64,000 nucleotides of DNA from Podarcis vaucheri (taxonomy: Eukaryota). The notes under the pieces are model-generated. The model was not told the DNA's origin and ran no database searches. It saw nothing but the letters and a program-made list of their open reading frames with translations. The position numbers were made by a program, and so were the translations under genes. The stretch lies in assembly GCA_965113315.1 (NCBI GenBank), contig OZ220369.1; one strand, written 5' to 3'. This document shows positions 1 to 64,000 of this stretch, in pieces (positions within the stretch are counted from its first letter, which is position 1; the number at the start of each line of letters is the position of its first letter).

Positions 1-827
1 TCTGTTGTGGGGGGTGGGCAGTGGAAAGAGAGAAAGACAGCTCCTTCAAAGAGAAAGACAGCTCTTCAGGTGAAAGGACTTACACTCCTTTTCTATGGGA
101 ACAAATTGGTTACGTTTAGACTTAATGCTAAGCTAAGGTTTCTAATGAGTAGCCACATTTAGTTGGAAACAGAAGTAAAAGCTTCCAGTCTTCACATTGG
201 AAGCTTTCAGTTTTGTTTTCCAACTAGCAGAAGCCATGGTTTTCACTATGGTTTAAGAAAACAAGCCACCTTCAAACTGTGGTTAGTGCTAACCATAGTT
301 TAGGGTAAGGCCAGTATGTGTGTGTTTCTGTGTGGTTGCAGCATTCAGCAATGCAGTTTCCCTCTCACCCAGGAGGAATTTTAGCCCCAAAGATCATTTC
401 CGAGGAAAAGGCTACCACAAGCTGATTTTCCCTCTCACACTCCCCACTTCATGTTGAAAAAAATCACAAATTACCTAGGCCCTGAAAGGCTAAAAAACAA
501 CTTCAACCCCCAGACCATGTTAGTGATATCAGAAGACCATTTTATCATGCTTAGAAATGATTATGTGACTCTGTCTAGTCAAGGGGCAGAGGACCTGAAG
601 CTCACCTGAGGTCTAGGACTCCAACTCCCATAAACCCTAGCCATTATCGTGAATGGTCAGGGGTGATGGAAGTTGTAGTTCAGCAATATCTAATAAGCCA
701 AAGGTTTGTGACCTCTGATCTATTAGTACAGACTGGAGACAAAAGATTACTTATCTTTTGGGAAAGTAGGAAAACCTTGGCAGGGGTGAAGGAAGGGAGG
801 GGGGAATCCAAGGAGCTAATTACTAAC

Positions 828-992
828 CAGGGCAGAGAGCGATATTGCAGGATTTATTCTGCACCTCAGGCCCCTTGCAGGCCTTTCCGCCGTGCTGTGG
901 AGCAACGCATTGCCGCATTCTGGTCCGCGACCCTTGCCCACAAGTCATCGAGCACAGACTCCAGGGGGACCAATCCTCCCATAGGCCGTGAA
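828..992 (-). CDS. ADGRB2: ADGRB2 exon encoding thrombospondin type-1 repeat 2
   Basis: [55 protein letters not shown]. 165 nt, acceptor gtgttgcag|, donor CCTG|gttagt, phase 1-1. Confidence 0.96.
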
Positions 993-3956
993 CTGCAACA
1001 CAGCACACAGCAATCATGGCTGGGCCTCCATTTCAGCCAGGGAGGGGAAAGGCATGGGCTTGGGAGTAGCAGGGCAGGAAAGGCGTATCGGGGGTACAAA
1101 GAAGGTTTGCACAGGGTCAGTGGAGGAAAAATGAAACAGAAAAAAGGAGTAGTGCTTCGCCCTATCTTCTGAGGATAGAACGCAAAGCAGCTGGTCTGAG
1201 ACGCGGGGTGCAGAGGTACAGGCACATGACTATGAGTAGCTTTCTACTTATAAGGCTTAACATTATGAAGATCTTTCTGCTTATATATCATTGCAAGAAA
1301 GGCTGGTGAATTAGATGATCTGACAAATCCCATTCAATGCTGGTGTCTTGTTTTGTTTTTGCTTTTTTGAACCCATTACAGTGAATACCCAAAATGTTGC
1401 CTGAGGGAATTCAGGAGTGGATTCAACCAGGAACCCCAATTTCAATTCCCAACATCTCCACATTGGGCTGGGAAAGATCCCTGACTGAAACCCTAGAATG
1501 CCAATACTTGGTTGTAGAAACCAGTGTGTGACTGGGTAAAAAGGAAGTTATCTTTTCCCTAAGGCAACAACCCAACTCTGGCCAAAGGAAGGACTGCAAA
1601 GAGACAAGTACACCAGCCAAGGAAACCTCTCATTCAGCCAGAGTGCACCATGTGACATTGCCTGACCTTATAAAAGCTGCCAGATCAAACTAATTTATCG
1701 GCTTGGGCAAATAGAGTTCAAAGCTGCTCCAGTGTTTCTGTGTGAGACTCTTGTCCAGCCCTCTCCCTGGATCTCTAACCATTTCAAGAAATGCTTCTCA
1801 TCTTAAATGTATCCATGGAATATCCAAACTGTATGAAGTTTCAATGCTAGTCAGTCCTAGTTGACAAGGTCCAGTTGATCAGAACCCATATTTGCTAGTC
1901 TGTCTACTGAGTTTCTCTAGCAAGTCTATCCAAATGGGAGATGTGGCCAAGGTGACATCATTCTCTGTGGCAGCTCCTAAGTTGTGGAATTCCCATCCCC
2001 ACAAAGGTGTGCTTGACACCTTCATTGCTTCATTGTGCAGCTTCTGTCACATATGGAAGACACACCTCTTTGCCCTGGTTTTTGAAATTTGAGATCTTAT
2101 GTGCCAGGTACATAACCCCTGAGTGCTTCAGCCCCCCAGCATTCCCCATGAAGGGGTCAGGTATCCACAATTTTTTTGTGCCAGGGTCGTATGCATCCAA
2201 CGTCAGCACGTCCAATGTCAGCACATCCACTGATGTCTGTGTGTGATGTCAGCATGCTGCAGGGGCATGCTGATATCAGGTGCACACGTTGGTGGGCTTG
2301 CTAACATTGGGCATGCATGTACGCCCATGGCATGCATGACCCTAGGCACCCACAGTCCTGGGTCCAAGCTGGCAGGCCTGCTTGAGCTATATAGTGATCC
2401 AAACTGGCTGTGATTGAAATTTGTTTCAAACTTTTTTTAATCTTGTATTTTACATTGCTATGACCCACCCCGGAACCTTCTGGTGAAGAGCATGTAATAA
2501 TAATTCTGATAAATAAGTAAGAGATACGTTGTCTCTATTATGTGCTAGGAAACATCTTTCCCAAGGCATTTAGTTGCCTAGTGTCAGAAGGCAGAATGCT
2601 GAATTATCTGGACTTTCCACCTGCCCACAAAGACAGTTTTTATCTTCTGTCGCATTCCCCCAAAGTCAAATCAGTGCTCTGTCATTTCAAGAGAGCAGCA
2701 GAATCCCCATTACTGAAAAATAGAATACATTTTGCTTCCCCTCCTTCCCTGTTATGAAAGTGCACAGCTACATAAACAGACATCGGAGCTTTATTACGCC
2801 CTCCGTTCTGCTGTCTAGTCCAGCCTGGGTGGAAAGAGGAACAGACAGGCAGTCAAACTCTGTTCTAAAAATGGTCGGCATACATCACGAGCACATCCTC
2901 TTCTTGATTTAAGCTTTGCAGAGAGCTGGCTAGAAGTGTTCAGTTTTTTAAAATGCAACTGGAATTTATCTGCTCTAAAAGAAACTGAAATCTGAAGTGT
3001 TCTACCTTTCAGGGATAACATTGCAAGATTGACAAAAATATAAATTTGGCTTTTTTAAAAAAGCTGGCAAAATTAAATCTTTTTTGAGCATAATTGGGTG
3101 AAGCATGACAACAAGAAATGTACCAGAAAATGAACCTCTCTACACTTCTGTAGCAGGCTAGATTGTTGTACAATTAAGCAAATTGTGCATGCAATGTGCA
3201 ACAATTATCCAGATCTGCATAAATGTATAATACAGCCTGTGCTTTTGAATGGGGACAAGCATGATGTGGAATTAAGGCAGTTGCACATGCAATCCATGAC
3301 AGATACTCCTGTCTGCATTCATTTATGCTCCAGTTGATACTTATGAATGAATGTGGGGGTGATGCACAACGAAAATAAGCTCAGTACTAAAGCACATCCT
3401 TTGCATTCAGAAGGTGTCAAGTTCAACCCTTGATGGCATCTCTGGGTAGGCCCGGGAAAGACTCCTGCATGAAACCCTGGAGAGCCATTGCCACTCAGTG
3501 TAGAATAGCTTTTCCCAAGTTGGTGCCCTCCAGATGTTTTGCACTACCACTTTCATCAGCCCCAGTCAGCACGGCAATAGTCAGGGACGGTGGAGGCTGT
3601 AGGGGACATTTAGAGGACACCATGCTGGGGAAGGCTGGTGCAAATAATACTGAGCTACAAGGGCCAGTGTGACTTAAGGCAGCTTCCTATGTGTATGCAA
3701 TGAGTGACAATGATTCATATATGCACTGCTGCTTTTGCTCCTGAATGGACAGCATAATGCCTGCAGTTGGCTGCCACCAGGGGATGGTGGGTTTCACCTG
3801 CCTTGCCCCACACGCTTCATAAGGCGATTGCTTTATGGATATTCTAGCTTAGCCTATTAGTGAGCTGTACGCTTGCTTAAATGTTAATATATGTTAAATG
3901 AATGGTTAATTGTTGATTATTATTGTTGCAAGTTTTTTTTTGGGGGGGGGAGTTAG

Positions 3957-4438
3957 GTTGTATGCCTGCATCCCATCTAATTCCTGAATCCAGCAAGGGT
4001 TAAAATCTAATGGCAGATTCAGTTCTTGAAATAGCCAGGCCAGCTTCTTGGTAATGGTCCTAAGTATGGGTCGCAGGAGGCAAATGGGTCAGCCCACTCC
4101 TGATGGGCCCCCTCCCTCACCTGGCTATAGAAGCGAGAAAGACAAAAGGTATAGCTGAGCATGTGAGCTGGGCTAGAAGCAGGCTGTAGGCAGAACCATG
4201 AGAAGGAAAGCCATTCTGGATTTCTACTTGGATCCAAGGCTGTGATGATTGGAGAAGCAAAACCTTCTGGGGTGTTGACGCCCTCCATCATAGGCTCAGG
4301 TTGTATATATTTGTAAATAAACCATCATAAAGACACCACAGTCTCCGTTGTCCCTCATTCAAAGGAAACTGAACCCTTGGTAAGTGCCTGGAACCCCTGG
4401 AATCTTGCGCCGCTTGGAGATTGAGGTGGTGTACAACA
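3957..4438 (+). mobile_element. Probable solo LTR
   Basis: Ends ...GTACAACA with an internal AATAAA. Its 3' part (aaagacaccacagtctcc...ggaacccctggaatcttgc) recurs reverse-complemented at about 14640-14800. Confidence 0.55.
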
Positions 4439-5010
4439 TGATTATTTTAGCAGTTATAAGTCTAATCATGCATTGTTACTGTATCATTGTATTTAGAATT
4501 AGTTTGTTCTGTGAACCACATTGAACAGAGTTGTACTTCGGGGTAATGTGGTCTATCAATAGACTGGAAATGACAACACTGACAATTGGGAATCACAACG
4601 TGGATCTGCTTTTCAAAAATAAAAAAAATGACACATCCACATTTGCTGATGACAAGCCTCTGAAATGTGTAATGCTTCTCATGTGGGAAGGAAGAAATAC
4701 CTTCCAGGGCAAAGGCACTGGTTTGCCACCCCACCCCTGTTACATAATACCAACGTGTGGTTAGAATAATAGAATGAAGGAATCCTGCCCACAGCCATCC
4801 CTGGGTGGGTTTGAACTACCAGTCCTCTGATCAACAGCCAGATGCATTAACCCATTGTGCCACTGGCGGGGGCTGGCCAAGAAAGAACGGCTCAACATCA
4901 GTGACCTACAGTGGAGGGTTCATGCACACACACTCTACATGAACAATACTTCGTGCTTGGATGCAGAAACGCCTCTGGAGCAACAACATACTAAAACTGC
5001 CCACCTGACA

Positions 5011-5440
5011 TTCTAAGAACGTAAGAATGTCAACACAGTGGCCAACCAGATGCCTGGGGGAGACCAGCAAGCATGACCTGAGCACTCTCCCTTCCTTTGG
5101 TTCCAGCAACTGGTATTCAGAAGCATTGGTGCCTCCTAATATGGCAAGTAGCTTTTGATAGCCCTCTGGTCCATGAATTTGTCTAATCCTCTTTTAAAGC
5201 CATCCAGATTGGTAACCATCACTGCTTCCTATGGGAGTGAGTTATGTAGTTTAACTATGCACTGCGTAAAGAAATACTTTCTTTTATTTCTACTGAATCG
5301 TCGAACACTCAGCTTCATTGGATGTCCATGATTTGCATGTTATGAGAGAAGGTTCACCCTCCTCCTCTACCCACTTTCTCCGTGCCTTGCATAATTTTAT
5401 AAACTTCTATCATGTCAACTCTTGCTCACCACTCTCTAAA
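5011..5440 (-). mobile_element. Old CR1-like LINE 3' fragment; related copies at about 7925-8237, 25505-25775, 42752-43145 and 46305-46585
   Basis: Shared motifs catgaatttgtctaatcctcttttaaagccatcc and ttccatagttcaactatg. The 8061-8255 ORF reads KRKCFFMQHIVELWNLL. Confidence 0.6.
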
Positions 5441-8400
5441 AGATCATTCCAGCAACTGTTCCTGATGGGATCAAGTGAGCTTTGGACTATGGTGTAATTT
5501 TAAAGCACATTCAAAGCGCCATCCTCCACTAAGAATTGTAAGCACTGCACTTTATTCCTCACAGAGTTACAATCCTACACAACCATTAACAAACTGCCCA
5601 GAATTATTGGAGGGTGGAAATGTGCTTTGAATGCATACCCAGCCAAAATTTGTGGTCCTTTTGATCTATTTTTCCAGGCCCATTTCTGCCTCTTTCCACA
5701 AGCTTTCAAAATAGAGGAAAGTAAGTGTAAATGTTAAACTGCCATCAGTTGCTACCAAACCCATGTCTCTTGGATGTGAGATCACAGCAGCCATTACAAA
5801 TAATATAAAAGAGGGAGATATTTCCCAAGATAATTTGGGTTTTGCCTTGACAGTGGATGAAGATACACAGAAAACTGATTTCCATCATCCAGTTCCTCCC
5901 AAGCTGATAACCCTTTGGAGAACACTTGAACAGCTTCCTGGTCAAACTTAATCAATGCTTCATGTATCATTAAATCCATTCACAATATCTTACATTCAGA
6001 CTTGCAGATGTTTTAATGATTGAAATTAGGAATGGAGTATGGTAGTTCATTTTCTCTTTGCAAAAACCTGGGGAAACTGTCTTTGAAGTCTGCTGCATTT
6101 TCCAAAAATTAATATTCAGCTTTGCTAATGTAACAACTAGTAGATTTTCTTTTTAATTCTGATCTCTCTGCCTTACAAGGGACCCAGGAGTTGTGCTGAT
6201 TAGCGCTCAAGACAGATATTAATAATTACTGGCTTTTAATATTTTCAAAGGGAGAGAGGACATTGTTTGGTTATACCAGCATACTTTGGGGAAACCTGAG
6301 ACCTTTTGTGACGTGCAGAAGCCAGTGTAATGGGCTTTTACAAGTAGGGAGTGATAATTGGGCTTGCTTCACATTTCAATTGTAAGCCTGTCTAATTCAC
6401 ACTTCCCATAACAATATGCAAACCAAAGCACAGCTATCTTTTGAAATTTGCACTTCTCTAAATTTTGTGATGCTGATTCCAACCCCAAAATGTATGTATT
6501 AGGGAAAATATGCATAAAATGCATATATTAGTGAAAACAATATGCAAAAATGCAGTTTCAAAAATACGTGTGTTAGGCAAAATTGCATACCAAATGTATT
6601 AGGAGAAATGTGCAGTAAGATGCTGGTGGATTTTCATAGGGACTTTTAAAAAAATTACCAAAAACACAGTTTGTTCTTCTGATCTTTTTGTTCATACACC
6701 CCCCTTTTTTCTTGGATTTGGTTAATTTCATGCCTGAGGAAACAAAGCAGCTACTTTCTAATTTCCAGCTAATCCAACGTCCATTCCTGTGTAAATTGTT
6801 CCTTGCTCCCCCCTTTTTTTTCTAATATGCCTATTGGATGCTTTTTGCTGTTCTGTGTAATTTTCTCCAGAATCTAAATATGCTTTCTGGATTGTTTATC
6901 CATTGAAAGATTCATGAGGTGAAACCTAAAAACAAGATGAGGAATTATCTTTCACCTCCAACAGGCCAACAAGAAATTCAGGGATATCTAGCCTTTGATG
7001 AGTTGAGATTAAACAGAATGATGTGGAGGGGGGAAAACAACTTTTATACAGATATATAAATATTTCTACAATGACCTCCTGAGCTCTCTCGATTCAGCTT
7101 TGTTCAGTGTTTTCATGCTGGTGTTAGATTTTTCAAGCAGATAGTGATCCATCATTGATTAGCTGTCATGGGCTCTGAATGCTAATTAATGCATTTCAAC
7201 TCTTCAACCTCCTTTAAATCAAAGATACTAAAAGCACCACAGTTTTCCAAGGCATGCAAAAGCCAGCACGACTTGAAAAGAAGAAGGAAGCCCAAGGACA
7301 CTTTCAAAAGCGTGCCTAAAGTAAATATTCTTATTTTTAAAAATGAGCATGTCAATTAAGTATGTATGTAGCACCAGAGTTCTGAAACCTGCAACTGCAG
7401 CATGTCATGCTAGAGATGGCCACTGACTCTGATGGCTTTAAAAGACAATGAGGCAAAGTAACATTAGAAGAATCTTCTGGATCAGGACAATGGTCTATCT
7501 AAGCCAGCATCCTGTTCTCACAGCAGACAACCAGATACCAGTGTTAGAAACTGAGATATGAAAGCTAAGAGCTAAATGGCTCCTTAAACCTAGGTGATGG
7601 GCACAACAATGGAATGTCTAGGCACACTTTTTAAAAACAAGAATACAAAGCTGAAAATGAATGAACTGCAGCTAAAATATTATGTTCATTTTTCACATAG
7701 TCTAGTCCTTCCCCTGCCCACCCCCCTAATATTCTTAAGAGGGTCTCTTCTCCTGTCTTCAGAGACTAACTGGAAGTGGGGAGATAGAAAAAGGTCCTCC
7801 TTTCCTTCCCCTCTGCAGTTTTAATCTGAAATTTTAGGTGCAGTGCTGTGCCCAGAGCTCAGAAACTGCTCACACTAATGAAATTCCCTGCCACAAAATG
7901 TGCCTAGAACAATGGGAGTTTCGAACACTGCCAGATACTTGTGGGAAACCCACAAGCAAGACCTGAGCAAAAGAATATTCTCCCCTCCTGCAGTTTTGAG
8001 CAACAGGTATTCAGAAAGCCTTCTGCCTATGTTCATGGAGGCAGAGCATGGCCATCATGTCTAGTAGCCATTGATAGCCTTCTCCGCCAGGAATCTGTAC
8101 AATCCTCTTTTATAGCCATCCAAACTGGTGGCCATCACTGCCTCCTGGAGTAGCAAGTTCCATAATTCAACTATGTGTTGCATGAAGAAACACTTTCTTT
8201 TAACTGTTCCAAATCTTCTACTATTCAGCTTCATTGGAGGCAAAACTGGGTGCACCAGGAACTTATCGAGGGAAGAATTTGGATCTGAAGAACTGAAACC
8301 TTCCTAGTCCCCTGGCATGCCCACCAAAATGAGGGAGGTGGGGATATATCAGCCATGCAGCTGGAATGAGCATTTATCCTCCCAGTGGAAGCAAGGAGAG

Positions 8401-9137
8401 GGAAATTGTAAAATTTCCACCAGCCGGGGGAAAAGCATTGGAAGAAGGGAAGAGAAGACTCCCACCCTCCCTTCCTGTGCCTGGCAAGGCTTTCGATATC
8501 TTTGATATCCCTTTGGCTCTTTCTCAGCCTAGAGGCAGGATGTCTCCCAGCAGTGGGGCTGCTCCTATATTCCTGGGAATGACCCACATTGAACCTCATG
8601 GGAATTGCTTCTGAGTAGGCATGTGTAGGACTGCAGTTTTGGTAATGTTTCAGGTGTGTGCGGGATGATGAAAGGCAGTTTCTAAGAATTTTTCAGGTGG
8701 GGGTGGTGATCCTTGTTCTTTTTGGATTACAACAGCAGCAAGAACAACAACAGCCTTGGCCCCACACTTTGAAGTGTGGTTTGGCTTGACTTTACTCAGC
8801 AGCTCAGTTCGATGCCAAACCACCCATTATGAAGGGAAACCCATAATTTTATATTTATTCATTTATTTATGGCTGTATTTATTGCTGAATGAAACAAAAG
8901 CAGGCTGGGGAAAAGGAGCAACAGTGCCGGGGTCAGATGTTTCACTCTTTCACCTGACAACCCCATAATCTCAAACTCACCTCCAGCTGCTGCCTAGCTT
9001 GCATTTTCCCTCACCAGGGTAAAGGCAGGGGAGGGAGGGAGAAGAGAGATTGAGAAAGAGGGGAGAGGGTTAAGCATCCCTTCCTCAGCACCACTGCCCC
9101 CAATTCAGTATCATCCTGCCTGCTTTTAAGGCAGCCA

Positions 9138-9505
9138 TGTGGGAAAATGATTGCTTGTACATAAGAGCATGAGCAGAGTTCTTATTATTGCAGAGTGATT
9201 TTACAGCACGAGATATTGTTAAGAGCATGATGAGCACGTGAACACCTCATGCTAGACTAATGATTGGCTCACGTAGCATAACACTCTCTTTGTCTGTGTG
9301 GGCAAGGGCAAGGTTGCATTCCTTTGATTGTTACTTTTGAGTACCAGGCAGAACAAGCGCAGTGCTGGAGGAGAGAGGATGATTTATTTCTTACTGCACA
9401 CAATAAACATGGCACGGCTGAAGCCAAAGCTTCTTCTTCAAGTCATCTTGGTGTGAGACTGATTTCTTACTGATTTTCTTACTGATGTCGAGCTGGTTCT
9501 CGACA
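9138..9505 (+). repeat. 5' LTR (368 bp)
   Basis: TG...CA termini, ATTGG (CCAAT box) near 9264, AATAAA at 9402-9407, directly followed by the PBS. 9421-9505 is repeated at 10232-10306. Confidence 0.88.
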
Positions 9506-9507
9506 AT

Positions 9508-9524
9508 TGGTGCCCCGTGTGAGG
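9508..9524 (+). promoter_or_regulatory. Primer binding site complementary to the 3' end of elongator tRNA-Met (second, 14-nt copy at 9564-9577)
   Basis: TGGTGCCCCGTGTGAGG is the reverse complement of CCTCACACGGGGCACCA, the recalled 3' end of vertebrate elongator tRNA-Met(CAT). It lies 2 nt after the LTR-terminal CA. Confidence 0.85.
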
Positions 9525-9669
9525 CTGATTTTCTTACTGATGTCGAACTGGATTCTCGACATTTGGTGCCCCGTGTGTTTGATTCTGGACTTCGCGACGT
9601 TACGGTCTTATCAGCGCTCATCTCGCCCGGCAAGGGTTTCAGACGCGTCCTTCATCCTTTTTTAGGATC

Positions 9670-9678
9670 CCGGTGAGT
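9670..9678 (+). promoter_or_regulatory. Retroviral major splice donor in the leader
   Basis: CCG|GTGAGT lies about 26 nt upstream of the gag ATG, the typical position. Confidence 0.6.
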
Positions 9679-9698
9679 GCTCCCTTACTTTTGCCATT

Positions 9699-10337
9699 AT
9701 GGGGCAGTCTCTCTCTCCACCACAGAAAAAGCTTTTTGAAGACCTTAAATTTCTTTTGACCAGCAACAGCCTTCTCGTCTCAGATGCTGATCTGAAGTCC
9801 CTTATAGAAGCCTTGGATACCCACTGTCCCTGGTTTCCTCAGAATGGGAATTATCATTTAAAAGACTGGGAAAAAATAGGACAATTTTTCCAAAACCATC
9901 CTCTGCTACCAAGCCAAGCTGAAAACCTGGGCAACAGGCTGCGGGAGCTGAAGGCAAGAATAAAAGACCCTCTTCCAGTCCAGCATGCTGAGCTTCAAGC
10001 CACCAAGGAACACGTCAAGAAAAAGGAGATCCTCCTTCAGAGGTGGCAGACCAAGCACGCCTTGACCTTGGCAGCCGGGGAGAAGTTACTTGACGTGGCA
10101 AACCCCGAGGCCAGAATTGCCCTACAGCTCAAGATGACGCATGTGCAAGAGACCTGGAGCAAAACCCAGCTTCAGCTGGAGAAGATCAGAAAGCAGCTTC
10201 AGCGCACCCTGCAGACGTGGGAGAGCTGCAAAAGCCAAAGCTTTTTCTTCAAGTCATCTTGGTGTGAGACTGATTTTCTTACTGATGTCGAGCTGGATTC
10301 TCGACACAGCCATCCTATGCATGCTGACTTGGAGTAA
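9699..10337 (+). CDS. Chimeric open ORF (212 aa): Gag matrix (aa 1-71) + nesprin-2-like spectrin-repeat segment (aa 72-180) + U5/flank-derived tail
   Basis: MGQSLS myristoylation motif. ...LKFLL...HCPWFPQNGNYHLKDWEKIG is the typical betaretroviral p10 matrix motif. It is followed by a helical spectrin-repeat sequence (LTLAAGEKLL, QETW, TWESC, KDPLP). Expression is unknown. Confidence 0.6.
   Translation: MGQSLSPPQKKLFEDLKFLLTSNSLLVSDADLKSLIEALDTHCPWFPQNGNYHLKDWEKIGQFFQNHPLLPSQAENLGNRLRELKARIKDPLPVQHAELQATKEHVKKKEILLQRWQTKHALTLAAGEKLLDVANPEARIALQLKMTHVQETWSKTQLQLEKIRKQLQRTLQTWESCKSQSFFFKSSWCETDFLTDVELDSRHSHPMHADLE
9912..10238 (+). pseudogene. SYNE2: Intronless, circularly permuted retrocopy of two SYNE2 (nesprin-2)-like exons
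   Basis: KKEILLQRWQTKHALTLAAGEKLL...KQLQRTLQ (65 aa) and TWESCKSQ+AENLGNRLRELKARIKDPLPVQHAELQATKEHVK (42 aa) align without gaps to recalled human nesprin-2 NKEIHFQRRRTTCALTLEAGEKLL...KQFQSTVE and TWDQCEKKIKELKSRLQVLKAQSEDPLPELHEDLHNEKELIK, but in permuted order. Confidence 0.85.
10232..10306 (+). repeat. Truncated 3' LTR (approximately U5 only)
   Basis: Near-identical to 9421-9505. No PPT, U3 or AATAAA precedes it. Confidence 0.9.
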
Positions 10338-11554
10338 GCCCTGTTGAACATCCTTCTGCGTAAACACGCACAGGATTGTGCTGGAAGTAAAATTCTGTAT
10401 ATAGGGAAAGCCAACACTGTGCTCTTGTTTTGGACCACAATTCCCATCATCCTTGACCATTGGCCATGCTTTCTGGGGCTGATGGGAGCTGGAGTCCAAG
10501 AGCATCTGCAAGCCACTGTGGTTGGCTACCCCTGCTAAATCTGTTTGGGAGATGCAATCACCCAGCTCTCAAAATAAGGGTCCACTTAAAGTAAGGTGGT
10601 TCAATGCACGGCCCTTTTGTGCCCCCTACCCAAGCCCTCACACTGCCTTCCCAAAGCTGAGTAAGTGAGGTGCTGGGCTTTGGAAAGGAGGTGTGAGGGC
10701 TCTGACAGGGTCCTAGAGTCCTCCATGCTCCTTCCCAAAGCTTAGTTAGTGCTTTCCCAGCTTTGGGAAGGAGGTAGGAGAGCTTTAGGACCCTGGGATG
10801 TGTGTGTCAAATTTTGGCCTCACTCCCCCACCCCCGCCCTGCAGGACAAGCCCTGCAGGTTCAAAGTACTCTTGTGGCTCACTTGGTAAGGAAAGTTGGG
10901 CTGCCCTGTGGTAAAGGATTCCTGATACACTCACTGGCTCAAAGGAGAACAGATTCAGTTTCTACACAATTTTGCATTACAGTATGTCCTTTTAATGGAA
11001 TGGGGCATTGATCAGGCAGGAGAGATGCCTTGTTGCACGATGGATAAAATACTCTTTAATTAAACAGGGCACATTAAAAAACGTGTGGCAAATTTACGGC
11101 AAGCTGTTTTAGTCATTTTTATTTCATTAATACTTCACAGTACTTATGGGTTATGGCTGAATTGGCTTTATAACTAATTAAACCTATTAAGTGTCTCATC
11201 CTTGCGAACCAGAATTGAACCTGTCCTTGGGGGTGGGGCGGGGCGGGGTGCCGAATGGGTTACTAAATCTTCCTTGGGACTGAACTGGAAGTGACAGAGG
11301 CAAAGCTAAATCGAAAACAGAACAGAACCAAATATTTCAGAGGATGTTTATTCCTGCTTCTAAGAGTGCAGCCACATTAGCATATGCATGTTAATAATGC
11401 CAGTTGGAATGAACATTCTGGGAATACAAAACAAAGCGCGATGACAGACAGGCATCTCTCACGAAAGCAACCTGACACAACGAAGGAAGACGTAACAAAG
11501 GGGTGGAAGGAAGGGGAAACAGCAGCAAGCCCCCTCCCCATTTGCCCCATCTAC

Positions 11555-11719
11555 CTGGGCAGGTGGCGGTATTATTGCATATCCGGGTCTCCCGCAACAA
11601 CCCGCTACATAGTGTCCCGTAAGGCGATGAGACGCAGGAGCGAGTCCGCACCTGGGTGCCTTGGCCGCAGGTCAGTGAACAGACGCTCCACTGGGACCAC
11701 TCCTCTGCTGCAGGGTCTC
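11555..11719 (-). CDS. ADGRB2: ADGRB2 exon encoding thrombospondin type-1 repeat 1
   Basis: [54 protein letters not shown] has the WxxWxxCSxTCG and RxRxC motifs. 165 nt, acceptor ctttcccacag|, donor CCAG|gtagat, phase 1-1. Confidence 0.96.
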
Positions 11720-12956
11720 CTGTGGGAAAGAGGGAAACACGCACACAAGCATACAGACACAGAGAAAAACTGGTTCAGCCACCTCCAGAACAGACGGAAG
11801 ACCTGAAAGTAGCTCTGGTGCTGTGCCCACGCACCTAGGGCTGGACAAATCAGGCTATTTCTGGTGGGCATAACTTCTGCTGGTGTTTGAGCATCATTCC
11901 ATTCTGTTCTCTTTCCACATTAATCTGTGTATGTGTGTGCATGTTTTTTTTAAGAGCATCAAACATTTTGTGCAAATGTGTGTTCAAAATACTTATAAAA
12001 TGTATTTTCTCTCAAGATGTCCATTCCCATTCTCTGTCAGACCTCTGGGGTGTGCACTGACCACAAGATGTGGTTCAGAGACCAAATCAGTGCCTGATTT
12101 AGAGTAATAGAATCAGAGAACTGTCTAGCTGCAAGGAACCCACAGGGTCATCTAGTCCAACTAGTTGCCCTTGCAGGAATGACAGCTAAAGAATCCCTGG
12201 TGCATCTAGGCCAGTATTGATTGATAGCAATAGCTCTCTAGGTTTCAGAGGGTCTCTTCTTGCCCTACCCAGAGGTACCGGGGATTGATCCTATGAGCTT
12301 TGGTATGCAGGGCAGATGCTCTACCGCTCAGCTATGGCCAAGCAGCCATGTATGTGTAAGGTTCAGAGCTGAAGTAGTGCACAGAGCAGCAAGCAAGCAA
12401 GCACAGTGTTTGGAGGAGGCTGCCACAGGCAAAATGTCTATCCTAACTGAAACAGCCAACTCAGAAGAGAGAAAACTAGCAAAGCACATAGAACAGACAA
12501 GATCAACATCCCTCCCGCAAAGCACTCTGGCCGGAGGGCCTTGGCAAATCCTTTTTGTGTGTGGATGGACTTGTTTTTAAAAATTGCTATATTTGTATTG
12601 CATTGCACTTTGTATTTATTGTTGCTGTTAAATCACTCAAGATTTATTTTTGTGGGGAAACAATGCACAGAGTGACTAACAGACAAAGATAGAATCCCTT
12701 CTGATTAGAAGTAAGATGTGTCAGTCACAAAAACGCACAAACAATCTGCCTCACCCTCTCCCCACCCTGGCAATTTCCATATATTGTATGGGAAAATTGG
12801 GGAGAAACATTGCAATTTTTGCAGATCACGTTATCCGCAGTTCTGTTTGGTACCAAATTTTCTAATTGCTCACAAAGCTTTGCGGGGCCCCAGTTTTGGT
12901 TCAGAGGGATTTGAAGGGAGCTCAGCCTTGGATAACTCCAAAATAAGCCCAATTTC

Positions 12957-13700
12957 ACATAATCCTAGAATTGTAGAGTTGGAAGGGGCCTCTAGGGTCA
13001 TCTGGTCCAACCCCCTGCAATGCAGAAATTGCAAGTAAAGAATCCCTGGCACATGGCCATCCAACCTCTGCATAAAAACCTCCAAGAAGGAGACTCCACC
13101 AACTTCTAAGGGAGTCCATTCCACTTTTGAACAGCTCTTATCAGCAAGAAGCTCTTCCTCATTTTAGTCCTATCTTGTAATCTGAATCTATTGGTCTGGA
13201 TCCTCCCCTCTGGAGCAACAGAAAACAAGCTTGCGCCATCTTCCACATGGCAACCCATCAGATATTTGAAGGTCACTATCATATCACTTCTCAGTCTTCT
13301 TTTCTCTTGAATAAACAGATCCAGCTCCCTCAGCTGTTCCTCATGCTGCTTTGTTTCCAGAATATTCATCATCTGGGTTGCCCTCCCCTGCACACATTCC
13401 AGCTTGTCAATATTCTTCTTAAATTGTGGTGTCCAGCACTGGACACAGAACTCCAGGTGTGGTCTGACCAAGGATGAGGAAGGTACTATCAGTGCTTTTT
13501 TTCTGGGGGGGGGATGCATATCCCTAAACATTTTGTGAATCCTTGCACTTTTGTCGATTTACTGTATTTATTTTTCCCAATTTTAACTATAAAACAGTGA
13601 TTTTCTTGAGTCAAAATGAGAGTACCCCTAAACATTTTTTTAGACAAAAAGCACTGGGTACTATTACTTGCCTTGGTCTGGACACCATACTTCTGGTTCA
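12957..13700 (-). mobile_element. CR1 LINE 3' fragment, interrupted by a hAT MITE
   Basis: ORF LVRPHLEFCVQCWTPQFKKNIDKLECVQGRATQM...LRELDLF...EKRRLRSDMI..FKYL is the CR1 ORF2 C-terminus. CR1 3' tail (cccttccaactctacaattcta). Confidence 0.9.
13490..13656. mobile_element. hAT-type MITE nested in CR1
   Basis: TIRs CAGTGCTTTTT / AAAAAGCACTG. Perfect 8-bp TSD GGTACTAT at 13482-13489 and 13657-13664. Confidence 0.85.
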
Positions 13701-13800
13701 GGATTCATAAAAATCCAGTGCTCTTCCCTACAAAGTACACTTTTAAAACTGAGAATTGCATGAAAAAAGCTGGGACTAGGGATTGCAGTCAACTAACCTT

Positions 13801-14146
13801 TAAAGGGACCCCTGACCATTAGGTCCAGTCGTGACCGACTCTGGGGTTGCGGCGCTCATTTCGCTTTATTGGCCGAGGGAGCCGGCGTACAGCTTCCGGG
13901 TCATGTGGCCAGCATGACTAAGCCACTTCTGGCAAACCAGAGCAACGCATGGAAACACTGTTTACCTTCCCGCAGGAGCGGTACCTATTTATCTACTTGC
14001 ACTTTGACGTGCTTTCGAACTGCTAGGTTGGCAGGAGCAGGGACCGAGCAACGGGAGCTCACCCCATCGCGGGGATTCAAACCACAAACCTTCTGATCGG
14101 GAAGTCCTAGGCTCTGTGGTTTAACCCACAGTGCCACCCGCGTCCC
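13801..14146 (-). mobile_element. Sauria SINE, near full length
   Basis: Reverse complement of the 25874-26227 copy. tRNA-like head gggacgcgggtggcactgtgggttaaacc. Confidence 0.9.
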
Positions 14147-14634
14147 TCTTATTAAGTTAGGTTTCATTTATTTTAGTGGGTCTACTCTGATTAAAAGTCA
14201 GTTGACTACAAACCTTAGCTCCAATATGCATGTTAGTTTAAAAGGTATGGATTTGTTTCTGAATCTGCAAAGATCAAATTCCTCACTCATCTCTAACCTG
14301 CAATCTGCTGGGGGTGGGAGGCAGCTGGAATAGTTAGACATTTAGCTGTTTCCCACAGTGTATCAAACATCAAACAATAACCTGAATTGAGACAGAACCG
14401 ACTAATCACCACTGATAGAACTTCCTTACCCTATGAATCACCTCAAATGCTCATATTTGCTTTACAAATTAAACATAATGAGGTGGTAGAATTCTGGGCT
14501 GCATCATTTCAGGTCTGACATCAGGGTGTGGGTGGATTTTGATGTTCCACAGACAAAAAGCTCCTTGCTGCAGGGAGAAAACTTGCACACTAGGGAGAGG
14601 TTGCATCCAGAACCCATCTCCTTCATCTGTTTAT

Positions 14635-15272
14635 TTTTGCATGTCACCCCAATCTTCAAGTAGTGCAAGATTTCAGGGGTCCCAGGAGCTTGCCCAGGGT
14701 TCAAGTTTCATTTTGGAAATGAGGCACTGTGGAGACTGTGGTGTCTTTGTGGTTAATTTACACATATATACAATCTGAGCCTATGATGGAGGGGTTCACA
14801 ACATCCACACTCAAAAAGTTTCCTCTCTCAAAGCCACAGCCTTGGCTTCCCGCAGAATTCAGCCATGGCACTCCCTCTCCCTCTCCCCCCCCCTCTGCAT
14901 TTCTAGCCTGTAACTATTTGCACCTGGGTCACATAACACACACACTTTCAACTCTAAACTCTGGCTTTTGTCCATTTCACTACCAGCCCTCTCTCCTTTG
15001 CTTTCTTAATGGCCCATCTTGTTTCCTTTGTTCTCTTTATGGCCCATCAATTAATCGTCATCATCACACACACTCCGGTGATCACCTGAACACAGGAAAC
15101 TAAGTTAATTTAGCTAACTAAAAAGCTAAGTTAATTAGCTTTTAACACATGCTGGGTCCAGGGGTTAGCTTAGGTGTTTGGCACCCAGTTTAATACCCCA
15201 AGCCTTGATTAAATTCTAACACTTACTGGATCCAGGAATTTAGAGGGGTCTGGCACCTTTGAACTCATGACA
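14635..15272 (-). mobile_element. Probable solo LTR, same family as 3957-4438
   Basis: Reverse-complement similarity to 4280-4438 (ggagactgtggtgtcttt, ctgagcctatgatggaggg). Confidence 0.5.
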
Positions 15273-15858
15273 ATATACAAAAAAAGTTTCTTTTTCCATG
15301 GGAGAGGGAGCATACAGAGATATAAGCAAGGGGTACTACAATCAAGAATTCTACCACTTTGTTCTGCAGAAATCAGCCATCAAGTGAGTAATTGAGTAAG
15401 AAATGACTATGGGAACTGTATAACTTAGAGAGGAATTAAGGCAGTGTAGTTCAGGGTGTCCAAGAGGTGCTTGTGCCCAACCCCATCAGCTTAGAACCCA
15501 CCCAAAGCCTCTCAACACAGGATTTCAAGAAATTAACCAATAGCTTCTCTAACAAATACCTTTTATCTGTGGCACAAGAATATTTCTACCATCTTGCAGC
15601 TGTGTAAGTTCCAGAGAGATGACCACACATCCATTCACTAATCCAACCACAGACATTATTTTTCCATTGGGGTCCCTTCCAACTCTACAATTTGATGATT
15701 CCGTGTTGAGATTCCTGCATTGCAGGGGGTTGGACTAGATGACCCTGGGGGTCCCTCTCAATTCTACAGTTATTTGATTCTATTATATATACGACACACC
15801 ATATATATTTTTCACCCTTTAGAGCTTTGGGTAACCCTCTCATGTAGGAAAAGTAGGT

Positions 15859-15885
15859 TTCAGCACTGTTCTTTTGGACAGCTCC
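15859..15885 (+). promoter_or_regulatory. Candidate non-canonical (expanded-spacer) RE1/REST site
   Basis: TTCAGCACT-N8-GGACAGCTCC. Confidence 0.45.
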
Positions 15886-18800
15886 CTGGATGGGTGGCAA
15901 GGACATCCTAATACCTGACAGCTAAGATGAGTCTTCGTTCCCCACTGGAGCTGCTACTGAATTTTCACAGGAACATAAGAATTTCCCTTCATAGAATCAT
16001 AGAGATGGAAGGAACCCCAAGGGTCATCTAGCTCATTCCCCTGCAATGCTGGAATCGCAGCTAAATAATCCAACAGATGGCCATCCAACCTTGCAAGACC
16101 ACTGGTTCACCTAGGCTGCAGCTCTCCAGGGTTTCAGCCAGGAGAACATTCCCAGTCTTACTGGGAGATGCCAGGAATTGAACCTAGACCTTCTGCATGC
16201 CAAGCAGAAGCTCCATATACCACTGAGCTGCATCCCTTTCTTTCCCTTTTGTTTCACCAAAAAAATTCAGAGTAATTCTGGAGGCATTGCCTTCAGTGAA
16301 AACATCTAAAGAATGGTGAGAAAAGCCTCTTCATCACTACATCACCATCAAGGAAGAAACAAACGAACGTTAAGGACCTCTAATGAAATTTCAGTGAAGG
16401 ATTCTGCACATTCCTAAGCTACCACCTGTGTCCTCCTAAAATTAAAAGCATTCTAAAGTTTCCAAAGCCCAAAGTTTCTGTAAGGCCAAAGAGAGATTTC
16501 TCTGTGGGCTTTTTCACCCTGGCCTAAAAACTGATGTTTCTGTTGTTGAACTCTTGCAAACCTTTTCTGTACATTTTTTTTGTGGGCATTGGTGCATCTG
16601 AAAAACAGATGGCATGACTGGCCCTCTGCCCTTGAGGGCTCCCCACTTTTTCAGTCGTGCGGATGCCCTTCAAAAAGCCATAGTTGGCCTGTGGAGAAAA
16701 TATGTGGACCCGTCATTTGCTGAAATATGAGGCAGTCCACTCCTTCATGAACCCCAGTCAAGGCTGGTGGCTGAGGCACAGACCTGGTTCAACCAGCCTG
16801 CCTCTCTTTCCTTCTGCCCTGAGCAGGCAAGGCATTGACATTTACAACAATCTGGCTCTTTATTAGACTTGATGATCTATCTGAAGTTATTGGACGGGCT
16901 TGCCGTAGAGGACATCCATTTAAATTATGGAGGAACAGATGGAGGAGGAAGGAGGGAGGTGGGCTACATTTTTCCAAAGAGCAAGAGAGAGAAAGAAAGA
17001 GAACGCAAATATTAGCCGAAAGGGGCGTCCATGTGAGAAGTCATTCCTGCAGAACACTGACCTTCAAGTATGAGGGTAAAATGGATATTATTGTGTGTGA
17101 GAGGGGGGTGGATGCCTTCTGTTACCAGAATGCCTGGAGTAGACAAAATAAGACTCTGCTAGGAAATAAGAGGCCCAAGCCACAGTTGGTGAAATCTAGT
17201 GTATTTCCAAGGACATCAGGAGATGTCAGCCTGGGGAGTATGGTTGCTATCACCACGCTGTGTTTCTCTTGATTTAGGGCCTTCTTTGCAAGCCAGGAAC
17301 CAATAGTTTCAGCAGGATATTTCAGAATGACTGGTATTTTTTTATTTTATTTTTAAAAAGCATGTAGCTAGTCCGTAATTCAACCCTTCATCAGCCCATG
17401 AACACAACTGGATTTTTATAATAATTTTTGTAATAACAAAAAAGATTTCTTTGGCTATGTTTGAAACAAGAGGAAGAACTAACAAGTAGGAGGTCCTCTG
17501 CGCAGAGAAGCTGGAGGAATGCTACTGGGTGACAGAGAAGGTGAAACTGCTCGACACCTATTATCCTCTGTTTTCACCCAAAAGTGAAGCAGGGCTTAAC
17601 CTGGGAATAACAGAATAAATGATGCAAAGAAGGGAGCTGCAGCCCAAGACAGGAAAAGTGGTGGAAAGGGAATGCCTAGCTACTTTAAATGAATTCAGAT
17701 CTCCAGGGTCTGATGAGCTGCACCCTGACTCCATTCATGACTAAGGGGACAGTGAGTGGGGAGGCTCAGAAGCTTCACAGGCTCCAGAGTGAGACCTCAT
17801 GGGTGTCATGTAAGCTACAGGCACCACATTGGTGACCCATTCAGTAGCCATTGCACCAAACAAGCTTATTTATCAAGGTCAACAGACTTGCCACTATCTA
17901 TATTTGCACAACTGGCTCAGCAGATCCCTCTAAATTCTCCAGGATTGTAGCTCCAATTGTCTTCGCAGGCAGTGCACACAATGGCCCAGAGACTATAAAT
18001 CAAAGGCAAGGAGAAAGGGAGAGGAGAGGGGAAGTGAATGGCGTTCACATTACCCAGACGAATTTGCTAAATAAATACGCAGGAGCTAAACAATTAATAC
18101 ATTTGTTTTCTTTATGGGTCTCCAAGGAAGGTGCTAAGAGAACGCATAAATGGAGCAAATTAAACTCAGTTGCACCAGGGAGGGTGGTGGTGGTGGAAAT
18201 AGGAAGAAGGGATAAGCGCACATCATCTCAATTCGCTGTCACCATGAAAATGATGGGGCTCGGGGGATTGGTGGGGATTGAAGATGAGATGCAGGTTTTT
18301 CAGTCATTGGAGGCTGCATCTTAATTAAAATGCATGTGACTATTGGAGCTGGAGGAGAAGCTGGTGATGAATAGCTGGTCCCAGCTTAGACGAGCTACCA
18401 GTTGTAACATCTGGCAGGCATCTTCACCCCAAAATTGGTTGCCTTTGAGCAATGCAAGGCTGTTGTGAGTATTGTAAGACAATAATAATGCTGTACTGGC
18501 AAAAGCACAGGCCAGCCTTTGCCAACCTGGTGCCTTCTAGACATTCAGGACCGCAACTGCCCAGCCCCAGAAAACACAGACTGCGTCTGAAGACCAACAA
18601 TGCTCTTGTGCTTGGATCCTGTTTGCCGGTCTCCCTTTGGGGGATCTGGCTGGCCACTCTGAGAACAGGATGCTGCAACAGATGTATCCAGAAGGACTCT
18701 CCTTATGTTCCTATACCATCCTTCATCTAAAATTATTTCAGGATGCTTTGCAAACTGGGAGGGAGAAGATTTGCTGAAATGTTTCATGGTGGGACATTCC

Positions 18801-19828
18801 ATGGCAGCGAGCAGCTGTGGTCTCTTATTTCCATCAACCCAACTTATTTTGAATATATACTACACAGTATATATTTAAGTATTCTTGCCACCATCTCTTA
18901 TTGGCAGTGGAGCGTTATCCATGGGGGCCAGCCTAAAGCTACCATTTCCCCTGTCAAAACAGAGCACCCAACTCCAACAATTAAGGCATTATCACTATGG
19001 AGCATCACTTTAGGGGCATTCTGGTGTGAGGTGGAGCAGGAAGAATGATGGCATCTCTCCACTCAGAAATGAGAGCAGGGATTATATGCTTTAAAATCGG
19101 GGTCCCTCATGTGGGCACCACAGTGCCTTCAGGCATGACCCCCTGGGGGCCCACCAAGGCCACCTGCCACTGAGATATTTATTTTGGCTTTTTGAAGAGA
19201 TTTTTTTTTTTTTAGGGTAGAGTTCCACTTATTTGTCTGCTTGTTTTTTGTTTTTGTTTTTGCCTGTTGCGGTGTATTTGTGTGTAAGCATTAGTAGTTT
19301 CCCATTGTGAAATGGTATATTGGGGGGCCCCTTGGCAGTATTTTATGATTTTCAAATGTGTCCCCAGGACCCAAAAGATGAGGGTCCCTGCTTTCAAAAG
19401 AGTTTTTAAAAAAGAAACAAAAGTGAATCAGAGTCAAAGATATTGAACTGAATGACAGAAAGGCCAGACTTTCTGTTCATCCCTAGCAGGGAGGCACCTC
19501 CAATGAGCAACATCTCAGTCAAAAGCCCTCAGAAATTAGGATATTTCTGCTAAAATGCAGAAGCTGTCTTAAAAAGTTGGTGTCTCCTTAAAATTAGCGA
19601 CGATTTCAGAAGTCTAATTAATCAATATTCAAAATCAGTGATGTTGCAAAACTGCTTGAGAAACTAACTATGCTTGTGATGCTAATGTTGTAATTTGCAA
19701 TTCACAACATGGAGGTGTCTGAAAGCTCTTGAGGTCTCAGCATCAGCTGAGGGTTTATGGGCTCCAGTTCCCACTGGGCCCAACCACTTTGGCCAATGGA
19801 TAGGGTTGATTGGACCTGTACTAGAACA

Positions 19829-20317
19829 GCATTGCTTTGAAGCAATAATTCTTCAACATCAACTTCGTTGGACTGGTTATGTTGTGCAGACGTCTGATAA
19901 TTGTCTTCCAAAGCAACTACTCTATTCCGAACTTAAAAATGGAAAGCGTAATGCTGGTGGTCAACAAAAGAGGGTTAAAGACTCTCTCAAGGCAAACCTT
20001 AAGAAAAATGTAGTATAAACACAGACAACTGGGAAACACTGGCCTGCGAGTGCTCCAATTGGAGAACAGCCTTTACAAAAGGTGTCATGGGCTTTGAAGA
20101 CACTCAAACTCAGGATGTAAGGGAGAAAGGTGCTAAGAGGAAGGCACCCTTGGCAAACCCTCACCATGATCAGCTCCCACCTGGAAACCTATGTCCCCAT
20201 TGTGGAAGGACGTGTGGATCCAGAATTGGCCTCCACAGTCACTTATGGACCCACTGTTAAAACTGTGTTTATGGAAGACAATCTTACTTGGCTACGAGTG
20301 ATCGCCAAAGAAAGAAG
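19829..20317 (+). mobile_element. RTE-clade LINE, 5'-truncated 3' end
   Basis: EAIILQHQLRWTGYVV...LPKQLLYSELKNGKRNAGGQQKRVKDSLKANLK is an RTE ORF C-terminus. (AAG)n-like tail. TSD ACTAGAACA at 19820-19828 and 20318-20326. Confidence 0.85.
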
Positions 20318-21224
20318 ACTAGAACAACATCTGGAGGGCCACAAATTCCCCATCCCTAAGCTAGTTTAGTTGAAAACATAAAAGGCCTTTGCAAAAGCTA
20401 TAGGCTGGTCAGGTGGGGGAGCTTCTTAATTCTTGGTCAGTGATTGTACATCTCTCCCTCAAGGCTCTGGAGGGTCTTACTTCAAAATCCTCTTATGGTG
20501 ACTTTGTTGAGCTCTGTCTGGCCATTAGCACCTGAGACTTGGACGAGGAGCACTGATTATATTGGAAGAGGAAACTTCAATGCAAAATAGCACAACTAGC
20601 ACCAAAATTTAATTTCGGAAATCAGAGCAAGTTGGTGGGGTAATAAGATTCCAAATGTCCCCTAGAGAAGCTGATCCAATTCCAAGTTAGACTGAGGGGA
20701 GTTCACACATTAAAATCCTTTCCTTTTAAATTTTTCATGCTGCTCATTCTGATGAAGAGCCTTAACAATTTGCTTCAAATTTCAGTTTAGGAGAATTCTG
20801 GTGAAAATTGAGAGAATATGTGGAACCTCCCCAATGCCCCCTTACCTCTCAGCCACCTCCCATCCTCAGAAACACTGCAAGTCTCATCAAAAGTATGCTG
20901 TATTCCCTCAAAATTCCTGGTACGTTTCACCTCAGGAGGACGCCCCAAATGTCATTCAAAATGTGTTTGAGGTGAAAAGCTGATAGCAAAACTACCATTG
21001 AGTCCTGGTTTGAGACTGTGCTAATAGACTAAGTTGTGGTGTGGTTATGCTGACCACAACAACTTCTTCAGTTTGCAAATATGCCCACGGACCCAATCAC
21101 ACCCCCTGGCACGTACTGAGGAGAAGACTAAAGACTGAACCTGGCTGCAAGGAAGGATTCCCTGAGAATGCCCTGATGAATTTTCTCATTTCCCCATGCT
21201 TTACCTGTCAAGGTCATTCATTAC

Positions 21225-21308
21225 CTGTTTGTGCCATGTACACCCCTGGTTCATCTGCTGACCGCGGCCACTGTGTCTTCACCTTCTGATCTGCTTCCAC
21301 CCCATCAC
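21225..21308 (-). CDS. ADGRB2: ADGRB2 84-nt linker exon, (G)[27 protein letters not shown](G)
   Basis: Not in the ORF track; read manually. Acceptor ccctctttcag|GT, donor ACAG|gtaatg, phase 1-1. The peptide matches recalled BAI2 [21 protein letters not shown]. Confidence 0.95.
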
Positions 21309-21789
21309 CTGAAAGAGGGAGGAAACCATGAAAGAGCTATCAGAGTTGGTGAGTGGAGAAAGTGGGGAGGATGTATCTGCATGCTCTGAAGGGTTCTCTG
21401 TACTCTGCAAAATACCATCATCATCATCACGTGCTATCAATGTGCACAATATTTTACCAAGTAAAAGACAAGCTCCTGCCTCAAGGAGTTGCAATCCATT
21501 TGAACCTGGAAGGGCCACTGAAAAGATGGAAGGGTCAGTAAAACTGGGGAAGCAAATGGGTGGTCTTCAACCAAGTTTAACTCAGAGTAGAGTAGACCCA
21601 CTGAAATCAATAAATGTAGCTCAGTCAGGCCCATACATTCCAATACTTTGGGTAAAACTTAGTTGAATACCACCCATTTGCTTCAGTTACATCTGGTTAG
21701 TTTCCCCATAGGGTGAGGCTGACGAACTGAGCCAAAGGCATTGTGGGAAAGGTGGGCTTTAAGAAGGTAGTGAGAGGAACTTCTAGGTA

Positions 21790-22031
21790 CAGTGGTATCT
21801 CTGGTTAAGTACTTAATTCATTCTGGAGGTCCGTTCTTAACCTGAAACTGTTCTTAACCTGAAGCACCACTTTAGCTAATGGAGCCTCCTGCTGCCGCCA
21901 CGCTGCTGGAGCACGATTTCTGTTCTCATCCTGAAGCAAAGTCCTTAACCTGAGGTACTATTTCTGGGTTAGCAGAGTCTGTAACCTGAAGCGTATGTAA
22001 CCTGAAGTGTATGTAACCCGAGGTACCACTG
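21790..22031 (-). mobile_element. Tc1/mariner (Tigger/pogo-like) MITE, inverted relative to the other three copies
   Basis: TIR CAGTGGTA..., TA target duplication, same internal sequence as the 35259, 39956 and 57963 copies. Confidence 0.85.
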
Positions 22032-25000
22032 TATAAGTATGTAAAGTCAGTACTCATGTATCTTAATGGGGGGGGGTTGGGCTGGGGTAGGTTGACAAAA
22101 TAGAAATTTATAAAATAATGGAAAGAATCATGTGAAACTAACATGCAGTAAGATGAGGAGAGACAAAGTGTTATTTATCTGAGTGTTTCATAAGCCACAC
22201 TTTCTCCTGAAATAAGCGCACTCCAAGGAGCATGCAGGGGAAACTAATCCTGAATAACAAAACGAAAAGAAGTACTTCACACAAATGCACAGTCAACCTA
22301 AGGAAGCTGCGTGGGTTCCAGAAAGAGACAAGACTGGAGAAGGGCAGTCCTGGCAACAACTGCTGGAGCAGAGCTGCTTGCCCACGAGCCACACAATTAC
22401 TGATTTGGTGAAACAGCAAGAAAATGTAGAACAAATTTATGCACAGTGAAAGGAAAAATGTGCCAGTTCGCCCTAACTGCATAATTCAGACAAATCACAG
22501 AATCCAAATTTTCTTGGCAGGAATCTTGCATTGCCTGCACAACATTTTATTTTAATCTTAAAATGCAGAGTACACATGATCTAGGACTTAGCTACACTGG
22601 CAAAGAAAAAATATATGCTTTATATGCATTGTTTATGCATTCTAACACTGTGACACCAGATGGCACTGTGGAGTTCTGTTTTTGCTAATCTGATTTCTCA
22701 TACAAAGTTTGCAACATGTTTAACTGAAAAAACTTCTTTGATGTGTCTAGATCCAGCCCTGGAGGTTAGGCATAGCAAGTGTGCATGCGCAGGGCAAGAA
22801 TGGTGGGTGGCTCCAGCAGGGTTGCCATATTTCAAAAAGTAAAAACCAGGACACCCTGAAAACTTTTTTTCTGGTTTACTTGTTGAAGATCCCAGACAAA
22901 CCGCCGCCTTCTGGAAATCCTACCCCCCGGACATCACTTCCACAGCTGTTTGATAAGTTATCAGGAGTGTGACAATGAGTGGGTATGTATGTGGATGAAT
23001 AGCAGCCTCCCTGGCACACCAACGAATATGATTTCCCAGAATTCCTGTCACTCATGGCACAATTACAATAATGGTTCAGGTGCCAGGGAGGGAGAAGATT
23101 TGGGCATAAGAAGGGCCTGGCTGCTGGATCAGAGCAGAGACACATCTAGTCCAGGTTCCTGTCATCACTATGGTCAGTCAGATGATGGTGATAACATTAA
23201 TTTTCCACCCTTCAGCAGCAAATTCCAGGATAGGTTACAATTTGACAAGGCGACTCCTATTTGGGACATGACAACCCATTACTGCAAAGAGTGCTCTGAG
23301 GGAAGGAGCTTGGACTGAATTCCTAACCATGACCTATAATAAATTTGGACGCAGAAGGGAGACAGAATAAATGAAGTGTGTGAGGGTGGTGGGGGAGGTG
23401 TCACTTAAACTACATTTCTCTTGGCCTCTCCAGAAGAAGTAATTGGCACAACATAGAAGCACCAGGTTTAGGCAGAGTCTCCTGGTCAGTTTCCACTCCA
23501 GCTCTAGCACCTCTGGGAACCAGCATATCTCTCTCTCTCTCTCTCTCCATGTGGTATGTAACAGGCACATGCAGACCCACAGAGAGCCCTTCTTCCTCCC
23601 CGCCACCCTCAAGATGCACTTAACAGATTGCTACAGTGAGATGTCACAAATTTATGGCTCAGCTCACGAAAAATAACAAGAGATCCATCAAGGGCACTTT
23701 GCGTGAAATTAACAGGAACGTATAAAAGCCTGACAAAGATGCATTGTCAGCTGCGAGTCAGGAAGGGGAAGAGAGGGGAAAGGAGAAGGGGCTGTTTGAT
23801 TCTTTCCCCCTTATCCTACTTTCCCCATCAAAGGTTTTTTAAAAGCCACCCAGGCAGCTTACACACCATAAATTTAAAGGACATCTCCTCTACCTCCCCC
23901 ACCAAAAAAAATATCCTGGGAAACATGGTTTACCCATCACAGAACTATAATTCTCAGCACCCTTAACAAACTAGTGTGCCCAGGATTCTTTGGGTTTGTG
24001 TGTGTGTGCTTTAAATGTATGGTGTATATGCAGCCCTAGTCTGGAGAAGGGGTCTTTCTCAAATACAAAACGAGAAGCAAAAATCCTCAGTCATGGCACT
24101 TATGCCATGCTGGACCAATCAAGAGAATTTTGGCCCTAGGTGCGCCAGCGCAGGAGGATGAGGCATCAGGCCCTGCAATGACCAGGTCTGGTATATGTAC
24201 GCAGAGCCCAACCTCCTAACCTAGTATGGACAACACAGGTGGTCCTCTTTACCTTCAGGCTTTAGGATAGGGGTACAGTCACATTCCTTCCTAGGCAAGC
24301 TTCTTAGGGATGGTGGGGGCACATACAATTTATGTATTATTTATTTCATAAACACTATATACTACTTGACTGGTGTGTTTTTTTTAAAAGTCAAAGCATA
24401 TAAATGTAAATAAATAATAATAATAAAGCAAAAAAGACGATTGAAAAGCAGTGTAGGCTAGTTTCCGGCACCGTCTCACATCCCTCTCTTTCCTCCATCC
24501 AGGCAAGCAAGAAATATTTTCAGAATTCCAGGCAAAAACCCTCAAGGACAGTGAGACGGAGGGCCAGCAAAGGGTGTGACCTGGAGAAAGTTCCAAGGGC
24601 CAGGTGGAGAGGAGCAGAGGGCCACATGGAGTTTCCTCTAGCTAACTCTGGCAGGTCGCTTCTCCTTGGCTTGTGTGTGTCATGTGACGTTTTCCTTTTT
24701 ATACTGCATGTTTTTTATTTTTATCGGCATTTTAAATTGGGTTTTATTATTCTGTGTTTTTTTATTATTTGATTGTAAATAGCTTTGAATACTTTTAGGA
24801 GAAATGCCACTAACACATTTATATATACGGAGATAAAAGCTGCCCAGGATTTTCCCTGTTCAAGAAAAGGAGCTTGGGGAGATGCAGTCGGGAGGGCAGC
24901 TCAGCTCAAACCAATCTTACAGAATTTTACCCTTTCTGCCCCATTTTGCGGGTTTATTCCACAGAGCACGCAGGGTCTCTGGAGGGGGTCCTGATGCCCC

Positions 25001-25873
25001 TCCCCACATACGATCCCCATGTGATTACCTTGCCGCAAAGTCTTACCCTCAGGGTAAACCGAGCAGGACTCTCAGCTGTAAACTGGACCAGCTGCCTTCT
25101 TTAATGGCTCCATAAACTCTCCAGTGCAGGGAAGAGAAAAGCCAGGCGCTGGCAGGCTTCCTCCGGCTGCTCCCTGCTGCGGAGAGGGTTTGAAGCAGGC
25201 TGGAGGTCCGCATTGCTCTGAACAAGGTGGGGCAGGCAGTTGCAAGATTTAAAGAGGGTGCGTCAGAATGAAAATGAATGGATATTGATTGATACTTATG
25301 AGTAACTTCGTATTAATGTAACATTTTTACGTGTGACTGCATATCTTTGCAACATTTTGTTTTAGCTGTCTGCTGCTGCTGCTTTTGGGTACACCGCTTG
25401 GAAAGACGTATTTTTAATACATTAAGCGGTATAGAAATTAAATAATCAATGGGCTATCCTGGTACCATCTGAGAAGCAAGTCCCCCTGGGTTTAGTGGTG
25501 CTTGCTACGTAAGAATGCTAAAAGAGCCTGTTGGGTCAGACCTGCTCTCCCAGTGGCCAGCCAGCTGTTCATGCGAAGCCTGCAAGGAGGACATGAGCAC
25601 AAGAGCACTCTCCTCTCTTGCAGTTTCCAGCAGCTGGTATTCAGAAGCATTACTGCCTCCGGTCATGAGCATATCCATCATGCCAACCAGCCACCCATAG
25701 TCTTATCATCCACTGATAGCCTTAACTGCCCTGAATTTGTCTTCAAGCCATCCAAGTGGGTGGCCATCACTATGTTGTGTCCTGCCTCTGGAGTGCTGAA
25801 GGCAGTATGCCTCTGATTGCTAGTTGCTGGGAATCACAAAAGGGCAGGGGGCTTTTGCACTGAGCTTCCTATG

Positions 25874-26227
25874 AGGACGCGGGTGGCACTGTGGGTTAAA
25901 CCACAGAGCCTAGGACTTGCCAATCAGACGGTCGGCGGTTCGAATCCCCACGACGGGGTGAGCTCCCGTTGCTCGATCCCTGCTCCTGCCAACCCAGCAG
26001 TTTGAAAGCACGTCAAAGTGCAAGTAGATAAATAGGTACCACTCCGGCAGGAAGGTAAACGGCATTTCAATGCGCTGCTCTGGTTTGCCAGAATTGGCTT
26101 AGTCATGCTGGCCACATGACCCGGAAGCTGTACGCCGGCTCCCTCGGCCAATAAAGCGAGATGAGCACCGCAACCCCAGAGTCGGTCACGACTGGACCTA
26201 ATGGTCAGGGGTCCCTTTACCTTTACC
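25874..26227 (+). mobile_element. Sauria SINE, full length
   Basis: tRNA-derived head with A/B boxes (ggttcgaatcc), (ACCTTT)n tail, probable TSD TCCTATG. Confidence 0.9.
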
Positions 26228-27304
26228 TCCTATGGGTATCTGCTTAGCCACTGTACCTGGTCCAGGAAAGTGAGTCTCCTGACTTCAGCAGTGACTCTGG
26301 GAGAGTGGCAGGAGAAAGCAGTGAATGGTGATGTGCCAGCTCTGACCATGAGGAAGCTTCATCCACAGGTAGGTCTTGGGGCACCCCCTCGGCTTGGCAC
26401 CCTGTGTGGGGGAATCACCTGCACTGCCCTACATCCAGCACTGATCATGCGCCCTGCCCTCAATAACAGCCAGAATGCCCCCCCACCGAGGTTTAATGGC
26501 CTGAAAATGAAGCCAAAAAATTGGGGGCATTATTCTCACCAAAACCCAGAACTGCAAACTCATTTACAAAGTAGCTCAGTTATTTTCAAATACAGCCCCA
26601 AGGCACTCGCTATTGCACAACAAGAAATAAATCACATTCAATGTTCCCCAGAGTCAAAGCTCTTTGGTCAAAGAGGGGATCCAACTTTCACTGCCCAGCC
26701 TTGGTCCTGCCTCTGCTAAGCAAAGGCAATGCTGCCATCTCTCTACACCAAACACTCCTGATACAAAATCTCAGTAGAACTGAGAAGAGGACCTTGTATT
26801 TGCTTTTTAAGTGCTCCGTTGGTGCATTTGGGTCCTCATTTGCTGTTCCCTTTTAGATAGACTGTAATAGAATGACACTGCCCTGGCTTTCTTGGGGGTT
26901 CCAGTAACAATAAATACAGGAAAGGCAACGTGATGCTCATCTGCTGCAGTAATGGGGGCCAGATTGTGTCATCTGTGATCGACAGAAGAAAAAATGGGCA
27001 GCAATGAAGGCGAAAGGAGCCAGGAATAGAGCGGAAAGGGGGTTATCGGGGAGGGTGAAAATTCTATTAGGCAGGAGAGTGAGACTCCCAAGGGAAGCCG
27101 CAAAGGACCGCAGGAGAGGGCTTATTTAAAATCAGACCAGGGAATGCCAGTGTGAGAGAGATTTAAAAAGAGACAGCAGGCTGGGCTTTTACTGCAGCCT
27201 AAGACCTCTTCCCAAAACCACGCAGCTTATCAGGGGTGCAGGACCCTGGAAACCTCCCCTAGCAGAGGGATGGGCACAAAGAAAGAATTATATATGGTTA
27301 CAAT

Positions 27305-27435
27305 CAGGGCTTTTTTCAGCTGGAACTCATTGGAACTCACTGGAACTCTCAGGTGGGTGCCATTGCCTTTATAAGAGAACAAAGGAGGTGTTTGTGGTGA
27401 GTTCCGGCACCTCTTTTTCTAGAAAAATAGCACTG
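27305..27435. mobile_element. hAT-type MITE
   Basis: TIRs CAGGGCTTTTTT / AAAAATAGCACTG and a degenerate 8-bp TSD (gttacaat / gctataat). Confidence 0.6.
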
Positions 27436-29212
27436 GCTATAATAGGCAACAGTGTAGGGACAGCCCCAAGACTAAGCCAAAGTCAGCCCCCAAGATGACC
27501 AACACCCCACCCACCTTACCACACCACCTGATTGGGGGGGGGGGTGAGCCGCCCACACACACACATTGGAACTCCCCATAAAGGTGTGTCTGGCACCTTC
27601 ATTATACAGCTTGGGGGGGGGAGAGATTTATATACTGCCCTTTATCCGCAGATCTCAGGGCAGTTCACAAGATAAAAATACAAGTAAATAGTTAAAACAG
27701 AAACAACAAAACAATAATCCACAAACACTTTTAAAAGGCTGTAGAATATTAATCAGCCAAAGGCCTGGCTGAAGAAGAACATTTTTTGCCTGGCATCTAA
27801 AAATATATTTGTGCATTCCACAAATGGGGAGCTATTGCAGAAAAGGTCCTTTCTCATGTTGCCACCCTCTGGACCTCATGTGGAGGAGGCACATAAAGAA
27901 GGGCCTCAGATAATGAACACAGAATCTGGGTCAGTTTATATGGGGAGAGGCAGTTCTGAGCAAATGCTGGAGACTCACCCCTTTACCCTGGCCCTTGACA
28001 CCTGAGATTTACGGTACATTGTTGGGACAGATTTTCCATTCCGTACACACCAAATGGGCAACAGGTTTTGCAAATGTTGTCTGATTGTATCTTATGTGCA
28101 TTTAACTTAACGCAGTTTCAACCATAGGAGTTTGGCAGGTGGCTGGGCAAAATTTTGCATGTTAAATGCAGGTAAGGCAGAGAGCTTAAAAGCTCTTTCC
28201 ATGCCAGGTTTTCCTGGAGCATAAAGGGCTTTTAAGCTCTCTGCCTTGCTTGAGGGGCATAGGCCCACTCAGCCTGCCAGCTCTGGAAGGCTAGGGCCAC
28301 TAGTGTGGGGGCAGTTCCATAGGAATTGTTGGGGTATACATGTTTTCATGTCTACATGGTACTCTTGGAACCGAACACCCTCGTAAGATGCAGTCGCACT
28401 GTAGCCTCCCCATTCTGCACTGCTTGTCACCTCCCCCTCTTGTCCTACCTGAAAAGTCAAGAGGCTTTTCTTTGCAGGAAAGAGAAGGGAACGTCGAGAG
28501 GGCTTCCGCACATAGCAACACCAGCAAGCTGCACCCGCAGGCTGCAGCACCAGCCCTAATTAACTCCCTTGCCCTTCAGATGTGACAAGAGGCTTTCCAA
28601 GCTCTCCCCTGCTTAGCCATCAGAAGCGGTGCCAGGTTTCCGCCTCCCTTCTCCCCTCTTCTCCTTTTTATTATTATTAGGCACAAGTCAAGTATTGCTG
28701 ATAACAATCTGTCAATTACACAAAGCAGGGCTATTTGCCACTCCTGATGATAGCCTCCCATCTGGTCGCAGTGGGCGAGGGATGCCACAGACGGCCCACA
28801 CAGGGCCTGTGCTCATGTCCAGGCAGGAGGGAGGGGGAGAGGGCTGGATGGAGGCTGCTCCCCCCCCCCCGCAGACAGTCCCGTTATTGGCCCAGCAGAT
28901 GCTTCGTGCCACAGGAAAACAAATGGCCATGAATAAAAAGCAAACAAGCTAATTGGCCTTAATATCACCAATAATCTCCCTGGACAGAAAAAGAGGGAGT
29001 ATGGGGAGAGAGGAGCTGCCACCACAGCTCCTGCTGGAGTTCAGACGGCCCCTGTGGAAATGCTCCCAGAGATCAGGCCCACCAATAGCTTGGGCCTCCT
29101 TGCACCCACCTGGGCTTAAAGAAATTGCACAGGGAATGCAACGCAAGATACCTGATGAACGGAGGTCATCTGAGGCACATCTGCATCCTGAATAAAAGAA
29201 GCTAAAAAAGAT

Positions 29213-29512
29213 AAAGGAAAAAGGACAGTTAAGTCCAGTTGCGAATGACTCTGGGGTTGTGGCGCTCATCTCGCTTTACTGGCCAAGGGAGCTGATGTTT
29301 GTCCGCAGACAGTTTTTCTGGGTCATGTGGCTAGCATGACTAAACCGCTTCTGGTGAAACCAGAGCAGCACACGGAAATGCCATTTACCTTCCTGCTGGA
29401 GTGGTACCTATTTATCTACTTGCACTTTTGGACATGCTTTCAAACTTTTAGGTTGGCAGGAGCTGGGACTGAGCAACCAGAGCTCACCCCGTCACAGGGA
29501 TTCGAACCGCCG
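29213..29512 (-). mobile_element. Sauria SINE, 5'-truncated divergent subfamily
   Basis: Shares gactctggggttgtggcgctcatctcgcttt and ggtacctatttatctacttgcac with the other copies. Confidence 0.8.
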
Positions 29513-30952
29513 CCAAAATCTCACCTGGCCAAGCACATTATTTGCATGCAAAAGGTGACTGGGAGAGACCCCTGCCTGATGTTCTGGAGGGTCGCTGCCA
29601 ATTAATGTAGACAATACTGTGCTGGACCAATGGTCTGATTAAGGGAAAGGGGCGTAGCTCAGTTGTATATCATTTGCTTTGCAGATTCAGTCTCTGGCAT
29701 CTCCAGGGAGGGCCAAGAATGTCCACTGCCTGAAACCCTGGATAGCTGATGCCAGTTTGTATCAGGCAGCTTCCTGTGTTTACCTGATGTGGTCCTGTTG
29801 GCAGGCAGCTGGGGAGGGGAGCATTTTAGCAATTTTCAGAACTTGCCATTGCTCCTCTCAGAATATCCCTCATTAGCTTCTGTGGAAGTGAAGAAATATG
29901 GCTGCAACCTCCCCTATATCATCCCATAGACATGAATGGCAGCCAGAGACACCTACACACAAAATGAATCTCCCCTCCCATGGTGCCTTGCAACACACCG
30001 GTGTCCTCTCCAGACTCACCCCCCTGACAGAATGATGGTCATCTTACTAGCCAATTCCAACTATGGCTGCCTCCGGGCCCTCACTATTCTGTGACAGGGA
30101 TCCAAGAGCACACCACAACTTTAGGTTCATGCAGTTGAAGTGTGTTAAAGCATTCTGTTGCCTTAGCACAAAACAACAACAACAACTGAAGTTCGGCAAG
30201 TGGCGAAGAAAGGCATTGAAAAATGCAGAATGGACGAATCAGTAACCCAAAGAAGGGCAATCACCGTGCAAGTACTGTAAATCAGGATGAATGCTCATTG
30301 TCATAAACAAACCAGAATGAATGCTCAATAAAGGCCGGACATGGTCTAACCACCACGTAAGCTTTGTGCAAGCAAATCAGGATGAATGTTGAACAAACAG
30401 GTCATCTGGAAGGGCGACATGTCTGGAAGGCTTTTAGCAGCGTAATTGGGAGTCCATCATCACCTCCTTTAGGACTTGGTCACTGGTGCGATTTATCAAC
30501 AATTCTCTCTTCCCTTCCCTCCCAAGCTATCAAAACCTGGGCATTATCCTCTCAGCACACAGGCATACCACCACCACCATCCCCGAAGCCAAAGGTCCAC
30601 CAGCCTCTCTGTTTGGGGCCTTTCTTGCTTCCCCTGCTGCTGCTGCTTCTGCTGCACTGATCGCCTTGACACTTATTGGCTCCATAAAATGGGTCCAAAT
30701 TTACTAACTTTCCCTGCACACTCTATAATCCGTGCCCTGCCGCCTTCATCACTGAAAGCATTCATTCCGCTGCATGCAAGCACCATTTTAAAAAATAAAA
30801 TAAAAATTCCACCAGGGGGAAAAAACAATCCCCTACCAGCTACAGAGGAAGAAATTTATTCTTCCTTAAAACAAACCTGCTTCTTTACTGCCACCATAGT
30901 CCTAGGAAACAGGATCCATGGTCTAACACGACAGCAATACAATGATGTCCTC

Positions 30953-30978
30953 CACACACACACACACACACACACACA
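30953..30978. repeat. (CA)n microsatellite
   Basis: About 13 CA units. Confidence 0.9.
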
Positions 30979-31689
30979 CCCTGCACACACACAATTAGCA
31001 ACAGAACATAAGAATAGCCTCCAAAGGCTGATTTAGTCTAGTATCCTGTTCTTGCAATGGAAAACTAGGTGCCCTGATGGGAAGCCCACAAGCAAGACAT
31101 GAGCAAAACAGCCACACCCTCCAACTGGTATTTAGAGGCATACTGCCTCCCACAGTGGGGACAGAGCAGAGCCAATGGGTGGAACAAACCAAGATAATGT
31201 ACCAATGACAGGGCCACACTAACCCCAGCTTCTCCTCCAATCAGATTGCAATGGGGAGTCACGTGACCCCACACTGTTCCAGATGACACAACCCCTTCAG
31301 ACCAAGCAGATGCCACCAAGCAAAGGGATCATGTAATCTTTGCAGCATTTATACTCTAGGCACATTGCAACCTAGCGACAGGAATCTGCACCAAGACCTA
31401 ATGGGGAGTGGGTTGTGTGACTCCTTTTCCTCACTGCTTATGTGACCTTTATTGCTTTGTTTGATTATTTAATATGTATATAGGCCACCTCTCTGCCCCA
31501 AGGCCCCCCAAGGCTGTTAACAGATAAAATTACAACCAGCAATTAAATTACTATGAAAAAAACCCAAAACATCCACAGTGAAAACATACCAGTAAAAAAA
31601 CCAAAGAATTTACAGGTAACTACAAGCCTCAAAAGCAACACCCTCACCGAAAGCCCAGCAAAATGGTGCAGATCTTGACTGGGGTGGAA

Positions 31690-32110
31690 TCTGTTAATCT
31701 CAGTCCTCTCAGTTTCTATTTTTTCCTATTTTAGATCTTGTTTCCCACATTTTGACAGCAATCTGCAGATTTTGTTTTGCTTTTAATCCTCATGAAAATT
31801 CATCAGCATTTTGGTGTGCAAAATCTTCCCTAATAAACACATTTTTGCATGCTGTTTTGACTCATGTACACATTTGTGCATGCAATTTATCCTAGTATAA
31901 TACATTTTGATATGTTATTTTTACTAACAGTTTCATTTTTAGGCACACATTTACCTAAACATCAGTTGGTTGGAGAACTGCACTGCAAAATTCATATATG
32001 TGCAAATTTCAAAGGATAGCTGTGTTTTGGTTCTCACATTCTTCTGGAGAGTGCAGATTTGATAAAACTGGTTTCAAGTGTGAACTGAATCAGATTTCTC
32101 CCCTATCTCT
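31690..32110. repeat. Unclassified AT-rich dispersed repeat; related copies at about 6370-6660, 33520-33820, 35040-35540, 39810-40445, 53160-53490 and 63250-63460
   Basis: Recurrent motifs ggagaactgcactgcaaaattc, aatttgcacttctc and catttttgca. Confidence 0.55.
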
Positions 32111-35100
32111 AGCTGTGATGGCCCAATAGAAATTCTGAAGCATAGGGAGCCTTGACCAAACCTCCAGGGGGACAGCATTCCATTGCTTGGGTACTGCTAC
32201 CCTATGGAAGGCTGGTCCATTAGGGTGAGTGGGGAACTGCCCCACAACCTCAGCCGAGCCCCACCTGCCTGCCTTCTAATTTACAACCAATCCAGAGAGT
32301 GGCAGTGACTGGGTGAGCTTAGTCTTACTGTTTACCTCAAAGAATACATCAGGCAAAGAGGATGAGCACTGAACTAGAATTAGCTGGCTCCACCTGTCAT
32401 TGGCTCTGACTCTGCCCATCATTCAGTCTGGCTTCACCTACTATGGCCTCCTTGCCTTCCACCATACCAGTCCAAATGGGCATCAGCCACCACAGCGCAA
32501 CACCAAAGGCCTTATCCCCTCTTGCCTGTCCTTGATAGAACCTGGCGACTATGTGAAGCCTGAAGTTCCGCTTCTGATTGGCTGAATAGAATCAAATCCA
32601 GAACATCAATGTGTTACTTTGTGGTGTATCTGCCTTCCAAAGAACTGACCACCCATCACAGACCCCAGCACTGTTCCTCTTTCCATGAGCTATTGATTCC
32701 CCTCCACCCCATAAAACCAAGCTGAAGATCATACATATTTCTCTCCTCTCCCTAATCATCCTTGCATAAGGCAATTCCCTCTGGCATACCAGTTGCCATG
32801 GTGACCTGATGGTTTCCTACGATCTTCATTCTAACCTCCTCAGCAGAGTTGTCTCCAAGGCCGGTGTGACACATGCCTGAATTGGAGGGGGGGCTGTGAA
32901 TTGATTCGTTTCCCAAAGAGCCAGCCAGCATGGCACAAGGGGAGGGGGTGCCTCCACAGGCCCATGTTTTAGTGCCACAGAAGGCATATTGGCCCTGCAG
33001 GGGGTTTTGGAAGATTTCTCTCGCATAGTAAGAAAGGAGCTCTGCGTGCCAGCGAGCTGCACCCGGGCAGCGGAGAAATTGCATGACATCTGTGAGCCAC
33101 AGTGACAAATGGGCCAGAAGAGATGCCAGCGAGATAGACACACACAGCCCGCAGAAAAGACAGCTGGGAACCATCAAAGCCCAGAACTGCGAATTAAAGA
33201 TGCGAGAGGTGCCAGCTCCGGCCATGGTGTGAGTCCAGCATGCCCACAGTCCTGACTGACAGCAGCCAAAGCAAAGTGACTGAGTGGAGTTTTCCATCCT
33301 CTGTCAATCATCCCCAGATTCCCAAAAACCACTATTCTGAGCACATTCTCACGCTGTATATTTCACCCACATGCTCAGATGCACTCATGAGTCCTGGAGG
33401 GAACCGTCTAGAGGGCACAATCGGGACCAATTTATGCAACCAACTGAACTGGGGAGATTTGACAGAGGGTGGGGGAGAAGGGTAGTTAAAGCTTTTCCTG
33501 TTATTGTTTCAGGGTGAACTACTTTGGGGAGCTGTCACAATTTTGCCTAATATACAAATCTTTGCAAAGCATTTTTTCCTATTATAATGCAGTTTTGTGT
33601 GTTGTTTTCACTAATACTTGCATTTACATTGCACACTTCACCGTCATATAAGTATTTTTGTGCACAATATTTGGCTGGAGAATTGCACTGCAAAATTCAG
33701 AGTAGTGTGAATTCTGAAGGATGGCTGCTTTTTTTCTGTTCTCGTATCTTTTTGGAAAGTGCCACTTAGGCAAGTTTGTCTTTAAATGAAAACCAAGTCA
33801 AATTTCTCCTCCATCCCTACTGCTATCACATTACCCATAAATAAGTCATGCTTTGGCTTACCATTACTTCTGAACTCATGAATCACAAGCATTAAGCCAA
33901 GGACAAGCCTTGGTTCATGGTTTGTAGGGCTTGAGACAAACCATAAGCCTGAGTTTGGACATAATGCTAAGCCAAACCATGGTTTAGCTCTGGATGGTGC
34001 AGTAGAAGCAGGACCAAAGAAAAAATAAAGCTGCCACAATATTTACTGTGGGCACCTGCATCCTTGCATGTTCACATTTGGCCATGGTTCGGCTTGGAGT
34101 TATGTCCAAACTGGGCTGAAGAGTCAGTAGGTTTTCTGCAAAATGGAACCTTAAGGAATAACCATTTTATTATGGTGAAACAAACTTCCACAAACTGCAG
34201 TCCACTTCATCAGATACATGATGAATCAGGTTTTCTGCAACTCTGTCAGAGCTGAAAAACTGAATGCTTAAAATAACGAAGCTCTGTATTTATATAGCAC
34301 CGTAGAGTGCTGAATGAGCTTCCCATAATTATGTCAGGGATTCTTACTGCAAAGTAATCAGTACAATAGGCAAGTCGACATTATGGTCTCCATATTTCAT
34401 GTTGGGAAAGGCAAGGACATCATGGTGTTTTCAGGCAGTGTTGCACCCAGGAAGGCTGCAGAATGCAGATCAGCTGTGAGATGATTTGTAGAATGAAAAC
34501 ATCCACTTGGAAGCTGCCAGTGAAAGAGGTGAGGCACTCCAAGTCTGGTAGCTGTTTCCCTAGCAAAACATGAGACAATGAGACCTACAGTCTGGGGCTC
34601 CATCCAGGACTCTTTCTCCTGCCTGCCACTTTCCTTGAATCTATTCAATACAAGTCCAGTTTTGCATAATCTCAAATTTCTGTAAGACTGATAGTATGGA
34701 CAGGCAAATCTGACAATTTTAGTTAATACTGCTACTAAAACTAATGTTAATACTAATAATAATTTATTATTTGTACCCCACCCACCCATCTGACTGGGTT
34801 TTCCCAGCCACTCTGGGTGTCTTCCAGAATATATAAAAACATAATAAAACATTAAACATTAACAAGATTTCCTATACAGGGCTGCCTTCAGATGTCTTCT
34901 AAAGGTTATATAGTCACTCATCTCCTTGACATTTGATGGGGGGGGGTGTTCCACAGGGTGAGCTCCACTACTGAGAAGGCCCTCTGCCTGATTTTCTTAC
35001 TTTTCTATATCTGTTTGTGATTATTATTATTTTTTTAAAAAAAGTATTCATCCATATTTTTCCCTAATACATACCTTATTGCAAATAACTTTTCCTAATA

Positions 35101-35258
35101 TTTTTCATGAATATGTGTGGTTTTATGCACACTTTACCCTAGTATATGAATCTGTGCGCACATTATTTGGAAAGAGAACTACACTGCAAAATCAAGAGAT
35201 CTGTGAGTTCTGAAAGATGGCTGAGTTTCAGGCTGTGCATTGTTTAAGAAAGAGAGTG

Positions 35259-35484
35259 CAGTGGTACCTCGGGTTACAGACGCTTCAGGTTACAAACTCC
35301 GCTAACCCAGAAATAGTGCTTCAGGTTAAGAACTTTGCTTCAGGATAAGAACAGAAATCATGCTCCGGCAGCACGGCAACAGCAGGAGGCCCCATTAGCT
35401 AAAGTGGTGCTTCAGGTTAAGAACAGTTTCAGGTTAAGAACGGACCTCCGGAACGAAATAAGTACTTAACCCGAGGTACCACTG
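35259..35484 (+). mobile_element. Tc1/mariner (Tigger-like) MITE
   Basis: TIRs CAGTGGTACCTCGGGTTA / TAACCCGAGGTACCACTG. Confidence 0.88.
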
Positions 35485-37970
35485 TACTAGGCAGGTTTGC
35501 CTTCGAATCTGTGCAGAACTGAATCTTTCCCCCATCCTTAGCCGAGACACCTTCCTTGAAACTCAGCTTTTACATGACGCCCAGCCCCAGCCTGGCTCTT
35601 TTTCAGCCACCTCTCTCCCCCACCCCCTGCCACCGCCCCACAACTGCAGTCGAGGACAAGTCCAATTCCCTCTGGCCCAGTGTCTGATGACTCTGCAAAT
35701 AAAATAATGTATAAAAAAACACATTACCCCCGCGACTTTCCAGCTACACTAACGTTTTACGTCCAGGTGCCTCGGGGTTTTAATTGAATGTCAAACATAA
35801 TTTGAGGAAGGTAACGGAGAGTTCAAGCTACTGCCCTTCGAAAGCAATAGCGGCTCTGGCGATTGCAAATTTATCCACATGCTTGCCGCAGCAGAAGGCT
35901 GGGAGATTACTCTCCCCACACTCCACCCCACCCCGAAGATTTCTCCTTGCTGACACACGGCCCCAGCAGCTCAGCAGAGAAGGCAGAACTCCAAGCTGAG
36001 CTTTGGGGTTGAGCAGCTGAGATGAGTGAAGTATGGCTCCCCCACCACAGAAACATGTTACTTGTGTTCACTGCAGCCTGCCAAACAGCTTTTCAGGAGG
36101 CTGAGGAGAGTGCGAGTCACGGTAATGAATTTGGTGGCAAGTCAGGTGAGTGAGGTCAGGTCAGAGGGCAGGGGGGCAACCTGCAAAGGTCACAAGGCAC
36201 TCCTACACAGGCCACATTCAGCCCAACTCTGTTGTAAAGATCCCCGGGTTCATTTGATGTGATGTGATGTACTTTGAACACTCAACAGCACAACATAAAG
36301 GCCTCAAATAATAATTGTTGTGTTTTTTTCAAAAAAATTCAAATCAGCTAACAACTATCAGTCAAAAGCATGTTGGAAACTAAGGGAAGTGGCAAAACCA
36401 CAGCCACGCAGCTGCAACAAGTCACAAGCAGCCACCAGTTTATGCAATCAAAGAGTATGGATAAAAAGTAGGTGCTTATTGGGTCCGGCAAGCTTCCCTG
36501 GGGCTGGCACTCTGTACCAGATACACCACCATGTAAAGGAAGGCGTGTCAAGGAAGAAGAGGAGGAGCCACTTTCTTCAAGGTAAAAATGACTGTCAGTT
36601 ATCTCTTCATGGGATTCTTCACTAAAAGGTCTCAGGGCATGTCACAACCATATAAAAATACAGTAATTAGAAGCAGTTTAAAAGAAATAATGCCCCCATT
36701 TCTCAAAACACACGTTTCAAAATGTATTTTGCTATGTTTTATGAGTCAGGGGCTGTGTTGAAGCATATAGGAAGAGCAGAAAACCAGTGGGCAGCTAAGT
36801 TCTGATTGTCAGTTTAGTCCGGGAGATAAGGATCATATTGGTTTATATTAGAATCTGCAAAGATCAAATTCCCTCCCAGAAAGGAAGGGAAGTCATTTGA
36901 GAGACCCCACCTTGAGGGGGCTGGCACACTTAGGCCAGTGTGCAAGAGAGGGCTCCAGATCAGGCGGGGTGGAGTGTGGAGCTGGAGGAACAACCTTTTC
37001 CCAAGGGAATCGCTTCACAGGTGGTCATCCGCTGGACCAGAGAGAAAAGGTTTCATTCCACTTTCAGCTTGCGCTACCGTCTAACAAGCAAATGGCCTCA
37101 TTCAGCCTGGTTAATAGTCTGCTCGGGCTGAATTGCAGCTCCTTTATATTCCGGCTTGGAATAACAGGCACCTGGGCCATCATAGTCATGGGTAATTTGC
37201 CACGGGAAAAGGGGTCATTTTCCCTGCAAATTGTTTTCTATGTCTCTGCCAAGGCAGAGTGACAACAGGGCCTCCTCACACACTTCTGCCTCCTCACCAG
37301 CTCAGGGAGTGGAAGGTCAGCGGGGGAGAAGCAAGAGCGGCTCAGCTGAGGCAAAAGACTCGCTTAAGAAGCAGCACCTTCCAGCTCGGAAGATATCAGC
37401 ACTAGAGAGAGATGTTGCCCTCCTTCTCTCATAAGGTGTTAATTCAGGACCACAAAACACATCCGTAACACACAAAAATGAGATACTTCTTTCTGACACA
37501 GGACATAGTTAACTAATGGCACTGAAGTAGAGGTGGGGAAGTTTTTCCAATCTGAGGGCCACACACCATTGTGAGAACTTTCTGGGGAGGGGGCACATGC
37601 TAGTGGTGGGTGGGGCCAAAGGTACCTACAGATCCAGCCTCCAATACTCATGGAGCTGTCAAGAAAACACCCTTCAGCTCCTTCAGAAGAGGGATTCAAG
37701 CCATATTTACTTCTTTGGCACAGGAGCTCCCTGCTTGCCCTTATCCCATTCACACAACACACAAATACAGGATCTTTGCACAAGTCACAGGTCAAATGCT
37801 TAGCCCTTCCATAGGTATGTGCACAGGGTTTGCTGGGTGTGCCCTGGCACATCCTGTTCTAAAAACAGTAGATTGTGGCAAGGAGAAGAGGGTATGGACC
37901 AGGGAAGAGGTGGCTGGTGAGAGAGGAAGGCAAAAGGCACCATGGGGAGGGAAGCAGCCAGAGAGTTAAT

Positions 37971-38183
37971 GGCAGAATAAAAAACCTGGAATGGATCTGG
38001 AGTGGATCTGCAGCTTCTGCCTGTGTCCATTTCTGGAAGAAGTGGTGGGGTGATCGGCTCTAGCAGTAGCAGCAGTAAGGGAAAAGGAGGGGCTGCTGTT
38101 TCTGGAGCCAATCACCCCACCATCACTTCCAGAGATGGACATAGGCAGAAGCTGCAGGTCCATTCCGGTGTTTTTCCTCTGCC
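37971..38183. repeat. Long imperfect inverted repeat (hairpin; probably a MITE)
   Basis: 37999-38073 pairs with 38092-38166 at roughly 85% by eye, and pairing extends to 37971/38183. Confidence 0.85.
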
Positions 38184-38936
38184 TGTATCTGTCTCATGGC
38201 TGTCTCCATGTGAGGTCCACTATCACATTTTGTGGAGAGAGATGGGTGGGGATGTGGAGCTGCTTTTGTAGTGCATAAGCAAGGAGGAGGAGGAGGAGGA
38301 AGAGGAGGAAGAGATACCATCCTGGCCCTCCAGATCTGCCCTGCCTCTGGTTAGCTTGACACTGGTCTTTTTCTCTGGAGGAAAAATCTCGTTTTGACTT
38401 TTTGACCACTTATGTTGTGGTTGTTTTGTTAGCCTTTTGCCTTTTTACCTTTACCATTTTTTATTTTGTCCTTTTTTGAAATAAATTTTTAAAAAATATT
38501 CCCTGGATGTGCAACCCAACAAAATGTGCTGTGCATGTCTGTCAGCCCTTCCATAGTCTCCATACTTCAGTGTCCACACTTTCTTTTACACAATGCATCA
38601 CATGGCATGGTATAATAATAAAAAAAGACTTGAATGGTTGACTGGTCAAATATTGTTATGTTTTGCTCAAGTATTTTTTAAGAAAATATTTTTAAAGAAA
38701 TAGCATTATCACCAAACCCATTGCAAGGGGTAAATTCTTTTGCAAAATATGTCCCAACCCCATTTCAGCTCATCCCTGACACCAGTCATTAGTAGAATCA
38801 GTGAGTGATTCAAAATTATTTGAAGCACTCTGAACATACAAAGGGCAGAGACTTGCACAAGCGACCCTTTCTGTGACGTTTACTGCAGGACCCGTTTCCC
38901 CAATGCCTGAACCCCATACCATGCATCCACACTCAC

Positions 38937-39717
38937 CGTATTTAATCTCCGGAGAGTATACATCATTCGCATTCCCAGAATGCAATTCGGTCACACAGCA
39001 ATCACTGCTGCTGCTGCTGCTTGTCGAGGGTGGTGTCAGAGCATTGGAGAGCGTCTGGTTGGATTGGGGAGGAGCCGGGAGGGTCTGGGGGGTCTGGCAG
39101 GTGCAGCCGGTTTGTGAGAGGCCACAGGATTGGCTGGTGCCCAGGCGAAGGCACTCTTCGAGCCAGCGGCACAAGATGCTGCAGGTGAACTGGCTGGAGT
39201 TGTTGTTGTTGATCAGGAGGACTTCCACAAAGCGGAACTCCACGGCCTCAGGGGGCAGGAGCCGGGTGGCCGCTTCAGGCTCCTCAGCCAGGCACAGCTG
39301 CACAAAGTTCTTGTCAAAGTGGAAAAAGGTGAAGGGGCCCCCTCCCTGGCACAGCTCCAACCTGACCTCCCCTCCGTCTTCCTCCTCTTCCTCCCGGGTT
39401 GAGGCTGTCACTTCTGGCTGGCTGCAGGTGTCGTTGGAGAGGTAATGGTCCAGTGGCAGCACCATGGGCGAGTAGTGGGTGCAGACCTGCTCCTCCCGGT
39501 TGAACCTGAGGTACAAGGAGTACTTGGTGGGGTCGGGGTTCTCCAGGGTCCACGAGCAGCCAGTGGAAACAGTGGGGAAGAGGTCCTTCAGTGAGAAGGA
39601 GCCGTAGAGAACCCCGGAGGCCAAGGCGGAGCAGGCGCTGGGAGCTGGGTCAAAGCCCCGGGACAGCCACAGGAGACACGATATCACAGACAGTAAGAGT
39701 GGTCCAGCAGGGTTCAT
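38937..39717 (-). CDS. ADGRB2: ADGRB2 (BAI2) first coding exon: signal peptide plus N-terminal domain. The exon proper is 38937-39732.
   Basis: Translation [74 protein letters not shown]...[17 protein letters not shown]...[18 protein letters not shown] matches the recalled BAI2 N-terminus. Acceptor ttcttttaag|GGC at 39733/39732; donor TACG|gtgagt at 38937/38936 (phase 1). Confidence 0.96.
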
Positions 39718-39955
39718 CCTATGACATTTGCCCTTAAAAGAAGAAAAAGAAGAGTTTAACTGGGGGAAGAGTCTTAACCCTGGAATCTATTTTCAAAGTT
39801 GCAAGTCTAGGGTTGTTCAAATCTGACAATTTTGGTTTCTTCCGCTTAGCAATTTTCCAGTTCATTTCTCCACATTTTCATACCAGTTTGCAGATTGTCT
39901 TTTTTAATGTTCTTATGGAAATTTGGCAGCATTTTGCTGCCGATTTCTCCTAATA

Positions 39956-40180
39956 CACTGGTACCTCGGGTAACATACACTTCAGGTTACAGACTCCGCT
40001 AACCCAGAAATAGTACCTCAAGTTGAGAACTTTGCTTCAGGATGAGAACAGAAATTGTGCTCCAGCGGTGCAGCGGCAGCAGGAGCCCCATTAGCTAAAG
40101 TGGTGCTTCAGGTTAAGAACAGTTTCAGGTTAAGAACGGACCTCCGGAATGATTTAAGTACTTAACCCGAGGTACGACTG
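39956..40180 (+). mobile_element. Tc1/mariner (Tigger-like) MITE
   Basis: Same family with TA flanks, nested in an older AT-rich repeat. Confidence 0.88.
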
Positions 40181-43100
40181 TATACATGCCCTTCTTTGTA
40201 GTTTGGCCTTATATACACATTTTTGCAAATAAAATTTCACTTATATAATGCATTTGTGGTATGTTATTTTCACATGCATTTTAATGCACACTTGCATATG
40301 CAATTTCATACACATTGAGTGGCTAGAGAACCACATTGAAAAAATCAAAAAAAGCATGAATTTTGAAGGGTTGCTATGTTTCAGAGAATTTGAATTAGAC
40401 AGGGTTGCCCATAAATTCGCAGTGAATGGAATTTATCTCCCATCCCAAGGCCTGCAACCCAGCCCTGAAACACAGGAAGCTGAAGGTGCAAAAGGGGGCT
40501 AGAGCTGAAAAATAATGGTCAGGGGTGGGCTGTGCTTTCTGCTAACCCTGGAGCCACAGCAACTGGCAGGCTGTCCTTAGAGGGGGGAAATCCCAACTCT
40601 GGAGAAAGGCTGTGGCTTTGGGGCAAGCTGGAGCCTCGCTGTCTGAAATGTAACAATGGACAGAATTGTCAATTTTGGTTCTTCTTGGCTTGCCATTTTA
40701 CCAAGCTTAGGTTCAGGTTGCCCAATACGTACATCTGTATGCAATTTTTATTTTTAAAATTCTGCACAAAAATGTGGACATGCTTTGCATGCATTCCTTC
40801 CCGCATACATATTTTTGTACACAACTATTGCACAATACTTATACCGTAATTATTATTAATTGATTCCTAGGCCACATAATGCCCAGACGGTTTCTAAGCA
40901 GTTTAACAAGACATAAATACTGATTGCACAACGTTGTTAAAATACAGAAGAATTGAAAACGCATTAAGATATTACTATAAAACTGATCATTATTAAAATG
41001 TGTGATAAAACAGCCCCATTAAAGCAACACATAGGGGCACTGTGGCTATTGGCACTTTTTCTGTTTGTTTGAGGGGTGTGCATTTTGAAGGGCAGTGGTG
41101 TTTTGCTTTGTGTTTTGGCTTGGGAAGTGCAAATAAGGCATAATTGCATTAAATGTGAACAAAATGAATTCTCCCCATCCCTCCAGGAATGCAAGGAGCA
41201 GGTAGAAAGACCTGAATGTGCCAGCAAGAGCAGGGTCCCCCCCACTCCATCCCTGCCATATTCAGATATCCAACTCTGTCTCCCTCCAAGCTGACTCTGT
41301 GTAAAGTCTTGCTGGGCCTAAAATAACAGCATCTTTAGTTCATCATTATTATTGATGAAAAAACCTCTAAGCATTGCAAAGTGCATTTTGCTCACAGCTG
41401 AGTAACAGAAACCAAACGTCTGCCTCCTTCAAGCCCCATCCCCCAAACACACACACAAATGTATATTGGAACCACATTTCACACTCACCCCCCATGTATT
41501 TTTACACTGCAAAAACGGTAAATGCACCCCACCCTCTGAGATGGCTGCCTGTTGTTTCTCTGTACAAGCCTCTTTCTCAGCTTGCCTCTTTCTGGTCAGG
41601 AAATATGACTTTTGCAGAGATAGCAAGGAATTTGTCCCTGGATGCTTTGAATTGGGGGGGGGCTGCCTATGACTAATTGTTGAGCTATCATAGGGTTGCC
41701 ATATTTGAAAAAGTGAAAATTCCGGACACAAAAGTTGTTGAGCTGCTTAAGGGGGCTGAATATCGGCTATGTCCAGAAAATTCCAGATATATGACAACCC
41801 TAATATTATCACATAATGATACGTTATGTGGTACTGCCCTTCTGAGGACTGTGCCACTTCAGAAAGCAAGTGAGTGACAGCATGACTGCATACTCTCCAC
41901 GGAAGGGGTGAGGGGTACTCAGAAAACTAACATGGCAAAAACAACATGAGGCTAGCTTCTTTCTCCCTGATTTCCTTTAGGGAATGTTTGACTGGGGGAG
42001 GGGGAGAATGACACACATGAAATGCTCCACATCCACCTCCATCTTCAAGAGGTACAATCCCAGGAGGTACAATCCCACATGATATTGTCTTCTAGCTGTG
42101 GATCAACCCAATTCCTTGCTAGAGTTTCCTTCTTTGTGGTTAAAGGAAGTACGACTTTGCTACCTGCCCAAATGTGTATCACAGCAATCACCTCCTTCCT
42201 TGCCACTGCTCCAGCATCAAAACTGAAGCATGAAGGAGGTCAGTGTGATCTGAAAAGCATGCAAGCCTAGGCTTCTAAACATCAGTTAGCCAAACTGCAG
42301 AGACCATAACATAGTTTCTCAAGGTTTGGGGAGTGTCGTCTCTTCTGTACAGAGGAACAACCCATTTACACTCACCCTCTAGAATTCTCTTCTCTTCTCT
42401 CCCCCACCCCACCCCCTTGCCGCATTTTCGTTTTAATCTACCAAGCCGTTAAGTGCGAACAAGCTGGCCACGGGTAAGTGCTGTTTATAGAGTCATAAAG
42501 AGCCAGACCTCAGCCTCATAAACCCTGCAGGATGTGGAGTCGGGAAGCTGAGAGGTTTCCCAATCCAGGGAGGGAATGGAAACCCAGCAGAATTCCCAAC
42601 AGCAGAATGGCTGTTGAAAGAAGCAATTCCAGTGCCAGGGCACCAGCATAAAATCATTTTTCAGGAGGAAGCACCAGAGTTGCTTTAAATGTCTGGATAC
42701 CCAGCTCCTCTGATTTTTCTGCCCCGAGAGTCCGTGTGCAAAGTCCATCAGCTAAAGAACAAAAGAATAGCCTGCTGGATCAGGCCAAACCATCTAGTCC
42801 AGCATCCAGTTCTCACAGTGGCCAACCAGACGACTATGGGAAGCCCACAAATAGGACCCAACACAAGAGTGCTCTCCTCCAATGGTTTCCAGCAAACAGG
42901 TTTTCAGAAGCATTCCTGTCTTCAGCCATGGATGCAGAAGATAGCAATCATGGCTAGTATCTGTTGATGGCCTACTTCTCCATGAATTTGTCTAAAAGTT
43001 GGTAGCCTTCACTGCCTCCTGTGGGAGAGAGTTCCATAGTTCAACTATGTTCTGAATAAAAAAGAACTTTCTTTAATTTGTCCTGAAACTTTTCTTTCTC

Positions 43101-43733
43101 CAAGCCATGTACTTCTCCCATGTCACCTCTCACTTGCCTTGCTCCTCCGAAGAGGGCATGGGGCTCAAGTTCAGCAATTCCATCATCTAGGGCCACAACT
43201 CATGCTGCCCCCTGTGCAGACACAAAATGAGAGCCAGGCTAGAGTTGCCTCTTCACCCCAAGAAAGATAAAAGGTGAAATCTGCAGGGTCTGCAACTGCA
43301 AATTGTGGGAACTGCAAAATTATGGGAAATTCTGGAAGGGAGGGGAAGGGGGAAAAGAAAAAAAGAATTAATTCCAATGAGGAAGAGATGAATTGCATAC
43401 ATTTCACCAAGACACAATACAGGCTTCTCACCTTTTAACTGTAATGGAAGATGCATGCATGCAAAAATTATCACTTGAAATTATGGAACTTGTGTGGTGT
43501 GATTGAGGCAGAGCATTGTGCATGGGGTGGTGGTAGGGGCAGCAGAGTCTAGGGAGGCAGAGAGGGCAACCCCTACGCCCAAAAGAAGCAGGGAGAGTTG
43601 CAAGGAGAGCCAGGCCTATGGAATCCTGAACCCATATCTCAAACCAGAATGATTCATTTGCCAAACAGATTATTGGCCTGACTAGAAAGCCTGGCTCAGC
43701 TTAACACACCCAGACACCAACACGCAGCCCCTT

Positions 43734-43870
43734 TTAGCTCAGCCAGTAGAGCGTGTGACTCTTAAACTGAGGATCATGAGTTTGAGTCCAAGATAGGGCA
43801 AAAAGATTCTTGCATTGCAGGGGATGGACTAGATGCCCCTCATAGTCCCTTGTAGCTCCACAATTCTATG
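43734..43870 (+). mobile_element. tRNA-derived SINE with CR1-like tail
   Basis: tagctcagccagtagagc...gactcttaa (tRNA-Lys-like head) followed by a gcattgcagggg...ggactagatg...acaattctatg tail shared with the CR1 ends. Confidence 0.65.
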
Positions 43871-46800
43871 GTGTCTACATTTGCATCTATGCATACACAT
43901 GCACATCTTTGGGCCACACTGTGCTTGGGATATCACACAGGTTAGCCCAGCCTCTGCCTCAGTTGGCCTTACAAGCCACTCCAGTAAGTCTGCTACAAAT
44001 CGAATCCAGTATTGTGTCCAGACATGAAGGGCTCCAGCTCTGTATTTATTGTTTTATTTGTTTTATTGCCTTTATACCCCACCTTTCAACCGAAGAGCTC
44101 AAAGAGCACGGTTCTCTTCAACCTATTTTATACTCACAACAACCCCATGAGAGCCAGACTAGACTTGAGAGACTGTGAATGGCCCAAGGTTACACAGTGA
44201 ACTTCATGGCTGAGCAGGGATTCAAACTCCCAAGTCTTATTTTTATTGTTTTTTATTTTTTCCAAATCCTTTATTATTTTATTCACATAACATACATTCT
44301 TTATAGCAAACAACTCCAAAATAAGCAGACAACCCCAAAATAAAATCATATGTAACAAAACCATAAGTCTCATGTTTTCATTTACACTGATCTCCTCTCC
44401 GATACTTGATATTTACTTGATATTTCTTGCTTTCTGCTTTCCTTATAGAATCTTTATAAAAATTTAAATCTCTTAAATCCTATACCAATCTTTAACAATT
44501 TCAATTAATCCCTTCACCTCCCTCCCCCACATCCCAGTACTTCTTTTCACCCGTGTGTGAACTCCCAAGTCTTAGTCCTACATTGAAACCACTGCACCAC
44601 ACTACTTTCTTTCCTCACCACTCAACCCACCCAATCAAAATAGCCCCCAAAGCAGGATTGAACCAGAGGCTCTGGCAGTCCACTGTCTCTGCGGAGCCCT
44701 CAGCTCCCCAACAAACTGTCACACTCAGCCGGCACCTGCTATGTTGCTACTAGGCAGTGGCGAGCAGAAATAGCCCGGGGAGCGTGAAAGAGGGTGTATC
44801 CTGCACACAGGAGCCCCACAGAAACAGAAGCACCTCTCCTTCTAAATTTAGAGCCTGAAAGGTAGTTCCTGACACTGAGACAAATGAGCTGCTGTCAAGG
44901 AGGCAGCCACGTTGAAAAATGTGCATGCAAGCATGAGAAATAAGCAGTGTGGGAGCAGAGCAGACCTCCCTTGCCTAGCTTAGATGGCCTTCAGGGGGAT
45001 GGAGGCGAAGTCAGAGCAGGGCTGGGGTACCTGAGGCCCTTCCAGATGTTGTTGGATTCCGACTCCCAGGACAGCCAGTGGACAGTGATGCTGGGAGTTG
45101 GAGCCCAACAACATCCAGAGAGCCAGACTCCCCATCCTTGAATTAGGGAGAAAGAGAGCCAAGGAGCATAGGTCTATTAATGACTATCAGTCATGATGAG
45201 AAGTCAATAGAACTTCCATGATCCAAGGCAGTCTGCTTCTAAATACTGACTGCTAGGGAGAAAACAACAAGAAAGGACTTTTTTCTTCATGGTCTTCTTG
45301 GGGCATCTCGAGTAAGTTGTCAGCAGCCAAAAGGGCTTTGTGGCCAGATCCAACAGGGCTTTTATTTTGTTCTAGTGCTATGAAGATGGGCCCATCAACA
45401 GGACTTGAGCAGAAGGTTATTGGTTCTCGGGTCCAACTTGGTTTTGAATGACTAATGCCAGCTTTTAAAACATTGAATAATAAGGGAAATGAAGTAATTG
45501 TGAAACACAGAGTGTCTCCAAGCATGTCCATGGAGCCTGTTCCCTTATGGATTAGGGGAACCATAGCCAGACCTTTTGGGCTGCTGGGGAGATGAAGTGG
45601 TGTGCGTGGAAGGCCCAATTCACCACCCCTCAATGTGGTTCCAAAATTATTCCTCCCACCACATTCCTCTCTGGATTGGTCATTGTGGAACCTGGCAACA
45701 CATCAAAGAAAGGTGGATTTGTCCAGGATCTGATTCCCTAAACTAAGCTCCTTAGGAAGAGACTGTGGTGCTTGTGTTCTTGGAGGAAAAACCATCACAC
45801 TGCTGGCAATGGAACAGATGTGAAATAGCAGCACAGGCTGCCATTGTGTAACCATTCACATAGCAATCGTACATCTTACATTCCGAGCCTGCTGCAAACT
45901 TGCCCTGCCTTGCTCCACATCTTCAAGCACTGACTTTGAATTTTAGATATGTGTCAACAGGGAATTATAAATGTTAAGGGTTGTGATAGAGATTTCCCCT
46001 TGCTATGCCACCTGTTCCTGCTAAGCATGTAGAGAGAGAGATTTTTCTTCTGTGGTCACATCCTGGTCCACCCCTCAACCGGATTTCTCTCTATAGACAC
46101 AAATTAATGGCTGCATCTTGGTTCAAGGACAGGAGCAAGGGGATCACTTCTCCTTTATTGGTCAGGCAGTCTAATTAATCCTTGGAGGGTCTTTTAACGA
46201 ACACCTTGACTTCAGCTCAGGGGTCAATGGAGCTGTGGCAGGCTTGTTACCCTGAGCTGTGTGCTTCCACACAATTAATAAGACACAACAGCACAGTAAA
46301 CAACAACTTGCTGTCGCAGGAGGCAGTGATGGCCACCAACTTGGGTGGCTTTAAAAAAGGAGAGGACAAATTCATCCATGGCTACTAGCCATGTTGGCTA
46401 TGCTCTGTCTCTACAGTCAGAGGCAGTAAATACTTCTGAATACCAGCTGCAGGAAACCACAGAAGGGGAGTGGCTCATGTCCTCAAATCCTGCTTGCTGG
46501 TTTCCCACAGGCATCTGGTTGGCCACTGTGAGAACAGGATGCTGGACTTGGTGGGCCACTGGCCTGATTCAGCATGTTCTCCTAATCAAATAAGAATCAA
46601 TACATCTAGAACTGGGGTGAAAGGCCTCTGTCCTGAATGCAGCCTTATAGCCGCCATGGGTCTCCACAGGCCATTGGGAAAAGGCCATAGCTTCATGGCA
46701 AAGCACATGCTTAGCATGCAGAAGTTATCAGATTCTTGGTGCCTCAAAGTACTGATGGGAAGGACTCCTGCTTGACACCCTGGAGAGCTTGATGGACCAA

Positions 46801-46926
46801 TAGCCTGACTTGGTGGAGAACAGCTTCTTGTGGTCCTATGCCCACTCGTCCAGGCTGTCACCCTCACTGGCCCTGCTCCAAGTCCTCTTTGAGCACTTTT
46901 GCCTGGTGAGGATTTGTCCTTGACCC

Positions 46927-47510
46927 TGTCATGATGCCTGCTTGGAAGAAGAGAAGATGCTGAATGTGGGATGTGATCCATGAGAGGCAGTCAAATACAA
47001 CATTCCTTGTAATGCTAGAAAAGACATGAGAGGGAAAGTTTGGTCCAGCCAGTTGAAACTTCCTGTTCCTCCTGGCTGGAGCCTCCTTCCTTTTGTATGT
47101 GATAGAAGGTGGGCATGACCTAACCTGTCCAGGTAACAAAAGAACGAGTCATGCAGCACCTCCTCTTTCTTTTTGACTTTCTTCTTTGTTTGAGCAGTTT
47201 TTAGCTAGAACTGCTCTGTTAGCTCTCAGCTAGCAGAAGCACTGGGATTATTCCCCCATATGGGGTAGATCCACATGTACATATTTGTAATTAAGTCTGC
47301 TTTCAGGGATCCAACTGTGAACTGATGTAAGTAAACTTCTTTTATTGATTTTGAATATGATTGTGGCATCTTTATTCTTTTAAGAGGGATTCAAGGGAAC
47401 TTACCAGGAACATACAATTCAATCTGAGACAGACTGAATTGTATAGTAGTGAGAGGCTCACACGAGCCTGCAACCAGTTATCTGCTGTGCATGTAAAAAG
47501 GGGGATGTAA
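46927..47510 (+). mobile_element. Possible solo LTR
   Basis: Starts TGTCATGA and has LTR-like composition. Boundaries are approximate. Confidence 0.35.
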
Positions 47511-48973
47511 CTCTGCTAAGTAAAGTAACTTACTAGCACAAGTTAGGAAGGATATTAATAAACAATATATCCTCTCCTGCCACCCTGAACATTCCCACAC
47601 TGAATTGGACAGTGTGATGGGGTAGAGGGGCTTACCTGACTTTTTACCAGGAAAGGCACTACGAGGCTGATGCAGTGCAAATGCACTGGTGCACCAATCA
47701 GGCACTTCTGCTGGTGTGTTGGAACTGTGCACCCCTCCTCACTGACTCACCCTCCTCTCTCCTGCTAATCAGCAGCAACTCAACGTCTGGGAGGTCAGGT
47801 AAGTGTCTCCGCCCCACCATGCCATCGACTACTAGATGTACATATATTGAAAATACTGGTTGTTGCATGACTGGGATGTAGCCTACTCTAGAAAGGAAAG
47901 AGCCTCATCTATTGCTGTGCTTACTTTTGTCTCTGGCACTGCCCATTGCTGGCATGCACCCCTCAGGAAAAGTGCATGCTGCCCTCAGCATGAAAAAAGG
48001 TTTCTCACCCCAGATCTTGAGCCAGAGACCAAAATTTGTGGTGGATATGGAATGTCTGTGGGTTGCAGAAGATTCTGGGAAGTGCTTGAGGTGGCACCCT
48101 CTGCTCACAGGGGATATTGGCCAGTGCAGTGCCACTGTTCTGAGTGAGCAGGGAGTGTGCTGTGAATATTGCCAGAGATACTGTGTGCTGCTATGGGAGA
48201 TTGGCAGCAGCACATAAACCGTCTTCCAGGGAAGTTCGTCCGCCATTACTGATCCTCTCCTTGAGGAACCCTTGATAAATTTCTGAGGAACTGTCAGGCT
48301 CCCTGGAGCGTCATCTGAAAAATCACCACCTTCTGCCAAGAACTTTCAGTTGTCATTTTTTTACAAAGCACTTTATATCCTAGCAAATGGAGTAAACTAT
48401 TTCCCAAAGGCATTCGGAAGGAAGGTTTACGGACGTTCTTACTTCTGCCTTTTGAGCATGCTGTTACATGGAATGCAGCCCTGTTGTGACACAATGCTTC
48501 TTGTAATTGTATTTAAATTCATTCTAATTTCCATATGAATGCTCAGGTGTACTCCGAATGCAAAGCTGTTGTCAGGGAAATAAAACATACAGCAGCACTC
48601 CACATTTCCCCCTGCTCTCCCAATATATGCACAGCTGGTTCCCAACTTTACACCAAGCATCATGAATGGAAAAGAACCCAGAATATGGCTGTGCAGATGA
48701 AGAGGCGGAGCTTTAGTGATGCTCACAGTGTCAATCATAAATGACCAAGAGAGGGGGATCACCAGGGACTGGAAGCTAGTTTAATTTTGCCAGAAAAACC
48801 CTGGCATTTGACTGTGTCAGACTCATTGGCATTTCTCGAGTATGGTGGCCCTGTCAAATATGAAATCTCTGAAGCCTTAAATTGTTACTACTAAAAATGA
48901 TCACATGCCCGTCATTGAATACCATGGACTCTTGAAAGCCACTGACTGTCAGCCCTTCAGTACTGTCAAATGT

Positions 48974-49314
48974 TAAAGGTAAAGGTAAAAGGGACCCCTG
49001 ACCATTAGGTCCAGTCGTGGCCGACTCTGGGGTTGTGGCGCTCATCTCACTTTATTGGCCAAGGGAGCCGGCGTACAGCTTCCAGGTCATGTGGCCAGCA
49101 TGACTAAGCCGCTTCTGGCAAACCAGAGCAGCGCATGGAAACGCCGTTTACCTTCCCGCTGGAGCAGTACCTATTTATCTACTTGCACTTTGACGTGCTT
49201 TTGAACTGCTAGGTTGGCAGGAGCGGGGACCGAGCAACGGGAGCTCACCCCATCGCGGGGATTCAAACTGCCGAGCTTCTGATCAGCAAGTCCTAGGCTC
49301 TGTGGTTTAACCCA
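48974..49314 (-). mobile_element. Sauria SINE
   Basis: (AAAGGT)n tail on the + strand and high identity to 13801-14146. Confidence 0.9.
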
Positions 49315-52300
49315 GACTGCAATAAAATAAAAAGAGATCTAATATTTGGCGATTATTTGGACTAATACAGAAATAGTCAGAAAACACCTGATGAATACTA
49401 GATTAGACATCAAAATTGGGAGGAATTTTTTGGGAAGCAAATTCATTTCATCTCAAGTACCAGCCTACTTCAGCTAAAGGTTATTTTTAAACACATTCAA
49501 TGGATGAATCAGATGTTTTTAAGAGAGTTTTGACAGCCCCTGAATTAACCAGGGCCCCATTTCTCATCCCAACTCATTAGTTTCAGGTGGGCAGGAGGGT
49601 ATAGTAAGTCAGCTGACGCCTTAGACCAGGGTCAAGGAGCATGTGATCTTCAAGTGTTGTTGGACTCTGATACCCATCAGCTCCCACCAGCATGACCAAC
49701 AGTCAGGGATTATGGGAGTTGTAGTCCAGTAACACCTGGAAGGCCAAAGGATAGCCACCCCTGCCTTAGAATTTTTTAAGAAAAAAAATCTGCAAAGGGT
49801 GCTGAATAACATGGGGAATGAAAACCTATGAGCACACCTTCCCCACACCAGCACCTACAGAAGTAAGGATGCTTCCAAGGCTTTTTTGTTTTTTAAAGCA
49901 AGGCTAAAGGATCTTTTTTGGAGGGGATACTTGATGTCTGGAAAATAATCCAACATGCAGAGCCTTTTAGCCTTCAAACAGCTTTTTGATAACTCATTAA
50001 TAAAGTAATGAGGCTGGGGCTGCCTTCTTAAGTCAGGGCTCTGAATACATAATGGGTTTAAGGCCACCTTGGAGCCACACAGTTGCAAAGAGACGTGTGG
50101 AGAAGGTAAAGTGGTGCCAAGGAGGGGTCGAAGGTCTGCAGAGAGGTGGAGGGAGAGGGCTGGAGGGAGATCCAAAGAGATAAGAAAATCAATTCCCCTC
50201 CATTCATGCCTGCTCAGCCCTTGCACACCAGGGAGATTGGGACTGGCAATCCAGTACAGCAGAAGGGACCATGGGGGCAATAGAGCAATTATTTGGAGAT
50301 GCTCCAAGCTCAAGAAGGCAGCCCCCAAAGACATAGAGGAGCAAAGAAGTATCGCCCTGAAACTCTTAATAGTTAGAGAGATCCAACTATTATTTCCCTG
50401 CAGTTGAGCCCCTCTTGCCTGTGAGACCTGGAAGACCTGCTCCCTGCCTTGCAGGCCTTTTTGCACCTGGCCTCGGAGGGCAGGGCTCTGATTGAATGGA
50501 GAAGCTGTGTCTGGTAATAATTTAATAACAATAATTTTATTATTTATACCCAACCCATCTGGCTGAGTTGCCCCAGCCACTCAGAGCAAATTCCAACACA
50601 TATAAAAACTCTTCTGTTGGGTATTGGGTTTTGTTGCTGCTGCTGTTATTAATTTTGTGTATCTCTCTTTTTAGATCTTACTATTATTTATGTGGAAATC
50701 ATTCAATTTGGTCATGCACTTTTTGATGTGTATTATTTATTTATTTATTTATTTTATTTATGTCTGCTTTCGTTATTTGTAATTATGTCCTGTCCCCCGC
50801 ATATTATAAACCTCCTTGAGCATGGTTTTAACTACGGTAAAATGGCACACAGATATGTCTGTATGTACGTGTCTCGTCTTTCCTCCAAGGTGAAGAGGGC
50901 GACATGCACTGGGTTTCTCTCCTTTAATGCCTGCCCCTTTAATGCCTGCTGGCTCAGGATCACTCAACGAGCTTCATGGCCCCAAAGGGATTTACAATCA
51001 GCAATCACCCAGTCTAGTCCAACTTTCTTCAACCTGGGTGTTCTCCAGTTGTTACTGGACTCCAGCTCCCATCAGCTCCAGCCATCATGGCCAATGGTCT
51101 AGGAAGATGGGAATTGTAGTTCACAACATATGGCTGGCAAACTTAACTCAAATCACTGGTAAAAACACAGTGGAACAGAGAAAGGAACCTACTGCTACAC
51201 CACACAAACACAGAGAGAGTAAAATATTTACAGGATTAGATAGATGCAAAAAATAGAGATGGGCTGAGCAGCCAAGTCTGCACTACTACATTTGACTGTA
51301 TAGGTGCAATTCTATATATGTCTACTCAGAAGTAAGTCCCATTGAGTTCAATGAGGCTTGTACTCAGAGAAATGGGTACAGGGCTGGCGTCTAAAACATT
51401 TGTGTTGGTTGCTAAAGATCTTCATGCTCTATGTGCGTGCAAATTGCTGTGGGTTTTAGACAATTACAGAAATGGGGTCAAACTAGTCAGCAGATTCATT
51501 GCAAAAAAACCAAACAAACCCCACCCTCTCCCTTTCCCCATCTTTCTGTAACTCACAGCTGCCTTTCAGAAAAAAAGAGAAGGAAAAGGCAGAACCAAGG
51601 ATTGAGAACCTGTGGCCTTCCAGGTTTTGTTGGAACTTCAACTTCCATTCTCATCCCTGACTGCTGGCTAAGTTGGGGCTTTAGAGAACATTAAACGTTC
51701 CAGTTGCTTTGAAGTATAATACAAAATTTCAACATCACCACCACGTGAAGCCTGAACTGGTAAAGGCCATGAAAAGCTTTACCACTTGACTCTCCTAAAT
51801 TTATAGAGCAGAAAATTTGCAGAGGGAACCACACACACCATTCAGTTTCACTCAGAAACATAGAATTGTAGAGTTGGAAGGGACCCAAAGGGTTAACTAG
51901 GGCTTACTCACACTCCCTCTTGTTTCACTGCTTTCTCCCGGGGGAAACTGCCCTTTAGAGCTCAATTGGAGCAAATGGCAATTCAGATTTCTGCTGGATT
52001 GATGTTTGCTCCAATTAAGCACTAAAGAGCGGGTTTTTCCCTAGAAAAGGAGCGGGACAAGGGGGAAACTGCTTGGACCCCTGCTTTCTAGGCATGGGGC
52101 AAGTGAAAGTGTGGAAAGCCCCTAATCTAACTGGCTGCAATGCAGAAATCACAACTAAATAACTTGCACTTCTTAGTGCAAAAGCTAAGAACACACACAT
52201 ATTTATGTTACATTTACATCTAGCACTTTTCCCAAGGGTGTTCAATGGGCTATTGTATTTTATCATCACAACGACCCTATAGGGTATGGCTAAGTGGAGG

Positions 52301-55300
52301 GAAGGATGCTGCCTGGGTATGCAGGGCCAACCAATGCTCTGCAGAGATTTAAACTCACGTCTTCTATCCAAGTCTCTGCCTGCTATATCACTCCAACCCA
52401 CCCACTGCTTGCTTGGGAGCATTTGTTAAAATCAGCAAAACCGTATCTGTCCTCCTGAGTAGGGATGGATGGCTCTTTCTGTTCTGGCTTTCTCAGTTTT
52501 CCCCGTCTCAATTTCTTCCCCATCTCTAGTCTTGAGAGAATTTCCACTGAACTTCCAGACAATTAGCCCTGATGGAGGGTTGGAGATACATAACCATTAG
52601 GATTTTCTGAGCAAAGTTCACGTTCGCACCTATTGTGCTGACGTGAAAGCTGATTTGCTGCTCCCAGAGTAAAGCCGAGAGCAGCTCTGAAAGACAAGAA
52701 AAACCAATAGTGTTTGCAAAAACCAATAGTGTTTGCCAAAGTAGAAAAAAAGTAAGTGTGTGTACATGCACATTTTAAACCCTGGGTGCTGTTTGCCTAG
52801 GAGCTTAAAACAACAACCATCACTAACAGAGAGAGTTTGGTGGTTCAGGTTATAGGAAGCAGACTCAGACCACAGGTCCATCTAGCTCAGTATTCCCTAT
52901 ACTGACTGGTAACAGATCTCCAAGATTTAGGGAACCTGGGGATTGAACCTCGGCTTTTGTACATAATTCCATGGCAGACATGCAGGACTTTCTCAGCAAG
53001 GCAACACAGGAAGCAAGGGTGAGAAGCATCAGCTCCTGAAATTTGGTGGCAGTGTGAAGCTTCTGGATTGGCCTGGCCGAGATGGGATCTTGGCTGGTGA
53101 ACAGAGCAGGATCATTTGCTCGTGGATCTTTAGCCACAGGTCGCAGGGGTCCTGGGCTAGGGAAGGCGGAGAAATTTGGTTCTGTTTAGGTTTTATGCAA
53201 ATCTTCCCAATTCGCACCTCCTGAATCTATCTATAAACTGAAATGCAGCCATCCTTTGAAATTTGCACTTCTCTGTATTTTGCAGTGCAGTTCTCCAACC
53301 AAAAAAGTGTACAAAAATACACCATTATACCAGGAGAAAGTGGGCATAAAGGCACATATTCCATTGTATTGGTGGAAAATTACTTGCAAAAATGTGTGCA
53401 CACAAACATGTGTATCTTACAATTTATTTATTTTAAAAAATGACAAACTAATGCAGAAATGTGTCCAACGGAACTTACACTTGGAAAAATGAGAAGTTGA
53501 GAGGGTCCACAGCAAAGTGCTTTTGCCTGGTTTTACCTCTGACATCTCCAAGGTAGAGGTGGAAAAAGAGCCTTCCTAAAACCCTGGGGAGCTGCTGCCA
53601 GCCAGTGTAGACAATACTGAGCTGAATAGACTGGCTGACTCTGTATAAGGCAACTTCCTACATTCCTAAATTGAAATTGACAAATATATCCATACACCTG
53701 TCTTGAGTCTAAATCTGGCCTAGACCCAACACACAGCTGGGGACCCCTCTCTCACCCCACTCCCCCACAATTTGTTCCACAAAGACGGATGTCCTGCCAT
53801 CTTTCTACTCTGTCAAGCTGGCCTGCATGAAGTGGGGGAAGTGGCAGCAAAATGCTCCCCTAGGGCACTCTTCTCCCAACTTCTTGTCTCTTTGCTTTAA
53901 TTAGTTCCAACAGAGCAAGCCTCTGACAGTCATTCCTCCTGATGGCTCAGGATCGTTTCTGCCTGCTCTGATCCCTGCTCTGGCCCAGTGAGAGAAGGAG
54001 TTGCACAGTGGAGAGGGGAGAAAGAGGTCAAGGAAGAAGACGCAGTGGCCTACCTGACATTGGTTAGCTGCAGGGAAGAGCCTGACAACTTCCCTGAGGC
54101 GGAGGAAAGCATTCGCTGCTAAGTACAGTATCTTCAGTAGGATGGGAAGCAGAAATGCCCACCAGCGAACATGCTATGGATCCAACCAACAAAGCCATGT
54201 TTTGTCAGGTAAGCAGAGTTGGAGCAAAGGTGCTCTGGGGCTTGGCAAAAACAACAGCACAGCCAGTGATGGAGAATTTGCTGCCTTTTAATGGGATTCT
54301 ATAAATCTGGGATGCCTCAGCCTTGCAAATGGAAGAACTGGAAGAAAAGCCCATTCATTCCAGATTCTGCCCAGGCTCTGCCCCAACCCACCACATTTTG
54401 TCAAGGCCCCTGGCCCCCTCAAATATTTTATTGGGGTGGGAAGGATCTCAGCCTCTAGGAGTTGGCTCCTATGGTCCAGGCTCCACCTTCAACATACCTT
54501 TGGGCTGCTTTGGCCAGGTTGGGGGGGGTGGATATCCAAAGCATGATAGCAGATGGATCCCATAGGGCAGCATTAGGGGAGCCTGTGGCTTTCCCCATGT
54601 TGATGGATGACCAGCTCACATCAGCTCCTGCAGTCAGCATGGGCAGTGGTCCAGAAATGATGGGAGTTGTAGACCAGCAACATGCAGGCTACCTCTGCTG
54701 TAGAGGAACTGTGTGACAAAGGCCAGCCAAGAGGGTCAGCTAACCCCATGGCGAAAGAAGGTATCCAAGTGAGTCCCAGGACGCAGTCCGAAGGCAGGTG
54801 ATGCAGCCCCCTTGCTGACTCAAAGCAGGGAGGTTCTGCATCTTTTTCAAACAGCATGCTTAACAAGCTGGTTTTTATATGCCTTTAATTGTTTAAAATG
54901 TGATAATTGTATCATTTTATCACTTCTGTGTTTACTGCCCTGTGCTCCTTTGGGAGGCAGGTCAGAATAGAAATTTCATAAATAAACAAACCAAGCCACT
55001 TTGAAGGGAAAGCAGCAATACAGAGTCCTGGTCCTGGGCTGAGCTGCTGATCCAGAGTGGGCCCCTGTGTGGGGTTTTTTGGCCTCCCAGCTGCTCTTTG
55101 CCTCCATGGGTGCAGTTGCAGAAAACAGTACCCACCCATGCACTCCAAAAAGATATCCCAGGGAGAATTATTTGGAAACCAGCACAGGGCCTAATCTGTA
55201 TCATGCAGCACAGTACCAAACTGGGATTCTGTGCACCTCCTTGAAAGGGTGCATTCACAGCAGCATGGGCAAGTGTTCCACTGGTGCAACACATTCATGT

Positions 55301-55827
55301 CCTCTCCCCCACTGCTCTCATCTTCTCAGGAGGGTCCTCTCTGGAGCTGCTCAAGTTGGCATACATGTTTCTCCTCCCTCCCACTCTTCATTTTGCCCTC
55401 ACAACAACCCTGTGAGGTAGGTTAGGTTGAGAGATGGTGGCTGGGCCAAGTCACCCAGTGAGTTTCATGGCTGACTAGGGATTTGAACTCTGGCCTCCAA
55501 AATCCTAGCCCAATTCTCTAACCATTATGCCACACTAGCTCAGCCCACTCCTCATAGCTCCTTCTCGCATGGTTCTCTGTCTCTGCATGTTCCTTCATCC
55601 CAAATAGGCTTTTAAAATCCTTCTTCACTGCAACACACACACACAACGCTGAACACTACATTCCGAATTGTGCAATTCCTCCTTACACACTCCCCACAAA
55701 TTATGCAATGATGTAAATCATGAGATGCGAATTTATGTCACTTGTTTCGAGCACAGAATTCCAGGGTCCCTTTGCCAACCAGAGGGAGGAGGATTTGACA
55801 GTCCTTCTGTAGCTGCAGAAGACAGTC

Positions 55828-55832
<5 letters not shown>

Positions 55833-55874
<42 letters not shown>
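55833..55874. repeat. (AG)n microsatellite
   Basis: About 21 AG units. Confidence 0.95.
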
Positions 55875-55877
<3 letters not shown>

Positions 55878-56414
55878 GGTCAGCCTGCCCCAGGCGCAAG
55901 CAGCTGCCTCATTCCACACTTTCCTCCCAATGACCTGGAATGCCGGAAGGATGCCCAGATCTCTCTCAGCAGCTCTCACCTGAGCGACAGACCCATTAGC
56001 AGTGCAGCTGCAGCAGGAGCAAGATATTAAGAGAGCTGTTGACCCCAGTGCAAAAAGCTCAACTTGTGTCAGATAACAGGACTGTGTGAAGGAGTTGCAA
56101 GCTTTTATCCGAGGCTCAGGGAACATCTGGCATGGAACGCCTGGCACTACCTCTAGAATTTATTTATTTTAATGGCAGGATTCCATCAGAGCACACGCAT
56201 GGGACCATTAGGCAGCAACTGGTTGCACACACACAGCTCCCCCAGACAATCCTCAGAACTGGAAGTGAGAGCAAGTAGGTCAGTGGGCTGATCTAGAGAA
56301 AGCCACAGGGGTGAGGGATCCCCTTTACTCCCTTGCCATTATTTTCCTCCTCCTAACCAGCTGCGACTAAAACCTACACCAGGGGTGGCTGACATGTTGC
56401 TCTCCAGAGGGTGG

Positions 56415-56442
56415 GCAGCTGTCCAGGCAAGGTGGTGCTGAA
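56415..56442 (-). promoter_or_regulatory. Candidate non-canonical (expanded-spacer) RE1/REST site
   Basis: TTCAGCACC-N9-GGACAGCTGC on the minus strand. Confidence 0.45.
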
Positions 56443-57962
56443 GTATCTGAATTGTCCAGTTACTGTGCACTGTATTTTGAGACAACGTCAGATACTGTAT
56501 CACCCCAGGGATTCCAATTATTGAATTGTATTATTTTGATGAATTTGTTGCTGTTTGCTTCATTTATACTCTACTGCACTTGATATTATAGTGATTGTAA
56601 TGTTTGTTGTTTTGTCTGCAACAAAGGCTAAAGCCAGGGTTCATGCACTCTCTTGTTGAGTCCCATTTGTGCCTATTCCCTCAGGGGACCCAGGGGATCA
56701 AGAGGCGTTCAACAGGCCACTCCCCCAGGATGGGCGCAAGGCACAATCTGGTCCGATGCCGAAATGTCACTTATGCCTGCAATTGCAGCCATTACATTCC
56801 TTGATCCCCTTTGCCTTTGATGTCTGGAGCAACGGAACTCTGGGGACTGCATGAGGCAAAAGGCATCTGACACAGCCTGGATCACAAGGAACAATCCCCT
56901 TATACCTGCCCAGGGAGGGATGCAATGCAAGGCTTAGAATACTGATAGACAGCAGCACACTGCACAGGAAAAGGTGCAGGAGGAAGGTGCCTTGAGTGAA
57001 GCAACACAGGCATTGCCAGGGAGGGAGGCTTGGTGGCTGGAGGTTCATAAGCATCTTGGCTGCAGCATGGGCTCTGAGGATCCCTTGCCACTACAGTTAG
57101 GGCTGTGCATGGGCCAGGATTCTGTGCACAGAACGTGGCCCTGATGCAAAATTCAGCTCCCTAAAGATCTCATTTTTTAAAAAGCAGGAAAAATGAGTGG
57201 AGGCGATACTGTGATTCCCACATTGCAAAGGTTGGACTAGATGGCCCTTTGGTTCCCTTCCAACTCTACAATTCTGTGATTCTTTGCCAGCTAATCTCTC
57301 AGGTGGAAGAGAGAAAGGTCAGCTGAGATTTCTGGTGGCCTGATGGGGACCTGGCCTGTCCCCCAAAACCGGATAATTATTGCTGTATCCCACCCCAATC
57401 TCCACCAAATAGCTGCACGAGATCCTAAGGGTTCCAGGTGCTCACCTAGGGTTCTCTTTTCTATGGGAAATCAAGGCACAGTGGAGAGTAGTGTCTTTAA
57501 GAAATATGGTTTCTTGTACACATATTTACACCTGGGTCTGCACTGGAGAGAGTTCAGAGCATTACATCTCAAGAGGGGCTTGTTCCCCAGAGCAGTGCAA
57601 CACTGGAGTCCAAGCATCCTGCACAACTTCTCAGTGCCTCTGTCCCAACCTGCCAAGATGGTTCTGCCCTGCATGGCCTCTGCCTTGAGTTGTGGCTCCA
57701 CCCTTCTCCTTCCCAAAGACCCTTGCCAGAAAAAACTGAAGCCTTGTGTAAAATGACACCTTTTCCCTATAGGCACATCCCCCATCACCTTGGCAGCCTC
57801 CTGCCCTCACCCAGTAGAGCCTCCTACCCGGTTGATGGTTTTCACTGAGGGGTTAATGACTTGCTTCCATTAATGATTTATCATTCTTATCAGCTTCTGT
57901 CTCAGACCAGCCCTGGCATCTTCCCTTCAATACTCCACATATTATCTAAATTCTACCGTGCA

Positions 57963-58204
57963 CAGTGGCACCTCGGGTTACATACGCTTCAGGTTACATA
58001 CGCTTCAGGTTACAGACTCCGCTAACCCATAAATAGTACCCCGGGTTAAGAACTTTGCTTCAGGATGAGAACAGAAATCACACAGCAACGGTGCGGCAGC
58101 AGTGGGAGGCCCCATTAGCTAAAGTGGTGCTTCAGGTTAAGAACAGTTTCAGGTTAAGAACGGACCTCTGGAACAAATTAAGTACGTAACCTGAGGTACC
58201 ACCG
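57963..58204 (+). mobile_element. Tc1/mariner (Tigger-like) MITE
   Basis: Same family, with an internal tandem ggttacatacgcttca. Confidence 0.88.
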
Positions 58205-59422
58205 TATTAATTTCCAACATTCCCTAACTCTGGCAGTTATGGGTGCACCCCCAAACTCTGTTACCCTGGATCTGTGACAGTATTTTACTGACACCAGTTA
58301 TCCATTCAGTATACTCAGGTCCTGCTTTAAGGCCCTGAGAGGTTCGCAAAGCGGCTTACGAAAGAGAGTCTCACAACAAAGTCATGCTCAAATCTAGGAA
58401 GAGAAACATTGTTGGTTATATGGCTGTGTGTCACTCCGGGTACATTAAGCAGAAGAGCAGAATAATAAAGAGTAATCATTATTATATTGAAATGGCAGAA
58501 ACCGGACATTATGCAAAATAAGAGACATCATGCCAAGCTGAACAGCGGTTTCGGAGTTCTACAGAATCCCAGTTCTCCCGGCACGGAAGCTCAATTACCT
58601 TGATGCAAAGCTCTCAATCTCCCTTGCCGTTTGCCCAAGACACACACACACACACACACACGGCAGGCCGCCAAATGGTGCAGTCGCTCCGAGACAGGCA
58701 CGTAAGCCCTCTCTGCATGAACCCGCCGAGGGCTGAAGGCAAGCACCCCTCCGCCTTGCTCCCCACAGCATCCCCCTCCTATTAATCCCCCATCAGCTCT
58801 CAAAGCCAGAGGCAAACAACTACTGAGAGGCAGAGAGAGATCCCAGCCCAGCACAGCTTTCAGGAAAAAAAGGCGACTGTTTTGTTGCGATAATGGAGAG
58901 CCGGCTGACAAGAAAGAGCAGGAGGGGGGGTGCCAGGGACTAATTTCCTGTTGATATTTTTAAAGCCTCCATTAAAGACTCGGCTGCCCTCCGCAGGGGA
59001 AGCTTTCTCCATCACACACACCCTCCCTTGCACCCCCAACAGCTGTGAGCTGCACAGCAAAGCGGCGGGTCAGGTGGGGACATCCTATGAAAGGCCGCTC
59101 CCAGGCTTCAGAGGCAGTGGCGGAGCGGATAAGTTCTGAAGTGCAGACCCTCTTTGTGACAACAACACGCACCCCCTCCCAGTTGCTTCTAAGAAACAGA
59201 AATCAGAGTTTGAACAGGGCAGAGATGATGGCAGGAGTGTACTAAGCCAGCTTCTTGCTGGCTCTCACCTACACATTTTGCTCAACATCCAGACTGAGAA
59301 AGAGCCCTGGTGGACTCAAAAGCTTGCTCACGCTTTTGTGATCTTTTGGTAGGTCATTATGGTAGTTATTTTCTAAAGTAAAATAGTGGCAGCTTAACCC
59401 TTAACCATGCATGCCTACACCC

Positions 59423-59497
59423 TGGATAGCTCAGATGGTTAGAGCGTGATGCTGGTAACACCAAGGTTGTAGGTTCAATTCCTGTATGGGACAGCTG
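59423..59497 (+). mobile_element. tRNA-derived SINE head (not a functional tRNA)
   Basis: ggatagctcagatggttagagcg...ggttcaattcc has A/B boxes but a broken acceptor stem. Confidence 0.55.
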
Positions 59498-59499
59498 TG

Positions 59500-59935
59500 C
59501 CTCTCCCGGTATGCCCCACGGAGGACCTTAAGGTCCATAAATAGCAACACCCTAGTGGTCCAGGGGCCCTAAGGAAGTTAGATTAGCCTCAACCAGAGCC
59601 AGGGCCTTTTCAACACTGGCTCCAGCCTGGTGGAACACTCTGTCTCATGAGACCAGGGCCCTGTGGGATCTGATTTCCTTCTGCAGGGCCTGTAAGACAG
59701 AGTTGTTCTGCCTGGCCTTTGGCTTAGAATCAATTTGATTCCCTCCCCCTCTTTCTTTTTTCCTTTTTCCTCCTGTGAAGAGGCTGCATCTTAATGTTTT
59801 AATGTTGTATTTTAATCTTGTTTTTAAGTTGTATTTTAATCAACTTGTTTTTATTATTGGTTCTTAGCCACCCTGGGACCAGTCTTGGGTGGGGAGGGCG
59901 GGGTATAAATAAACTTTATTATTGTTATTATTATT
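59500..59935 (+). mobile_element. L2-like LINE 3' fragment
   Basis: agggccttttc...gctccagcctggtggaacactct (RAFS..AP..WN.L motif), followed by a T-rich UTR and a (TTA)n tail. Confidence 0.65.
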
Positions 59936-60241
59936 TGGCAGGCACCCCATGAAAGGACATTACTATTCTTACTAAATTTTATCCCACCTTTCTGCTGGGC
60001 AGCTCATAGCTGGCCCTTGTCCCAGCTGTGAAATAAAGGTGTGGTGCTTTCGCCAGGTCTGCACTGCAGCCATTTCACAGTTAAGAGACATGCAGTCCCT
60101 TCAGAGTCACCATTTCATGGGAGAAAGTCAGTCCTGGGCAAAAACTGAGACTGCCTCCCCAGTGGATGCTCCACCCTTCAACGAGTGATGCCTTGCAAGT
60201 GTGAAAAGTCATCAAAATGATAAATGCTACTATGAACAATT

Positions 60242-60574
60242 GTTGTTGTTTAGTCGTTTAGTCGTGTCCGACTCTTCGTGACCCCATGGACCAGAGAACA
60301 CCAGGCACTCCTGTCTTCCACTGCCTCCCGCAGTTTGGTCAGACTCATGTTTGTAGCTTCGAGAACACTGTCCAACCATCTCATCCTCTGTCGTCCCCTT
60401 CTTCTTGTGCCCTCCATCTTTCCCAACATCAGGGTCTTTTCCAGGGAGTCTTCTCTTCTCATGAGGTGGCCAAAGTATTGGAGCCTCAGCTTCAGGATCT
60501 GTCCTTCCAGTGAGCACTCAGGGCTGATTTCCTTAAGAATGGATGCGTTTGATCCATGGACAAAGACAACATGC
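60242..60574 (-). mobile_element. BovB (RTE) LINE 3' end, 5'-truncated
   Basis: SILKEISPECSLEGQILKLRLQYFGHLMRREDSLEKTLMLGKMEGTRRRGRQRMRWLD...HGVTKSRTRLND, (CAA)n tail, TSD ATGAACAATT at 60232-60241 and 60575-60584. Confidence 0.92.
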
Positions 60575-60741
60575 ATGAACAATTAGGGATGTCAAATAAT
60601 TCCAATGCAAGTGAAAACAAGACTGAAAATTGAGGATGGCCACTTATTTGTCCCATGTCCAGAATGGAAATTAATCCAGCAAGTATGATCAGTATATGCT
60701 GCTGTTGCTGCTTTGTGTTGGCAAATGAGGCATAATTAAGA

Positions 60742-60880
60742 TAATAGAATTGTAGAGTTGGAAGGGACCCCAAGGGTCATCTAGTCCAACCCCCTGCAAT
60801 GCAGGAATCTCAGCTAAGCATCCATGGCAGACGGCCATCCAACCTCTGCTTTAAAACCGCCAAAGAAGTCCACCACTTTC
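60742..60880 (-). mobile_element. CR1 3' end fragment
   Basis: tagaattgtagagttggaagggaccccaagggtcatctagtccaaccccctgcaatgcagg, as at 12960-13030. Confidence 0.75.
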
Positions 60881-61525
60881 TGATTGATGGTGTTTCCTCC
60901 ATTTGTACTGCTTTTCCTTTGCTATGAAATGAATGGCCTTTGACTTGAAATGCTGTGGAATAACATACGGATAATGTAATTATGCAAATTCTGCCATAGA
61001 AGACAGCAAGATGAAGCCATATTGCAGCAGAACAGAAACAGCACTGCCCATGACGCAATGGATGGAATGGAGATCAATGCCTTCCTATATCACCACAGCT
61101 GAAAACTTCCTATTTCCTCACATTGCCTTGAGGCATTGCAGTGGAGTTGCACTCCATTCACACATTCAGCCATGAGTCGTATAAAGGGATGATAAATTTG
61201 GTGGTTGATATACCTTTGTGGGCCAAGCCTCCTGTCCAGAGAATGCCCATGCTTTGTCTTTAAAAAATGGAACTCCATTCACACATTCAGCTGCCAACCA
61301 CTAAGGGCTGGTGATTGCATGCCATTGGCAACTTCAGCATCAAAGGCTGGTTTATGTGAATGGGCCAGCACAGATTATAATGCCACAGACAGCATTTATA
61401 GGCTGCCTCTCAGGGACCCCACTTGCCAGTAGGATGAGTCCACACGCTGGATGTGCAGGTACCAAGTAAGCCAATGAAGCAGAAGGGACACGAGAAGGTG
61501 CTTCATACAGAGTCAGGCCACTCAC

Positions 61526-61949
61526 CATCTCACTCAAGGCTGGGGGATCTCCTGCTTTCCCCCCCCCCCCAAGCCATTTCCAGTGGCCTGCCAGCCCCCT
61601 ACCACGTTTCCTTTCAGTGCTAGAATAATAAAATCATTGAAAAGCGCCATCTGTGCAGTAGCCAGTGGCTGCTGAAGTGTGGGGAGTGGAATCCCCTCCC
61701 CTCGCCTTCCCCGAGACCATCGGAGTGGAAGTCATTGGTGGCAGCGGCGAACTCCAAGTAGCAGCTGAGCTACTGTGCTCCAGTCTTCCCTGAGTGCTTG
61801 GTTATTGTCGTTGGTGCTCAGGAAACTCCAAGCAGATGGGGGTGCTGAGGTGGAAGTAGGCGGCCAAGCGCTCTGCTTTCTCCTAAGCGTGCTCAGCAAT
61901 CACTACTGTCGCTTGAGAATCACTGGAGCACTCAACTGCGTGCTTTCCC
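61526..61949 (-). other. ADGRB2: Candidate upstream (mostly 5'UTR) exon of ADGRB2, ending in ATG
   Basis: Strong acceptor (ctctcttcctctcctctgcag|) and perfect donor (ATG|gtgagt) around unique, CpG-containing sequence. The terminal ATG would join in frame to GGC AAA TGT CAT AGG ATG (M-GKCHRM; compare human ...WM-GKGHRM). Confidence 0.55.
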
Positions 61950-62024
61950 CTGCAGAGGAGAGGAAGAGAGGCCTCTTCTCCTGGCTATCTCCTACCCCAC
62001 AGCTGAAGAGAGAGCTGTGTGAGC

Positions 62025-62026
<2 letters not shown>

Positions 62027-62062
<36 letters not shown>
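62027..62062. repeat. (GA)n microsatellite
   Basis: About 18 GA units, forming a pyrimidine tract on the minus strand upstream of the candidate acceptor at 61950. Confidence 0.95.
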
Positions 62063-62065
<3 letters not shown>

Positions 62066-64000
62066 AGGTGACCACACCCCCACTGACAAACAGTAAGCCA
62101 AGAGTGAACTCTCCATGAGAAACGGTCCACCACCCTGATCCAGCTCAACGTAGTCAACACTGAACCCAGGGGTCATCTACATGCAAAGCATGTCCCCTAC
62201 ATCCCTTTCCCAAGGCAGATATTAAGATGGTATTTTGTTTTACTGCAGAGGAATTTCCCTTGTGTTGCTCAGCATTGTCTGCAACTCTGCATTGAACGCA
62301 AGTGGCTCTGCAGGACCTCAGAAGAGGGTCTTTCTTGGCCCTCCCAGGTGATGGAACCTGAGACCTTCTGCATGCAATTTGACCCTTCTCCACATGCCTG
62401 CTTCAAAAGAGTCTTTACAGGTAAAAACACCCATACCTGAATGGCTTTCACCATGAGATTTCTGTCCAGATCATGGTCAGAATTGGCAAGAGAAGATGTA
62501 TCACACTCTCCCAATCCTGGTGCTTTCCATATGTTTTGGACTACAGTTCTCATGGTGGCTGGGGCAGATGGAAGTTATAGTCCAAAGCATCTGGAAAGCG
62601 CCAAGTTGGCGAGGACAGACGTGCAAGAAGCTTCTAGCTGGCTCTGAAGCAGGAGGCAGGAGCAAACTCATAACAAAAGGAACAAAACAAAAGCTGAAGG
62701 TGCAAAAGCAATTGGGAAAGTTAACTGCTTTCAATACGGCAGTGGTCCTGTGAATTCTTTAAATTCAAAAAGTCAAAGAAAGCAGTCATTAATTGTTTCA
62801 TCAAAGTCTGCAACACAGCACCCCCTTGTGTCACACTGATGCAAGTGATGCTGCCTCACCTTACCAATTAAGTTTGTGTGTGTGTGTGCATGCGCACGCG
62901 GGCAGCGTCACCTTCCCTCACAAACTCTAGCAGTAAAATACTTCTTCTTGGTACAGGTGGACCCACAGAAGTAGCTGACTCCCCATTGCGTTTTCAGGGT
63001 GGGCACTGCAAAACAGAGGTACTTTGCCCCTGCTTGAAAGGGTAGATACAACCCAAATGTTAGGGCTGCCCAGACACCTTCAGGTGAATTGTGTTTGACT
63101 TGTAAAAACTGTTTTACTCTTCCACTGAAATTCCTCAAATGTGACATCCAAGAAGGAAAGCCAAGTTTCTCCTAAACTGGCGAAACACAGTGGACAAGTG
63201 AGAGAAAGTCCATTTGGTTCCCCTTTTAATGAAAGTTGGCCTAAAATGCAACTACCCTCTGAAATTCACACTTCTCCAGATCTTGCAAAGAGAGAATATT
63301 GCAAAAAGTGTGCATTTTAGGCAATATTGCATACAAAAATTAGAAGAAATGTGGTCTAAAGTGTTGACAACTTGTTTGAAGATTATGTGAGGAACTGTAC
63401 CAAAGACTGGAAAAACAAGAAACAAGAAACAGGAAAGTGAAATTGACAGATCCATCCGTTCTTAATCTAGGCACGTGCAAAAACACTGGAGAAACTGAGC
63501 TAGTCTCAGCAAAACCTGTCTATGAACCTGGCTCTATGAAAAATTACAGAATTAGATGAGCTTTACTTCCTTCAAAACCCATAAGTGATTGAGAGAGCAG
63601 CAGAGCTGGGGGAGAGGGGATTTCTTTGTTAGCACTTCATCATAAGCAGGGCAGGGACTTTTAAACTATGGTCAGTCATAACTAGCTAATAATTATCTTG
63701 AACAGATAAAATTATCTTGCTACAGATCTGCAGAGCTCTGTTGGTGCCTGATGGTTCCCACCTTCCCAGTGCCCACTAGGACTCCTCCTCCCCAGAGTCT
63801 CTTTCACACAATCAAATTAGTAAGTGTGTGGAGAATGAAGGTCATGGTTATCCACTGAGGTGGCTTTCAGCTCCCACCTATGCCACGTATGAAAAAGCAA
63901 CCACAAGAAAAAGCACCTTCAGGAGCCAAAACTAGAAGATGAGGGCCGGAAGTCATGACCACCCATGGGTGGCTTTCAGCAACCACCTTTCAAGTTTGCA

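Follow-up and report, generated by a model that had tools for sequence, protein, structure and literature searches.

Circular RNA (circRNA)-derived pseudogenes have been described in mouse and human, and 33 high-confidence copies with varied mutation loads are reported; in particular, the mouse circRFWD2 copies show an enrichment of flanking LTRs and are marked by MMERVK10C-int, and the mechanism of their generation was called mysterious (PMC4897178, Dong et al. 2016). In the accessible part of one review these pseudogenes are read as possible products of LTR-mediated retrotransposition (PMC5408686), and in that of a 2025 review they are still listed as rare (PMC12747553). A preliminary description of the locus presented here considered circRNA retrocopies to be usually attributed to the LINE machinery, a view that does not agree with the LTR enrichment and with the MMERVK10C-int sequence beside the circRFWD2 copies (PMC4897178); since LTR-linked circRNA pseudogenes are already published, the novelty of the present case is lowered. 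Two further systems are close to it. LTR-mediated retrocopies generated by template switching are established across animals (PMC5131818, Tan et al. 2016), and the word "circular" is absent from the main text of that study. In retroviral non-homologous recombination, tertiary host templates are able to splint the junctions (PMC4997597); neither "circular" nor "circRNA" occurs in the accessible text of this review.

The window, which is the whole stretch of 64,000 nt of Podarcis vaucheri that was analysed (G000:C26:34906001-34970000), contains at 9138-10306 an element inserted between two copies of CAGCCA, whose features are collected in Table 1. Target duplications of 6 bp are also present in 7/7 other LTR loci examined and represent the family length. 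The element shares with LTR-mediated retrocopies the replacement of the LTR-element interior by host sequence, the integrase ends TG...CA on both sides together with the 6-bp duplication, and the short sharing at the switch points (11 nt between LTR variant and SYNE2, 11 nt between tRNA and gag, 1 nt between SYNE2 and tRNA). Two complete LTRs and a renewed non-autonomous mobility were not found, the 3' end being 75 nt of R/U5 and the copy being single; the element works like an LTR-mediated retrocopy but is a one-sided variant of it. In fact, the 3' U3 and the polypurine tract are absent from the element, while a purine tract precedes the 3' LTR in 8/8 sisters. Of the provirus bounded by target-site duplications that was claimed previously, the duplications are confirmed by CAGCCA on both sides, whereas the provirus is not whole, due to its reduced right end. 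Features of LINE-type processed pseudogenes, namely a poly(A) tail and an own target duplication around the host part, are lacking; the 7-nt repeat that surrounds the host part is parental exon sequence on both sides.

Table 1. Features of the element and of its target site, in coordinates of the 64,000-nt window.
Feature	Position	Strand	Support or remark
Left target-site duplication, 6 bp, CAGCCA	9132-9137		Identical to 10307-10312
Complete 5' LTR, TG...CA, 368 nt, AATAAA at 9402-9407, assigned to viral RNA 1	9138-9505	+	367/368 nt identical to L009, 366 to seven further loci
18-nt elongator tRNA-Met primer copy (match runs 19 nt), read as the end of plus-strand strong-stop DNA	9508-9525	+	tRNA-Met genes of the genome
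Second, partial U5; putative landing site of a misaligned plus-strand transfer	9525-9561	+	Agrees with the 3' U5 piece at 36/37 nt
Leader, with a second 14-nt motif resembling a primer site	9564-9698	+	One 100-nt leader repeat of sisters missing
5' fragment of gag (matrix), 205 nt	9699-9903	+	Pfam Gag_p10, E 9e-12
Predicted in-frame chimeric ORF, 212 codons	9699-10337	+	gag matrix, tRNA splint, permuted SYNE2, U5, flank
Mature initiator tRNA-Met 3' end including CCA, 19 nt	9893-9911	+	First 11 nt common to gag, last 1 nt to SYNE2
3' part of SYNE2 exon B	9911-10019	+	108/109 nt identical to parent
Non-colinear junction, exon B donor to exon A acceptor	10019-10020	+	Parental splice sites AAG/GT, AG/AAA
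Complete SYNE2 exon A	10020-10214	+	100% identical to parent
SYNE2 exon B, 5' part, joined to A as in normal splicing, without the intron	10215-10238	+	Splice also in RNA runs X15, X23, X24
Putative entry homology, 11 nt, exon B / R of a sister LTR variant	10228-10238	+	Sister-locus comparison
R/U5 piece, 75 nt, ending CA, assigned to viral RNA 2	10232-10306	+	First 7 nt common to SYNE2; without U3 and polypurine tract
Right target-site duplication	10307-10312		Same letters as 9132-9137

The host insert (9911-10238, 328 nt) differs from its parent only in a G>A change at 10002. When searched against its own genome it gave four matches, the window itself and three pieces on C1, and in this search no exon beyond A and B was found to be copied into the window. 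The parental exon A (G000:C1:11226393-11226587, 195 nt) and exon B (11228112-11228237 of the same sequence, 126 nt, 1524 nt downstream of exon A) are both bounded by AG and GT, and each is present in one copy in the assembly. The parent has A followed by B, the window has the 3' part of B, then A, then the 5' part of B, and the junction 10019/10020 coincides exactly with the exon B donor joined to the exon A acceptor. The locus has in common with circRNA-derived pseudogenes a reversed exon junction on the parental splice sites, parental exons that are colinear, single-copy and normally spliced, and a host part without introns, without exons other than A and B and without a poly(A) tail. Much of the preliminary description is borne out by these data. 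The motif AAGCCAA at 9911 recurs after 321 nt, at 10232, translation of the three pieces gives the claimed peptides with no stop codon, the junctions end in AAG at 10019 and in CAG at 10214, and the permuted nesprin-2 order emerges from the comparison with the parent; the genomic test that it had proposed, adjacent SYNE2 exons of 195 and 126 nt with A before B and the junction exactly at the splice sites, was passed, and the tandem A-B-A-B duplication that it had named against itself was looked for in the assembly, which has one copy per exon. The exact match to the B donor and the A acceptor also supports its reading of 10019/10020 as a back-splice-type junction.

The parental gene is that of nesprin-2, since the best match is a protein (P0001) named nesprin-2 of Zootoca vivipara, in which exon A corresponds to residues 5491-5555 and exon B to residues 5556-5597. 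P0001 mapped on the parental locus gives neighbouring exons at L005:3607-3843 and from L006:3689 onwards, and the KASH exon lies 44 kb downstream of exons A-B on the same strand. Among twelve lacertid nesprin-2 isoforms, the start of A, searched as an exact motif, is found once in eight and is absent in four. SYNE1 was considered as parent and was ruled out by the protein names; MYCT1 adjoins KASH on C17 instead, an arrangement that we take to be the SYNE1 synteny. As to the insert alone, a word-indexed protein search returned 76 candidates, none at E <= 1e-5, Pfam gave no family and the Atlas provided spectrin-repeat leads only. The difference at 10002 is a G>A at a CpG, where P0001 of Zootoca has Thr like the insertion and 11 Podarcis isoforms have Ala like the parent; CpG decay, a copying error or a parental allele are its possible sources. 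Both exons are of phase 0, and the 321-nt circle is free of stop codons in the coding frame over repeated turns, which would give an endless frame if translated.

Intronic inverted repeats favour back-splicing, and a pair of them (145 nt, 85%) brackets A-B, with arms 166 nt upstream of A and 292 nt downstream of B, together with a second pair (256 nt, 87.5%) in the same flanking introns. A comparable pair within 500 nt was found in 0/199 control intervals of the window and in 0/58 neighbouring intervals, which overlap and are not independent; at 1500 nt the counts were 5/195 and 0/42, again for overlapping intervals. Intronic inverted repeats are also linked to linear trans-spliced RNAs in the accessible part of one source (PMC10450196) and, since they favour back-splicing and trans-splicing alike, they do not separate a circle from a linear repeat. 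A further inverted pair of 301 nt and 94% (G000:C1:11213090-11213390 and 11228547-11228847, in L007 and L005), whose downstream arm is common to the A-B pair, would promote the formation of larger SYNE2 circles with exon B as their end. In RNA of a related species the linear A-to-B splice is observed in one contig of X15, two reads of X23 and five reads of X24, the X15 contig having the order upstream exons, A, B, next exon. No B-to-A joint is present among the 15 joints listed out of 321, at an exon depth of 5-10 reads in X23 and X24 and with a predominance of intronic repeats.

The run X1, which shows no differences from the parent in the four pieces listed and possibly represents the source sample itself, is not an independent source. 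Contig ends are found in it at L005:5421 and at 7220/7191, in agreement with the presence of the insert in the same DNA, and the depth arithmetic gives a further path of depth 49 from 7191. Two of the four predicted contig breaks were thus seen, while no break was observed at 7159 or at 5559/5588, each of which leads into viral sequence of high copy number; the branch at 7221 could be a parental allele, and the breaks in X1 are a modest support against mis-assembly.

At the left side of the host part, the homology to sister gag stops at 9903 in 29/29 loci, and the left AAGCCAA is SYNE2 sequence and not a gag microhomology. The 7 nt at 9904-9910, which belong neither to gag nor to SYNE2, complete a mature initiator tRNA-Met 3' end at 9893-9911. 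The 16-mer 9893-9908 has 34 occurrences in the genome in comparison to 0 for a reversed control, and it terminates 6/6 tRNA-Met genes in four loci (L074-L077), whose beginnings are presumably initiator-type acceptor stems. None of these genes encodes the CCA with which the window runs on, and therefore a mature tRNA, copied from its last base, appears to be the template. A tRNA/gag match of at least 10 nt, between an 18-nt tRNA end and 1.5 kb of sister gag, was obtained in 40/2000 shuffles. The linker was also evaluated as viral sequence, and rejected as none of the 16 occurrences of its 7-mer in 64 other loci has the three upstream or two downstream bases of the window, and as random filler, which is ruled out by the match with the tRNA-Met genes and by the CCA. 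A comparison of 9000-10500 with Rfam yielded 8 matches, of which none reached the gathering score and none corresponded to the 19-nt tRNA piece, and an exact copy of the gag-tRNA junction is not present elsewhere in the genome.

Among ten loci with the 16-mer, four hold the six tRNA genes and six have no tRNA gene; five of the latter have the 16-mer plus CCA and resemble primer sites of other LTR elements, so that the same letters may alternatively derive from a tRNA attached to another element. In L070-L073 and L078, initiator tRNA-Met 3' ends with CCA are located beside apparent LTR ends in the opposite orientation and probably represent primer sites that belong to other LTR elements. The match with the tRNA extends over about 35 nt in L071 and L072, in comparison to the 18 nt that are usual.

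The exit falls 7 nt into the 11-nt stretch of entry, at a distance of one period. The entry into the next template at its very end suggests that the growing strand had itself reached an end, and an exit inside the entry stretch would be predicted by a circle that RNase H had nicked within the priming hybrid and not by a linear A-B-A-B RNA. One turn followed by a direct return to gag RNA had been proposed; the single turn is retained, while the return would have passed through the tRNA 3' end.

At the right side, exon B shares 7 nt with the 5' LTR of the window itself, and an R variant, GCAAAAGCCAA, found in 6/27 scored sister loci, brings the match to 11 nt. The 3' U5 and leader of the window are closest to copies of this variant type (L039, L040), and, assuming that viral RNA 2 was of the type seen in these 6/27 sisters, the entry match is probably 11 nt and not 7. 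An entry by microhomology between LTR and exon B was already part of the preliminary description, in which the shared stretch was correct and its length probably too short. An 11-nt match anywhere in the LTR was generated in 86/5000 shuffles, and the entry stretch is located 10-20 nt after AATAAA, where the end of R is expected.

The two ends of the element are not equivalent. The 5' U5 differs from the 3' U5 by one substitution, an 11-nt duplication and a 1-nt indel, and the partial U5 at 9525-9561 has one mismatch and one indel in comparison to the 5' U5. Plus-strand strong-stop DNA ends in a copy of the primer tRNA, and the first primer site equals the elongator tRNA-Met of the genome over 19 nt, a form that is found in 0/29 sister sites; the pattern of U5 plus site, searched as an exact pattern that misses variants, occurs once in the genome. 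The tRNA copy matches U5 at 8/9 nt, and the first primer site is what a strong-stop DNA landing on U5 through this match would leave. A 5' LTR that carries the primer tRNA copy and has a U5 different from that of the 3' end indicates the contribution of two viral RNAs. A minus strand diverted to a circle would have no polypurine tract, so that the rescue by a second genome would be required rather than incidental, which in turn argues for one event and against a later editing of an existing provirus. The missing 100-nt leader repeat, present in close sisters, may be due either to a further switch or to an unsampled subfamily.

Taken on the sequence, the capture of a two-exon SYNE2 circle during a single retroviral replication event is likely. 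What is read directly in the DNA are the pieces with their order and sources, together with the homologies at the junctions, and the order of events that we infer from them is the following. The ingredients, brought together as a one-off in a germ line, would be at least two viral RNAs of a young beta-like ERV family, a two-exon SYNE2 circRNA and initiator tRNA. The minus-strand synthesis on viral RNA 2 would copy U5 and about 11 nt of R and, instead of the normal first jump, the 3' end would pair with the identical 11-nt stretch that exon B carries in the co-packaged circle. The enzyme would then copy the 5' part of B, A, the back-splice junction and the 3' part of B, returning to the priming hybrid; this would be cut by RNase H, with the template ending 7 nt into it, after 328 nt. 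The strand end would clamp onto the CCA end of the initiator tRNA, of which 18-19 nt would be copied, to about the modified A58 that normally stops copying, and through the 11-nt tRNA/gag match the synthesis would resume on viral RNA, through the leader into U5. On this strand, devoid of a polypurine tract, a strong-stop DNA from the normal minus strand (RNA 1) would land at U5 by the 8-of-9 match; integrase would finally take the left TG end (RNA 1) and the right CA end (RNA 2), with the consequent 6-bp duplication. The site of the RNase H cut, the extent of R and the A58 stop are presumed.

Some steps have counterparts in the accessible text of other sources. Rolling-circle cDNA protocols use an RNase H-minus enzyme in order to obtain tandem copies (PMC6721031), and end-to-end clamping is known for retroviral enzymes, typically needing 2-4 base pairs (PMC8363836); since one templated pair is visible here, a non-templated base must be assumed. 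The locus would be a record of an RNase H-bearing reverse transcriptase that copied a circRNA for exactly one turn, entering by R mimicry and leaving by tRNA clamping, a detailed reading that is only somewhat favoured.

The same retroviral capture could have started from a linear exon-repeat RNA, A-B-A-B, trans-spliced between two SYNE2 pre-mRNAs, which would yield an identical B-to-A junction and whose formation is favoured by the same intronic inverted repeats (accessible part of PMC10450196). This template is nevertheless unlikely, as it offers no free end at 9911 and leaves unexplained both the exit inside the 11-nt entry stretch, which on a rough estimate would happen by chance in a few percent of cases, and the entry into the next template at its very 3' end; moreover, no exon outside A and B was copied. 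The one-turn problem is shared by a parent carrying a genomic tandem A-B duplication in some allele, in which the B-to-A junction would be an ordinary linear splice. The region is repeat-rich and an unsampled allele is conceivable, but the single A and B of the assembly, the presence of at most one start of A in the twelve lacertid isoforms (exact motif) and the exon order of the X15 contig render such a duplication highly improbable.

A different sequence of events would start from an existing provirus: a LINE reverse transcriptase or an RNA-templated repair would later prime at its 3' R/U5 and copy both circle and tRNA, and the joining to gag would delete about 3 kb. One base pair, as is observed here, is sufficient for the end-to-end switching of non-LTR enzymes (accessible part of PMC8363836), and the 7-nt repeat resembles a duplication. 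However, two rare events would be needed at one locus, there is no poly(A), the gag-tRNA junction has no exact copy elsewhere in the genome and nothing would make an enzyme that lacks RNase H stop after a single turn; in addition, the mismatched U5s and the tRNA-length primer site, which are necessary under a single event, would become a separate accident, and this later editing is very unlikely. Least probable of all are a chimera produced by the assembly and a template slip on linear mRNA which by chance hit both splice sites: no read spanning the insertion was directly seen, and the 2 nt (AG) shared at the junction are usable for a slip, but the target duplication, the spliced junctions, the CCA-bearing tRNA end and the unique primer site are implausible products of mis-joined genomic reads, and two of the breaks predicted from the insert are present in X1, at L005:5421 and 7220/7191, together with the additional depth-49 path.

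The retrovirus to which the capture of the circle is attributed is a betaretrovirus-like ERV on the basis of its Gag_p10 matrix domain, which we take as the link to the betaretrovirus family. The family (L008-L067) is young and abundant, with 357 LTR candidates of which 40 were scored, 94-100% identical; its members have an LTR-to-LTR spacing of about 3.4-3.9 kb in paired matches, an elongator tRNA-Met primer site, a duplicated primer-site/leader unit and, in 25/29 loci, a gag frame of 336-356 codons, and the family looks non-autonomous. In the comparison of 40 internal segments no other capture was identified as host sequence. Four internal stretches, in L039 and L067 (about 375 nt) and in L017 and L034 (about 100 nt), are common to at most one other sister and are possible further captures or subfamily variants.

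Since the LTR has 1/368 differences from its closest relative and the host part 1/328 from the parent, the insertion event appears very recent. The insertion is single-copy and most likely neutral and intronic, and it is devoid of the polypurine tract and of the 3' U3 needed for further movement. Thrombospondin-1 exons flank it (at about 972 and at 11391-11774 of the window, minus strand), and it is therefore antisense inside a gene, presumably that of an ADGRB/BAI receptor, probably ADGRB2. Several dispersed repeat families, including 13802-14101/48988-49287 and 35259-35489/57979-58209, are also found inside the stretch and are of a kind that we take to be typical of squamates.

In comparison to the mouse circRFWD2 copies, the locus has in common a non-colinear exon junction in DNA, the lack of poly(A) and the LTR association; in contrast to them, for which the LTR link consists of proximity and enrichment, it is a single and nearly unmutated reptile copy in which every junction is assignable, with one full turn and a tRNA splint (PMC4897178). 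As in the LTR-mediated retrocopies, according to the main text of PMC5131818, host RNA is found in the interior of an LTR element with short sharing at the switch points, more than two switches and an in-frame fusion, and their 2-26-bp extra sequence at some junctions also has a counterpart here, which differs in being an identifiable tRNA end. In those retrocopies the switches occur within the element body and both LTRs are kept, whereas here the first strand transfer would be replaced and the 3' LTR is without U3. Retroviral non-homologous recombination with tertiary-template patching, as treated in the accessible text of PMC4997597, is similar for the co-packaged host RNA, the chance microhomology and the splinted junction; unlike those cases, the present one is germ-line and integrated, and its main host template appears to be a circle. 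In the literature searched, which covered few subscription papers, neither a reptile case nor an LTR element carrying a single-turn copy of a circRNA together with a tRNA splint was found; the comparison was made on the text of PMC4897178 and the main text of PMC5131818, and similar junctions could be present in the figures of the former and in the supplements of the latter. The idea is not new in kind, and the tRNA splint together with a legible one-turn mechanism is its new part.

The mechanism of copying from circRNA to genome was left open by PMC4897178, and this young copy allows each switch to be assigned, with testable predictions that include the one-turn limit, the exit within the priming hybrid, the tRNA ends as splints and the rescue by a second genome. 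If these are general, LTR-linked circRNA pseudogenes, including mouse circRFWD2, would show at most one turn plus a few bases, with exits inside the entry homology, and tRNA 3' ends would be hidden in junction sequence scored as "de novo"; in this regard, the locus suggests that the "non-templated" fillers at LTR-retrocopy junctions should be re-read as possible tRNA ends. The locus also provides indirect evidence, drawn from DNA, for an exonic circRNA that would once have been present in the lizard germ line and in a retroviral particle, and back-splice reads for the exon pair A-B in carriers of the insertion may derive from DNA. If the proposed capture is true, a back-splice junction placed in frame behind a retroviral promoter and a gag start would represent a route to exon-permuted genes.

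Follow-up and report, generated by a model that had tools for sequence, protein, structure and literature searches.

The window analysed here comprises 64,000 nucleotides of the lizard Podarcis vaucheri (C26:34906001-34970000). Its host gene is ADGRB2, which is encoded on the minus strand and whose first coding exon shows 100% identity to a cluster that takes its name from a wall lizard. Antisense within an ADGRB2 intron lies an endogenous retroviral (ERV) element at positions 9138-10306. The intron is delimited by an upstream TSP1 exon at 11538-11738 (minus strand; span of a tblastn match) and a downstream TSP1 exon at 829-993 (minus strand), in agreement with the first-pass annotation of this DNA. 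The element is flanked by a 6-bp target-site duplication, CAGCCA, at 9132-9137 and 10307-10312 (plus strand, as are all element features given below). A complete 5' LTR of 368 nt, likewise reported before, occupies 9138-9505; it has the order U3-R-U5, the ends TG...CA, an AATAAA motif at 9402 and a long U5, which we designate type A.

Downstream of the LTR, an open reading frame at 9699-10337 comprises 212 codons plus a stop codon. As stated earlier, it is intact, and its translation starts with MGQSLS, i.e. with an undamaged MGxxxS motif. The translation contains the junction peptide QNHPLLPSQAENLGNR and is composed of a gag matrix part (codons 1-68, 9699-9903), a linker (69-71), a part derived from the nesprin-2 gene SYNE2 (72-180, 109 codons) and a tail of U5 and flanking DNA (181-212, 32 codons). 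The matrix assignment is based on Pfam, on sequence matches to PDB entries and on a structure model: Gag_p10 (PF02337) covers residues 13-67 with an E-value of 3.3e-11, and the closest solved structures are the matrix proteins of M-PMV and MMTV. Since the Pfam and PDB matches stop at residue 67-68 even in intact gag proteins of the family, they cannot reveal a truncation, and the model was used instead. It predicts four helices for the family matrix, the last one at residues 72-86; the matrix part of the chimera would end before this fourth helix and thus retain helices 1-3.

The origin of the captured piece was determined by a search of the whole assembly with positions 9890-10260. The only full match was the window itself, so that the search for further copies, which had been proposed before, gave a single one. 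In addition, two pieces were found in reversed order on C1 (11.226-11.228 Mb); these are consecutive exons of SYNE2. The best of 17 matches is named nesprin-2, and the captured residues correspond to 5491-5597 of a 6666-residue nesprin-2, i.e. to its rod region. A homologue search with the upstream exon alone gave none, and a search across all proteins gave nesprin-2. The proposed source SYNE2 and the proposed fusion of gag with a host gene by retroviral capture are borne out. The designation "spectrin repeat" is correct with respect to the origin in the nesprin rod, but the piece consists of two exons in reversed order and matches no Pfam family; accordingly, the Pfam comparison suggested with that designation yielded Gag_p10 but not Spectrin.

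The two exons, A (195 nt) and B (126 nt), have canonical ends, are both of phase 0 and sum up to 321 nt or 107 stop-free codons. In the gene, A precedes B. In the window, nucleotides 18-126 of exon B (9911-10019; C1:11228129-11228237, one mismatch at 10002) are followed by the complete exon A (10020-10214; C1:11226393-11226587, no mismatch) and, after the normal A-B splice, by nucleotides 1-24 of exon B (10215-10238). The B-to-A seam at 10019/10020 is located exactly at the GT donor of B and the AG acceptor of A. This back-spliced exon order, which was overlooked in the first-pass annotation, is the real finding at this locus. The insert has a length of 328 nt, which is one unit of 321 nt plus 7 nt, and contains one mismatch; the 7-nt overlap falls within an 11-nt stretch (10228-10238) that matches the viral R region. 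Neither sequence from exons other than A and B nor a poly(A) tail is present. The single difference, at 10002, replaces Ala by Thr; Thr is found in nesprin-2 of Zootoca and Ala in four of four Podarcis proteins, and this base may be a CpG variant, either standing or recurrent.

Judged by this arrangement, the SYNE2 template was probably a circular RNA consisting of exons A and B. Inverted repeat pairs in flanking introns promote back-splicing, and the parent gene carries such a pair: an inverted intronic repeat of 145 nt with 85% identity, whose arms lie at distances of 167 nt ahead of A and 293 nt beyond B. A scan with 500-nt flanks and a threshold of at least 100 bits gave a signal at 9 of 544 positions in 30 kb of the parent gene, all nine of them at the A/B pair, and at none of 1224 positions in the window. 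With 1000-nt flanks this control is less clean, as 15 of 1204 window positions reached at least 100 bits and 47 at least 60 bits. Note that a LINE-type ORF of 1036 open codons, which we take to be RTE/Bov-B-like, is located on the minus strand just after exon B (C1:11228560-11231670; L021:6560-9670) and that one of the two repeat arms is formed by its 3' end. The SYNE2 circle may owe its existence to the insertion of a young LINE.

The same B-to-A junction can be explained by a linear SYNE2 mRNA. The last 8 nt of exon B recur at the end of exon Z, which lies upstream of A; among 21 pairs of exon ends, this is the longest identity. A reverse transcriptase that had copied B and A and reached the end of Z could have jumped via these nucleotides to the end of B, which yields an identical junction and likewise predicts a stop near nucleotide 18 of B. 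In this context, 4 of 24 sequencing runs (X1, X3, X16 and X17) were examined. Linear mRNA is the form present in X16 and X17, two runs whose kind we guess to be RNA and which stem from another species: a contig of 6053 nt in X16 contains A and then B at consecutive positions, and contigs of X17 show the normal order as well. Among the listed contigs of both runs none has the order B to A, although contigs of this kind cannot show absence. The linear route is in line with a cautionary remark in PMC4897178, namely that a non-colinear junction does not necessarily require a circle. However, the back-jump requires one extra jump, its site is only one of 14 exact matches of at least 8 nt within the local seven-exon piece, three of which are longer, and it does not predict an inverted repeat that brackets exactly A and B. 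We therefore consider the linear template unlikely. Even smaller is the chance that the template was a linear RNA in which the exons recur (A-B-A-B), transcribed from a SYNE2 allele with a tandem duplication or made by trans-splicing. On general grounds, such an RNA would carry a B-to-A junction at the exact splice sites, but none of our results points to it. A and B are each found a single time in the parent locus and in the assembly, they are consecutive in the X16 contig, and this template does not predict a copy whose length comes so close to one unit. Thus, the two-exon circle is the template assumed in the following.

The viral parts of the element show several irregular seams. The 5' LTR shares 99.7% identity with the solo LTR L037 and 99.5% with the LTRs of L029, L031, L032 and L036. 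It is followed by a first primer binding site (PBS1, 9508-9525), whose 18 nt are a perfect complement of the 3' end of tRNA-Met(CAT) including CCA, as given by the tRNA genes L064 and L065. Its tRNA-perfect tail exists in none of 21 parsed family copies, and we read PBS1 as a sequence copied from the primer tRNA itself. An additional U5 fragment of a short type, designated B, follows at 9517-9563, entered via a match of 8 of 9 nt between the PBS tail and U5. Next comes PBS2 (9564-9577), in which 14 tRNA-like nucleotides are fused to the PBS-like leader repeat of the family; none of 20 such family repeats is tRNA-perfect. Among 40 scored candidates, no other shows this PBS-U5-PBS order. A later insertion of a second LTR was considered as a source of the doubled U5 and PBS and was rejected: the unit as a whole is bounded by one duplication, and no other exists at the inner seam.

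The leader at 9578-9698 is rich in CpG and carries a splice donor at 9672 and overlapping upstream ORFs (uORFs) starting at 9485 and 9540. Its earlier description as CpG-retaining is valid as regards the observed/expected ratio of 1.09, but family copies are equally rich (11, 11, 11 and 8 against 11 in the element; four of four checked). Leader and gag are 97-98% identical to the type-B copies L024 and L025; the values are 85-89% for most copies of the long type and 94% for the long-type copy L026. Gag identity to the family stops at 9903. The 7-nt linker that follows (9904-9910) is untemplated: it does not occur in the circle, and 14 copies contain just one 7-mer match, which is at chance level. 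At the 3' end, the element possesses only an R remnant and a type-B U5 (10228-10306); U3, polypurine tract and AATAAA are missing, whereas family copies have a polypurine tract and U3 at this place. The start and the end of R in this family were inferred. The 3' viral part overlaps SYNE2 by the 11 nt mentioned above, a length found in 8 of 2000 shuffles. The internal and the 3' U5 bear common type-B marks, in contrast to the type-A 5' LTR, and the ends recognized by integrase are intact.

This order of segments fits one faulty reverse transcription that involved two viral RNAs and one circle. We used the standard steps of reverse transcription, as summarized in PMC12789967, as a frame for the reconstruction; a precedent for recombination between copackaged ERV RNAs is given in PMC8662619. 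A particle would have held two viral RNAs, one of type A and one of type B, together with the 321-nt SYNE2 circle. Minus-strand strong-stop DNA made from RNA B would have landed on the circle instead of the viral 3' end, by means of the 11-nt R match. Reverse transcriptase would then have made one circuit, passing the A-B splice and subsequently the back-splice, and would have halted at its starting point owing to RNase H cleavage at the primed site. It would have returned to RNA B within gag, adding the 7 filler nucleotides, and would have copied the leader. The resulting strand lacked a polypurine tract and would therefore have taken plus-strand strong-stop DNA from RNA A. The tRNA-copied tail of this DNA could have paired at U5 (8 of 9 nt) and been extended through U5 and tRNA; a next pairing at the PBS-like leader repeat would give the order LTR-PBS-U5-PBS. 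Finally, integrase would have inserted the product in the normal way with a 6-bp duplication. The order of the strand transfers is a reconstruction from a single molecule. The product is unable to rebuild an LTR.

For comparison, 12 family copies and two solo LTRs as well as 14 further leader regions were used; parsing of primer sites started from these 28 loci, of which seven were dropped (two solo LTRs, five unparsed), leaving 21. In all 21, the PBS matches tRNA-Met at just 15 of 18 nt, and none of 20 copies has a perfect second PBS-like repeat in the leader. Other elements that are primed by tRNA-Met and have perfect primer sites do exist in the genome. Of 44 tRNA-Met pattern matches, 32 were examined with ARAGORN, which called no tRNA among the first 12 and two among the next 20. 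Near-identical sequences with a tRNA-Met-like 3' part in L050, L051 and L040 were not called; they are possibly tRNA-derived repeats. According to its p10-type matrix, the TG...CA LTR and the 6-bp duplication, the family appears betaretrovirus-like (class II). Its matrix resembles the betaretroviral ones (M-PMV, 1bax and 2f76; MMTV, 4zv5 and 5i27; PF02337) in sequence and in the predicted four-helix fold. Betaretroviruses are usually primed by tRNA-Lys; in contrast, the primer of this family is tRNA-Met, and the chimera, unlike a betaretroviral matrix, keeps only three helices.

A first look at the genome gave 354 LTR candidates. The family is very young; its copies L024-L035 are short, with internal regions of 3.0-4.1 kb, and gag is open for 342-356 codons in 9 of 11 copies having a gag start. 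Among 11 family copies, no further capture of host sequence was conspicuous. One stretch is present only in L024 (2511-3784), where it lies within an ORF of 545 codons, and in L034 (2689-3653). L035 contains three LTRs and two gag starts in tandem and looks like a compound or tandem provirus.

The insertion is, by sequence identity, very young: the insert has one mismatch in 328 nt, the 5' LTR is 99.7% identical to its relative, and the two LTRs are identical in 6 of 10 family pairs. Run X1, which comes from the best-matching species and may be the assembly's own sample, contains an empty-site joint that connects 9131 with 10307, so that one target site is left (depth 45.7; short side 23 nt). 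The same run contains a contig across the back-splice with a depth of 49.2 (flank 85.9); its short side is 28 nt, which is below the tool's 31. As X1 holds both the empty and the filled allele, the insertion appears to be heterozygous in this run and not fixed. In run X3 (DNA, a third species), exons A and B lay on different contigs, each unbroken, and the listed contigs, which cannot show absence, included no joint of the empty site. Several short repeats inside 1.2 kb might raise the suspicion of an assembly artefact. Against this stand the perfect 6-bp duplication and the intron-free, splice-exact host piece; moreover, the read-derived X1 contig agrees with 9972-10047 without any difference, including the element-specific base at 10002. 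The probability of an artefact is thus practically negligible, and the locus is a real, young and unfixed ERV recombinant with a back-spliced SYNE2 insert.

It had further been suggested that the ORF might represent a nascent functional gene, i.e. that an expressed, membrane-anchored matrix-nesprin mini-protein fulfils a function. The full young LTR, the gag ATG in a strong Kozak context and the MGxxxS motif agree with this proposal, and leader-gag sequence of the family is present in the presumed RNA run X17 of a related species. For positions 9880-10340 no RNA data set was listed, a result that has no bearing on silence. On the other hand, two uORFs of 63 and 41 codons precede the ATG, a splice donor is located 27 nt before it, and an AATAAA is situated within the captured exon and none at the 3' end of the element; the next poly(A)-like signals follow downstream at 11059-11177. 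Domesticated gag-derived genes are fixed, whereas the empty-site joint exists in X1 (one run, short side 23 nt). Nor does the open frame need selection, because gag is usually open, the exons are in phase, one frame in three fits the gag-SYNE2 junction and a tail of 32 codons is open in about one of four cases (2380 of 9129 random starts). A caveat raised together with the proposal, namely that youth and a one-in-three chance suffice to explain the frame, has thus been confirmed by the 9 of 11 open gag copies and the stop-free exons. With one change in the SYNE2 part and, in comparison with four copies, one synonymous and two to four non-synonymous changes in the matrix part, substitutions are too few for dN/dS. 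When the SYNE2 circle is read round (window 9912-10238), the frame never stops; it is a speculation that the parent circRNA encodes endless helical repeats.

A model of the chimera, predicted from the single sequence with low confidence (pLDDT 66, pTM 0.41), places a SYNE2 helix (71-87) in the slot of matrix helix 4. Foldseek aligned 86 columns of this model to the MMTV matrix with an E-value of 0.015; at a threshold of 0.001, neither the chimera nor the family matrix model gave a match. The placement weakly favours a folded anchor, with no whole repeat left: if the helix completes the matrix, a two-helix hairpin of the repeat remains. In this low-confidence model three helices were predicted for the nesprin part, which matched no Pfam family, and no spectrin was among the Foldseek matches listed. 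A translated matrix-nesprin protein that stems from an in-phase circle and whose host helix replaces matrix helix 4 is, in our estimate, very improbable, and the chance that the mini-protein is functional is just as slight. The open frame is most likely a by-product of a neutral dead end.

Taken together, we regard the locus as a probable retrocopy of a circRNA that was captured by an ERV and is a neutral dead end. Acutely transforming retroviruses carry in-frame gag-onc fusions with spliced host sequence. Like these, the chimera combines in frame a myristoylation-competent gag N-terminus with spliced host sequence; unlike these, it is a single copy, lacks the polypurine tract, the 3' U3 and the poly(A) site for helper-driven replication and has no signalling or growth-control domain. 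A further comparison concerns LTR-mediated retrocopies, as described in the main text of PMC5131818 (Tan et al. 2016). In both cases, host RNA stands in place of internal viral ORFs, in sense orientation, one seam shows microsimilarity (here 11 nt) and the other de novo bases (here 7 nt), and copies are often in frame while young. However, that text implies both LTRs and further rounds, whereas the 3' end of the lizard copy is an R remnant plus U5: the switch occurred at R itself, which leaves a 3' LTR without U3 and makes the copy a dead end. In the main text of PMC5131818, the term "circular" is not used.

Pseudogenes originating from circRNAs are reportedly tied to ERVL elements in mouse by later work. 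In the original description (Dong et al. 2016, PMC4897178), copies of mouse circRFWD2 adjoin MMERVK10C-int, the circRNA source is known from expression data, the copies have differing mutation loads, and the authors call the mechanism mysterious. The lizard copy shares with them the reversed exon junction, the restriction to exons of the circle, the absence of a poly(A) tail and the LTR context. It differs in that it is near-pristine, unfixed and exactly one lap long and has kept all viral seams, and in that we infer its circle. It thus offers a testable route from circRNAs to pseudogenes near LTRs, namely capture at the first strand transfer with a lap limited by RNase H, and adds to the phenomenon, with a single locus, a squamate example and an allele that is still segregating. 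No publication of a one-lap capture at this step was found, with most subscription journals lying beyond our search and the supplements of PMC5131818 possibly holding similar cases. We lean towards the view that the element is a near-pristine record of germ-line ERV particles carrying circRNAs, in which a short R-like match makes the circle an acceptor for the first strand transfer and copying is restricted to one lap by RNase H. If this is true, a class of one-lap, back-spliced inserts that end in a bare R-U5 should be findable. Two practical points follow. Genomic back-splice junctions of this kind can fake circRNA calls. Moreover, in-phase circles of repeat-domain genes are open by construction; hence captures will often resemble intact fusion genes without selection. 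As a minor observation, the window contains at 10624-10795 two adjacent, mutually related imperfect inverted repeats with arms of 34 and 37 nt, which are probably the relic of a small transposon.
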